Part shown: piece after piece, positions 1 to 44,026 of the stretch
Numbering within the stretch: position 1 is the stretch's first letter
How the letters are laid out: each line of letters opens with the position of its first letter
Source of the DNA: Clostridia bacterium
GTDB taxonomy: Bacteria; Bacillota; Clostridia; UMGS1810
DNA length: 44,026 bases
NCBI GenBank assembly: GCA_017503945.1
Contig: JAFVSB010000155.1
Coordinates: 1-44,026, forward strand
Direction of reading: 5' to 3'
The notes under the pieces: generated by a model
Told to the model about the DNA's origin: nothing
Seen by the model: the letters and a program-made list of their open reading frames with translations, nothing else
Databases searched by the model: none
Program-made: the position numbers and the translations under genes

Positions 1-876
1 CCCCATCACAAAAATTGCTGTAGAGAGCATATCGGCTTCAAATGACGACTTTGCTATCACCGACACACTGATAAGTCCGCTGTCGGCGCAGCGTCCCGTT
101 TTGGGATTTATGATGTGGTGATATATTTTGCCGCCCGATTCAAAATATCGTTCATATGATCCCGATGTAACGCACGAAAGGTCCGATAATTCCTCGACTC
201 TGAAATACTTGCCCCTCTCTCGTGCAGGATCCTGCAGCCCTATGCGCCAGGGGGAGCCTTTTTCAGACTTTCCCATTGCATACACATTGCCCCCAAGGTC
301 AAGGATTGCATCTTTTATGCCCGAGGAGCGCAGCACCTTCACCGCGCAATCTGCCGCATACCCCTTGGCGGCTGCTCCAAGGTCGAGCATCATGCCCTGC
401 TCTCCAAGGCTCACGCTGTCGCCTGATAGCTCCACCTTTTCCCAGTTCACCTTTGCTTTTGCCTCAGCTATTGCTTCATCAGAGGGCACAGTGGGGTTTT
501 GCGCCTTTATATTCCACAAATCCACCAGCGGTTTTATAGTGATGTCAAAGGCACCGTCTGTGAGCTTGCACACTTCAAGAGCCTCTTTGAGCACGCTCAT
601 CACTTCATCTGACACCTTCACAGGCGAAATGTGGGCATTTTTGTTGATGGTGTAAATTTCGCTTGTTTCAATATATGGGCTAAAGACAGCCTCAACTCTT
701 TTTATTTCATCAATTGCAGCTTTTGCTGCCTCATCGCTCCCCTTGCCATAGCATGTTACCGATACAATGGTGTCGAGCGCAAGGGCAGTCTGAGTGCTTT
801 TTTCAAGCTTTGCGCATGAGCAAAGACACACACACAGAGCAGTCAAAACAGTGATTGCCACGATTTTTGCTTTCAT
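1..876 (-). CDS. apbE: FAD:protein FMN transferase (ApbE/Ftp family) lipoprotein; the C-terminal end runs off the window
   Basis: The frame is open to the window edge, so it is absent from the ORF track. Translating the complement from the ATG (complement of 874-876, GAAGGAG-type RBS just upstream) gives MKAKIVAITVLTALCVCLCSCAK (signal peptide plus lipobox). ApbE-type blocks follow: DLGAAAKGYAAD, SGSYERYF, HHIINPKTG. The + ORFs 128-655 and 222-539 are antisense shadows. Confidence 0.8.
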   Translation of the reverse strand, partial: MKAKIVAITVLTALCVCLCSCAKLEKSTQTALALDTIVSVTCYGKGSDEAAKAAIDEIKRVEAVFSPYIETSEIYTINKNAHISPVKVSDEVMSVLKEALEVCKLTDGAFDITIKPLVDLWNIKAQNPTVPSDEAIAEAKAKVNWEKVELSGDSVSLGEQGMMLDLGAAAKGYAADCAVKVLRSSGIKDAILDLGGNVYAMGKSEKGSPWRIGLQDPARERGKYFRVEELSDLSCVTSGSYERYFESGGKIYHHIINPKTGRCADSGLISVSVIAKSSFEADMLSTAIFVMG

Positions 877-944
877 AAAAACACGCTCCTTCATATATAT
901 TTTAACATAAAAGCAGAATTTGAGCAATATACATAAATTTATTC

Positions 945-973
945 TTGATTTTATGCAAATTTCATTATATAAT
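945..973 (+). promoter_or_regulatory. Sigma-A type promoter for the darA-holB-ricT unit
   Basis: TTGATT (945-950), 17-nt spacer, TATAAT (968-973), 22 nt upstream of the darA ATG. Confidence 0.5.
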
Positions 974-995
974 ATTAAAAAAGGAGAGTGATATT

Positions 996-1322
996 ATGAA
1001 ATTAGTTCTTGCAATAGTTAATGACGAAGATGGCAACAAGGTATTGGGTGCTCTTTCAAAAGAAGGCTTCAGCGTAACCAAGCTTGCCACCACTGGCGGT
1101 TTTCTTAGAGCTGGAAATATGACACTTCTCTCCGGTGTGGAAGATGACCAGGTTCAGACAGTTATCGACATCATCAAGAGTAAGAGTCACCGCAGAACAC
1201 AAATCACGGCATCTCCTATGCCAATGGGCGCTTCTGCTTCCTTTACACCATATCCCATAGAGGTGCAGGTTGGCGGTGCTACTATATTTGTTATTGATGT
1301 AGACAGATTTGAAAAGGTATAA
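996..1322 (+). CDS. darA: PII-like cyclic-di-AMP receptor protein (YaaQ/DarA family)
   Basis: MKLVLAIVNDEDGNKVLGALSKEGFSVTKLATTGGFLRAGN is the YaaQ/DarA signature. AAGGAGAG RBS lies 7 nt upstream of ATG 996; the track ORF starting at TTG 945 is over-extended. Synteny with holB and ricT matches Bacillus yaaQ-holB-yaaT. Confidence 0.85.
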   Translation: MKLVLAIVNDEDGNKVLGALSKEGFSVTKLATTGGFLRAGNMTLLSGVEDDQVQTVIDIIKSKSHRRTQITASPMPMGASASFTPYPIEVQVGGATIFVIDVDRFEKV

Positions 1323-1328
1323 TGCATA

Positions 1329-2282
1329 ATGCTTTGCAAAGAGCAACAAAAAATAGTATCGCATTTTAAGAGCGCGCTGGCGTCAGATACTTTAAGACAT
1401 GCATACATTATATCCGCAAGCTCCGGTATGGGCAAAAAGAGGGCGGCAGATGAGCTGCAGCTCCTTTTTGCTTGCAATAAAGGAGTCGGCTGCGGGGTTT
1501 GTGAGGGCTGCAACAGTGCAAAGCTTGGTGCCCACACAGATATTATAAGGCTTTCGCTCGGTGATAAAAAAGTGTATGAAATAGGGCGCATAAGAGAGCT
1601 TATAAAAAAGGTTTACCAAAAGCCCACGCTTGCTCATAAGCTCATTATCATTGAAGATGCGCACTGCCTTGGAGCCATATGCCAAAATGCACTTTTAAAA
1701 GTGATTGAAGAGCCTCCGCCATATGCGGTGTTTGTGCTCCTTTGTGACAATCTTTCTGCTATTTTGCCCACTGTGCTCTCGCGTGTTATGACCATCACTA
1801 TGCAACCATGGAAAAGGTCAGAGCTTGAAGAGATTTGCCCTCTTGATTCTTCCAAAAGGTATCTGTATGACCTTGCCGAGGGAAACCCTGCCTTGCTGCT
1901 TTCTATGGCGAATGATGGTGAATTTTCAAAAATAAGAGACACAGCCATAAATTCATTCGTTGGTCTTTTTGCATCATCTGCCTATGGAGTGTATGATGCA
2001 GTGGATGCATGGCTTGAACGCAAAGAAAGCGTAAAAGATATGCTAAATGTGCTTGCGCTTTTTTTGTCAGATGTGCTCTTGGTGTCACTCGATTGCAATG
2101 ACCATGTAAGATGCGCCGATAAGCTAAAAGAGTGCAGGACCGTTGCGGCGCACCTGTCGCCAAAGGCTGCACTTGAAATAACACAGCTTGTGCTCTCTTG
2201 CTCCCAGCGCATGGCAAGAAATGAAAACCTGTCAATGGCGCTGTTTGACATGTTTATGAAAATCAAAGAAATAATCACATAG
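1329..2282 (+). CDS. holB: DNA polymerase III subunit delta prime
   Basis: 317-aa ORF with a clamp-loader AAA+ fold, a Cys4 module (GCGVCEGCNS) and the IIEDAH and LLKVIEEPP motifs. Position between darA and ricT is conserved. Confidence 0.88.
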   Translation: MLCKEQQKIVSHFKSALASDTLRHAYIISASSGMGKKRAADELQLLFACNKGVGCGVCEGCNSAKLGAHTDIIRLSLGDKKVYEIGRIRELIKKVYQKPTLAHKLIIIEDAHCLGAICQNALLKVIEEPPPYAVFVLLCDNLSAILPTVLSRVMTITMQPWKRSELEEICPLDSSKRYLYDLAEGNPALLLSMANDGEFSKIRDTAINSFVGLFASSAYGVYDAVDAWLERKESVKDMLNVLALFLSDVLLVSLDCNDHVRCADKLKECRTVAAHLSPKAALEITQLVLSCSQRMARNENLSMALFDMFMKIKEIIT

Positions 2283-2322
2283 TTGCATGGCAGCTCAATT
2301 GCCTTGCAAAAGGAGGAAATTA

Positions 2323-3195
2323 ATGTTTGAAGTTACGGGAATAAGGTTTAAAAGGGTTGGCAAAATATATTATTTTGACCCCGGTGACCTTGTTTTGAAC
2401 TGCGGTGACCATGTTATAGTGGAGACCTCACGCGGAATAGAATACGGCACAGTGGCAATTGCTAAAAAAAGCGTTACCGATGATGAAATAGTGCCGCCCC
2501 TTAAAAAAATCATCCGCATCGCAACTGCTGATGATGACAAGGCCATTGCCAAAAACAAAGAAATGGAAAAAGAGGCTTTCAGGCTTTGCCAGGAAAAGAT
2601 TAAAAAACACAATCTTGAAATGAAGCTCATCGATGTGGAATATACCTTTGACCACAATAAGGTTTTGTTTTATTTCACTGCCGACGGCAGAGTGGATTTC
2701 AGAGAGCTTGTGCGCGATCTGGCAGGTGTGTTTAAAACGCGCATCGAGCTTCGCCAGATTGGTGTGCGCGATGAATCCAAAATGATGGGCGGTCTTGGCA
2801 TTTGCGGCAGGCAGCTTTGCTGCAATTTGTTTTTGAGTGATTTTGTGCCTGTGTCCATCAAGATGGCAAAGGAGCAGAATCTCTCGCTCAACCCCACCAA
2901 GATTTCAGGCACCTGCGGCAGATTGATGTGCTGTTTAAAGCATGAGCAGGAGGCATATGAATCCATCATAAAATCCACACCGCCCGTAGGCTCGCTTGTA
3001 AAAACTCCCGACGGCAAAGGTCAGGTGACGGCTGTGGCACTACTCAAGGGCATCATCACCGTGGCTGTGGAAAACGGCGAAGAAAAAGAGCTTAAGGAAT
3101 ACAAGGTAGACGATCTCAAAATTCTAAAAAAAGCCTTTGTCAAGAAAGAAGAAGAGGTTGACATAGCCGAACTTAAGAAACTTGAAAAAGATTGA
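2323..3195 (+). CDS. ricT: PSP1-domain protein RicT (YaaT, stage 0 sporulation/regulatory iron-sulfur complex subunit)
   Basis: MFEVTGIRFKRVGKIYYFDP..., with GICGRQLCCNLF and TCGRLMCCLKHE cysteine motifs typical of YaaT/PSP1. AAGGAGGA RBS precedes ATG 2323. Confidence 0.88.
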   Translation: MFEVTGIRFKRVGKIYYFDPGDLVLNCGDHVIVETSRGIEYGTVAIAKKSVTDDEIVPPLKKIIRIATADDDKAIAKNKEMEKEAFRLCQEKIKKHNLEMKLIDVEYTFDHNKVLFYFTADGRVDFRELVRDLAGVFKTRIELRQIGVRDESKMMGGLGICGRQLCCNLFLSDFVPVSIKMAKEQNLSLNPTKISGTCGRLMCCLKHEQEAYESIIKSTPPVGSLVKTPDGKGQVTAVALLKGIITVAVENGEEKELKEYKVDDLKILKKAFVKKEEEVDIAELKKLEKD

Positions 3196-3203
3196 TAAAA
3201 CAC

Positions 3204-3232
3204 TTGATTTTTTGTCTAATTGTTGTTATAAT
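3204..3232 (+). promoter_or_regulatory. Sigma-A type promoter of the ferredoxin gene
   Basis: TTGATT (3204-3209), 17-nt spacer ending in TGT (extended -10), TATAAT (3227-3232). Confidence 0.55.
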
Positions 3233-3271
3233 TACAAATATCGTAGAAAAGAGAATTTCTACACAATCTAA

Positions 3272-3457
<186 letters not shown>

Positions 3458-3466
3458 TCAAAAAGC

Positions 3467-3494
3467 AAAAACCCCGGGGCTGTCCGGGGTTTTT
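3467..3494 (+). terminator. Intrinsic terminator after the ferredoxin gene
   Basis: ACCCCGG (3471-3477) pairs with CCGGGGT (3484-3490). An A-run precedes it and TTTTT follows. Confidence 0.85.
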
Positions 3495-3512
3495 CTTGTA
3501 ACGGAGAAAATT

Positions 3513-4184
3513 ATGATACGAACAGAAGATTTAGGAATCAACGGTCTTAAAATAATGCAGGATTCAGACCTTTTCTGCTTTGGCACCGATAGCGTCATGC
3601 TCTCGGATTTTGCAAGAGCCAAAGGGTCAGACACAGTGGTTGACCTTTGCACAGGCGGTGGCATTATACCTGTGCTTCTGAGTGCCAAAACAAACGCCAA
3701 AAAGCTTTGGGGCATCGAGCTTCAAAGAGCTTCGTTTGAGCTTGCGCAAAAAAACATTGAAATAAATGGCCTTGACGGCCGCATGGAGGTCATTTGTGAT
3801 GATATTGCCAACTGCCTTAGCCATTTTGCTCACGGCTCGGTAGATGTGGTCACCTGCAATCCGCCGTATATGAGCGCTTCGGCAGGCTTTCAAAATCCCG
3901 ACGAGCCAAAGGCTATAGCCCGTCATGAAATACGCACCAACCTAAAAGGTGTGATCCGGGCGGCAGAGAGCATTTTAAAATTTGGCGGTCATTTCTACAT
4001 GGTGCACAGAGCCGACAGGCTGTGTGATATCATTTGGGAGCTAAGGCAAAAAAAGCTTGAGCCAAAGCGGATTCGCTTTGTTGCCCCTTCTCCCGAAAAG
4101 GAGCCAAAGCTTGTGCTTGTGGAGGCAATGAAGGGCGCTGCCCCGTCACTTAAGCTTGAACCCACTGCATTTGTAAATATATAA
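3513..4184 (+). CDS. SAM-dependent N6-adenine methyltransferase, YabB / tRNA1(Val) m6A37 TrmN6-like
   Basis: MIRTEDLGINGLKIMQDSDLFCFGTDSVMLSDFA..., DLCTGGG SAM-binding motif and NPPY catalytic motif. The track ORF from 3306 overlaps the ferredoxin gene and its terminator, so the start is moved to ATG 3513 (GGAG RBS). Confidence 0.82.
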   Translation: MIRTEDLGINGLKIMQDSDLFCFGTDSVMLSDFARAKGSDTVVDLCTGGGIIPVLLSAKTNAKKLWGIELQRASFELAQKNIEINGLDGRMEVICDDIANCLSHFAHGSVDVVTCNPPYMSASAGFQNPDEPKAIARHEIRTNLKGVIRAAESILKFGGHFYMVHRADRLCDIIWELRQKKLEPKRIRFVAPSPEKEPKLVLVEAMKGAAPSLKLEPTAFVNI

Positions 4185-4324
4185 ATCCGAACTATTATAA
4201 ATTATTGTTTAGCTGCATACTGCTTGCTGTTTCGAAGCCGAAGCGGAAAAAGTATACCCAAACCTGCGAAGTGCATTATTTGCTAAACAATAATTTATCG
4301 TGCAATTAAAGCTTGAGTTCGGAT
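4185..4324 (+). repeat. 140-nt one-arm structured intergenic element, possibly related to the 16695 and 26760 elements
   Basis: ATCCGAACT (4185-4193) pairs with AGTTCGGAT (4316-4324). ATAAATTATTGTTTAGC (4197-4213) pairs perfectly with GCTAAACAATAATTTAT (4282-4298). It starts at the first nt after the upstream stop codon. Confidence 0.6.
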
Positions 4325-4354
4325 ATCTTCGTTCAGGACAGGAAGGAAAAACGC

Positions 4355-5209
4355 ATGACAAAAGGAACTTTATATCTTTGCGCCACTCCCATAGGCAATC
4401 TTGATGATATTACAATGAGATGCCTTAACACCTTAAGGGAGTGTGACCTCATAGCGTGTGAGGATACGCGCCACTCTCTCAAGCTTCTCAATCATTTCGA
4501 CATTCACAAGCCCCTCACCAGCTATTTTGAACACAACAAAAAAGAAAAAGGCGAATATATAATCTCTGAAATTTTGTCGGGCAAAAATGTTGCCCTCATT
4601 ACCGATGCAGGCACTCCTGCAATCTCTGACCCGGGCGAAGAGCTTGTGGCTCAGTGCATTGAAAATAACATTAAAGTTGTGAGCGTGCCCGGTGCAGTGG
4701 CTCTCATAAACGCGCTCATCATTTCAGGTCAGCGCACAGGGCGCTTTGCCTTTGAGGGATTTTTATCGGTAAACAAAAAGAGCCGATTAGAGCATCTTGA
4801 ATCAGTTGCCAATGACGAGCGCACACTCATTTTCTACGAAGCTCCCCACAAGCTCAAGCGCACCCTTTCAGACATGCGTGCCTGCTTTGGAAACAGGCGC
4901 ATAAGCCTTGTGAGAGAGCTCACCAAAATTCACGAGGAATGTGTGTGCACCACCTTTGATGAAGCAATTGCCCACTATGAGGATAATGTGCCCAAGGGTG
5001 AGTATGTGCTCGTAGTAGAGGGAAAAGACCCATCGGGCAAAAAAGAGGAGCGCCGTTTGGCTTTTGAAGGCATGAGCATTTGTGAGCATGTGAACATGCT
5101 CATAGACAGCGGCATGGATAAAAAAGAAGCCATCAAAAAAGCGGCAGCAGAGCGCGCAATATCTAAAAGAGATGTATACAACGAATTTGTAAAGGGAGAA
5201 AGCCGATGA
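4355..5209 (+). CDS. rsmI: 16S rRNA (cytidine1402-2'-O)-methyltransferase
   Basis: MTKGTLYLCATPIGNLDDITMRCLNTLRECDLIACEDTRHS... is the RsmI tetrapyrrole-methylase-fold signature. GGAAGGA RBS precedes ATG 4355. Confidence 0.92.
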   Translation: MTKGTLYLCATPIGNLDDITMRCLNTLRECDLIACEDTRHSLKLLNHFDIHKPLTSYFEHNKKEKGEYIISEILSGKNVALITDAGTPAISDPGEELVAQCIENNIKVVSVPGAVALINALIISGQRTGRFAFEGFLSVNKKSRLEHLESVANDERTLIFYEAPHKLKRTLSDMRACFGNRRISLVRELTKIHEECVCTTFDEAIAHYEDNVPKGEYVLVVEGKDPSGKKEERRLAFEGMSICEHVNMLIDSGMDKKEAIKKAAAERAISKRDVYNEFVKGESR

Positions 5210-6102
5210 GAAAAAAAGTTGCCCCCGGGGGCACAATTTATAAATCAATGAAAAAGCACAGAGTAAAATTTCTTGTGATAGAAATTTTGCTCATAGTCTT
5301 GCTTGTGGGGTATTTTGCGGCCTCTTATGAATATATTTCCAACATTTTTGTCGGTGGCGTAGCCTTCGATGAGGCGCGCTTTGCAAAAGAAGCCGAAACT
5401 ATAGCGGTGGGCGAGCCTTTTGAACTTCACCGAAGCGACAATGTGTCTATCAATGATTATGCCCTGAGGCCCGACAGCTACTGGCAGGATAATCGCTATG
5501 AATTTGCGCTTGATCTCAAATCTGCCAAAGAGCTCGGCATCAGCTATAGTAACCGCACCACAATGACCGGCTCCGATGAAACCTATGATGAAATTTCGTC
5601 ATGCCTCTATCTGGCAGACATAGGTGGCATTAAAACACTGGTGCTTGCCTACCCTCATCAAGACCTGTCCGCCACAGATACCATCGACGGCATCTTCACC
5701 TCTATCCCCCTCATTGTGGCACATGATGTGGCAGCAAGCGGAGCTTTTGCTCCCACCGATGAGATTTGCCAATATATGATTGACACCCGCGGCATTGAGA
5801 TGGAAAGCGAAAGATTCGATCTGGTGTTTTGCACAGTGCTCTTTGGCATAATAATCTACCTTGCAGCAAAGCTTGTGCTTCAATTTGCCGATTATCATCA
5901 CACACCCACCTATCGTCAGCTTGCAAAATACGGTCCCATCGATGAGATTGAAGCTCAGGTCGAAGCAGAGCTTGCCGCTGTGCGCAAAGAAAAAAGACAG
6001 CTTGTAACCGAAAACTGGATTGTGTCAGAGGATACATTCAAGCTAAAAATTGTAAAGAATCATATGAAACACGGAAAGTTTGTTTATACACCAAAGGTGT
6101 GA
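5206..6102 (+). CDS. Hypothetical membrane protein, two predicted TM helices, unknown function
   Basis: 298-aa ORF. Its ATG overlaps the rsmI stop (ATGA), which suggests translational coupling. Hydrophobic segments are FLVIEILLIVLLVGYFAA and FCTVLFGIIIYLAAKLVL. I recognise no family motif. A terminator follows at 6114-6140. Confidence 0.6.
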   Translation: MRKKVAPGGTIYKSMKKHRVKFLVIEILLIVLLVGYFAASYEYISNIFVGGVAFDEARFAKEAETIAVGEPFELHRSDNVSINDYALRPDSYWQDNRYEFALDLKSAKELGISYSNRTTMTGSDETYDEISSCLYLADIGGIKTLVLAYPHQDLSATDTIDGIFTSIPLIVAHDVAASGAFAPTDEICQYMIDTRGIEMESERFDLVFCTVLFGIIIYLAAKLVLQFADYHHTPTYRQLAKYGPIDEIEAQVEAELAAVRKEKRQLVTENWIVSEDTFKLKIVKNHMKHGKFVYTPKV

Positions 6103-6113
6103 GTTTATTTATC

Positions 6114-6140
6114 AAAGGGGGATATTTTCCCCCTTTTTTT
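6114..6140 (+). terminator. Intrinsic terminator after the rsmI / membrane-protein unit
   Basis: AAAGGGGG (6114-6121), 7-nt loop, CCCCC (6129-6133), then a T7 run. Confidence 0.85.
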
Positions 6141-6163
6141 ATGCAAAATTTTTATATTTTAAG

Positions 6164-6192
6164 TTTACAATTTACCTGAAATATGTTATTAT
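6164..6192 (+). promoter_or_regulatory. Candidate sigma-A promoter for the miaB-ricA-mutSL-miaA unit
   Basis: TTTACA (6164-6169), 17-nt spacer with TGT, TATTAT (6187-6192). An alternative TATAAT is at 6195-6200. Confidence 0.4.
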
Positions 6193-6236
6193 AGTATAAT
6201 AAGTATAGTAATGTGGATAGAAAGGACTTATCCCCA

Positions 6237-7667
6237 ATGTCACAACGAAAAGACACCCTTCTTTCACCTCAAATCATACAGGCTCAGAAAGAGGCAATTT
6301 CAGATATACGAATAAAAAACGAAGAGCAATATTCCCTTGGCGCACCTCGCAAAAAAGCCTTTGTGGAAACCTATGGCTGTCAGCAGAATGTGAGCGACTC
6401 GGAAATTCTCATGGGCATGCTCGCCCAGATGGGCTATGAAAAAACCGAGCAAAAAGATGATGCCGACATCATTATCTACAACACCTGCGCAGTAAGAGAA
6501 AATGCCGAGCTCAAGGTGTTTGGCAATCTGGGTGCGCTAAAGCATTTAAAAGCCAAGAGGCCTGATGTCATCATTGGCGTATGCGGCTGCATGATGCAGC
6601 AAAAAGAAAACGCTGATCAAATAAAAAGAAAATATAAACATGTTGACCTCGTGTTTGGCACACATTCGCTCTATTATTTTCCCTCGCTTTTGAAAGATGT
6701 CATTATGAGCGACACAAGAGTCATTGATGTAAGAGATACAGATGGCAAAATCGCCGAACACTATCCCCTGCAAAGGGCCAAGGGGCCTTGCGCATGGGTG
6801 TCGGTGATGTATGGCTGCAACAACTTTTGCTCATATTGCATAGTGCCGTATGTGAGAGGCAGAGAGCGAAGCCGCAGCAAAGATGCTATTGTGGCAGAAG
6901 TAGAGCAGCTTGCCTCTTCCGGCTACAAAGAGATAACTCTTCTGGGGCAAAATGTCAACTCATATGGTAAAGACCTTGATGAACACATCGATTTTGCCGA
7001 CCTTTTGAATGCAGTGTGCAAAATAGACGGCATTGAGCGCATCAGATTTATGACAAGTCACCCCAAGGATATATCCGACAAGCTCATCGACACAATGGAA
7101 TCGCAGAGCAAAATCTGCAAGCAGCTGCACCTGCCCGTTCAGGCAGGCAACAACAGAGTGCTCGCTGCCATGAACAGGCACTACACCAAAGAAGAATATC
7201 TTGAAAAAATAGATAAAATCAAGGCAAAAATGCCCGACATCACCCTCACCACTGACATCATAGTGGGTTTCCCCGGTGAGACCAAAGAAGAATTTGCCGA
7301 CACACTCGATGTGCTCAAAAAGGTGCGCTATGACACCATCTTTTCATTCATCTACTCCAAGCGCCCCGGCACTCCTGCCGCCACTATGGACGATGTGCTC
7401 ACTGCACAGGAAAAGAAAGAATGTTTTTCTGCTCTTTTAGATGTGCAGGACAAAATATCATATGAAAAAAACAAAGCCTTAGAGGGCAAAATCCTGAGTG
7501 TGCTCACCGAGGGCTACAGTAAAACCGACTCTACCGTTCTCTCCGGCAGAACAGAAGGCGGCAAAATCGTGAACTTTGCAGGCAGTGATGAATGCATAGG
7601 AAAGTTTGTAAATGTGAAAATTACAGATGTAAGAACATGGTCACTAATAGGTGAAATCATTGAATAA
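6237..7667 (+). CDS. miaB: tRNA (N6-isopentenyl-A37) methylthiotransferase
   Basis: Radical-SAM CNNFCSYCIVP motif, an N-terminal UPF0004 cysteine triad region (YGCQQN, NTCAVRE) and a C-terminal TRAM domain. Start chosen at ATG 6237 after an AAAGGA RBS; GTG 6213 is an alternative. Confidence 0.92.
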   Translation: MSQRKDTLLSPQIIQAQKEAISDIRIKNEEQYSLGAPRKKAFVETYGCQQNVSDSEILMGMLAQMGYEKTEQKDDADIIIYNTCAVRENAELKVFGNLGALKHLKAKRPDVIIGVCGCMMQQKENADQIKRKYKHVDLVFGTHSLYYFPSLLKDVIMSDTRVIDVRDTDGKIAEHYPLQRAKGPCAWVSVMYGCNNFCSYCIVPYVRGRERSRSKDAIVAEVEQLASSGYKEITLLGQNVNSYGKDLDEHIDFADLLNAVCKIDGIERIRFMTSHPKDISDKLIDTMESQSKICKQLHLPVQAGNNRVLAAMNRHYTKEEYLEKIDKIKAKMPDITLTTDIIVGFPGETKEEFADTLDVLKKVRYDTIFSFIYSKRPGTPAATMDDVLTAQEKKECFSALLDVQDKISYEKNKALEGKILSVLTEGYSKTDSTVLSGRTEGGKIVNFAGSDECIGKFVNVKITDVRTWSLIGEIIE

Positions 7668-7682
7668 TAGGAGATAACCAAA

Positions 7683-8072
7683 ATGGAACAGATACTTCAA
7701 AAAGCAAAAGAACTCGGCATGATGATAGCAGACTCAGAGCAGTTTGCCAGAGTAAAAGAAGCTGAAGAAGCTCAGCTAAACGACAGCGAAGCAACCCAGC
7801 TTATGATGGAATATTCCAATAAGCAGGATGAGCTTTCCAAAAGAGCATCACAGCCCAACATCACCAAAGAAGATTTTGAAAACATCCGCAAAGAAGCTCA
7901 GGAAGCTTTTGAAAAAATTTGCCAGAACAAAAACATCAAAGCTTACCTTGAAGCCAACAGAGCGTTTTCATCTATGATTGAGCAGGTAAACACAATCATA
8001 GGCTATTTTGTAAAAGGCGGCGATGCATCAGGCTGCGGCGGCAATTGCTCCTCGTGCTCAGGCTGCCACTAA
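7683..8072 (+). CDS. ricA: YlbF/YmcA-family protein (RicA-like) with a Cys-rich C-terminal tail
   Basis: 129-aa helical protein, MEQILQKAKELGMMIADSEQFARVKEAEE..., ending GCGGNCSSCSGCH. It sits between miaB and mutS exactly as ymcA does in Bacillus (ymcB-ymcA-...-mutS-mutL). Confidence 0.6.
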   Translation: MEQILQKAKELGMMIADSEQFARVKEAEEAQLNDSEATQLMMEYSNKQDELSKRASQPNITKEDFENIRKEAQEAFEKICQNKNIKAYLEANRAFSSMIEQVNTIIGYFVKGGDASGCGGNCSSCSGCH

Positions 8073-8092
8073 TTTGAATAGGAGTTTTACCA

Positions 8093-10684
8093 ATGAAAAA
8101 CAAATCCTCGGTCACACCGATGATGCAGCAATACTTGCAAATCAAAGAAGAATATAACGATTGTATTTTGTTTTTCCGTCTCGGTGATTTTTATGAGATG
8201 TTTTTTGATGATGCAATCACTGCATCGCGCGAGCTCGAAATCACTCTCACAGGAAAAGACTGCGGTCTTGAGGAGCGCGCACCCATGTGCGGAGTGCCGT
8301 TTCACAGCGCTCAGGGCTATGTGACCCGCCTTATCAAAAAAGGCTACAAGGTGGCAATATGTGAGCAGGTGGAAGACCCTGCCACTGCCAAGGGCATAGT
8401 AAAGCGCGATGTCATCAGAGTTATCACCCCCGGCACTGCCGACACAGAGTCGATAGGCGAAGAAAACAACTTCCTCGCATCGGTGGTCATGGAAGATGAT
8501 GCATATGGCATAGCCTTTGCCGATGTCACCACAGGAGAGGTTATCGTGTCAGACGGTGAGTCTGAATTTGGCGAGAGCTCACTCATCAATCTTCTTGCAT
8601 CATTCAAACCCTCTGAGATAATTCTCAATTCAGGCTCAGCGAAGCGCTGTAAGGATATTGTTGACCTTAAAAAACGCTATAATTTTTATGATAGCTTTGC
8701 CCCCGATGAGCTCTTTGAGCTTGCCAAAGCCAAAGACAGCATCAAAGCTCAATTTGGCGAAAGAGCCGCTATAGATGCAGGCATAGGTGAGTCGGAGCTT
8801 TGCCAGAGAGCTCTTGGAGGCCTTTTGGCATATCTTTATGACACTCAAAAAGTAGACCTCACCCACATCAATTCGTTCAAATACATCTGCAGCAGCCGCC
8901 ATTTGCAAATAGACATCAGCTCTTTTCGCAATCTGGAGCTCACCGAGACCATGCGCGACAAGGAAAAACGCGGCTCGCTTCTGGGCATTCTTGACCGCAC
9001 CAAAACTGCAATGGGCGCTCGCAGGCTAAAATCGTGGCTTGACCGTCCCTTAATTGATTCACAGCAGATAAACCTTCGAAGCGGTGCAGTGGAGGAGCTT
9101 GTGAATAATACAGTGGTGCGTGAGGAAATCACCGAAGCTCTCAAGCTTGTGTATGACATCGAGCGCATACTTTCAAGAGTGGTTTACGGCTCATGCAACG
9201 CAAGAGATTTCGTGTCGCTTCGTCAGAGCCTCGAGATGCTGCCCGCAGTGAAAACGGCGCTTTCGAAGTGTTCGTCACACTTTCTTTCGCAAATTGCCAC
9301 AAGCCTTGACACCATGTCGGAGCTAAGGCTACTCATAGCATGCGCAATAGTAGACGAGCCCCCCGTGACCATAAAAGAGGGCGGCATGATAAAACAGGGC
9401 TTCGATAAGGAACTTGACCGCATAAAGGAAATCCTTTTGGGCGGCACCGACCACATTGCCGCAATCGAAGCAAAAGAGCGCGAGCGCACTGGCATTAAAA
9501 ACCTCAAGGTGGCATACAACAGAGTTTTTGGCTATTATATAGAAATATCAAAATCCAACCTTGACCGTGTGCCCGAGGAATATATCCGCAAGCAGACCCT
9601 TGTGGGCGGTGAGCGTTTTATTACTCAGGAGCTAAAAGAGCTTGAGTCAAACATCTTAAACGCGCGCGAAAAGGTCAACGCGCTTGAATATGAAAACTTC
9701 CTTGCAGTAAAAAAAGAAATTCTTTCAAATCTCAAAAAGCTTCAAAACACAGCCAAGCTTGTGTCGGTTACCGATGCACTGTGTTCGCTGGCCACCGTTG
9801 CCCACCAAAGAGGCTATGTGCGCCCTGTGGTGAACGATGGCGATGTAATAGACATAAAAGACGGGCGTCACCCTGTGGTGGAGACGAGTCTGAAAGATTC
9901 GCTCTTTGTGCCCAACAACACCTACCTCGACACAGCCGACAGCCGCTTTTCAATCATAACAGGCCCCAACATGGCGGGCAAATCCACCTATATGAGACAA
10001 ACCGCGCTGATTGTCATCATGGCGCAGATAGGCTCGTTTGTGCCTGCAAGCGAGTGCACAGTGGGCATTGTGGATGCAGTGTTCACCAGAGTGGGCGCAT
10101 CTGACGACCTTGCATCGGGCCAGAGCACATTCATGGTGGAGATGAACGAGGTTGCCCACATTCTCAAAAACGCCACTTCCAGAAGTCTTATCATTTTAGA
10201 TGAAATAGGCCGAGGCACCTCAACCTTTGACGGCCTCTCCATTGCGTGGGCAGTTGCCGAATATATAGCCGATGCCTCCCGCATTGGCGCAAAAACTCTT
10301 TTTGCAACTCACTATCACGAGCTTACCGCTTTGGAAAACCGCATCGACGGAATAAAGAACTATAGCGTTGCCGTGAAAAAGCGCGGTGATGATATCACAT
10401 TTCTTCGAAAGATTGTAAAAGGTGGCACCGATGATAGCTTCGGCATAGAGGTTGCCCTTTTGGCAGGACTTCCGCACGAGGTTATAGACCGTGCCAAAGA
10501 GGTGCTTTGCATGGTAGAGTCGCACTCAGGTGCGCCCCAAACCGAAAATATCCGCCCAAGCGAGGCACCACAGGTTTCAGACAGCTTAAAAGATGAGCTT
10601 ATGGCAATTGATGTGTCCACCCTTACGCCTATTGAGGCGCTCAATGAACTATATAAACTTCAGAAAAAGGTCAGTGAGCTTTGA
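8093..10684 (+). CDS. mutS: DNA mismatch repair protein MutS
   Basis: 863 aa. N-terminal TPMMQQYLQIKEEY...FFRLGDFYEMFFDDA, Walker A GPNMAGKST and STFMVEMNE motifs. Confidence 0.98.
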   Translation: MKNKSSVTPMMQQYLQIKEEYNDCILFFRLGDFYEMFFDDAITASRELEITLTGKDCGLEERAPMCGVPFHSAQGYVTRLIKKGYKVAICEQVEDPATAKGIVKRDVIRVITPGTADTESIGEENNFLASVVMEDDAYGIAFADVTTGEVIVSDGESEFGESSLINLLASFKPSEIILNSGSAKRCKDIVDLKKRYNFYDSFAPDELFELAKAKDSIKAQFGERAAIDAGIGESELCQRALGGLLAYLYDTQKVDLTHINSFKYICSSRHLQIDISSFRNLELTETMRDKEKRGSLLGILDRTKTAMGARRLKSWLDRPLIDSQQINLRSGAVEELVNNTVVREEITEALKLVYDIERILSRVVYGSCNARDFVSLRQSLEMLPAVKTALSKCSSHFLSQIATSLDTMSELRLLIACAIVDEPPVTIKEGGMIKQGFDKELDRIKEILLGGTDHIAAIEAKERERTGIKNLKVAYNRVFGYYIEISKSNLDRVPEEYIRKQTLVGGERFITQELKELESNILNAREKVNALEYENFLAVKKEILSNLKKLQNTAKLVSVTDALCSLATVAHQRGYVRPVVNDGDVIDIKDGRHPVVETSLKDSLFVPNNTYLDTADSRFSIITGPNMAGKSTYMRQTALIVIMAQIGSFVPASECTVGIVDAVFTRVGASDDLASGQSTFMVEMNEVAHILKNATSRSLIILDEIGRGTSTFDGLSIAWAVAEYIADASRIGAKTLFATHYHELTALENRIDGIKNYSVAVKKRGDDITFLRKIVKGGTDDSFGIEVALLAGLPHEVIDRAKEVLCMVESHSGAPQTENIRPSEAPQVSDSLKDELMAIDVSTLTPIEALNELYKLQKKVSEL

Positions 10685-12618
10685 TGAAAATTAATGTACT
10701 GCCACGAAGCATAGCCAACATGATAGCCGCAGGAGAGGTCGTAGAAAGGCCTGCATCTGTGGTTAAAGAGCTTGTGGAAAACAGCATCGACGCAGGCGCC
10801 GCCTCCGTGACGGTGGAGGTGCAAAAGGGCGGCATGAGCTACATCCGCATCACCGACGATGGCTGCGGCATAGAGCCTGAAGAGGTAGAAACGGCGTTCC
10901 TTCGCCATGCCACCAGCAAAATAAAAACTGAAGAAGACTTAAACGCCATATACACCCTCGGCTTTCGTGGTGAAGCTCTTGCAAGCATTGCCGCGGTTGC
11001 AAGGGTTGAGATATTCACCAAAACCCGAGACAACACCTTTGGCAGATGTGTCACCATAGAGGGCGGCGAGATAGTTGAAAGTGACGATGCAGGCTGCAGT
11101 GACGGCACCACCATCATTGTGAGAGATTTATTCTTCAACACTACTGCCCGCATGAAGTTTCTCAAAAATGACTCCACCGAGACGGGTTACATCACCGACA
11201 CGGTGAACAAAATGATACTAAGTCACCCCGAGGTCAAAATAAAGCTCATTGTGGGCGGCAGAATGACCGTGAGCTCGCCGGGCGACGGCAAGCTTCTTAG
11301 TGCCATATATGCAGTGTATGGCAAAGACTATCAAAAAAACATGATAGAGGTGGACTACTCTGAAGACGGCATAGAGGTCACAGGCTTTGTGGGCAATTCG
11401 TCAATTGCCCGAAAGGACCGCCGCGGCCAGGTGTTTTTCATAAACGGCCGCTATATCTCAAGCAAGGTCATGTCGGCAGCAGTGAACGAAGCCTTTCAGA
11501 ACACTGTGATGGTGGGCAAATACCCCGTGGCAATCCTTATGACAAAGGTCAACGGAAATTTTGTGGATGTCAATGTGCACCCCACCAAGACCGAAGTGCG
11601 GTTTTCTGATGACAAAAAAATATATCACTCAGTTTTCTGGGCAGTAAAAAATGCCCTTTCTGTAAAAAAATATGTGCCCGAGGTAACCATTAAGCCTCAG
11701 AGCATGAGTGCTGCTGCATCAATTTTGAGAAACGAGGCAGTAAAAGAGCAAAACAAAGCCACTCAGCTCGACATCAACCTTTTGAGAGATTCATTTTTTA
11801 AAACCCCTCCTGCACCTGCCCAAGAGAGCAAACCGAAAAAGGTGGAGGAAGAAATCTCCCGTCACATAGCAAAAAATTCGTTTTTTTCCAAAGATGATAT
11901 ATCATCACTTTCATCGCCGAGCGCTCCCGCGCCCGAAGCTCCCAAGCCAGAGTTAAAACAAGAACCAAAACCCGAACCAAAACAAGACCCCACCCCCGAA
12001 CCCGAGGGCGAAAAGCCAAAGAGCGCCATGCCAAAGGCAGGAGTGGACTTTAGCGTTGTGGGGCAGGTTTTTGCCACCTACATCATAGTGCAAAAAGATA
12101 GCGAAATGCTCATTATAGACCAGCACGCAGCTCAGGAGCGAATATTTTTTGAACAGCTATTGGCAGACTATGAAGCCAAAGATATTCCCGTTCAGCTTTT
12201 GCTTTTGCCGCAAACGGTTAACCTCGATAGCGTTCTCTTTGCTCTGGTGTGTGACAATTTTGACTTTTTTGCATCACTTGGCTTTGAATGTGAAGAATTT
12301 GGCGAGAGTGCAGTGGTCATAAGAGCTGTGCCCTCTGCCATTGCCGACTCCGACATAAAAGACACCTTCCTGGGCGTGGCAGAGCTTTTGTCAGGCGGCT
12401 GTGCCAATGCAAAAAAGGCACTTGCCGAGGAAGCTCTTCATACAATGGCCTGCAAGCGTGCCATAAAGGGCAACAGTGTGCTTTCAATGGCCGAGATGGA
12501 GAGCCTTGCCGAAAAGGTGCTTTCGTTTGAACATATCAACACCTGCCCTCATGGCAGACCGATTTGTGTGTCTATGACAAAATATGAAATGGAAAAGCAG
12601 TTTAAAAGAATTGTGTAA
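10684..12618 (+). CDS. mutL: DNA mismatch repair endonuclease MutL
   Basis: MKINVLPRSIANMIAAGEVVERPASVVKELVENSIDAG GHKL ATPase N-terminus, a Pro/Glu/Lys-rich linker, and C-terminal DQHAAQERI and CPHGRP motifs. The ATG overlaps the mutS TGA by 1 nt. Confidence 0.97.
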   Translation: MKINVLPRSIANMIAAGEVVERPASVVKELVENSIDAGAASVTVEVQKGGMSYIRITDDGCGIEPEEVETAFLRHATSKIKTEEDLNAIYTLGFRGEALASIAAVARVEIFTKTRDNTFGRCVTIEGGEIVESDDAGCSDGTTIIVRDLFFNTTARMKFLKNDSTETGYITDTVNKMILSHPEVKIKLIVGGRMTVSSPGDGKLLSAIYAVYGKDYQKNMIEVDYSEDGIEVTGFVGNSSIARKDRRGQVFFINGRYISSKVMSAAVNEAFQNTVMVGKYPVAILMTKVNGNFVDVNVHPTKTEVRFSDDKKIYHSVFWAVKNALSVKKYVPEVTIKPQSMSAAASILRNEAVKEQNKATQLDINLLRDSFFKTPPAPAQESKPKKVEEEISRHIAKNSFFSKDDISSLSSPSAPAPEAPKPELKQEPKPEPKQDPTPEPEGEKPKSAMPKAGVDFSVVGQVFATYIIVQKDSEMLIIDQHAAQERIFFEQLLADYEAKDIPVQLLLLPQTVNLDSVLFALVCDNFDFFASLGFECEEFGESAVVIRAVPSAIADSDIKDTFLGVAELLSGGCANAKKALAEEALHTMACKRAIKGNSVLSMAEMESLAEKVLSFEHINTCPHGRPICVSMTKYEMEKQFKRIV

Positions 12619-12629
12619 CGGAGCTTGTA

Positions 12630-13571
12630 ATGAATACAGTAATCCTTATAGTGGGCCCCACAGGCTGCGGCAAGACCGCGCTTTCGGTTGCTCTTGCAAA
12701 GCAGATGGGCGCTGAGATAATATCGTGCGACTCTATGCAGGTATACCGAGGTCTTGACATCGGCACCGCCAAGGTGACCGAAGATGAAATGCAAGGTGTG
12801 CCCCATCATATGATAGATATAATCTCCCCGTTTGAAAGCTACAGCGTAAGCGATTTTTGTGCTGATGCCAAAGAGGCTGCAGCCGACATTTTTGCCAAGG
12901 GCAAAAGCGTAGTGATGGTTGGCGGCACGGGTCTGTATGCCGATTCGTTTGTAAAAGACATCGACTTCACCGCCACGGGCAGCTGCGATAAAATCCGCGC
13001 TGAGCTTGAAGAATTTGTGCGCTTGCATGGTGCCGAGGCTCTTCATGCGCATCTTGCAACGATTGACCCTGAGAGCGCGCTCTCTATTCATGCCAATAAC
13101 ATTAAGCGCGTGATAAGAGCCATTGAATATTACCGCCTCACAGGCGAAACAATCTCAGAACACAACCGCCGCACCAAAGAAAAACCCTCGCCCTACAAAT
13201 ATGTGTATATAGCTCTCACAAGAGACAGAGCCGAGCTATATGAGCGCATAGACCAAAGAGTTGACATCATGATGCAAAAAGGTCTTCTTGCCGAGGTGTG
13301 GGCCCTTCACAAAATGGGCCTTCGCTCGTGCCACACAGCCATGCAGGCACTTGGCTACAAGGAGCTTGTGTGGTATCTTGAGGGCAAATGTACCCTCAAT
13401 GAGGCAGTAGCCATTTTAAAGCGCGACTCCCGCCGCTATGCCAAACGCCAGCTCACATGGTTTGGCCGCAACAAAGAAACCAACTGGATTGACCTCTCGG
13501 GCGGCAAAGACGAATCGTATGCCCTTGAGAGGGCAAAAGAAATATTGCACCAAAATGAGGTGATATTTTGA
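12630..13571 (+). CDS. miaA: tRNA dimethylallyltransferase
   Basis: P-loop GPTGCGKTALS, then SCDSMQVYRGLDIGTAK. Follows mutL as in Bacillus. Confidence 0.95.
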   Translation: MNTVILIVGPTGCGKTALSVALAKQMGAEIISCDSMQVYRGLDIGTAKVTEDEMQGVPHHMIDIISPFESYSVSDFCADAKEAAADIFAKGKSVVMVGGTGLYADSFVKDIDFTATGSCDKIRAELEEFVRLHGAEALHAHLATIDPESALSIHANNIKRVIRAIEYYRLTGETISEHNRRTKEKPSPYKYVYIALTRDRAELYERIDQRVDIMMQKGLLAEVWALHKMGLRSCHTAMQALGYKELVWYLEGKCTLNEAVAILKRDSRRYAKRQLTWFGRNKETNWIDLSGGKDESYALERAKEILHQNEVIF

Positions 13572-14761
13572 AAAAGAAAATTAAAATAATATCAGCTTTG
13601 CTTATTGCAGCATTTGTGATATATAACATTGTAAGCCTTTTTTCATCACCTGAGACCACCACCATTGCGCAAATAGACACCATAGAGGTAACGCATGAAT
13701 TTGACGGTGTGGTGTCGAGGCTGGAACAGTTTGTAACTGCCGAAACGCAAGAGGGCGGAGTGCTTGATTTTGCAGTGTCGGAAATGGAAATGGTCAAAAA
13801 AGGCAAGCTTTTGGCCGTGCACTATGACAGCTCAATTGATGAAGCCAAAAAGAAAAAGCTCTCTGAGCTTAGCCGAAAAATAAGCGAGATAACTTCCTCA
13901 CCCAACAATGTGGGAGCGCTCACCATTGACCCCGAAAAGCTCGAAAAGCAAATAAGCCAAAAAATCGACGAGGTCATAAATGCTGCGCCAAGCCGTGACA
14001 TGGCAGTGGTTTCATCTGTCAAAGATGACATCAACATGCTGCTTGGCCGCAAGCTCACATCCGAGGGCAACACCGCCACTGCTGCCGAAATGCTTGAAAA
14101 TCTGCGCATCGAAAAGATGCAGCTCGAAAAAGAATACGGCGGCAAAAAGCTTGAGATAACATCTCCTGCCCATGGAATATTTTCCACCCGCATCGATGGT
14201 TTGGAAACTGTGCTCACGCCCGAAAAGGCATCAGCGATGACAGTGTCTGATTTTGAAACCATCAAAAACAAAGAAAGGCAAGAGCGCACCACCGATGCAA
14301 ATGTGGTGTGCAAGCTTGTGGATAATTCCAAATGGTGGCTCTCGGTGCTTGCCGATGAAAAGAGCGCCGGGCAGTTTGAAGTGAGCAACTATATAAAGCT
14401 TCGCGTTGCAGGCGACGGTGGCGAGATTGGTGCAACTGTAGAGTATATTTCCCCCTCTCAAAACGGCAAGCACATCATCACTTTTGTATCTGATGATTAC
14501 AACGGCTATGTGTTTGAAAACAGGCTCGTGCATGTGGTGGCAGTGAAAGAAAGCTACACAGGCTATCGCATACCGCTGGGTGCAATCCGTGTGAAAAACG
14601 AAAAAACAGGCGTGTATGTGCGCACCGCCACAAACACAAAATATCGTGAAATAGATGTAATATACAAAGATGATAAAATTGCAATCGCCAAGGTGGACAA
14701 CCGCAAGGCGAACTCACTTCTTTTGTATGATGAAATAGTTGTAGACATGAAGGAGGAATAG
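13568..14761 (+). CDS. Membrane-anchored HlyD/membrane-fusion-like protein (function unknown)
   Basis: N-terminal TM helix (IISALLIAAFVIYNIVSLF), a barrel-sandwich-like segment, a long coiled-coil middle and a beta-rich C-terminus. The TTG start overlaps the miaA stop. The family call rests on architecture only. Confidence 0.5.
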   Translation: MKKKIKIISALLIAAFVIYNIVSLFSSPETTTIAQIDTIEVTHEFDGVVSRLEQFVTAETQEGGVLDFAVSEMEMVKKGKLLAVHYDSSIDEAKKKKLSELSRKISEITSSPNNVGALTIDPEKLEKQISQKIDEVINAAPSRDMAVVSSVKDDINMLLGRKLTSEGNTATAAEMLENLRIEKMQLEKEYGGKKLEITSPAHGIFSTRIDGLETVLTPEKASAMTVSDFETIKNKERQERTTDANVVCKLVDNSKWWLSVLADEKSAGQFEVSNYIKLRVAGDGGEIGATVEYISPSQNGKHIITFVSDDYNGYVFENRLVHVVAVKESYTGYRIPLGAIRVKNEKTGVYVRTATNTKYREIDVIYKDDKIAIAKVDNRKANSLLLYDEIVVDMKEE

Positions 14762-14764
14762 AGC

Positions 14765-15442
14765 TTGTCAATAAAGGATAATCTTGAAAAGATAAGGCAA
14801 AATGTGGCCGAGGCTTGTGCGCAGTGCGCAAGAAGCCCTGAAGATGTGCTCATTTTGGCCGTCACCAAAACCCGCACGCCCGACGAAATCAACGAGGCAA
14901 TCCGTTGCGGTATCACCGACATTGGCGAAAACAGAGTGCAGGAGCTCCTTTCTAAATATGACGCTGTTGACCCCTCGGCACGCTGGCACATAATAGGCCA
15001 TTTGCAGACCAACAAGGTAAAATACATTGTCGACAAGGTGTGCATGATTCACTCGGTGGATTCGCTGAAGCTTGCCCAGGAGATCGACCGCCGCTGCAAA
15101 AGTATTGGTAAGGTAATGGATGTGCTAATTGAGGTTAACTCCGGCGAAGAAAACAAAGACGGCATAGACCCATCGGATGTATATGAGCTCATCCGCGAGG
15201 CCTCAAAGCTGGAAAACATAAGCATCAAAGGCCTCATGACCATGGCGCCTTTGGGGGCCGGCAAAGAAACTCTCACCAATGTTTTTTCGGCTTTGTATAA
15301 TTTGTCTGTTGACATAAAGAACAAAAAATATGATAATGTAAGTATGGATACCCTGTCAATGGGTATGTCGGGCGACTATGTTGATGCAGTCCGCTGCGGA
15401 GCCACCATAATCCGCCCCGGACGCACATTGTTTAATATATAA
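14765..15442 (+). CDS. ylmE: YggS/YlmE-family pyridoxal-phosphate homeostasis protein
   Basis: LAVTKTRTPDEINEAIRCGITDIGENRVQE and HIIGHLQTNKVKY motifs. TTG start 14765 follows an AGGAGGA RBS. First gene of the ylmE-sepF-ylmH-divIVA block. Confidence 0.9.
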   Translation: MSIKDNLEKIRQNVAEACAQCARSPEDVLILAVTKTRTPDEINEAIRCGITDIGENRVQELLSKYDAVDPSARWHIIGHLQTNKVKYIVDKVCMIHSVDSLKLAQEIDRRCKSIGKVMDVLIEVNSGEENKDGIDPSDVYELIREASKLENISIKGLMTMAPLGAGKETLTNVFSALYNLSVDIKNKKYDNVSMDTLSMGMSGDYVDAVRCGATIIRPGRTLFNI

Positions 15443-15463
15443 GGAAACAGGGAGGAAACCAAA

Positions 15464-15928
15464 ATGAGTTCTATAATGGATTGGGTAAAAAATACTATCG
15501 GCTATAGCGAAGAAGAGGAATTTGAAGAAACTCAGCACAGCATGCCGGAGCCTGCAACCATGCAGCCGCGCCGCAGCCGCATGACAGATGATATCCCCGC
15601 CACTGCGCGCAGAAGCAGAGTTGTCAACATCAACACCACAGCTCAGCTCAAGGTTGTGGTTGTGCAGCCTATATCATATGATGATGCCCCTGAGATTGCT
15701 GATCATCTCAAGCAGAAGAAACCCGTTGTAATCAATCTTGAAAAGCTCGAAAAAGGAGTAACCAACAGGATTTTTGAATTCATAGGCGGTGTGGTTTATG
15801 CTCTTGACGGTAGCATGAAAAAAGTGTCGAGCGGCATTTTACTTGTTGTGCCCAACAATATGGGCATAATGGGTGATTTTAGTGATGATCTCAAAACTCA
15901 GGGAATTTTTGACGAGTTCAATATATGA
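15464..15928 (+). CDS. sepF: Cell division protein SepF
   Basis: 154 aa with the C-terminal SepF domain VVVVQPISYDDAPEIADHLKQKKPVVINLEKL...GGVVYALDGSMKKV. GGGAGGA RBS. Confidence 0.92.
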   Translation: MSSIMDWVKNTIGYSEEEEFEETQHSMPEPATMQPRRSRMTDDIPATARRSRVVNINTTAQLKVVVVQPISYDDAPEIADHLKQKKPVVINLEKLEKGVTNRIFEFIGGVVYALDGSMKKVSSGILLVVPNNMGIMGDFSDDLKTQGIFDEFNI

Positions 15929-16692
15929 TAAATAAAAAGAAGATACTGGCCTCGGCAAATTCCGACGAGCTAAAGCTTGTTTTGTCTCATGCTTGTGACC
16001 TCTATACCAAAGCAGAGTTCTCAGGCAGGGCATTTTTCACCAAATTTCTAACCCCGTCTGATGCGTGCGAGATTAAAGCGCGTTTCCCATCTGAAAGCGT
16101 GAGCTTTTTTGGAGGATATGATGACGCCGAAAGAGTGGTGGCTTCATTTGGCGAGGTGCAAGATAAGAGCGAATATCCCATAAAGGTCATCGATGTGCGC
16201 CAAAAGGGCGGCAAGGAGCTTTCTCACCGCGACTATCTGGGCACTGTACTTTCTTTGGGCATAGGGCGCGAAATGGTGGGCGACATAATCGTGCGAGAGG
16301 GCGGCGCATATGTGTTTTGCCTTGCAGATATTGCCCCATTTATTGCTGACAGCCTTTGCAAAATAGGCGGTGCGGGTGTGAGAACTGATGTTTTAGATGA
16401 CATTTTCGATGTTAGCTTTGAACGAAAATATGAAACCAGAGGAGCCACTGTGTCGTCATTGCGCCTTGATTGCGTGGTGAGTGCAGCATGCGGCAAGTCG
16501 CGCGCGGCATCGTCGGAGCTTGTGGCGCGCTCGCTTGTGTCGGTCAACTACAAAGAGGCAAATTCTGTGAGCCTTGCCATAAAAGACGGCGATATTCTCA
16601 CTGTGAGAGGTCATGGCAAGTTTTTAATTAAAACAGACAGCCGTCTGACCCGCAAAGGAAGAATATATATTGATATATTAAAATATGTTTAA
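15925..16692 (+). CDS. ylmH: YlmH-family RNA-binding protein with S4 domain
   Basis: 255 aa with a C-terminal S4-like segment RLDCVVSAACGKSRAASSELVARSLVSVNYKE. The ATGA overlap with the sepF stop and the position before divIVA are conserved. Confidence 0.85.
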   Translation: MINKKKILASANSDELKLVLSHACDLYTKAEFSGRAFFTKFLTPSDACEIKARFPSESVSFFGGYDDAERVVASFGEVQDKSEYPIKVIDVRQKGGKELSHRDYLGTVLSLGIGREMVGDIIVREGGAYVFCLADIAPFIADSLCKIGGAGVRTDVLDDIFDVSFERKYETRGATVSSLRLDCVVSAACGKSRAASSELVARSLVSVNYKEANSVSLAIKDGDILTVRGHGKFLIKTDSRLTRKGRIYIDILKYV

Positions 16693-16694
16693 TT

Positions 16695-16968
16695 AGCCGA
16701 AAGAGAGCAATCCCAACCCGCCTGAAATGGTGAAATTTTGGCGTCTTTTGGCTTGTCATCTTTGCAAGGCACAAAGCCTTGCTTTATCTTCCGCACCAAA
16801 ATCCACTCAGAATTTCATCCATTTCAGGTCATGGAATTTTCAGAGAGCAAATTTTTGGTTGCGAAAGGCAAAAACACAGGCAATCCTGATGGATTGCCGA
16901 GTATTTTAACACAGCGAAAGTGAAAATTCGCCTCTGAAAATCGGAGTTTGGATTATTCTCTTTCGGCT
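16695..16968 (+). repeat. 274-nt closed two-arm structured element (family copy A) between ylmH and divIVA
   Basis: Closing stem 16695-16713 / 16950-16968 (12 perfect bp, G-U, one mismatch, 5 bp). Arm 1 is 16721-16828 and arm 2 is 16836-16941. Colinear with 26760-27036. Confidence 0.75.
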
Positions 16969-16985
16969 CTAAGGAGGATATACAA

Positions 16986-17450
16986 ATGATAACACCACTT
17001 GATATTCAGACCAAAACATTTTCAAGCGCCGCAATGGGCTATAAAAAAGCTGAGGTGGATGCATTTTTTGAAGAGCTGCTTCGTGATTATGAGACTCTCT
17101 ACAAAAGTGCAAACGAATCAAATGCCAAAATAAAGGAGCTCACAAAGCTTGTTGACTCCTACAAAGGCATGGAAGATACCATGAAAAACACACTCGTTGT
17201 GGCACAAAGCTCAGCAGAGCAGCTCAGCGCCTCTGCTCACAAAGAGGCTGAAGCAATAGTAAGCGAAGCCACTGCCAAATCACAAGACATCATTGCCAAA
17301 GCAAATGAGCGTCTTGCTTCACTTGCAGGCGAGTATGAAGCGCTCAAAAAAGAAATAGCCATGTTTATAATGCGCTCAAAATCTGAATTTGAGGTGCAAA
17401 TGAAAGCTCTTGAGCAGTCGGCGGAGCGCTTGCAGCAGTCATCTATCTGA
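16986..17450 (+). CDS. divIVA: DivIVA-domain cell-division protein
   Basis: MITPLDIQTKTFSSAAMGYKKAEVDAFFEEL is the canonical DivIVA N-terminus, followed by coiled coil. AAGGAGGA RBS. Confidence 0.93.
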   Translation: MITPLDIQTKTFSSAAMGYKKAEVDAFFEELLRDYETLYKSANESNAKIKELTKLVDSYKGMEDTMKNTLVVAQSSAEQLSASAHKEAEAIVSEATAKSQDIIAKANERLASLAGEYEALKKEIAMFIMRSKSEFEVQMKALEQSAERLQQSSI

Positions 17451-17466
17451 TGTTGGGAGTAGTTTG

Positions 17467-18327
17467 ATGAAAAATCTTGCATCAATTAAGGTAATTAAAG
17501 AAATTCTATCAGATTCAGGCTTTAAGTTTTCCAAGTCGCTCGGTCAGAACTTTCTTATAGACGAAAATGCTTTGGAAAAGATAGTGAGTGCAACTGAGCT
17601 CACGCCAGAGTGCGGTGCGCTTGAAATAGGCCCTGGCTTTGGCACCCTTACCCAGCGCCTTTGTATGGCAGCGGGCAAGGTTGTGTGCATCGAAATTGAC
17701 TCGGGCGCAATACCGATTCTGCAAAACAATTTGTCTGATTTTGAAAATTTTACCATAATAAATGACGATGTGCTAAAGTGTGACCTTGCAGCTATTATAA
17801 AAGAGCATTTTGACGGCATGAGTGTGAAGCTTGCGGCAAATCTGCCATACTACATCACCACACCCATCATAATGCATGTGCTTGAAGCTCGCCTTCCCAT
17901 CGATTCGCTCACAGTGATGATTCAAAAAGAGGTGGCAATGCGCATTGCTGCACCCGAAGGCACAAAGGACTATGGCGCGCTAAGTGTGGCGGTCAACTTC
18001 TATGCCATACCCCAGGTGGTAGTGCATGTGCCGCCGTCGTCATTTATTCCTCAGCCCAAGGTGTCATCAACTGTGATTAAGCTCACAATGAGAGACAAGC
18101 CCCCCGTAGAGGTGGCAAGCGAAAAGGGCTTTTTCAGCGTGGTGAAGGCATCATTTGCCCAAAGGCGCAAGACACTGCTCAATGCCTTGTCAAATTCGCC
18201 TCAGATTCCTCTTGGCAAAGCAGAGGTAAGCCGGGTGCTCTCTAAGTGTGGCATCGACGAAAAGCGCCGCGGCGAAACGCTCACCATGCAGGAGTTTGCA
18301 GATGTGGCAAATATGATTTTTAAATAA
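17467..18327 (+). CDS. rsmA: 16S rRNA (adenine1518/1519-N6)-dimethyltransferase
   Basis: KFSKSLGQNFLIDENALEKIV, LEIGPGFGTLT and ANLPYYITTPI motifs. Start moved to ATG 17467 (GGGAG RBS) because the track ORF overlaps the divIVA 3' end. Confidence 0.93.
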   Translation: MKNLASIKVIKEILSDSGFKFSKSLGQNFLIDENALEKIVSATELTPECGALEIGPGFGTLTQRLCMAAGKVVCIEIDSGAIPILQNNLSDFENFTIINDDVLKCDLAAIIKEHFDGMSVKLAANLPYYITTPIIMHVLEARLPIDSLTVMIQKEVAMRIAAPEGTKDYGALSVAVNFYAIPQVVVHVPPSSFIPQPKVSSTVIKLTMRDKPPVEVASEKGFFSVVKASFAQRRKTLLNALSNSPQIPLGKAEVSRVLSKCGIDEKRRGETLTMQEFADVANMIFK

Positions 18328-18370
18328 TACAACAGATTGATTTTTAAATAATATAACAGGCTATATATAA

Positions 18371-18424
18371 CAGAAAAGCAGAGCTGCGAGGGGGAACGCA
18401 AGCTCTGCTTTTCTGTGTTTTAAG
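18371..18424 (+). terminator. Intrinsic terminator after rsmA
   Basis: CAGAAAAGCAGAGCT (18371-18385) pairs with AGCTCTGCTTTTCTG (18401-18415), followed by TGTTTT. Confidence 0.9.
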
Positions 18425-18657
18425 GATTTTATAAGTTTATGGAGATTTCGTAGAAATGAAAACGTGATGTTTTCTGTCTACGATTATATAATACAAAGAA
18501 CTTATAACGCCAATATGAATAGTTTGTGAACTTTTTGTTAATTTGCTACTCTTTCTGTGTGCTCGGCGTGCAAAAAGCTTGCATAAACCGAGCGCAGTTT
18601 TTCTTGTCAAAAAGTCTACGAAAAGTAGAGTGATTTAAAGCATTTTTGATGAAAAAC

Positions 18658-18673
18658 TGTTCCACATGGAACA
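18658..18673. promoter_or_regulatory. parS-like ParB binding site, copy 1
   Basis: TGTTCCACATGGAACA matches the Bacillus parS TGTTCCACGTGAAACA at 14 of 16 positions. It lies 28 nt upstream of the soj -35 box. Confidence 0.75.
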
Positions 18674-18700
18674 TTTTTGTGGTAAAATATAAGAGCTTAC

Positions 18701-18729
18701 TTGACACAAACTACTAATGGTTATATAAT
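18701..18729 (+). promoter_or_regulatory. Consensus sigma-A promoter of soj-spo0J
   Basis: TTGACA (18701-18706), exactly 17 nt, TATAAT (18724-18729). Confidence 0.65.
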
Positions 18730-18752
18730 AATGAAGAAAAGAGGTGCGACAT

Positions 18753-19523
18753 ATGGGAAAATGCATATCAATAGCTAATCAAAAAGGCGGTGTGGGTAAA
18801 ACAACCACATCTGTTAACCTTGCCTCTTGTCTTGGTGCTTCCAAAAAGAAGGTTCTTTTAGTCGACATGGATCCGCAGGGGAATGCCACAAGCGGAGTCG
18901 GCATAGACAAAGACGAATTAAATGGCAGCGTATATGACATTTTAATCAATTCGGCATCTGTAAAAGATGTCACTGTAAAAACAGAGTTTGAAAACCTCTG
19001 GGTGTGTCCGTCGGCAATTGATGTTGCGGGAGCCGAAATAGAAATGGTCGACATCGAAAAGAGAGAGTTTCTTATGAAAAACGCTCTTGAAAAGGTCAAA
19101 GACGACTATGACTTCATAATCATCGATTGTCCCCCGTCTCTGGGTCTTCTCACTCTCAACGCTTTTGTGGCATCAGACAGCATAATCATGCCTATCCAGT
19201 GTGAATACTACGCGCTTGAAGGCCTCAGCCAGCTCACTGCCACTGTGCGCACTGTCAAAAAGCAGCTCAATCCCTCAATCGAAATCGAGGGTGTGCTCCT
19301 TACCATGTATGATGTGCGCACCAACCTTTCTATGCTTGTGGCAGAAGAAGTGAAAAAATATTACAAAGAAAAGCTTTACAAAACTGTTATCCCCCGAAAT
19401 GTGCGTCTTAGTGAGGCTCCAAGCTATGGCGAGCCCATCAACTACTATGACAAATCATCAAAGGGCAGTCAGTGCTACACAAAGCTTGCCAAAGAAGTAA
19501 TCAAAGCCAACAAGAAAAAGTGA
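18753..19523 (+). CDS. soj: Chromosome partitioning ATPase ParA/Soj
   Basis: [23 protein letters not shown] deviant Walker A, then [11 protein letters not shown]. Followed by parB. Confidence 0.95.
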
Positions 19524-19545
19524 ACCGGTGTAAAGAGGTGAAGAT

Positions 19546-20415
19546 ATGGTGAAGAAAAAAGGCCTGGGCAAAGGCTTGGGAGCTCTTTTGACCGATGAAA
19601 ATCCGTCGATTGACTCCGAATCTATAAGCGAAATTAAAATAATCGACATAGAGCCAAACTCCTCGCAGCCGCGAAAAGAGTTTGACGAGGAACGCCTTGC
19701 AGAGCTTTCTGACTCTATAAAGCAATACGGTGTGCTATCGCCCATTTTGGTGCAGGAATCAGACAATGGTTATTATCGCATCATAGCAGGCGAACGCCGT
19801 TGGCGTGCATCAAAGCTTGCGGGTCTTAAAACTATTCCCGCAATAATCAAAAAAAACGAGAATCTGCACTTTTTTGAGCTTGCACTAATCGAAAATTTGC
19901 AGCGTGAAGACCTAAACCCTATTGAAGAAGCCCTTGGTTATCGCAGACTTATGACCGAATATGGTCTCACTCAGGAACAAGTGAGTCAAAAGATGAGCAA
20001 AAGCCGTTCGGGCATTGCCAACAGTCTCCGCCTCCTCAATTTGCCCGAAGAGGTCATGGGCATGGTGGAGCACGGCAAGCTTTCAGTGGGGCATGCCAAG
20101 GTGCTTTTGGCAGTTGATGATAGCGCAAAGCTCACAATGCTTGCCAAAAAGGCAGTTGATGAAGCCTTAAGTGTGCGCGACCTTGAAGTGCTCATCAAAA
20201 AAGGAGAAATCGCTCCCAAACCCAAAAAAGAAGTCGATTTGAATTTGAAGCTTGCTTTTGAAACAATCGAAAAAAATGTGAGTTCTATTTTGGGCACAAA
20301 GGTAAAGATTGTGGACAAGAACAACAAAGGTAAAATTCAGATTGAATACTATTCTGCCAAGGATTTGGAAAGAATAATTAAAATCATTCAAAAAGCCGAA
20401 AAAAACGACCTTTAA
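19546..20415 (+). CDS. spo0J: Chromosome partitioning protein ParB/Spo0J
   Basis: KGLGKGLGALL, then IEPNSSQPRKEFDEERLAELSDSIKQYGVLSPILV and IIAGERRWRASKLAG (ParB box) plus an HTH segment. Confidence 0.95.
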   Translation: MVKKKGLGKGLGALLTDENPSIDSESISEIKIIDIEPNSSQPRKEFDEERLAELSDSIKQYGVLSPILVQESDNGYYRIIAGERRWRASKLAGLKTIPAIIKKNENLHFFELALIENLQREDLNPIEEALGYRRLMTEYGLTQEQVSQKMSKSRSGIANSLRLLNLPEEVMGMVEHGKLSVGHAKVLLAVDDSAKLTMLAKKAVDEALSVRDLEVLIKKGEIAPKPKKEVDLNLKLAFETIEKNVSSILGTKVKIVDKNNKGKIQIEYYSAKDLERIIKIIQKAEKNDL

Positions 20416-20507
20416 AATCGACTTGTGCCAAACAAATCAAAATGCGCCAATGTGATTTTGCATCGAAGAGAAAAAGTCGCTTAAATTTTAATTTTGGCGG
20501 AATTTTG

Positions 20508-20523
20508 TGTTCCACATGGAACA
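20508..20523. promoter_or_regulatory. parS-like ParB binding site, copy 2
   Basis: The identical 16-mer TGTTCCACATGGAACA, 93 nt downstream of the spo0J stop and 15 nt upstream of the next ATG. Confidence 0.75.
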
Positions 20524-20538
20524 AAAGGAGTTGACTAT

Positions 20539-20928
20539 ATGAAACAAAACACAAAGTTTTTGTGGATGTATATTGGCATACTGTTTTCTTTTGCTCTCAT
20601 TCTGATAATCTTTGCAGGAATGAGCAGAAACACCGACACCGAGCAAAAAGAGGGTCTGAAAGCAGACATCGCGGCGCTCTCAACGCAAAACACCGCCCTG
20701 CTTACCGAAAACTCAAACCTGAAGGCTCAAATTGATGCTCTCATTGCCGAAAATGAACTTCTCAAGGCAAGCGACGCCGCATTTGCAGAAGCAGAAATAC
20801 TTCTGGCGAGCGCATGCGAAGCTTATGACAGGGGCGACAAAAAAGCATCAAAAGAAATACTTGCAGCCATAGACACTGCAAATCTCACACAATCCCAACT
20901 ATATATATATGATATGTTGACAAACTAA
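20539..20928 (+). CDS. Hypothetical membrane-anchored coiled-coil protein
   Basis: ATG 20539 after an AAAGGAG RBS. One TM helix (FLWMYIGILFSFALILIIFAG), then heptad-like LKADIAALSTQNTALLTENSNLKAQIDALIAENELLK. The track start 20494 would read through the parS-like site. Confidence 0.6.
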   Translation: MKQNTKFLWMYIGILFSFALILIIFAGMSRNTDTEQKEGLKADIAALSTQNTALLTENSNLKAQIDALIAENELLKASDAAFAEAEILLASACEAYDRGDKKASKEILAAIDTANLTQSQLYIYDMLTN

Positions 20929-20967
20929 CAAATAGCCCGAGAGGCTTTGAAAGGACAGTGTATATAA

Positions 20968-22239
20968 ATGTTAGACATCAAACTTATTAGAACAGAAACC
21001 GAAAAAGTAAAAAAGGCTCTTGCCAGAAGAAAAGAAGTTGTTGATATCGATGCGCTTTTGGCTCTCGACACCACCAGAAGAGAACAGCTTTTTGAAGTGG
21101 AGCAGCTCAAAAGCAAGCAAAATGAGGTTAGCAAGCAGATTCCCGCCCTCAAAAAGGAAGGCAAGGATGTGGCTCCCATATTTGCCGAAATGAAGCAGCT
21201 TTCAGAACAAATCAAAGAAATTGACGAGAAAGTTCGCGAGCTCGATGAAAAAATCCAGACCATCATGTACACCATTCCCAATCTTCCCAATGATGAAGTG
21301 CCCGATGGTGATACCGACGAAGACAATGTTGAGGTGAGACGCTTCTCAGAGCCCACCAAATTTGACTTTGAGCCAAAAGTCCACTGGGATGTTGGTGCCG
21401 ACCTTGACATCATCGACGCTCCCACCGCAGGCAAGGTTACAGGCACACGCTTCACCTTCTACAAAGGCCTCGGCGCAAGACTTGAGCGCGCAGTAATCAA
21501 TTTCTATCTCGACACTCACACCACGCAGAGCGGTTACACCGAAATCTTCCCCCCCTATATGGTGCACAGAAGAAGCATGGTAGGCACAGGTCAGCTTCCC
21601 AAATTTGAAGAAGATGCCTTTAAGGTTACAGGCACCGACTATTTCCTCATTCCCACTGCCGAAGTTCCTGTGACTAATATGTATCGTGATGATATTCTCG
21701 ATGGTTCCGCTCTTCCCATCAAGCATGTTGCATATTCTGCATGCTTCCGCGCAGAGGCGGGCTCAGCAGGCAAAGACACAAGAGGCCTTATCAGACAGCA
21801 TCAGTTCAACAAGGTTGAGCTTGTAAAATTTGCAAAACCCGAAGAATCCTATGAAGAGCTCGAAAAGCTCACCCGTGATGCCGAAAAGGTGCTTCAGCTC
21901 CTCGGTCTTCCGTACAGAGTGGTAAAAATCTGTGTTGGTGACCTTGGCTTTACTGCCGCCAAAAAATATGATATCGAAGTGTGGATGCCCAGCTACAACA
22001 GATATGTTGAAATTTCATCGTGCTCAAACTTTGAAGATTTTCAGGCAAGAAGAGCCAACATCAAGTTCAAAAACTCACCCAAAGACAAAGCACAGTTTGT
22101 GCACACTTTAAACGGAAGCGGTGTTGCCATTGGCAGAACTGTGGCGGCGATACTTGAAAACTTCCAAAACGAAGATGGCTCCGTGACCATTCCTGAGGTT
22201 TTGGTACCTTACATGGGCACAGACAAAATCACAAAATAA
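20968..22239 (+). CDS. serS: Seryl-tRNA synthetase
   Basis: [10 protein letters not shown]..., an N-terminal coiled-coil arm and class II motifs ([41 protein letters not shown]). Terminator at 22276-22315. Confidence 0.97.
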
Positions 22240-22275
22240 AATCTGATATCAGATAAACAGAGATTTATTTTCCTG

Positions 22276-22315
22276 CAGACCAAAGAGGGGGTATGCCCTT
22301 TTTGGTCTGTTTTTG
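22276..22315 (+). terminator. Intrinsic terminator after serS
   Basis: CAGACCAAAGAGGG pairs with CCCTTTTTGGTCTG, followed by TTTTT. Confidence 0.9.
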
Positions 22316-22389
22316 TTGTGAAACATCAACAACAAAAATGTTTTTAAAATGTCGAAAGTGTGCAAAACAACCAAAACGAAACGATTTTA

Positions 22390-22418
22390 TTGAAAAAACG
22401 GCAAAAAAATATTACAAT
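22390..22418 (+). promoter_or_regulatory. Candidate sigma-A promoter for the CdaR-family regulator gene
   Basis: TTGAAA (22390-22395), 17 nt, TACAAT (22413-22418). Confidence 0.45.
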
Positions 22419-22475
22419 ATAATATATATGTGAAAAATATGTACTTATATACTTTTATAAAATGGGGTGCACGAA

Positions 22476-23561
22476 ATGAATGTAAGATATTTCCAGCAAA
22501 TTACTCATCAAATGAAGGATGTAATGAACAGAGACCTCGGTCTTATCACCGATGGCGGCCTTGTTATTGCATCGAGTGAAAACTGCATCACAAATGCAGA
22601 TCTTGAATGTGTGCTCAGCTTTACAGAAGACAACATCGACACATTCACCTATAACGGCTTTACCTACAAGCCGATTGTTGCCATGGGCAAAATTGACTAC
22701 ATTATATTCGTAAAGGGTGATGATTCTCTCGCCAGAAACTATGCAGACATTTTGCAGGTGAGCTTTTCATCGGTCAAATCTCTTTATGATGACAAGCACG
22801 ACCGCCTTAATTTTATCAAAAACTTTTTGCTCGACAATATCCTTCCGGGTGATGTACTGGCAAAAGCTGCCGAGCTTCATCTTTCCATTGAAGCGCGCAG
22901 AGTTGTGTTTTTGATTCAAACAGAAAAGATGTCAGATTTTTCGGTGCTTGAGCTCATTGAAAACATGTACCCCAACAAGCAAAAGGATTTCATTGTGAGT
23001 GTTGATGAAAACAACATCGCTCTTGTAAAAGAGCTCGATAGTGACATGTCACTTTCAGAGCTTCAAAATGTTGCCAAAAACATCTGCCACAATATCAACT
23101 CTGAAATCATGACTTCGGCCACAGTGGGCATAGGCACAGTTGTGAGCAATATCAAAGAGATTGCCCGTTCTTACAAAGAAGCCAGAGTGGCTCTTGAAGT
23201 CGGCAAGGTTTTTGATGATGAAAAGAAAATACTCAGCTATGAAGATCTCGGCATTGGCAGACTCATCTATCAGCTTCCCACAACTCTTTGTGAGCTTTTC
23301 CTTACCGAAGTGTTCAAAAAGGGTTCTATCGAAGAGCTTGATCAGGAAATAATCTTCACAATCCAGAAATTCTTTGAAAACAACTTAAATGTTTCCGAAA
23401 CATCAAGACAGCTCTATGTTCACAGAAACACTCTGGTTTACAGACTTGACAAAATTCAGAAAATTACAGGTCTTGATCTGAGAATATTTGACCAGGCAAT
23501 CATCTTTAAGGTTGCCATGATGGTAAACAAATATCTCACCTCAAACGCAACAAAGCTTTAA
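22476..23561 (+). CDS. CdaR/PucR-family transcriptional regulator
   Basis: C-terminal PucR-type HTH NVSETSRQLYVHRNTLVYRLDKIQKITGLDL and an N-terminal putative sensor domain. Start at ATG 22476. Confidence 0.75.
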   Translation: MNVRYFQQITHQMKDVMNRDLGLITDGGLVIASSENCITNADLECVLSFTEDNIDTFTYNGFTYKPIVAMGKIDYIIFVKGDDSLARNYADILQVSFSSVKSLYDDKHDRLNFIKNFLLDNILPGDVLAKAAELHLSIEARRVVFLIQTEKMSDFSVLELIENMYPNKQKDFIVSVDENNIALVKELDSDMSLSELQNVAKNICHNINSEIMTSATVGIGTVVSNIKEIARSYKEARVALEVGKVFDDEKKILSYEDLGIGRLIYQLPTTLCELFLTEVFKKGSIEELDQEIIFTIQKFFENNLNVSETSRQLYVHRNTLVYRLDKIQKITGLDLRIFDQAIIFKVAMMVNKYLTSNATKL

Positions 23562-23585
23562 TGCTTTTAAAAGGGAGTTTTTTTA

Positions 23586-24278
23586 GTGATAACATTTGAA
23601 AATGTGTCAAAAATATATGACAACGGGTACGGTGCGCTAAAGGGTGTGTCTTTTCATATAGCCAAAGGAGAGTTTGTGTTTTTGGTTGGCTCAAGTGCAG
23701 CCGGCAAATCCACCATCATCAAGCTTATGATGAAAGAAGAAAGCGCCACGGGCGGCAGCATATTTATAAATGACATCGATGTAAATGCGCTAAGGCACCG
23801 TGAGATTCCGTATTTCCGCAGGACCTTGGGCGTTGTGTTTCAGGATTTTCGCCTGCTTCCCAACAAAAATGTTCAGGAAAATGTGGCATATGCCATGGAG
23901 ATTGTGGGTGCTTCCAACAAGGAAATCCGCAAAAATGTGCCATTAGTGCTCAGTCAGGTTGGTCTTTCTGCCAAAGCCAAGATGTATCCTCATCAGCTTT
24001 CGGGCGGAGAGCAGCAGAGAGTTGCCATTGCAAGAGCAATTGTCAACAACCCCGTTGTGCTCATTGCCGACGAACCCACAGGCAACCTTGACCCTGAGAC
24101 AGCTCATGAAATCATGGCCATAATGGAAGAAATCAACAAGCGCGGTACCACTGTTGTAATGGCCACACATGCCGAAAACATTGTAAACGATATGAAAAAA
24201 AGGGTAATCGTTGTTGAAAGAGGCATAATTACCCGCGATGAAAACGAAGGTGGATACGGATATGTTCAGAGCAATTAG
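23586..24278 (+). CDS. ftsE: Cell division ABC ATPase FtsE
   Basis: GSSAAGKST Walker A, LSGGEQQRVAIARA signature and LIADEPTGNLD Walker B. GTG start after an AAGGGAG RBS. Followed by ftsX. Confidence 0.93.
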   Translation: MITFENVSKIYDNGYGALKGVSFHIAKGEFVFLVGSSAAGKSTIIKLMMKEESATGGSIFINDIDVNALRHREIPYFRRTLGVVFQDFRLLPNKNVQENVAYAMEIVGASNKEIRKNVPLVLSQVGLSAKAKMYPHQLSGGEQQRVAIARAIVNNPVVLIADEPTGNLDPETAHEIMAIMEEINKRGTTVVMATHAENIVNDMKKRVIVVERGIITRDENEGGYGYVQSN

Positions 24279-25554
24279 ACGAGCTTTCACCGAGGGCGTA
24301 AGCGGCATGGCCAAAAATGGTCTTATGACTGTTACATCACTTTTGGTTGTAACTGCCTGTATATTCGTCTTTGGTGTGTTTTTGATGTGTATTTTCAACA
24401 TCAATCATATGACAAGCAAAATGGCAAACGATTATCAGGTCGATGTGTATGTATCGCGTGATATCACCGTAGATGATGACAGCATTTCGGTGTTTGTGCC
24501 GCGTGATTTCAGCCTTGATGACGCTGCCTATCAGGAAAAGCTCAATAGTGTGGAAACTCTCATCATGGGAGTGCCCAATGTAGATGTGTCGAGCATCGCG
24601 TTTGTAAGTGCCAAGACAAAGCTTGAAAGCTTTCTTGCCACTCTTTCCGACGAAGAAAAGAATGACTATCAGGTCCCCTCAGATGGCGTGATAGCCGATA
24701 GCTTCTCGCTAAAGCTTGAAGACTACGATGCAAAAATCGAAACGCTTCGCCACCTTGGCGAGATAAACGGCGTGCAGGAGGTGCTCGATGGAAAAGAGAC
24801 CTATGCATATTTTGCATCTCTCGGCTCTCTTCCTACCACGGTGAGCACTGCCCGCTATGATGAAATAAAGGAGAGCATCAGAGCTGAAATTGCAAAGCTT
24901 GATAATGTTGATACCGAAGACATAGGCTTTATCGACGGCAAAGAAAAATTTGCAAGCTTCAAAGAGGGACTTTCCGAAGAGGAGCTAAAGGATTTTGAAG
25001 GACTTCCCGAAGATCTCGTGCCCGATGCTTATACCGTAAAGTTAAAAGACCTTTCGCTTGCCGATGACACAATAGCTAAGCTTGAGGCGCTGCCCCATGT
25101 GGAGAGCGTAGAAAACAGCCGCGATCTCATTGCGGTGATTGATAACCTCAAAGATATAGTTCAAAAAATATCCATATGGATCATTGTGGCGTTTGCTTTG
25201 GTGAGCCTGTTTATCATATCCAACACAATCAAGCTCACAGTGCACAACCGCCGCAAGGAAATAAACATCATGAAATATGTGGGCGCTACCGACTCCTACA
25301 TTCGCGGCCCGTTTATCACAGAGGGCATCATGATTGGTCTTCTTTCGGCAGTTTTGGCGTTCTTTGTGTCACAGTGGACCTACGAAGGTCTCATGAGCGC
25401 CATTAGCTCAAGTGCTTCGGCAATCAGTGCCAACATAGGCCTTATGAAATTTTCAGACATCTGGGCCAGACTTCTTGGTTCATACCTTGTGCTCGGAGGA
25501 GTTATTGGTGCGTTTGGAAGCTCCATCTCTGTGAGAAGATATCTCCATGTGTAA
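24262..25554 (+). CDS. ftsX: Cell division permease-like protein FtsX with a duplicated extracellular domain
   Basis: MFRAIRRAFTEGVSGMAKNG start, TM1, an extracellular domain of ~250 aa, then three C-terminal TM helices with the FtsX-type KYVGATDSYIRGPF motif. About 430 aa, against roughly 300 for typical FtsX. Confidence 0.9.
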   Translation: MFRAIRRAFTEGVSGMAKNGLMTVTSLLVVTACIFVFGVFLMCIFNINHMTSKMANDYQVDVYVSRDITVDDDSISVFVPRDFSLDDAAYQEKLNSVETLIMGVPNVDVSSIAFVSAKTKLESFLATLSDEEKNDYQVPSDGVIADSFSLKLEDYDAKIETLRHLGEINGVQEVLDGKETYAYFASLGSLPTTVSTARYDEIKESIRAEIAKLDNVDTEDIGFIDGKEKFASFKEGLSEEELKDFEGLPEDLVPDAYTVKLKDLSLADDTIAKLEALPHVESVENSRDLIAVIDNLKDIVQKISIWIIVAFALVSLFIISNTIKLTVHNRRKEINIMKYVGATDSYIRGPFITEGIMIGLLSAVLAFFVSQWTYEGLMSAISSSASAISANIGLMKFSDIWARLLGSYLVLGGVIGAFGSSISVRRYLHV

Positions 25555-25580
25555 TTTGTTTTAAGAAAGGATAGTGTGCT

Positions 25581-26744
25581 ATGCAAAAGAATAAATTGTT
25601 CACCCGTGTGCTTGCCATAGTGGCACTTATTGCCTTTTTAGGTGTTACAATTGTAGCAAGTCTGCCATCGGGTAGTGTGCGTGCTGCATCAGTGCAGGAT
25701 GCTCAGCGTAAGCAAAAAGAAGCAACTGCCAAAAAAGAAGCAGCCCAAGACTGGCAGAAAAAAGAGATTGCCAAGCGCGAAGAGCTTGACAAGCAGATTT
25801 CATCAGTTCAGGCCGAGATAGATAAATTTCAGGCAGAAATCGACCGCAAGGCCATAGCCATAAAGGCAAGCGAGCAAAAAATCAACACTCTCACCAAGGA
25901 TTTGCAAAAGCAAAATGCCGGTTACAACGAAAGAGCCAAAAGGCTCATCAAAAAAGGCAATGTATCATACACCGAGATCATACTGCGCTCCAAATCAATC
26001 GACGACATGCTCACCAGAATGTCGGTGGTAAAGCGAATTGCCGAATATGACTCAGACAAGCTCGAAGAAATTGAAAGCTCAATGACCGAGGTCGAAAAGC
26101 TCAAGGCAGACCTTTTGGCTCAAAAAGAAGAAGTGGTTTTGCTAAAAGCAGAGCAAGATTCCAAAAAAGCGGAGCTCGATGGCTACCGCAAGCAAAGCCA
26201 GGATATCATCGACAAGCTTCAAAAAGATATTGCAGCTTTTGAAAAAGAATATGAAGCTGCCAAGCAGCTCGAGGCTCAGGCGCGTGCCGAGGCAGAACGC
26301 TTGCGCCGTCAGTCTGATGCTACGCTCAATCTGCCTGCAAATTACACAGGCGGCAAGTTCTTGTGGCCGTCGAATACCACACATCTTGTAACATCACCCT
26401 ACGGCTATCGTATTCACCCCGTCACCGGCAAATCGCGCTTCCATGCAGGCATCGACATTGGTGCAGCTCATGGCACCTCTATCCTTGCGGCAAATGACGG
26501 CGTGGTTATAGTGGCAGGCTACAACAGCGGCGGCTACGGCAACTATGTGGTAATAAATCATGGCGGCGGCTATACTACCCTTTATGCTCACTGCAGCTCG
26601 CTTTTAGTGTCGGTAGGTCAGAAGGTGAGCCGCGGTCAGGTCATTGCCCGCTGCGGTTCCACAGGCATGTCCACAGGACCGCACATTCATTTTGAGGTTC
26701 AGGTCAACGGCACCACCACCAATCCGATGCAATATTTTAATTGA
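25581..26744 (+). CDS. Coiled-coil M23/LytM-domain peptidase (EnvC/PcsB-like partner of FtsEX)
   Basis: Signal peptide, a ~230-aa coiled coil, then the M23 domain with HAGIDIGAAHGT and GSTGMSTGPHIHFEV motifs. Confidence 0.9.
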   Translation: MQKNKLFTRVLAIVALIAFLGVTIVASLPSGSVRAASVQDAQRKQKEATAKKEAAQDWQKKEIAKREELDKQISSVQAEIDKFQAEIDRKAIAIKASEQKINTLTKDLQKQNAGYNERAKRLIKKGNVSYTEIILRSKSIDDMLTRMSVVKRIAEYDSDKLEEIESSMTEVEKLKADLLAQKEEVVLLKAEQDSKKAELDGYRKQSQDIIDKLQKDIAAFEKEYEAAKQLEAQARAEAERLRRQSDATLNLPANYTGGKFLWPSNTTHLVTSPYGYRIHPVTGKSRFHAGIDIGAAHGTSILAANDGVVIVAGYNSGGYGNYVVINHGGGYTTLYAHCSSLLVSVGQKVSRGQVIARCGSTGMSTGPHIHFEVQVNGTTTNPMQYFN

Positions 26745-26759
26745 TTTTGTCATACACTT

Positions 26760-27036
26760 TAGTGTGCCAGGATTCGAACTCTCACTGCCTGACAAATGAA
26801 AATTTGAAAAGCTTTCAGCTTGTCGGTTTTGACGGGCGTCAGCCCGCCTTCAACCTGCCGCACTAAAATCTTAATAAAATTTTCATTTGTCAGGTGCCGA
26901 GCAGTTTCACATAGACAAATTTTCTTGAAACAAAGTAAATTACGCAGGAAATACTGACGTATTTTCAAGGAATTTACTGTAGTTTCAGGTGAATTTGTCA
27001 TGTGAAACCAATGTTAGTTCGAGTCCTGGCACACTA
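26760..27036 (+). repeat. 277-nt closed two-arm structured element (family copy B) between the M23 peptidase gene and ctp
   Basis: 21-bp closing stem 26760-26780 / 27016-27036 with a single G-U. Arm 1 is 26788-26894 (17 perfect bp at the base). Arm 2 is 26904-27008. Colinear with 16695-16968. Confidence 0.75.
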
Positions 27037-27051
27037 TTCGGAGCTGATTAT

Positions 27052-28236
27052 ATGACTAAAAAAAGGCTTGTTGCCCTTTTGGCTGTGTGCTCAGTTATAA
27101 CAGCCATGCTTACCACTCTTTTTTTCCTCTCGCCACAAGGCAGGGCAGTGTATGCCACAATCGCTCAGCGCATTGGTGCAAGTCCTGCTGCTAAGCTCAT
27201 GAAGATAGAATCAATAGTAGACTCTGTGTACATGGGAGAATATGACAAAAACTGGCTCACCGACAAGGCGGCATATGAATATGCTGCTTCGGTAGGCGAT
27301 AAATACACACTCTATCTCAATGCCGCTGATTTTGAAAGCATGCAAGAAAATCTCGATGGCGGATACCGCGGCATCGGTATTCAGGTTGGTGCGAAAGACG
27401 GCAAGGTGCTCATTGACAGTGTGATGAAAGCTTCTCCTGCTGAGGCTGCCGGTCTTTTGAGCGGTGATTTTATAGTTTCGGTAAATGATGTGAGCTACAC
27501 ATCAGAAGACCTCTCAGAGGTTGTTTCGGCAATAAAGGAAGTGCCGCCTGGCGAAAGCGTCAAGCTTGGCATAGAGCGCGCAGGCGAGCTTATTGAGAAA
27601 AATGTCATAGTTAGTGATGTTGAGCTTGAATATGTAAAATCTACTCTCCTCGACGGCGGAGTCGGCTTTGTAAGAGTTGACACCTTTGGCAATGATGTGA
27701 GCGAAAAGTTTAAATCACACATAAACGCCCTCATTGAAACCGGCGCCACATCTCTTATCATAGATTTGCGCTCCAATCCCGGCGGTGCTCTTGATACTGT
27801 TGTGGATATGGTTGACTTTTTGGTGCCTGAGGGTATAATCACCACAGTTAAAGACCGCAACGGCAACGAAGAGGTCTATAGTTCTGACAAGTCAGAGATA
27901 AATCTCCCCATGTGTGTGCTCATAAATGAAAACAGCGCCAGCGCATCAGAAATCATGGCGGCAGCGCTCAGTGATTATGGCAAAGCCACCTTAGTTGGCA
28001 AAAACACCTACGGCAAAGGCGTGGTGCAGGGAGTGTATTCCTTGGGTGACGGCACAGGCCTCAGGGTAACCATAGCGCGTTATTACACCCCTGCGGGGCA
28101 GTGCATCGACGGCAAGGGTGTAGCGCCCGATGCAGAAGTTGATTTGCCGGATGGTATTTCGCTTAAGCACTTTGATGCCACCGAAGAGGGCGACACTCAG
28201 CTTGAAAAAGCAATAGATATTCTAAAGAATAAATGA
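27052..28236 (+). CDS. ctp: S41-family C-terminal processing peptidase with PDZ domain
   Basis: N-terminal TM anchor, a PDZ segment (GIQVGAKDGKVLIDSVMKASPAEAAGLLSGDFIV), and DLRSNPGG and NENSASASEI catalytic motifs. Start moved to ATG 27052; the track start 26989 lies inside the structured element. Confidence 0.9.
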   Translation: MTKKRLVALLAVCSVITAMLTTLFFLSPQGRAVYATIAQRIGASPAAKLMKIESIVDSVYMGEYDKNWLTDKAAYEYAASVGDKYTLYLNAADFESMQENLDGGYRGIGIQVGAKDGKVLIDSVMKASPAEAAGLLSGDFIVSVNDVSYTSEDLSEVVSAIKEVPPGESVKLGIERAGELIEKNVIVSDVELEYVKSTLLDGGVGFVRVDTFGNDVSEKFKSHINALIETGATSLIIDLRSNPGGALDTVVDMVDFLVPEGIITTVKDRNGNEEVYSSDKSEINLPMCVLINENSASASEIMAAALSDYGKATLVGKNTYGKGVVQGVYSLGDGTGLRVTIARYYTPAGQCIDGKGVAPDAEVDLPDGISLKHFDATEEGDTQLEKAIDILKNK

Positions 28237-28237
28237 T

Positions 28238-28270
28238 AAAAAACCCAACGGAATTTCCGTTGGGTTTTTG
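28238..28270. terminator. Bidirectional intrinsic terminator between convergent ctp and the MATE gene
   Basis: AAAAAACCCAACGG, loop AATTT, CCGTTGGGTTTTTG. A-run and T-run flanks allow function on both strands. Confidence 0.9.
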
Positions 28271-29635
28271 TTATATGCTGTCTGCCAGCGATTTTCTCTT
28301 TTTCCATATTCCCGAGACAAAATAAATAAATCCGGGTATTGCGCAGCCATATGCTGCCACGCCGTATCCAAGCACAAATCCGTAAAAACCCCAGCCTGCG
28401 GCAATACCGAAAAGCCAGCTTAGTCCTATTCGGAGCACAACACCGTCGAGAAGTGAAAGAATCATGCCGAGGCTTGCGTTGCCTATGCCCTGAATGAATG
28501 CATTTGTTCCTCGCATGATTGCAAGCGCGGGGAAGATCCACACAATTGCCGATATGAATGTGTCTGCCATGTCGTGAACGGCACTGTCATCTGAAAACAT
28601 CATAAAGAGCTCTTTGCCAAAGAGGAAATACACCGCAATGGTAAAGCATGCAAAAAGGCTTGAGTACAGCAGAGTCCACCACACCACACGCTTTGCTCTC
28701 GCTCTGTCTTTGGCGCCGAGATTCTGGCTTATCATGGGCAGTGCTGCAAACTGAAGTCCCTGAGATATTTTGTTGAATATGTCATCAATTCGGGTGCCCA
28801 CGCCAAAAGCTGCCGATGCCACAACGCTCACCGAATTGACAAGCGAGTTGACAAATAGCATCGAAAGGTTGATGCAGCCCGCCTGAATTGCCATGGGAGT
28901 GCCCAGAGAAAACATCATTTTGCAATATTTTTTGTTCAGGCGAAAGCTCTCTTTACGAAAATCAAAGCCAAAAGATTCGCGGCTTCTGTATAGATAGAAC
29001 AATGAGAAGACAAACGACACCGCCTGACCTATGATGGTGGCATATGCCGCACCTGCCACACCCCAGCCAAGCATGCCTGTGAACACAATATCGAGCACGA
29101 GGTTAACCAGTGTGGCTATGCCAATAAAAAGAAACGGTCTTTTGGAATCGCCCATGCCTCTTAAGATTGCCGACACCACATTGTAGCCGGCGGTGAAAAT
29201 CAGCCCTCCTGCACAGATCATAAGATAATCTATAGCCATTGCGTGTGATTCAGAGGGGATATTCATCCACTGCATTATGCTTGAGTGCATTGTCAAAAAC
29301 ACAGCGCTAAACAAAACTCCAATGAGCAAAATGAGAGTAAACAGCGTGCCTATTATGTCATTTAGCTCTTTCTTTTTGCCTGCACCCAGCGCCTGAGCTA
29401 TGAGCACCTGCCCCGCATTGGCAAATCCAAGGCACACCATGGTGGCAAAGTTGACTATCATACTGCTTTGTGACACAGCCGAAAGTCCGGCAGTGCCCAC
29501 ATAGTTGCCCACTATTATCATGTCGATGGTGGAATATAGCACCTGCAGGGCATTTGATGCCATAAAAGGCAGAGTAAACCACAATAGCTGCCGTGCAATG
29601 CTGCCCTTGGTAAAATCTTTGGTAATGCTTGCCAT
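28271..29635 (-). CDS. MATE-family efflux transporter
   Basis: MASITKDFTKGSIARQLLWFTLPFMASNALQVLYSTIDMIIVG is a typical MATE N-terminus, and about 12 TM segments are predicted. Start at the second Met (AGAGG RBS). Confidence 0.9.
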   Translation of the reverse strand: MASITKDFTKGSIARQLLWFTLPFMASNALQVLYSTIDMIIVGNYVGTAGLSAVSQSSMIVNFATMVCLGFANAGQVLIAQALGAGKKKELNDIIGTLFTLILLIGVLFSAVFLTMHSSIMQWMNIPSESHAMAIDYLMICAGGLIFTAGYNVVSAILRGMGDSKRPFLFIGIATLVNLVLDIVFTGMLGWGVAGAAYATIIGQAVSFVFSLFYLYRSRESFGFDFRKESFRLNKKYCKMMFSLGTPMAIQAGCINLSMLFVNSLVNSVSVVASAAFGVGTRIDDIFNKISQGLQFAALPMISQNLGAKDRARAKRVVWWTLLYSSLFACFTIAVYFLFGKELFMMFSDDSAVHDMADTFISAIVWIFPALAIMRGTNAFIQGIGNASLGMILSLLDGVVLRIGLSWLFGIAAGWGFYGFVLGYGVAAYGCAIPGFIYFVSGIWKKRKSLADSI

Positions 29636-29796
29636 ATATAAGTCGCCTCTTTTATGCACAAAAAATCGGGCGCTTTGCGCGCCCATAATATAATCATATC
29701 ATAAGTGAGTGCCGGTTGTAAACAAAAAATTACTCAAAGCCCTTAATTTCTGCTATTTGTACAAAAACAGTTTTCAAAGCTTTTGCATTTTGTCAA

Positions 29797-29825
29797 TTGA
29801 AAAGGTGCAGAGAGTGTGTTATATT
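29797..29825 (+). promoter_or_regulatory. Sigma-A type promoter of the orphan 29.8-30.25 kb unit
   Basis: TTGAAA (29797-29802), 17-nt spacer ending TGT (extended -10), TATATT (29820-29825). Confidence 0.5.
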
Positions 29826-29831
29826 ATAGTC

Positions 29832-30250
29832 ACAGAAAGAAAGAGAGGTACAGGCCAATGAGAATCTGACAAACCAAGCTTTTAAAAGTGCAGATTAAAA
29901 AGTTAAAGATTTTAAGTTCTGAACAGGAAGCAGAGGTAAATAAAAAGCAACAAACACGACGGTGTTACGTATTTATATAGATGAAGATGTAAAATAAGTT
30001 CAGAGTGAAAAATCAATCTTCACAAAAAAGCTTGCAAATTTCACCTTTTGACAGCAAAGAAGATCAACTGAAACATCAAGCAGTTCTCGCTAGAGAAAAG
30101 ATAATGATTATGTGTTGAGATGTTGGAATGATGCATCAGAAGGTAGGATAAGAAAGAGAGGTTACCCAAAGATGTTAGATATCAAAATTGAACAGAAATG
30201 ACCCTTGACTGCAGAGGTATTGGTGGTCAAGGGTCATTTCTGTTTTGTTT
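29832..30250 (+). ncRNA. Candidate stand-alone ~420-nt A-rich, C-poor transcript with no credible long ORF
   Basis: Bounded by the promoter at 29797-29825 and a very strong terminator at 30193-30250. The downstream tcdA operon has its own promoter at 30279-30307. Only 3- and 9-codon ORFs follow the two AGAGAGG RBS-like boxes. Confidence 0.35.
30193..30250 (+). terminator. Strong intrinsic terminator of the orphan unit
   Basis: CAGAAATGACCCTTGAC (30193-30209) pairs perfectly over 17 bp with GTCAAGGGTCATTTCTG (30226-30242), followed by TTTTGTTTT. Confidence 0.9.
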
Positions 30251-30278
30251 TGAAACAAAATCTTTTGCCAAGGCACTC

Positions 30279-30307
30279 TTGATTTTAGAAGCAAAGCGTG
30301 ATATAAT
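30279..30307 (+). promoter_or_regulatory. Sigma-A type promoter of tcdA-nifS-nifU
   Basis: TTGATT (30279-30284), 17-nt spacer ending TGA, TATAAT (30302-30307). Confidence 0.55.
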
Positions 30308-30367
30308 AAGTTGATTATGGGATTTTAGGTTTAATGCGAATAATATTTTTCGTATATGGTGAATTTA

Positions 30368-31075
30368 ATGGAAGAAAGATTTTCTCGCACGCAGGCAATG
30401 CTCGGTGCATCAGCTCTGCAAAAACTAAGGCAAAGCACTGTTGCCGTCTTTGGAGTAGGCGGTGTGGGTGGTGCGGCAGTTGAGGCGCTTGCCCGCGCAG
30501 GTGTGGGGCGATTGGTGCTGGTAGATAGTGACACTGTGTCTGCATCCAACATCAACCGTCAGATAATTGCCCTTGACTCAACCGTTGGCATGCTCAAGGT
30601 AGAAGCTGCCCGCCAAAGAGTGGCAGACATCTGCCCCGACACTGAGGTGGTCACCAAGCAATGCTTTTTCCTGCCGGATACTGCATCGGAATTTGACTTT
30701 TCAGAATTTGATTATGTAGTAGACGCGATGGACACTGTGAGCGCAAAGGTTGAGCTTATCACACAAGCAAAAAACTCAGGCGTGAAGGTCATTTCTGCCA
30801 TGGGCGCAGGCAATAAGCTTGACCCCTCGGCATTTAAAGTGGCCGACATCCATGCCACAAAGGTGTGCCCCCTTGCAAGGGCTGTGCGCACTGCTCTCAA
30901 AAAGCGAGGCATCACATCGGTCAAATGCGTATATTCCGAAGAAATGCCCATTTTATCCCATGCTTGTGATGAACTCACTCATGGCGGCCGACCCGTGCCC
31001 GGGTCTGTGTCATTTGTGCCACCCGTTATGGGCTACATTATGGCAGGGGAAGTTATAAAGGACTTAATAAATTAA
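30368..31075 (+). CDS. tcdA: ThiF/MoeB-fold protein, tRNA threonylcarbamoyladenosine dehydratase (TcdA/CsdL)-like
   Basis: [62 protein letters not shown] matches the TcdA-type Rossmann N-terminus. Confidence 0.75.
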
Positions 31076-31092
31076 GAAGGTGTATTTTTACT

Positions 31093-32280
31093 ATGCAGAT
31101 TTATGCTGATAATGCTGCTACAACCAAAATGTCGCAGACTGCTATAGACGCCATGATGCCATATATGCAGGGCATCTTTGGCAATCCGTCGAGTCTCCAC
31201 TCAGTGGGTCAGGAGGCAGCCGAAGCTCTCAGTGAGGCAAGGGCAGCCGTTGCCGCATCTTTAGGGTGCGAACCCAAAGAGATTTATTTTACATCGGGCG
31301 GCTCAGAGGCCGACAATCAGGCCATTGTGTCTGCCGCTGTAAACGGCGCCAAAAAAGGCAAAAAACATATCATATCCACTGCATTTGAACATCATGCAGT
31401 TCTCCACACTCTCAAAAAGCTCGAAAAGCAGGGCTTTGAGGTCACTCTTTTAGATGTGCACCAGTCGGGTCTCATCACCGCCGACGAGGTTGCCGCGGCA
31501 ATCCGCCCCGACACCTGCCTTGTTACGGTGATGTATGCCAACAACGAAATCGGCACAATCCAGCCTATTGCCGAAATCGGCGCAGCGTGCCGCGAAAAGG
31601 GCGTTGTGTTTCACACCGATGCCGTTCAGGCGGCAGGCCATTTGCACATTGATGTGGCAAAGCAAAACATCGACATGCTCAGCCTTTCGGCTCACAAGTT
31701 CCATGGTCCCAAGGGCGTGGGCGCGCTTTATTGCCGCAAGGGCATAATTCTTTCAAACATCATAGAGGGCGGCGCTCAGGAACGCGGCAAAAGAGGCGGC
31801 ACTGAGAATATTCCTGCCATAATGGGCATGGCCGCTGCACTCGGCGACTCTTGTGCCAATGCAAGTGCCAATGCAGCAAAGCTTACCAAAATGAGAGACA
31901 AGCTCATCGACGGCCTTTTGCAGATTCCTCACTCAGTGCTCAACGGTGACCGCGAAAATCGCCTGCCCGGCAATGTGAACATGTGCTTTGAGGGCATCGA
32001 GGGCGAATCGCTTCTTCTCATGCTCGATATGCACGGCGTTTGCGCATCATCAGGCTCTGCCTGCACATCGGGCAGTCTTGACCCCAGCCATGTGCTGCTG
32101 GCAATATGCAGCCCTTACGAAGTGGCACACGGGTCACTAAGGTTCTCTCTTTCAGAATACAACACCGATGAAGAAGTTGATGCCATCATATCTGCAGTGA
32201 CCGAGGTTGTGCAATATCTCAGAAACATGTCTCCCGTATGGAGAGATTTAAAGGAAGGAAGAAAACCCCATGTTATATAG
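31093..32280 (+). CDS. nifS: Cysteine desulfurase NifS
   Basis: ADNAATTKM start, [13 protein letters not shown]-lysine motif and [10 protein letters not shown] active-site cysteine loop. Confidence 0.95.
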
Positions 32281-32704
32281 CGAAAAGGTCATGGACCATT
32301 TTAAAAACCCCCGCAATGTGGGCTATATTGAAGACGCCGACGGTGTGGGTGAGGTTGGCAACGCCAAATGCGGAGATATAATGAAGATATATCTCAAAAT
32401 AGAAAATGACATCATAGTTGATGTGAAGTTTGAAACCTTTGGCTGCGGCAGCGCCATAGCTTCAAGCTCAATGGCAACAGAAATGATAAAGGGCAAGAGC
32501 GTGAGCGATGCTTTGGAGCTTACCAACAAAGCCGTTGTTGAAGCGCTCGATGGTCTCCCCCCTGCAAAGGTGCACTGCTCAGTGCTTGCAGAGGAAGCTG
32601 TGAAAAAGCTCTTAAAGACTATTATGACAAAAACGGCATCGAATATGACCACAGTCTTTTCCCCGATTGCGGCAATTGCGAACACTGCCACGGTTGATTA
32701 TTAA
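32270..32704 (+). CDS. nifU: Fe-S cluster scaffold NifU/IscU-type; the 3' end is apparently frameshifted at an A5 run
   Basis: [41 protein letters not shown]...[11 protein letters not shown]...HCSVLAEEA is canonical. After GTG AAA AAG (32600-32608) the 0 frame gives a featureless tail. The -1 frame gives [29 protein letters not shown] and stops at 32695-32697. Confidence 0.85.
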
Positions 32705-32710
32705 ATAAGT

Positions 32711-32747
32711 AAAGAAAGCAAAACACTTGTGTTTTGCTTTTCTTTTA
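32711..32747 (+). terminator. Terminator/attenuator-like hairpin between nifU and ttcA
   Basis: GCAAAACAC (32718-32726) pairs with GTGTTTTGC (32729-32737). The stem is extended by A/T pairs and followed by a T-rich run. Confidence 0.6.
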
Positions 32748-32764
32748 ACAATTTGGAGAATCTT

Positions 32765-33622
32765 ATGCGTGAAATGTCCGATAGCGTTCTTATAGAACGC
32801 AGCATAATTAAAAAATATCGCAAACAGCTCTGGAAGCCTTTTGTGGAGGCTGTCAAGAGATACCGACTCATTGCCGAGGGTGACCGCATAGCGGTGTGCA
32901 TTTCGGGCGGTAAGGATTCAATGCTTCTTGCCAAGCTTATGCAGCAGCTCCAAAGGCACAGCGAGGTGCCCTTTGAGCTTGTTTTTCTGGCCATGGACCC
33001 GGGCTATAACCGAGCTAACCGAGAGAAGATACAGTCCAATGCAGCACTCATGCAAATTCCTGTGGAGTTTTTTGACACCGACATTTTCGATGTGGCAAAC
33101 TCGGTGGATAAATCCCCTTGCTACCTTTGTGCGCGCATGAGGCGCGGGCATCTTTATGCCAATGCAAAGGCGCGCGGCTGCAATAAGATTGCTCTTGGGC
33201 ACCACATGAGCGATGTCATTGAAACCACACTCATGAGCATGATGTATGGCAGTCAGATTCAGGGCATGCTGCCGCGGCTTTCCAGCACCAATTTTGAAGG
33301 CATGGAGCTCATCAGGCCCATGTATTGTATACTCGAAGATGACATCATTGCTTGGCGTGACTATAACCGCCTTTCGTTTTTGCAGTGTGCCTGCCGCTTT
33401 ACCGAAAACATTGACAAAAGCGGTGACGGCACGGGTGAGTCAAAGCGTCAGGAGATAAAGCTTTTGATAAAATCTCTCAAAAAGACCAATCCCGATGTGG
33501 AACACAACCTTTTTGAAAGCATACACAATGTGATGGCAGACACCTTGCCCGAATATAAGCTCGGCGGAGTGAAGCATTCATTCCTTGAGCGTTTTGAGGA
33601 GGGGGGCGGCATATTTGATTGA
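32765..33622 (+). CDS. ttcA: PP-loop ATP pyrophosphatase, tRNA 2-thiocytidine TtcA-family
   Basis: SGGKDS PP-loop (VCISGGKDSMLL), and CYLCARMRRG and LQCACRF cysteine motifs. Start at ATG 32765 downstream of the terminator-like hairpin 32711-32747. Confidence 0.75.
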   Translation: MREMSDSVLIERSIIKKYRKQLWKPFVEAVKRYRLIAEGDRIAVCISGGKDSMLLAKLMQQLQRHSEVPFELVFLAMDPGYNRANREKIQSNAALMQIPVEFFDTDIFDVANSVDKSPCYLCARMRRGHLYANAKARGCNKIALGHHMSDVIETTLMSMMYGSQIQGMLPRLSSTNFEGMELIRPMYCILEDDIIAWRDYNRLSFLQCACRFTENIDKSGDGTGESKRQEIKLLIKSLKKTNPDVEHNLFESIHNVMADTLPEYKLGGVKHSFLERFEEGGGIFD

Positions 33623-34655
33623 TACAAATAGCGTAATACACAAGCTTGAAACCACTCACAATGCCACCGACGAAGAGCTTTTGCTTTTGATGGGCACCGA
33701 TTATGATGCATCTGTCCTTTTTGAAGCGGCAGACCGCGTGCGAAAGCAAGTGTACGCTGGCGAAGTCTACATCAGAGGCCTCATTGAAATATCTAACCAC
33801 TGCCGCAACAATTGCCTTTATTGCGGCATAAGAGCGTCGAACACCAATGTTTGCCGCTATCGCCTCACCAAGGAGCAAATTCTTGGCTGTTGCGCAGCAG
33901 GCTATGAGCTTGGCTTTCGCACCTTTGTGTTGCAGGGCGGTGAAGATGCCGCCTTTGACGATGACACCATGTGTGACATAATAGAAGCTATAAAGGCAGC
34001 TCACCCCAACTGTGCAGTCACACTGTCGATAGGTGAGAAAAGCCGCCAAAGCTACAAACGCTTTTTTGATGCAGGAGCCGACAGGTACCTCCTCAGGCAC
34101 GAAACTGCCGATGAAGAGCACTATGCAAGTCTGCATCCGCCGAAAATGAAGCTCGAGGCAAGAAAACAATGTCTTTTTGACCTGAAAGACATTGGCTATC
34201 AGGTGGGCAGCGGATTTATGGTGGGCTCGCCTGGTCAGATGCCCGGGCACCTTTTGGCAGACCTTAGGTTTTTGCAAGAGCTTAAACCCGACATGATAGG
34301 CATTGGCCCTTTTATTTCTCACAAAGACACCCCGTTTGCCAATTGTGCCAATGGCTCTGTTGACCTTACTGTAAAGCTTGTGGCAATACTCAGGCTTTTG
34401 TTTCCGCATGCGCTCATTCCTGCCACCACGGCACTGGGCACCATAGCGGCAGACGGCAGGCAGCGCGCTCTGACAGCCGGAGCCAATGTGGTGATGCCCA
34501 ATCTATCGCCGCAATCTGTGCGCGAGCTCTATAGCCTCTATGACAACAAGGCACACACCGGCGCCGAGGCCGCCGAGAGCCTTGCAATTTTAAAAAAGCA
34601 AGTATCTGAGGCAGGCTATGAGGTGGTAGTGGCACGAGGTGATGTCAAAAAATAA
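33615..34655 (+). CDS. hydE: [FeFe]-hydrogenase maturase HydE (radical SAM)
   Basis: CRNNCLYCGIRASN radical-SAM cluster motif, and overall BioB-like HydE features (LQGGED, GFMVGSPGQ, GANVVMPNLSP). The start is uncertain: TTG 33615 follows a GAGGAGG RBS and overlaps the ttcA stop; TTG 33585 is the alternative. Confidence 0.85.
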   Translation: MIDTNSVIHKLETTHNATDEELLLLMGTDYDASVLFEAADRVRKQVYAGEVYIRGLIEISNHCRNNCLYCGIRASNTNVCRYRLTKEQILGCCAAGYELGFRTFVLQGGEDAAFDDDTMCDIIEAIKAAHPNCAVTLSIGEKSRQSYKRFFDAGADRYLLRHETADEEHYASLHPPKMKLEARKQCLFDLKDIGYQVGSGFMVGSPGQMPGHLLADLRFLQELKPDMIGIGPFISHKDTPFANCANGSVDLTVKLVAILRLLFPHALIPATTALGTIAADGRQRALTAGANVVMPNLSPQSVRELYSLYDNKAHTGAEAAESLAILKKQVSEAGYEVVVARGDVKK

Positions 34656-34680
34656 AGTCCGCATTTGCGGACTTTATTTT
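34654..34680. terminator. Hairpin terminator between convergent hydE and the ParB/Noc-like gene
   Basis: AAAGTCCGCA (34654-34663) pairs with TGCGGACTTT (34666-34675), followed by ATTTT. Confidence 0.8.
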
Positions 34681-35536
34681 ATGCTTTGGGGATGTGTATT
34701 ATATATTCATAATATTCTTCAAATTCATTTTCTTCGGCATCGGCTTCGATGCCGTTTTTTTTCATCACATCGATGGCATGGCGCACAGTGTTCACAAAGA
34801 TTCTCACATCCTTGAGGCATCTTTTTTCGGCAAATGCTTTGATGTCTGATTTTTTCTTTATTTTTGCATTTATCATTTCATCCACAAGCTCATCGGTTTG
34901 CTGCACATTGAGGTTTTCGTCGGTAATGCGCTCAAGTGCCTTGATTTGCTTGTCTTCTGAGTCGAGCCTTAAAAGCGCTCTTGCATGCCTTTCGGTGAGG
35001 GCGTTGTCTTTTATTATTTCTCTCACAACAACGGGCAGCTTCAGAAGTCTCACCTTGTTTGCCACCGATGACTGAGTTTTGCCAAGGTGCTTTGCAAGCT
35101 CCTCTTGTGTGAATCCATGGTTGCACAAGAGGTTTCTGTAGGCCTCGGCTTCTTCCATAAAGCTCAGGTTTTCTCTCTGAATGTTTTCCACCAGTGCCAC
35201 CACTGCACTGTCGTTATCGCTCAAATTCACCACAATGGCGGGAATTTTTAGCATGCCTGCCATAGAGCAGGCTCTGAGGCGCCGCTCGCCTGCAATGAGC
35301 TCATAGTGGTCGGCGCGCAGCTTTCTCACCGTGATGGGCTGAATCACGCCGTATTTGCGAATGGAGTCGGCAAGCTCTGCAATAGAATCTGCATCAAAGC
35401 TTCGGCGCGGCTGATGGGGGTTGGCTACGATGGTGTGAATGGGAATCTGCACAATGCTCCTCTCTGTTTCTTTCACCTTGTATTGCTCGGTGTATGTTAT
35501 GGGCAAAGCTGATTTGAACTTTGCTATAAGGTCCAT
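34679..35536 (-). CDS. ParB/Noc-family DNA-binding protein (second paralog, no adjacent ParA)
   Basis: IVANPHQPRRSFDADSIAELADSIRKYGVIQPITVR and LIAGERRLRACSMAG (ParB box), then HTH FTQEELAKHLGKTQSSVANKVRLLKL. GAGGAGGA RBS precedes the ATG at 35536. Confidence 0.88.
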   Translation of the reverse strand: MDLIAKFKSALPITYTEQYKVKETERSIVQIPIHTIVANPHQPRRSFDADSIAELADSIRKYGVIQPITVRKLRADHYELIAGERRLRACSMAGMLKIPAIVVNLSDNDSAVVALVENIQRENLSFMEEAEAYRNLLCNHGFTQEELAKHLGKTQSSVANKVRLLKLPVVVREIIKDNALTERHARALLRLDSEDKQIKALERITDENLNVQQTDELVDEMINAKIKKKSDIKAFAEKRCLKDVRIFVNTVRHAIDVMKKNGIEADAEENEFEEYYEYIIHIPKA

Positions 35537-35863
35537 AAAATTTTTCCTCCTCATTGGTTTTATAATTTGTTTACCTACCAATCAAATTATATCATTGCCA
35601 AGAAAAAAAGTGAAACAAATTCGTTCGTTCAAATAAGACACCAAAGTTTATTTCCCGAGCCAAAGCGCAATTGCCCATGGCAGCTTTGGCGTGTTATTTT
35701 TGATTTCTGTCAGCTTTTGCGATGAAAACATGCGCAAATGAATAATTCACTCTATTTTGCATAAAACATGCATAAATATGCAAAAATCGTTGCCAAATAG
35801 CTAAATTTGGCGGTGTAAATATGGCAAAAATGTAAGAAAATGCATTATCTGTGCATAATCGTC

Positions 35864-35892
35864 TTGACAGCATAATAATAATGTGATAAACT
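35864..35892 (+). promoter_or_regulatory. Candidate sigma-A promoter of the amino-acid ABC transporter operon
   Basis: TTGACA (35864-35869), 17-nt spacer ending TGA, TAAACT (35887-35892). Confidence 0.45.
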
Positions 35893-35964
35893 TGTGTTCA
35901 TTAAGAAGGGAATTGGTTGTTTACATAGATTCCCACACAAAAATATTTTAGGAGGAAATCCAAA

Positions 35965-36717
35965 ATGAAAAAATTTCTTAAACTTTCATCAATCATTCTT
36001 GCTCTTGTAATGACAGTTTGCTGCTTTGCAGGCTGCTCTTCCAATGATGCAGAAAAATCAAATGTGCTCACCATGGCTACAAGCGCAGACTTCCCACCGT
36101 ATGAATACTACGAAAACGACGAAATCGTAGGTATTGATATCGAAATCATGAACGCAGTTTGTGAAATAATCGGCATGGAGCTCGAGCCTCAGGATATGAG
36201 CTTTGACTCAGTTATCGGCGCTGCACAGACAGGCAAAACCGACATCGCTATGAGCGGTATCACAATTACAGAAGACAGAAAGAACATGGTTGACTTCACA
36301 ATTCCTTACACATCAACTGCTCAGTCAATCATCGTAGTTTCCGGCGGTGAAATCAGCGAAAAAGCTGACCTTGAAGGCAAAAAAATCGGTGTTCAGATCA
36401 ACACAACAGGTGACACACAGGTTACAGAAGAATTTGGCGATGACGCTGTAGACCGCTTCCAGAACGGCGCTCTTGCAGTAGAAAGCCTCAAGAACGGTAA
36501 AGTTGACTGTGTAGTTATCGACGGCGAAGTTGCAAAAGCTCTTGTTGCTGCAAACGATGGCCTTGAAATTATTGCTGATGCATACTCAATCGAAGAATAT
36601 GCTATCGCTCTCAAAAAAGGCAACACAGAACTTCTTGACAAAATCAACTCTGCTCTCGAACAGCTTCTTGCAGACGGAACAATCGACACAATTATGGACA
36701 AATATATTGAAGAATAA
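35965..36717 (+). CDS. Polar amino-acid ABC transporter substrate-binding lipoprotein
   Basis: Signal peptide with a lipobox (CCFAGCSS) and family-3 SBP motifs (DFPPYEY, DIAMSGITITEDR). Confidence 0.9.
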   Translation: MKKFLKLSSIILALVMTVCCFAGCSSNDAEKSNVLTMATSADFPPYEYYENDEIVGIDIEIMNAVCEIIGMELEPQDMSFDSVIGAAQTGKTDIAMSGITITEDRKNMVDFTIPYTSTAQSIIVVSGGEISEKADLEGKKIGVQINTTGDTQVTEEFGDDAVDRFQNGALAVESLKNGKVDCVVIDGEVAKALVAANDGLEIIADAYSIEEYAIALKKGNTELLDKINSALEQLLADGTIDTIMDKYIEE

Positions 36718-36813
36718 TTCAGTATAATTTCTGCTATAAAACTTATAAAAGAGGTAGGATTCTATCTACCTCTTTTGTGATGTATATTCTAATTTTGAAA
36801 GGAATCGGTCAAT

Positions 36814-37527
36814 ATGACATTTAAGGAAAGATTTTTTCTTAATTTCATAAAAGATTCTCGTTGGCATTATCTTACCGACGGCCTTATTGTAACCCTTGAG
36901 GTCACCTTTTTTGCGGTGCTTCTCGGCATTTTGATAGGTGTTATAGTTGCCGCGGTGCGTTCTACCCACGATAAACTCATTGGAAACACAAAGTCTAAGT
37001 TTTCAAAATTTATACTCAAGTTTTTCAATTCTATTGCCAATGTTTATCTGACAGTAATCAGAGGTACACCTGTTACTGTTCAACTTATGATTGCATACTA
37101 CATAATCTTTGTTACTTCAAACAATAAAATTCTGGTTGCGGTACTTGCATTTGGTATCAACTCAGGTGCCTATGTTGCCGAAATCGTGCGTTCGGGCATT
37201 ATGAGCGTTGATGAAGGACAGTTTGAAGCAGGAAGAAGTCTTGGTTTTAACTATGTGCAAACAATGTTTCACATCGTTTTGCCACAGGCTTTTAAAAATG
37301 TGCTTCCTGCCCTTGCAAATGAATTTATAGTTCTTCTTAAAGAAACCTCTGTCAGCGGTTATGTTGCTCTTCAGGATCTCACAAGAGGCGGCGACATTAT
37401 CCGCGGAAGAACTTATGATGCATTTTTCCCGCTCCTTGCGGTAGCAGGAATTTATCTTATTATGGTAATGGCCTTTACTAAACTTGTATCCCTTCTTGAA
37501 AGGAGGCTTCGTAAGAGTGAGCGTTGA
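36814..37527 (+). CDS. Polar amino-acid ABC transporter permease
   Basis: HisM/GlnP-type permease with the EAA-like loop [22 protein letters not shown]. Confidence 0.9.
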
Positions 37528-38260
37528 TTTTTTAATTGAAACCAAAGATTTAAGCAAACACTATAACAAGGGCACGATAAAGGCGCTCGACGGAGTATCG
37601 GCAGGTATACAAAAAGGTGAGGTAGTCGTAGTTATAGGGCCTTCGGGCAGCGGAAAATCAACATTCTTGCGTTCTCTCAACCTTCTTGAAATGCCCACAT
37701 CGGGCAGTATAGTTTTTGAAGGCCACGAAATAACAGACCCCAAAGTAAACATAAACATTCACCGTCAGAAAATGGGCATGGTGTTTCAGCAGTTTAATCT
37801 TTTCCCTCACATGACCGTGCTCAAAAATATGACCCTTGCGCCCATGAAGCTTCTCAAAATGACCAAAGAAGAAGCCGAAGCCAAGGCAATGAAGCTTCTT
37901 GAAAGAGTAGGTCTTGCAGACAGGGCATCGGCGTATCCTTCTCAGCTTTCTGGCGGTCAGAAGCAGCGTGTGGCAATTGTGCGTGCTCTTTGCATGAACC
38001 CCGATGTTATGCTCTTCGATGAGCCCACCTCGGCTCTTGACCCCGAAATGGTAGGCGAGGTGCTCGATGTTATGAAAAGTCTTGCCAAAGAAGGCATGAC
38101 AATGGTAGTGGTAACTCACGAAATGGGCTTTGCCCGCGAGGTTGCCGACCGCGTCATCTTTATGGCAGAGGGCAAAATTGAGGAAGAAGGTACACCCGAA
38201 GAGATTTTCACCAATCCTCGCAATCCAAGAACACAGCAGTTCTTGCAAAGTATACTCTAA
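37517..38260 (+). CDS. Polar amino-acid ABC transporter ATP-binding protein
   Basis: GPSGSGKST Walker [16 protein letters not shown] signature and [11 protein letters not shown] Walker B. GTG 37517 lies 10 nt after AGGAGG and overlaps the permease 3' end. Confidence 0.9.
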
Positions 38261-38264
38261 ACAC

Positions 38265-38297
38265 AAAAACAGATTGGCATTTTGCCAATCTGTTTTT
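38265..38297. terminator. Bidirectional terminator between the ABC ATPase gene and the convergent rluB unit
   Basis: AAAAACAGATTGGCA (38265-38279) pairs with TGCCAATCTGTTTTT (38283-38297). Confidence 0.9.
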
Positions 38298-38300
38298 AGT

Positions 38301-38690
38301 TTACTCACAATGTCCCGATGTAAAATATCCGTCAAGACAAAGGAAATATTTATAGCTTTTATCTGGCTTGCAATCTTCGGGCAGCTCATAGTCTATCTTG
38401 AACCTCAGCGAGGCAGCAAGCCTTTCGTCGAGATTATCTGCACACACATATCTCACTCCGCCAAGGTCAAGCATGTTAAGCAGTGCTTTACCTATGCCAA
38501 ATTCCAGGTTAAACATTTGGTATTCTTTTTTCATAGCTATGCCCGCAAGCACAGCATAGCCGTCATATATGCTCACAGCTCCTGCACCGAGCACCTCGCC
38601 CGAGTCGCTTGCAGCCATTGCCACGCTCGATGGGGGGAAGCCAAATTCCTCATACACACTTGCATCTTGAGTCTTTAATATTTCAATCAT
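38301..38690 (-). CDS. Hypothetical small protein, possibly GNAT-like fold
   Basis: 129-aa ORF whose start overlaps the rluB stop (ATGA). The weak acetyltransferase-like segment LAGIAMKKEYQMFNLEFGIGKALLN is the only hint. Confidence 0.45.
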   Translation of the reverse strand: MIEILKTQDASVYEEFGFPPSSVAMAASDSGEVLGAGAVSIYDGYAVLAGIAMKKEYQMFNLEFGIGKALLNMLDLGGVRYVCADNLDERLAASLRFKIDYELPEDCKPDKSYKYFLCLDGYFTSGHCE

Positions 38691-39424
38691 TTTTTCACAC
38701 CCTCGCTTTGTGCATTTTTGAGTATCAGATTAATTTCGGCATTTGACAGATGTCTCCATTTGCCAATTGGCAAGTTGCCAAGGGTGAGACCGCCCTCAAA
38801 TATGCGGCGAAGTCCCAGCACCTTAAAGCCTACCGCGCTGCACATTTTCCTCACCTGACGGTTACGCCCTTCGTGAATTGTGATGGTGAGCACTGCGCTG
38901 CCTTTGCCTGCTTCTGCTATATCCACCTTTGCAGGTGCAGTTCTTCGCCCGTCAATTACCACGCCGCCTTCAAGCAGCCTTATGGCCTTTGCCTTTGCCT
39001 TGCCTGTCACGAGCACCTCGTAGGTCTTGTCAAGCTTGTGCTTGGGGTGAGTTATTTTGTAGGTGAAGTCGCCGTCGTTGGAGAGCAAAAGGAGCCCCTC
39101 GGTGTTAAAATCGAGCCTGCCCACAGGGTAAACCCTTGCGTTTACATCACCGAGCAAATCCATAACGGTGGGTCTGCCCTGCTCGTCACTCACAGTGGTC
39201 ACATAGCCCACGGGTTTGTTGAGCATGATATACATTTTTTTGCTTTCGGGCTGCACGCGCGCTCCGTCAACGCACACCTCGTCACCCTCTGCCACTTTAG
39301 TGCCAAGCTCTGTTACTTTTTTGCCGTTCACAGTTACTCTGCCATCAGTTATTATTTGCTCAGCGGCTCTTCGTGATGCAACTCCCGAGAGCGCCAGATA
39401 TTTTTGAAGTCTCATTTCTTCCAT
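38687..39424 (-). CDS. rluB: Pseudouridine synthase, RsuA/RluB family, with N-terminal S4 domain
   Basis: MRLQKYLALSGVASRRAAEQIITDGRVTVNGK S4 domain and the catalytic GRLDFNTEGLLLLSNDG motif. Confidence 0.88.
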   Translation of the reverse strand: MEEMRLQKYLALSGVASRRAAEQIITDGRVTVNGKKVTELGTKVAEGDEVCVDGARVQPESKKMYIMLNKPVGYVTTVSDEQGRPTVMDLLGDVNARVYPVGRLDFNTEGLLLLSNDGDFTYKITHPKHKLDKTYEVLVTGKAKAKAIRLLEGGVVIDGRRTAPAKVDIAEAGKGSAVLTITIHEGRNRQVRKMCSAVGFKVLGLRRIFEGGLTLGNLPIGKWRHLSNAEINLILKNAQSEGVKK

Positions 39425-39568
39425 TGAAATTACCTCTGTTTTATATAATTGACTAACACTGCGACTATTCTATCACATTTTCTGGTGATTTACAACTTTA
39501 ATTATTGCATATTATCACTTTATTTGATATAATTGTATAAACACTTACAAATTTTAAGGAGAATTACC

Positions 39569-39862
39569 ATGAGCGAACAAAATTACAATCCCAATGAAGA
39601 AATCGAAACCATACTTCTTGATTTTGAAGGCGGCGAAGAATGTGAATGTGCTCCTGTGTGCATTTTTGAAGCAGGTGACAACGAATATATCGCACTCATT
39701 CCTGTAGATGCCGAAGAAGGCGAAGAAGAAGTATACATCTATCGTTTTTCCGAAGCAGACAACGGCGATTCGGTGATTGAAAACATCGAAGATGATGACG
39801 AATATGATGCAGCAGCCGATGCTTTTGATGCATGGGTTGATGCTCAGAGCGAAGAAGAATAA
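39569..39862 (+). CDS. DUF1292-family acidic small protein
   Basis: MSEQNYNPNEEIETILLDFEGGEE...EYIALIPVDAEEGEEEVYIYRF pattern typical of DUF1292. AAGGAGA RBS precedes ATG 39569. Confidence 0.7.
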   Translation: MSEQNYNPNEEIETILLDFEGGEECECAPVCIFEAGDNEYIALIPVDAEEGEEEVYIYRFSEADNGDSVIENIEDDDEYDAAADAFDAWVDAQSEEE

Positions 39863-39870
39863 AAAAACTC

Positions 39871-39899
39871 TTGACAAATATTTCTTGATGTATTATAAT
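39871..39899 (+). promoter_or_regulatory. Perfect-consensus sigma-A promoter of rpsF-ssb-rpsR
   Basis: TTGACA (39871-39876), 17 nt, TATAAT (39894-39899). Confidence 0.7.
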
Positions 39900-39905
39900 G
39901 ATAAG

Positions 39906-40000
39906 GCTGATTTTAAGGTCGATTTGTCAGCAGCCTTGATTTTTCAAGGCTCCTTGCTCCCGTTTCAGGGGGCCATAGTCCACAAGGAGGTGAAAACATT
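39906..40000 (+). promoter_or_regulatory. Structured 5' leader of rpsF (candidate S6:S18 autoregulatory leader)
   Basis: A ~95-nt leader with the hairpin AAGGCTG...CAGCCTT and a second helix ending at the AAGGAGG RBS. S6:S18 leaders are known upstream of rpsF in many bacteria. I cannot verify the motif without a covariance-model search. Confidence 0.4.
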
Positions 40001-40291
40001 ATGACAAATGTTATCAACAATTACGAAACTATTTTTGTTATCGATGCGTCTCTTCCCGAAGAGCAGATCACAGCTATTTCTGACAAGTTCAAAGCTATGA
40101 TCGAAGCTAACGGCACTGTAGAGTCTGTTGATGTATGGGGCAAAAGACGCCTTGCTTATCCTATTAACTACAAAACAGAAGGTTATTATGTTTTGGTTAA
40201 TTTTGCAAGCCAGGCAGAATTTGTCGCAGAGCTCGAGCGTGTTTATAACATCACCGATGGTTTGCTCAGAACAATCGTAATCAGAAAGTAA
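40001..40291 (+). CDS. rpsF: 30S ribosomal protein S6
   Basis: NNYETIFVIDASL...VDVWGKRRLAYPI signature. First gene of the rpsF-ssb-rpsR operon. Confidence 0.97.
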   Translation: MTNVINNYETIFVIDASLPEEQITAISDKFKAMIEANGTVESVDVWGKRRLAYPINYKTEGYYVLVNFASQAEFVAELERVYNITDGLLRTIVIRK

Positions 40292-40311
40292 TTTCGAGAG
40301 GTGATTAAGTT

Positions 40312-40752
40312 ATGAATAAGGCTATACTCGTTGGTCGCTTGACCAGAGATCCCGAGCTCAAAACCACAGGCAGCGGTACAAGCGTATGCTCGTTTACCGT
40401 TGCAGTAAACAGAAGATTCAAAAACGCTGAAGGCAACTATGATGCAGATTTTATAAGCTGCGTTGCCTGGAGACAGCAAGCAGAATTTCTGGCAAAATAT
40501 TTTGCCAAAGGAAGTATGGTAGGCTTAGTAGGCAGCATTCAGACCAGAAACTATGAAAAAGATGGTCAGAGAGTTTATGTTACTGAGGTTTCTTGTGACG
40601 AAATTCATTTCGTTGAAAGCAAGAGCCAGAGTGGCGACTCTTTCCAGAGAACTGCTCCTCAAGCTCCGCAGGCTCAGGCTCCGATTCCTTCGTTTGACAC
40701 AAATGACGGTTTTGCTCCGATGCCCGCAGCTGATGATGACCTGCCCTTCTAA
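40312..40752 (+). CDS. ssb: Single-stranded DNA-binding protein
   Basis: MNKAILVGRLTRDPELKTTGSGTSVCSFTVAVNRRF OB-fold and the acidic C-terminal tip DDDLPF. Confidence 0.97.
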   Translation: MNKAILVGRLTRDPELKTTGSGTSVCSFTVAVNRRFKNAEGNYDADFISCVAWRQQAEFLAKYFAKGSMVGLVGSIQTRNYEKDGQRVYVTEVSCDEIHFVESKSQSGDSFQRTAPQAPQAQAPIPSFDTNDGFAPMPAADDDLPF

Positions 40753-40774
40753 TTATTAAAAGGAGGTAACAAAA

Positions 40775-41011
40775 ATGGCTGAAGAAAAGAGTTTCCGCAG
40801 AAAACCCAAAAGAAAAGTTTGTGCTTTCTGTGCAGATAAAATTCAGGAAATCGATTATAAGGATATAGCAAAACTCAGAAGATATGTTTCTGAAAGAGCC
40901 AAAATTCTTCCCAGAAGAATCAGCGGCAACTGTGCTAAACACCAGAGACAGCTCACAATTGCTATCAAAAGAGCAAGACACATCGCTCTTTTGCCTTTCA
41001 CAGCTGAATAA
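40775..41011 (+). CDS. rpsR: 30S ribosomal protein S18
   Basis: [61 protein letters not shown]. Confidence 0.97.
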
Positions 41012-41019
41012 TAAAACCA

Positions 41020-41050
41020 AAAGCTCTCGCAAATGCGGGAGCTTTTATTA
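41020..41050 (+). terminator. Intrinsic terminator after rpsR
   Basis: AAAGCTCTCGC (41020-41030), loop AAAT, GCGGGAGCTTT (41035-41045), followed by TTATTAT. Confidence 0.8.
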
Positions 41051-41372
41051 TATTTCACAACAAATTCAGGCTGTTTAAAAGGGGTGAAATCTATATCTTG
41101 TGTCGCCCAAAAAGCATACCCACAAAATATATTTTTTGTGAGTATTTTACAGACTTTTGTTGTGCAAGTTGTATAGTTTTTACCAAAAAAACACTTTGTC
41201 ACGCTAAAAAACAGCTCTAATCCTTGCCAAAAGTGGGTTTGGAGCGGTTTTTGGGTGCAAAAATACCGTCATTTTGCACATATAAAGCGGTTGACGCGCC
41301 TGTGTCAATTGTGGGTATTTCACGAAATTTTCAAAAAATGACTTGTAAGGCTTTTTTAGGTAAATATTACTC

Positions 41373-41401
41373 TTGAAAAAATGCCCCAAATGTAATAAAA
41401 T
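41373..41401 (+). promoter_or_regulatory. Sigma-A type promoter of the S10 ribosomal-protein operon
   Basis: TTGAAA (41373-41378), 17 nt, TAAAAT (41396-41401). Confidence 0.55.
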
Positions 41402-41407
41402 AGCCTA

Positions 41408-41653
41408 TGTGTGGCATGACAGACGATGAAGCGGGAGGTTACCGGCTGCCCCAAAGCGGCCAATTTCCGTGGAGAATGTCCGGGTCCAGAATCCGGGCGG
41501 CAAGGTCACAGTGAATACCTACTCGTACTATGCCCCGGTATCCTTGTGCCGGGTTTTAATATGAGGCGGTATGACACACACGGGTGTGTGTGAACTGTTT
41601 TTATGACTGCCGATATGGCACCGAAAATCAAATTATGTTAGGAGGTACTATCA
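41408..41653 (+). promoter_or_regulatory. ~245-nt GC-rich structured leader of the S10 operon with two hairpin/U-run attenuator-like elements
   Basis: The segment is visibly GC-rich compared with its AT-rich flanks. Hairpin 41534-41553 is followed by TTTT. Hairpin ACACACA-CGGG-TGTGTGT (41574-41591) is followed by TTTTT at 41598-41602. Confidence 0.45.
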
Positions 41654-41968
41654 ATGGCTAAAAGTCAGAAAATCAGAATCAAGCTCAAAGCTTACGATCA
41701 CCAGTTAATCGATCAGTCTGCAAAGAAAATCGTTGAGACTGCCGAAAGAACAGGTGCAAAGGTTGCAGGTCCTATTCCACTGCCCACCAAAAAAGAGATT
41801 GTTACAATCCTCAGAGCTGTACACAAATACAAAGACAGCCGTGAGCAGTTTGAAATGAGAACTCACAAAAGACTCATTGACATCTTAGAACCCACAGCCA
41901 AGACCATCGACACGCTTCTTAAAATATCTCTCCCCGCAGGTGTAGATATTGAAATCAAGCAGGTTTGA
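41654..41968 (+). CDS. rpsJ: 30S ribosomal protein S10
   Basis: [40 protein letters not shown]. Confidence 0.98.
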
Positions 41969-42080
41969 TGAAGATGAGCAGAAATTGATTCTGCCATGGT
42001 TGCTGTCTCATCCTAAGGCAGCAGGTCATGTTGGAGCACCTTAAGCTTCAACCAATAACCAAATATAGGAGGAAAAAAGA

Positions 42081-42710
42081 ATGCAAAAAGCAATTATAGG
42101 TAAGAAACTCGGAATGACTCAGCTTTTTACAGAAGACGGCACAGTAATTCCCGTTACAGTTATTGAAGCCGGCCCGGTTGCAGTTGTTCAGAAAAAGACA
42201 GTTGAAAACGACGGCTACAATGCTATTCAGGTTGGTTTTGAAGATTGCAAGGACTCTTCTTTAAACAAACCTCTCAAAGGTCATCTTGCAAAAGCAGGAG
42301 TTGCAGGCAAAAAACATCTCAAAGAGTTCAGACTCGAGGATGACAGTGCTTACAATGTAGGTGATGAAATCAAAGCAGATGTTTTTGCAGCAGGCGAAAA
42401 GGTTGATGTAACAGGCATCAGCAAAGGTCACGGCTTTGCCGGCACAGTAAAAAGATGGGGCACCCACAGAGGTCCTATGACACATGGTTCCGGTTATCAC
42501 AGAGGTGTTGGTTCCATGGGCGCTTGCTCCACACCGTCCAGAGTTATGAAAAACAAGAGACTTCCCGGTCACATGGGCGTAGAGCAGGTTACAGTTCAGA
42601 ACTTAGATGTTGTTAAGGTAGACGCCGAGAAAAACATTATTCTCGTTAAAGGTGCCATCCCCGGCCCCAAAGGCGGTATCGTAACAATCAGAAATACAGT
42701 AAAAGCATAA
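42081..42710 (+). CDS. rplC: 50S ribosomal protein L3
   Basis: [27 protein letters not shown]...[19 protein letters not shown]. Confidence 0.98.
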
Positions 42711-42738
42711 GTGAATTCTAAGAAAGGAGGACTAACTA

Positions 42739-43362
42739 ATGCCTAAATTAGCTTTATATAATATGGAAGGTAGCAAGGTTGGCGATATCGAAGTATCCGA
42801 TGCAATCTTCGCTCACGAAATAAACAAAGTAGCGCTTCATCAGGTTGTTGTGAACTATCTGGCAAACCAGAGACAGGGCACACAGAGCACCAAAACCCGT
42901 TCTGAAGTACGCGGCGGCGGCATCAAACCCTGGAGACAGAAAGGTACAGGCCGTGCTCGTCAGGGTTCAATCAGAGCTCCCCAGTGGATCAAAGGCGGTA
43001 TTGCTCTCGGTCCCAAGCCCAGAGATTACAGCTACTCTGTAAACAAGAAGCTCAAAAAAGTTGCTATGGTTTCTGCTCTTAGTGCAAAATGCGCTGAAAA
43101 TGAAATCATCGTAGTAGACAATATCGCTCTTGAAGAAATCAAGACAAAGAAAATAGCAGAAATGCTCAAAAATCTTAAGGTTGAGTCCAAGGCTCTCATT
43201 GTTACAAACGAGAAAAATGACAATGTTGTTAAGTCTGCCAAAAACATCAAAGGCGTAACCACCACATTCATGGGTAGCCTCAATGTATATGACATCCTTA
43301 ACCACGATGTTATGGTTGTAGCAAAAGATGCCATTTCCAAGATTGAGGAGGTGTACGCATAA
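42739..43362 (+). CDS. rplD: 50S ribosomal protein L4
   Basis: [39 protein letters not shown]. Confidence 0.98.
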
Positions 43363-43652
43363 TGACAAACCACGATATCATTATTAAACCTATCGTTTCC
43401 GAAAAAAGTATGGATCAGTTAGCAGACAGAAAGTACACCTTTAAGGTAGCCCTCGGTGCTAACAAAATCGAGATCAAAAAAGCTGTAGAAGAAATCTTCG
43501 GCGTTACAGTTGAAAAGGTTACTACAGTAAGAGTTCTCGGCAAAGTTAAAAGAATGGGCGCCACTTCCGGTAAAAGAGCTGATTGGAAAAAAGCAATCGT
43601 TAAGCTCACAGAAGGAAGCAAGACAATCGAATTTTTCGATGGAATGGCGTAA
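43362..43652 (+). CDS. rplW: 50S ribosomal protein L23
   Basis: [23 protein letters not shown]...[15 protein letters not shown]. The ATG overlaps the rplD TAA. Confidence 0.97.
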
Positions 43653-43682
43653 TGAAATTTTAAGTTAGGAGAGTGAAAAGGA

Positions 43683-44026
43683 ATGGCAATAAAAAAATAT
43701 AATCCTACTTCTCCCGCTCGCAGATTTATGACTGTATCAACCTTCGAAGAACTTTCTAAGGTTGCTCCCGAAAAATCTTTGCTGGAACCCCTCAAAAAGC
43801 ACTCCGGCAGAAACTCATACGGTAGAATCACAGTTCGTCACAGAGGCGGCGGAAACAGAAGAAAATACAGAGTTATAGATTTCAAGAGACTCAAAGACAA
43901 TATGAACGCAAATGTTCTTACAATCGAATACGATCCCAACAGAACAGCAAATATTGCATTAATCTGTTATGCAGACGGTGAAAAAGCATACATTCTTGCT
44001 CCTGAAGGATTAAAAGTAGGAATGAA
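43683..44026 (+). CDS. rplB: 50S ribosomal protein L2 (N-terminal part; continues beyond the window)
   Basis: Not in the ORF track because there is no stop in the window. ATG 43683 after a GGAGAG RBS gives [24 protein letters not shown]...[28 protein letters not shown]. Confidence 0.95.

Follow-up and report, generated by a model that had tools for sequence, protein, structure and literature searches.

Structure and placement of the element between ylmH and divIVA

In the window, meaning the whole stretch of 44,026 nt of DNA that was analysed, a folded 274-nt element (E1) lies between the ylmH stop codon and the divIVA ribosome-binding site (RBS), as the sequence-only reading stated, and each of the E1 coordinates given there was verified in the window sequence. 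The identities of the operon genes were taken from Pfam assignments on identical metagenome contigs, namely Ala_racemase_N (ylmE), SepF, YlmH_RBD and DivIVA. Being placed within the ylmE-sepF-ylmH-divIVA operon, E1 must be co-transcribed with it. The locus is laid out as follows.

16690-16692, + strand: ylmH stop codon, upstream of E1
16694..16695, + strand: left TA flanking E1, presumed copy of the target-site duplication
16695..16968, + strand: E1, folded 274-nt element and probable MITE copy, subfamily A, outer stem AGCCGAAAGAGAG...
16695..16717, + strand: left terminal inverted repeat of E1, the 5' half of the closing stem, pairing with 16946-16968
16721..16828, + strand: arm 1 hairpin of E1, topped by a 7-bp hairpin at 16764-16782; corresponds to helices 1-6 of the family structure
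16751..16757, + strand: near-invariant, unpaired arm-1 block GCTTGTC, forming the 5' side of that arm's internal loop
16791..16803, + strand: near-invariant arm-1 block CCGCACCAAAATC, covering the 3' side of the internal loop and, in the helix beneath it, the CCAAAA strand
16836..16941, + strand: arm 2 hairpin of E1, with an 8-bp apical hairpin at 16879-16898
16946..16968, + strand: right terminal inverted repeat of E1, the 3' half of the closing stem, followed by C-TA-AGGAGG
16971..16977, + strand: divIVA Shine-Dalgarno sequence AAGGAGG, host sequence outside the element; the ATG is at 16986

The closing stem is formed by AGCCGAAAGAGA (16695-16706) and its complement TCTCTTTCGGCT (16957-16968), and a repeat finder lengthened it to 23-nt arms (16695-16717 and 16946-16968) with 87% complementarity. 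Inside the left terminal repeat lies the subterminal box AATCCCAAC, which is kept in most subfamilies with the family consensus ATCCGAAC. Most pairs of arm 1 helices 1-6 show compensatory changes in the family alignment, and the apex of arm 2 is a G+C-rich 8-bp hairpin with an A-tract on one side and a T-tract on the other, terminator-like on both strands.

The minimum free energy (MFE) structure of the + strand RNA of E1 is the closed two-arm shape at -112.9 kcal/mol, compared with -67.8 +/- 4.9 kcal/mol for 200 shuffles, none of which was equally good (z = -9.2, 0/200). The minus strand folds better than the + strand (-123.3 kcal/mol, z = -10.9). The closed two-arm structure that had been recognized by eye is thus real, since the MFE reproduces its shape with z-scores of -9 to -13 over the elements and strands tested, including the second element described below. 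E1 scores 286 bits against the family HMM, and 5 metagenome contigs from the species of the window carry it with 100% identity.

Insertion of both window copies at TA

A second element in the window had been proposed as homologous to E1.

26760..27036, + strand: E2, probable MITE copy of another subfamily, outer stem TAGTGTGCCAGG...; TA at 26760-26761, body at 26762-27034, TA at 27035-27036

The homology is borne out, as E2 is colinear with E1, has the same orientation and shares GCTTGTC-N33-CCGCACYAAAATC exactly. The 273-nt body of E2 has the same architecture as E1 with a fold z-score of -12.7, and the terminal repeats of the two elements are 23-28 nt long.

Empty sites for E1 were sought by looking up YlmH homologs and reading the contigs that encode them. 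The ylmH-divIVA spacer is 293 nt in the window versus 17, 15 and 58 nt in relatives with YlmH identities of 89%, 71% and 66%, respectively. In the closest of these (L008, YlmH 89% identical), the 17-nt spacer without E1 reads GTTTAGCCAAGGAGGATGTACAAATG, and the divIVA RBS and its spacing to the ATG are the same. The right junction of E1 is imperfect, reading GGC-TC-TA-AGGAGG instead of GGC-TA, and the right boundary is therefore off by 2 nt, with TC standing where TA is expected directly after GGC. Comparison with the empty allele shows E1 as an insertion at the TA in the 17-nt spacer with duplication of the TA, allowing for the 2-nt offset at the right junction. Since the ylmH stop codon and the divIVA RBS are unchanged relative to the empty allele, the presence of E1 in this cell-division operon is probably near-neutral.

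The site of E2 gives a cleaner picture. In L134, which is from the same sister species as the closest YlmH relative and encodes a 95% identical M23 peptidase, the empty M23-S41 site reads GTCATACACTT-TA-ATCGGAGCTGATTATATG (short form CACTT-TA-ATCGG), and the filled site in the window reads GTCATACACTT-TA-(GTGTGCCAGG...CCTGGCACAC)-TA-TTCGGAGCTGATTATATG (short form CACTT-TA-(273 nt)-TA-TTCGG). At 95%, 85% and 80% identity, relatives have an M23-S41 spacer of 32-45 nt, and besides L134 the site is also empty in L136 and L137. E2 is a 273-nt insertion with a TA target-site duplication. The sites compared also show the E2 subfamily to have inserted independently of E1, between the M23 and S41 peptidase genes. 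A third case was met in another contig (L009), in which the rsmA stop codon supplies the TA on one side of a copy and a second TA follows on the other, with junctions GAA-TA-(...)-TA-ACAGAAAAACAG and the conserved rsmA terminator directly after; the rsmA site in the window holds no family copy.

E2 also gives rise to spurious open reading frames, including an 80-aa ORF at 26759-27001 and an S41 peptidase ORF falsely extended upstream to 26989.

Family size, hosts and dispersal

A scan for the arm-1 motif in one genome per species (species representatives) returned at least 119 stretches, about 7 of which are chance matches in coding sequence. Among the matches listed, the remaining stretches are full or partial two-arm elements in metagenome-assembled genomes (MAGs) of uncultured gut Clostridia, the carriers come from ruminants, chicken, and Hadza and Nepali humans, and the names they bear are Ructibacterium (Oscillospiraceae), 'Ruminococcus sp.' and 'Oscillospiraceae'. 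An nhmmer search with an HMM built from the motif matches found 141 non-overlapping copies in the ~0.9 Mb of DNA fetched, with 8-kb tiles often containing several of them, and 11 tiles of a single Hadza MAG contain at least 16. In the window, the family HMM found only E1 and E2 and no third copy. Palindrome 4185-4324, treated by the sequence-only reading as a possible relative, was dropped as a third member, since nhmmer detected no link in either direction and the palindrome has no TA...TA boundary.

The copies have a median length of 277 nt (273-287). Terminal inverted repeats are seen in all full copies, and internal-deletion derivatives keep both ends. Exact TA...TA boundaries were found for 39 of 85 copies, most of the others being off by 1-2 nt or altered by chance extension of the repeat; tandem neighbour copies often share a single TA, and the flanks of the copies have no consensus beyond TA. 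No conserved peptide or ORF was found in any frame: the anchored frames each average roughly 3 or more stops in a copy, and at most 3 of 81 copies leave any given frame open. Many of the copies are located at the ends of contigs, where the assembly breaks off.

Inside one genome, the identity among copies reaches 95-100%, compared with only ~54-60% between E1 and E2, a low value that is explained by their membership of different subfamilies of one mobile family. The earlier argument that E1 and E2 are too diverged for a MITE is therefore not sustained, in view of the different subfamilies, the empty sites, the TA duplication and the 95-100% identical copies elsewhere. Near-identical copies flanked by target-site duplications had been named beforehand as the finding that would speak for a plain MITE. 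Such copies exist and favour the MITE reading, and the fold is also conserved over deep divergence.

The clustered tandem copies and nested palindromes recall BIMEs, and an element of the REP/BIME/REPIN type kept by a RAYT, or a palindrome-associated element derived from IS200/IS605, was considered. REP/BIME/REPIN sequences are 20-40-nt palindromic units with a conserved tetranucleotide head and a RAYT gene in the genome, while elements of the IS200/IS605 type insert 3' of a fixed 4-5-nt target without duplication, and their asymmetric ends carry subterminal hairpins but no terminal repeats. The unit here is ~275 nt with two 107-nt arms rather than 20-40 nt, and it has no conserved GTAG-like head, nor any beyond TA. 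In contrast to IS200/IS605, its terminal repeats are symmetric, a TA flanks each end and the empty site has only one TA. Such an origin is thus highly improbable.

Beyond chromosomal DNA, blastn against the GenBank plasmid and phage collections gave no match. A first motif scan of viral sequences gave only chance coding matches, and a scan with the arm-2 motif found two diverged copies on IMG/VR contigs. Searches of the literature yielded neither the motif nor an account of the family.

Variable ends and an invariant core

At least 8 subfamilies have outer ~12 bp that bear no relation to one another, as exemplified by GCCGAAAGAGAG, GGGTGACAGAAG, GCCTTAACGACC, GGCATAAGAGAG, GCCATTGAAGGA, GCCTGATGTTAG and GTGTGCCAGG, among others, and the subterminal ATCCGAAC box is the only sequence widely shared near the ends. 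Compensatory changes occur within the termini themselves, such as GCC...GGC to ACC...GGT and CCGAAAG...CTTTCGG to CCAAAAG...CTTTTGG. In the interior, all 81 aligned copies have the TTGTC of the first arm-1 block. Bacteroidales MAGs contain palindromic elements that have a single arm, TA flanks and unrelated ends (TAAGTAGCTAAGA...), and their arm-1 core, TTTTGGCTTGTC-hairpin-TCCGCACCAAAATC-CTCAAAAATC, is almost identical to that of the Clostridia family, the GCTTGTC and CCGCACCAAAATC blocks being common to both.

A conserved interior with variable ends is the reverse of the usual MITE pattern and of transposase-recognised ends. This arrangement may point to a mechanism directed by the structure or the core, or to a conserved protein-binding function, although the chance of this is small. 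It is likewise improbable that the arm-1 loop (GCTTGTC ... CCGCACCAAAATC) would be the recognition site of an enzyme on a folded single strand, with the closing stem juxtaposing the TA cleavage sites, or the site of a host RNA-binding protein, the element then being a mobile RNA-processing or insulator cassette. If loop recognition were true, it would represent a structure-guided mode of transposition, which has not been described for TA-duplicating elements.

In its full form, the former proposal describes a mobile family with structure-dependent movement, in which a putative enzyme recognises the arm-1 loop core on folded single-stranded DNA or RNA and cuts at TAs juxtaposed by any closing stem. 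Consistent with it, the terminal 12 bp are always complementary and TA-flanked despite being unrelated between subfamilies, the compensatory changes extend even into the termini, all helices covary strongly, and the near-invariant loop blocks recur in Bacteroidales elements with different ends. These observations are set against the symmetric ends with TA on both sides, which are the classical DDE signature, and against orientations that show no strong bias when gene direction is taken as a proxy for that of replication, in contrast to IS200/IS605 single-strand transposition. Moreover, three species have deletion derivatives in which arm 2 is gone and arm 1 is incomplete, no gene for an HUH or other candidate enzyme was found near the copies in the 8-kb tiles, and covariation in palindromes can also stem from template-switch homogenisation without selection. 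Structure-dependent movement is accordingly very unlikely.

Conservation of the fold and the question of strand

For the fold analysis, 81 non-redundant copies were aligned, and nhmmer, RNAalifold and pair counting were used. RNAalifold gave a + strand consensus of 42 pairs, 36 of them with compensatory changes, at -32.6 kcal/mol, and a minus strand consensus of 61 pairs at -47.4 kcal/mol. The union of the two predictions comprises 71 pairs, 59 of which show changes on both sides; the compensatory change in paired regions that had been noticed between two copies thus extends to the family. Within the union structure, 87.3% of the cells are paired versus 73.6% in shuffles and 30-50% with slid partners, and none of 500 shuffles reached any of the observed pairing values. 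These statistics make selection or homogenisation for intrastrand pairing clear. Judged from the alignment, the family shape, a closing stem formed by the terminal repeats plus two arms, is shown to be kept across subfamilies by compensatory changes. Quasipalindrome mutagenesis, in which template switching homogenises the two halves of a palindrome, can yield covariation in palindromic DNA without selection, and covariation alone is therefore no proof of selection on RNA.

The sequence-only reading had held that the G-U pairs are only tolerable in the + strand RNA. This argument fails because the minus strand folds as well or better: it is more stable in 60 of the 81 copies, and the union structure contains more A.C mismatches (473), which are G.U pairs on the minus strand, than G.U pairs (286). 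The asymmetry in wobble pairs and stability was likewise rejected as a pointer to a functional strand, as it carries no + strand signal.

Two internal resemblances were also examined and discarded. Kissing of the apical loops (GTCA/TGAC, ACAAA/TTTGT) shows a weak excess with many counter-examples, the loop-loop complementarity between the arms being 3.43 versus 3.19 +/- 0.13, a value matched or exceeded in 64 of 2000 permutations. The likeness of an internal arm-2 segment to the element's own left tip is not significant over 14 subfamilies (p = 0.23). Single copies match closely (11 identical nt in L038 and 9/10 in L009), and the match is weaker in subfamilies A, B and C.

If the family were primarily a structured RNA with a function of its own, for instance as a small RNA, a scaffold for proteins or a module for processing or stabilisation, with selection acting on its RNA shape and its mobility secondary or ancient, this could account for the very strong covariation and the conserved unpaired nucleotides, and the arm-2 apex resembles a bidirectional terminator. 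Folding and wobble pairs without strand preference, the weak complementarity between the loops of the two arms and the lack of an Rfam family count against it. In agreement with the failure of the sequence-only reading to assign E1 to a known RNA family, the comparison of E1 and E2 with Rfam 15 gave nothing at the gathering threshold, only chance matches to miRNA, snoRNA and sRNA families, far below threshold, at E-values up to 10, and nothing in 8 loci with diverse copies.

Two specific RNA identities were rejected as well. The tRNA-likeness of the GGTTCGA(N)TC-type ends in E2- and D-type subfamilies was not upheld, as neither the window nor six loci contain a tRNA according to ARAGORN, nor do the elements according to Rfam. 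Retron msr-msd RNAs are closed by a1/a2 repeats and have an adjacent reverse transcriptase gene; the neighbours here are ylmH and divIVA or the M23 and S41 peptidase genes, and there are dozens of copies per genome rather than a single locus.

Genomic context and orientation

Except for one copy inside an ORF, the copies are intergenic, and would hence be transcribed when located in operons, a further point in favour of a functional RNA. Relative to the flanking genes, 30 copies are sense and 19 antisense (p = 0.15), 9 lie between convergent and 9 between divergent genes. An RBS and start codon adjoin 33 of 71 copies, at the right end more often than at the left (23 versus 10, p = 0.035), which could also be taken as a sign of function. 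Proximity to an RBS is expected, however, for any TA-directed insertion, since short operon spacers hold TA in TAA/TAG stops and in TAAGGAGG, and the preference for one end reflects at most a mild orientation filter.

The occurrence of copies in both orientations, including between convergent genes, the recent bursts of identical copies and the difference in occupied sites between sister species all weigh against the functional RNA, which is thus unlikely as the primary nature of the family. For a strand-specific cis-regulatory RNA, the E1 and E2 sites are empty in the sister species, the orientation is mixed and no strand asymmetry exists, and this candidate was rejected. A role tied to the ylmH-divIVA operon is not supported, given copies in all intergenic contexts and both orientations, and the earlier view of E1 as a non-mobile + strand RNA of this operon finds no support beside TA-flanked copies in all these contexts.

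Interpretation as a probable TA-duplicating MITE

Taken together, E1 is very probably a MITE of ~275 bp, hence a non-autonomous DNA transposon, and a single member of a large family in uncultured gut Clostridia (Oscillospiraceae-like). The MITE anatomy is given by the small size, the lack of coding sequence, the terminal inverted repeats, the TA duplication, the bursts of identical copies and the presence/absence polymorphism. The TA duplication suggests that such a MITE would be mobilised in trans, by a transposase of the IS630/Tc1-mariner type that is encoded elsewhere and works by cut-and-paste at TA targets. In the 8-kb tiles, a search for an autonomous partner found neither solo terminal repeats nor an ORF bracketed by matching inverted repeats, and no recurrent transposase family was enriched near the copies, only housekeeping genes being present.

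Several features do not fit the MITE reading smoothly. The conserved terminal sequence typical of MITEs mobilised by IS630/Tc1-mariner elements is missing, given the unrelated outer ~12 bp, and the covariation of the whole interior exceeds the known needs of a cut-and-paste transposase acting on double-stranded ends. The arm-1 core shared across phyla and the imperfect right boundary of E1 also stand against it. Variable ends, a covarying interior and a cross-phylum core raise the question of what the transposition machinery or the host reads in a MITE.

For a MITE, the fold may be kept in the lineage of active copies through palindrome homogenisation, competence for transposition or transcription at little cost to the host, and its upkeep would reflect no role for the ylmH-divIVA operon. 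E1 would be passively co-transcribed. With its long duplexes, it would probably serve as an RNase III substrate or as a boundary between mRNA segments, in the manner of Correia and ERIC, so effects of E1 on mRNA processing are possible by analogy; these would be a side effect and not the reason for its existence.

In uncultured Oscillospiraceae-like bacteria from the guts of ruminants, chicken and humans, the family represents a MITE that is widespread, seems to have been active recently and inserts at TA beside stop codons and RBSs inside essential operons, here for cell division, without disruption. Elements of ~275 bp break MAG assemblies, as the many copies at contig ends attest. The family also convincingly mimics a conserved non-coding RNA, covariation included, and those mining gut Clostridia for RNAs should recognise its mobility. 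It is undescribed in the literature searched and has no Rfam entry, and is best read as a new MITE family of a known kind of element.

Comparison with known systems

Stowaway-type MITEs of eukaryotes, which derive from Tc1/mariner elements, are characterized by TA duplication, fold-back of the whole element and bursts of near-identical subfamily copies. The family described here shares the TA duplication, the fold-back potential and the subfamily bursts; Stowaway elements differ in being eukaryotic, in having a terminal sequence conserved within the family, and in lacking conserved internal loops or a multi-arm fold.

Among bacterial MITEs, Correia, ERIC and RUP have 5'-TA-3' termini, target-site duplications and strongly base-paired transcripts (PMC2229807). 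The Correia/NEMIS elements of Neisseria resemble the present family in being small, non-coding and co-transcribed, with terminal inverted repeats, TA duplication and many intergenic copies, and their transcripts form long hairpins that are cleaved by RNase III (PMC2229807). Correia elements are 100-155 bp long and form a single hairpin from conserved 24-26-bp ends with an IHF site, in contrast to ~275 bp, a closing stem plus two arms, variable ends and a Clostridia host here, and the two have no sequence similarity.

RUP of pneumococcus is likewise a Firmicute MITE inserting at TA, and was proposed to be mobilised in trans by IS630-Spn1 through its IS630-family transposase (PMC2229807). It differs in its length of 107 bp and in that its ends match a known IS, whereas no matching IS was found here in the 8-kb tiles. 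The ERIC/IRU elements of enterobacteria are also imperfect palindromes with TA termini that occur in transcribed intergenic regions in either orientation, and their RNA structure affects the stability of flanking mRNA segments (PMC2229807). ERIC elements are different in having ~127 bp, 7-bp terminal repeats and little mobility today, and show no sequence similarity.

The CIR elements of Caulobacter and Brucella come near to the layout of the present family, as two long inverted repeats provide two arms and a linker with an exposed conserved motif (PMC2229807). CIR differs from it in that no closing stem is formed by the 5' and 3' ends, the mobility signature is unclear and the motif is a GANTC methylation site, and there is no likeness in sequence or host. 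Without sequence similarity to any of these systems, the closest kinds of element are Correia/NEMIS, RUP and ERIC, together with CIR for the two-arm layout.

Tandem arrays and deletion derivatives

Family copies of differing subfamilies, which are groups with differing outer ends, were found head to tail in loci fetched from other genomes or contigs (L-numbers), with one TA common to both copies at the junction.

L050 1088-2715, head-to-tail copies
L093 513-1067, head-to-tail copies
L072 5748-6302, head-to-tail copies
L095 5937-6485, head-to-tail copies
L032 1126-1665, head-to-tail copies
L116 6157-6600, head-to-tail copies

Since the junction holds a single TA, the TA beside a resident copy appears to be reused as the insertion target, building arrays. 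The GGGTGA-type subfamily additionally features a short derivative (L026 183-290, L129 6711-6820 and L088 817-925), whose identical deletion junction in three different species-level MAGs lies between two TCAAAAT repeats, reflecting either the spread of one deletion derivative or recurrent deletion. Diverged copies with ends TAAGCATAGGGGAGTTGAAC... were located on two predicted viral contigs from IMG/VR (L138 1615-1866 and L139 7057-7316), a possible route of transfer between species.

Internal repeat of the left tip

The 3' strand of arm 2 contains a segment repeating the left tip of the same element (columns 236-264 of A2, the alignment of copies), with 11 identical nt in the copy at L038 2525-2799 and 9/10 nt identical in the copy at L009 8225-8500; subfamilies A, B and C show a less marked version. 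Such a segment would allow alternative pairing with the right end of the element; across 14 subfamilies the repeat was not significant (p = 0.23).

Other features of the window

The mechanical ORF list placed two reading frames at E2, the copy in the M23-S41 spacer, both of which are insertion artefacts; the S41 peptidase start in relatives is the ATG equivalent to window 27053.

26759-27001, minus strand, 80-aa ORF entirely within E2
26989-27052, plus strand, S41 peptidase ORF extended into E2 from a GTG start

The 3' end of rsmA, ~21 nt with the stop codon (GATTTTTAAATAATACAACAG), recurs once, 3 nt downstream (GATTTTTAAATAATATAACAG); this repeat (18314-18362) precedes the conserved terminator hairpin (18370-18416), and the matching site in the relative L009 is occupied by a family copy. 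The only Rfam match in the whole window was the S10-Clostridia ribosomal protein leader (RF03136; 41417-41503; 36.7 bits, gathering score 35.1).

One-arm palindromes

The 140-nt one-arm palindrome at 4185-4324 (ends ATCCGAACT...AGTTCGGAT) immediately follows a gene whose stop codon ends at 4184; the palindrome contains a perfect 17-bp inner repeat (4197-4213/4282-4298). Its sole feature in common with the MITE family is the ATCCGAAC box; TA...TA boundaries were absent around it, and no relatives were found among all fetched loci.

One-arm palindromic elements of ~190 nt, flanked by TA and ending in TAAGTAGCTAAGA...TCTTAGCTACTTA, were recovered from Bacteroidales/Muribaculaceae MAGs, one of which carries at least three copies.

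L022 5600-6100, one-arm element
L075 3420-3900, one-arm element
L078 3960-4440, one-arm element
L090 4890-5390, minus strand, one-arm element
L111 6570-7060, one-arm element

Arm 1 of the Clostridia family is near-identical to the core of these elements.

Follow-up and report, generated by a model that had tools for sequence, protein, structure and literature searches.

A dispersed two-arm palindromic element between an M23 peptidase gene and ctp in a Clostridia genome is probably a TA-duplicating MITE

The classical family of TA-duplicating transposable elements is IS630/Tc1-mariner. Correia elements duplicate TA as well, and an IS630-family DDE transposase is believed to move the RUP repeats of the pneumococcus in trans. 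Elements of the IS200/IS605 type, on the other hand, have neither terminal inverted repeats nor a target duplication and lie in a fixed orientation beside a specific target of 4–5 nt. Small dispersed repeats with predicted stable RNA folds and compensatory changes are known from the Bacillus cereus group (bcr1) and from the pneumococcus (BOX), and effects of such repeats on the expression of neighbouring genes have been reported. In co-transcribed Correia repeats the hairpin is cut by RNase III, and promoter and positional effects have been described (PMC10969869). Pneumococcal repeats cluster and insert into each other (PMC10969869), and it is a general theme in Firmicutes that structured repeats influence their neighbours (PMC2229807, PMC3184786).

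Here we analyzed a palindromic element located in a 44,026-nt stretch of DNA from a Clostridia bacterium (contig JAFVSB010000155.1; this whole stretch is called the window in the following). A first-pass annotation made from the sequence alone had described, between the gene of an FtsEX-associated M23 peptidase and ctp, an element at 26760–27036 consisting of a closing stem and two arms. Both the sequence and the minimum free energy (MFE) fold bear out this architecture at these coordinates. The element fills its spacer, which is bounded by the end of the peptidase ORF at 26744 and the ctp ATG at 27052, and the GGAG at 27040–27043 is free of the element. As can be read directly from the sequence, the closing stem comprises 21 bp (26760–26780 with 27016–27036) and T26773–G27023 is its sole wobble pair; in an inverted-repeat search this stem reaches 28 nt at 86% complementarity. 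The hairpin CGGGC-GTCA-GCCCG at the apex of arm 1 is likewise seen in the sequence, and the MFE fold contains arm 2 with the apical hairpin of 8 bp and the TGAC loop. For the base of arm 1 the claim of a perfect inverted repeat holds, but its length had to be corrected from 17 to 18 bp (26788–26805 with 26877–26894). The internal loops of this arm bear GCTTGTC and CCGCACTAAAATC. With an MFE of −128.8 kcal/mol the element is far more stable than its shuffled versions (−65.2 ± 5.0 kcal/mol; z = −12.7), and none of 200 shuffles was as good. The reverse strand folds nearly as strongly (z = −11.5). A sibling at about 16695–16968, between ylmH and divIVA, has the identical geometry as had been noted (fold z = −8.6), and sequence blocks are common to both arms of the two copies, while their outer closing stems differ. 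The 3′ tip of the sibling contains a 2-nt irregularity, GGC-TC-TA. The inner motif of the 5′ terminal repeat is ATTCGAAC in the copy upstream of ctp, and its family-wide form in the family alignment is ATCCGAAC. All features are listed in Table 1; the ribosome binding site (RBS) and start codon of ctp are host sequence outside the element, 4 nt downstream of it.

Table 1. Positions in the window of the parts of the M23-ctp element, of the adjoining ctp start and of the sibling copy
Feature	Position	Strand	Evidence
Target TA, 5′ copy of the duplication	26760–26761		TA at 9984–9985 of L001 aligns to 26760–26761 and to 27035–27036
5′ terminal inverted repeat (closing stem, 5′ side)	26762–26787	+	Inverted repeat, MFE fold, family alignment
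Arm 1, perfect 18-bp base and apical hairpin (26833–26846)	26788–26894	+	Sequence, MFE fold, inverted repeat, family covariation
Arm 2, long hairpin with bulges; 8-bp stem and TGAC loop at its apex (26947–26966)	26904–27008	+	MFE fold, family covariation
3′ terminal inverted repeat (closing stem, 3′ side)	27009–27034	+	MFE fold and inverted repeat
Target TA, 3′ copy of the duplication	27035–27036		Alignment to the empty site
ctp RBS (GGAG) and ATG	27040–27054	+	Same sequence in the empty site of L001
Sibling copy between ylmH and divIVA, main GCCGAAAG subfamily	16694–16971	+	266 bits to the family HMM

A comparison with Rfam 15 gave no family matching the element, neither at gathering thresholds for the whole window nor at E ≤ 10 for positions 26650–27150; the best sub-threshold matches were plant microRNA precursor models that fit a generic hairpin. 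The sole Rfam family passing its threshold in the window is the S10-Clostridia ribosomal protein leader (RF03136), found at 41417–41503 on the plus strand with 36.7 bits, just over the gathering score; this leader precedes ribosomal protein genes.

Next, we compared the two spacers with those of related genomes, using for the M23-ctp locus contigs that encode Ctp homologues. The M23-ctp spacer measures only 32 nt in L001, L002 and L003 (Ctp 80% identical) and in L018 (83%), where the order FtsE-FtsX-M23-ctp is kept, and it is also empty, with 45 nt, in the more distant relative L004 (Ctp 54% identical). BLAST alignments of L001 and L018 to the window run at ~89% nucleotide identity and break exactly at the element, and a single TA of L001, and likewise of L018, matches both TA dinucleotides that border it. 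The empty site reads cacttTAatcggag and the filled site cacttTA[GTGTGCC...GGCACAC]TAttcggag. The M23-ctp copy is thus a 275-bp insertion with a duplicated TA target. An identical copy was observed in L016 and L017, which represent the same strain in other samples (99.95% identity). For the ylmH-divIVA locus we observed spacers of 17 nt in L137 (YlmH 89% identical), 15 nt in L138 and L139 (71%) and 18 nt in L004, whereas the copy is present in a 95% relative, L140, whose contig breaks inside the element. Judged by these spacers, this copy is likewise a lineage-specific insertion. A TTAGCC string in the empty spacer of L137 was considered as an excision footprint and rejected: its TAG is the ancestral stop codon, which is also found in L004, and only two bases are left unexplained after this shared codon. 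We also observed a family copy filling the ylmH-divIVA spacer of a distant species (MAG JAZQAN01; L088 2665–2939, minus strand). The YlmH of this species appears distantly related to that of the window, although the two were not aligned, and closer relatives of the window are empty at this site; the copy in L088 is probably a recurrent insertion into a permissive site.

These results bear directly on the interpretation offered at first, namely that the two copies belong to a structured RNA of cell-envelope and division operons, either a stand-alone non-coding RNA gene family or an operon-specific regulatory RNA that is ancestral to these operons. The strong fold, the conserved sibling, the covarying helices described below and the sense orientation of both window copies would fit such an RNA. 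Its ancestral presence, however, is already contradicted by the orthologous spacers, which in close and distant relatives measure 32–45 nt (M23-ctp) and 15–18 nt (ylmH-divIVA) and all lack the element. The duplicated TA and the inverted repeats at the ends also speak against this reading, as do the many copies, at least 10 in some single MAGs, which adjoin unrelated genes in both orientations. Moreover, neither a conserved promoter nor a dedicated terminator nor an Rfam match was found for the element, and we regard an ancestral RNA as the least probable of the explanations considered here, with hardly any chance of being correct. Empty orthologous spacers together with nearly identical copies elsewhere had been named in advance as the signature of a selfish repeat. 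The first part of this signature was observed in close relatives, while the second was not, as the copies are diverged.

In order to define the family, we scanned one genome per GTDB species for the conserved motifs of arm 1 (GCTTGTCNNNTTTG, 20–40 nt, CCGCACNAAAATC), a pattern for which we estimate from the size of the collection about 0.4 chance matches. It was found in at least 118 stretches from at least about 45 species-level MAG assemblies. Among the matches listed, all but one come from MAGs of Clostridia, Clostridiales, Ruminococcus, Oscillospiraceae or Ructibacterium, and the host MAGs are from the guts of ruminants, humans and chickens. With a profile HMM of 68 copies, 151 matches were obtained in 1.09 Mb of loci, including more diverged subfamilies beyond the reach of the arm-1 pattern. 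Full copies are 272–280 bp long, and in other genomes 72 of 82 are bordered by TA on either side. The longest ORF of the individual copies measures between 38 and 87 codons and varies in strand, frame and length, and none is conserved, so that the family is non-coding. Inside the M23-ctp element there is an ATG ORF of 80 codons on the minus strand (26759–27001), which was rejected as a gene because the other copies differ in strand, frame and length. Blastn against phage and plasmid collections gave no matches to the element, and a viral origin was dismissed after viral contigs, scanned with a loose pattern, had returned only chance matches inside coding sequence. A full-text literature search, which included literal motif strings, retrieved no description or matching sequence of the element.

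The terminal inverted repeats of the family are ~25 bp long, match at 19–22 of the 22 terminal positions and have a common inner motif (ATCCGAACC / GGTTCGGAT). In the outer 12 nt, which form the most variable part of the element (entropy 1.1–1.2 bits), several subfamilies can be distinguished (GCCGAAAGAGAG, GGGTGACAGAAG, GCCTGATGTTAG, GCCTGACGCTGC, GTGTGCCAGG, GGCAAGAGGGAG and others), and the M23-ctp copy is of the GTGTGCCAGG type. With its sequence GTTCGAGTCCTGGCACACTA the 3′ repeat recalls the T-arm and acceptor end of a tRNA; ARAGORN reported no tRNA, the 5′ half of the T-stem is missing and other subfamilies do not show this resemblance. We regard it as superficial and as arising from the TTCGAA palindrome. 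The outward flanks show the same profile at both ends (TA followed by A.C), with T-TA-A as preferred target context, and the target therefore appears symmetric. Besides full copies we found single-arm derivatives, solo-repeat hairpins, tandems that share one TA, head-to-head and nested arrangements, and truncated copies, and many family copies are located at contig ends. Clustered copies occur at L130 5408–5786, L054 5748–6290, L063 513–1054, L129 5170–5582 and L136 3630–3963, as tandems with a single TA in common, as head-to-head pairs 4–8 nt apart or as nested and chimeric copies. A deletion derivative at L125 4720–4839 consists of one arm closed by the inner repeat, L151 and L165 contain solo-repeat hairpins of ~50 bp made of the terminal repeats alone, and the copies in L146 and L150 lack most of both arms. 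The window holds a further intergenic palindromic element at 4184–4325, with a perfect 17-bp stem (4197–4213 with 4282–4298) and an MFE of −43.9 kcal/mol (z = −5.3). Its outer stem ATCCGAACT/AGTTCGGAT equals the inner-repeat motif of the family, while the element gave no match to the family HMM and no clear homology to arm 1.

The structure of the ends is also informative on a possible origin from a hairpin-dependent single-stranded DNA transposon, be it an IS200/IS605-type PATE, a REPIN or a different HUH system, with the folded arms themselves as recognition sites. Two long subterminal hairpins that are kept by covariation would suit such an element, and so would the fact that no DDE partner was found. 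It is nevertheless very unlikely, given that the element ends in terminal repeats of 25 bp, duplicates TA and has a symmetric flank profile, and that the mismatches within its helices lack any strand asymmetry (see below).

We therefore consider the element, with good confidence, to be a copy of a non-coding MITE family of ~273 bp that duplicates TA and carries ~25-bp terminal inverted repeats. The insertion itself, the TA duplication, the terminal repeats, the dispersal in many copies and both orientations, the derivatives and the lack of a conserved ORF were all observed. In its small size and non-coding nature, its terminal repeats, the duplication seen between filled and empty site, and the insertion polymorphism of its dispersed copies the element corresponds to a MITE, and TA is the target duplication of elements that are mobilised by IS630/Tc1-mariner. 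A transposase that duplicates TA probably mobilises the element in trans, and this may be a DDE enzyme of the IS630/Tc1-mariner family or of the IS5/IS427 group. We searched ~1.1 Mb of loci and, in a metagenome scan, looked for repeats not followed by arm 1, and neither search revealed an autonomous element sharing the terminal repeats, a partner that not every definition of a MITE requires. The latter scan mostly returned reverse-complemented 3′ ends, because the terminal repeats are inverted; the remaining candidates were deletion derivatives and chance matches. This missing partner counts against a MITE, and three further observations do so as well: the outer 12 nt, which a transposase would be expected to conserve, are the most variable; the internal helices are maintained by compensatory changes, for which a decaying selfish repeat has no need; and the copies show an orientation bias at gene starts despite a target that looks symmetric.

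To evaluate the upkeep of the helices, we analyzed the alignment of 68 copies with RNAalifold, which recovered the closing stem and the two arms as they had been drawn from the window alone. Standard pairs account for 94.8% of the cells in the proposed helices, and both sides have changed in 54 of 74 pairs, compared to 22–29 in controls in which the pairing partners were slid by 1–3 columns. The covariation score is 0.358 versus at most 0.099 in these controls, none of 500 shuffles reached any of the observed measures, and compensatory changes were seen in all nine helices. The original claims that the palindromes are not due to chance and that the two copies form a genuine family are right, and compensatory substitutions, whose absence had been named as refuting them, are abundant in the proposed helices. 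The helices are actively maintained across the family, although this alone does not prove that the element is an RNA. Template-switch correction of quasi-palindromes could also yield double-sided changes without selection. For a decision between the strands we compared G·T with A·C mismatches in the union of the plus- and minus-strand consensus pairs and observed 266 and 300, respectively, a balance as expected for DNA palindromes; arm 2 leans toward the plus strand and arm 1 toward the minus strand. The mean stability of the family's minus-strand folds exceeds that of the plus-strand folds by 3.8 kcal/mol, and the test for an RNA strand accordingly favours neither. A higher conservation of loops than of stems was dismissed too, since the entropy is 0.66 for paired and 0.76 for unpaired columns once those that the search pattern had fixed are left out.

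Next, we focused on the genes next to the insertions. The downstream genes are unrelated housekeeping genes (atpD-, purF-, dapA-, glgC-, luxS-, uvrB-, pfkA-, obg-, rplQ-, divIVA- and ctp-like), and a gene-specific cis-regulatory RNA is not indicated, as neither an association with a single gene family nor an ancestral presence at the loci was observed. With respect to all neighbours the orientation of the copies is weakly biased (26 co-directional, 19 opposite). Among 91 distinct full-length copies, however, a start codon with RBS lies on the same strand within 40 nt of the element 3′ end in 31 cases, while the reverse arrangement, a start on the opposite strand at the 5′ end, was found in 7 (p ~1e-4). 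Gene ends show no such bias (22 versus 17). The 3′ end of the element is usually located 9–24 nt ahead of the start codon, with the RBS left undisturbed. Since the target profile is symmetric, the bias at gene starts probably reflects selection after insertion. The sense orientation of both window copies agrees with this family-wide bias, so that an effect at the RNA level retains some probability. Neither a conserved promoter nor a one-sided terminator explains the bias: matches to an outward promoter are marginal and not conserved across the family copies, and in the main subfamilies the apex of arm 2 lies between an A-run and a T-run and resembles a terminator on both strands.

We also compared orthologous copies with their flanks. 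The element is more conserved than its surroundings in L108/L123 (100% versus ~85%), in L030/L117 (97.5% versus ~87%) and in the window compared to L140 (98.6% versus ~95%). A near-identical strain pair (L157 3083–3356 and L144 3971–4244) shows the opposite, with 97.1% identity in the element and 99.5% in the flanks, which are 99–100% identical over 1.5 kb per side. The 8 differences within the element are mostly transitions and do not compensate each other, a pattern that points to mis-assembly of repeats, to gene conversion or to a hypermutable element. In view of this pair, mis-assembly or gene conversion can account for the conservation figures in general, and purifying selection was not accepted as an explanation, the results being mixed and confounded by repeat assembly in metagenomes and by gene conversion.

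The maintained helices and the orientation bias could also mean that the element spreads as DNA while its three-way-junction fold is selected in the transcript, so that it would act as a transposable, self-folding RNA module in cis whose orientation decides on downstream expression. We consider this a tentative alternative to the MITE interpretation, clearly the less probable one. It would be in line with compensatory changes in every helix, with a sense bias at gene starts that is absent at gene ends and is not given by the target, with the position of the 3′ end just ahead of spared RBSs, with those orthologous copies that exceed their flanks in conservation, and with the occupation of the ylmH-divIVA spacer in a distant MAG. 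Possible roles would be those of a processing or insulating module, or of an orientation-dependent terminator or stabiliser of the downstream gene; one orientation may be read through and perhaps processed by RNase III, while the other may terminate transcription. Retained copies, including the one ahead of ctp, would then be functional parts of their operons. What reduces the likelihood of such a module is that wobble pairs reveal no strand asymmetry and mean fold stability is slightly higher for the minus strand, that many copies are antisense to their neighbours and none of the gene families is associated with the element, that it changes faster than its flanks in one strain pair, and that template switching at quasi-palindromes could generate the double-sided changes.

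For the MITE that we favour, pairing within the arms and the terminal repeats may be kept because it is needed either for transposition competence or for folding of the co-transcribed RNA. A read-through transcript of ftsEX-M23-ctp is predicted to fold into a very stable three-way junction that ends 4 nt before the ctp RBS. RNase III would plausibly accept the closing helix of 21–25 bp and, by analogy with Correia repeats, its cleavage could uncouple the M23 and ctp cistrons. In practical terms, the stable intergenic folds of this family mimic novel structured RNAs in MAGs of gut Clostridia, and their identification as a MITE prevents such false leads in annotation; copies at contig ends also explain contig breaks. 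As the insertions vary among related species-level lineages, they could serve as strain markers for Clostridia of the rumen and the human gut that have no cultured representatives. With its diversified subfamilies, its compensated helices and a 4:1 bias at gene starts the family offers a system for testing transcript-level selection on MITEs. Should the RNA module prove true, the scattering of the element would rewire the expression of operons in many gut Clostridia, and the sense copies retained at M23-ctp and ylmH-divIVA would be functional.

Taken together, the closest described systems are the TA-duplicating bacterial MITEs, namely Correia and RUP/IS630-Spn1, and bcr1 and BOX are close as well. 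Like the element described here, Correia (CREE/NEMIS of Neisseria) is a non-coding MITE with terminal repeats of ~26 bp and a TA duplication that occurs in many intergenic copies, often just upstream of genes. Correia elements are, however, ~100–200 bp long, contain an IHF site and promoters, lack paired long internal arms and belong to a different phylum. Kinship in sequence is not expected; cleavage by RNase III is known for them and by analogy only conceivable for the element of gut Clostridia. RUP is also a MITE of Firmicutes that inserts at TA, and the clustering of copies in L054, L063, L129, L130 and L136 is like that of pneumococcal repeats. With 107 bp RUP is much smaller, and it has a known partner with the same ends, IS630-Spn1, whereas no partner was found for the Clostridia element, whose repeat tips are diversified. 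Bcr1 (~155 bp) duplicates TTTAT instead of TA, BOX is modular and has neither terminal inverted repeats nor a target duplication, and neither of them shows a 275-nt three-way junction of a closing stem and two arms. With motifs of the Rfam type the element shares a defined consensus structure with covariation, although no family matched at threshold. It is set apart from known MITEs by its size and two-arm architecture, by its diversified repeat tips and by its orientation bias at gene starts.
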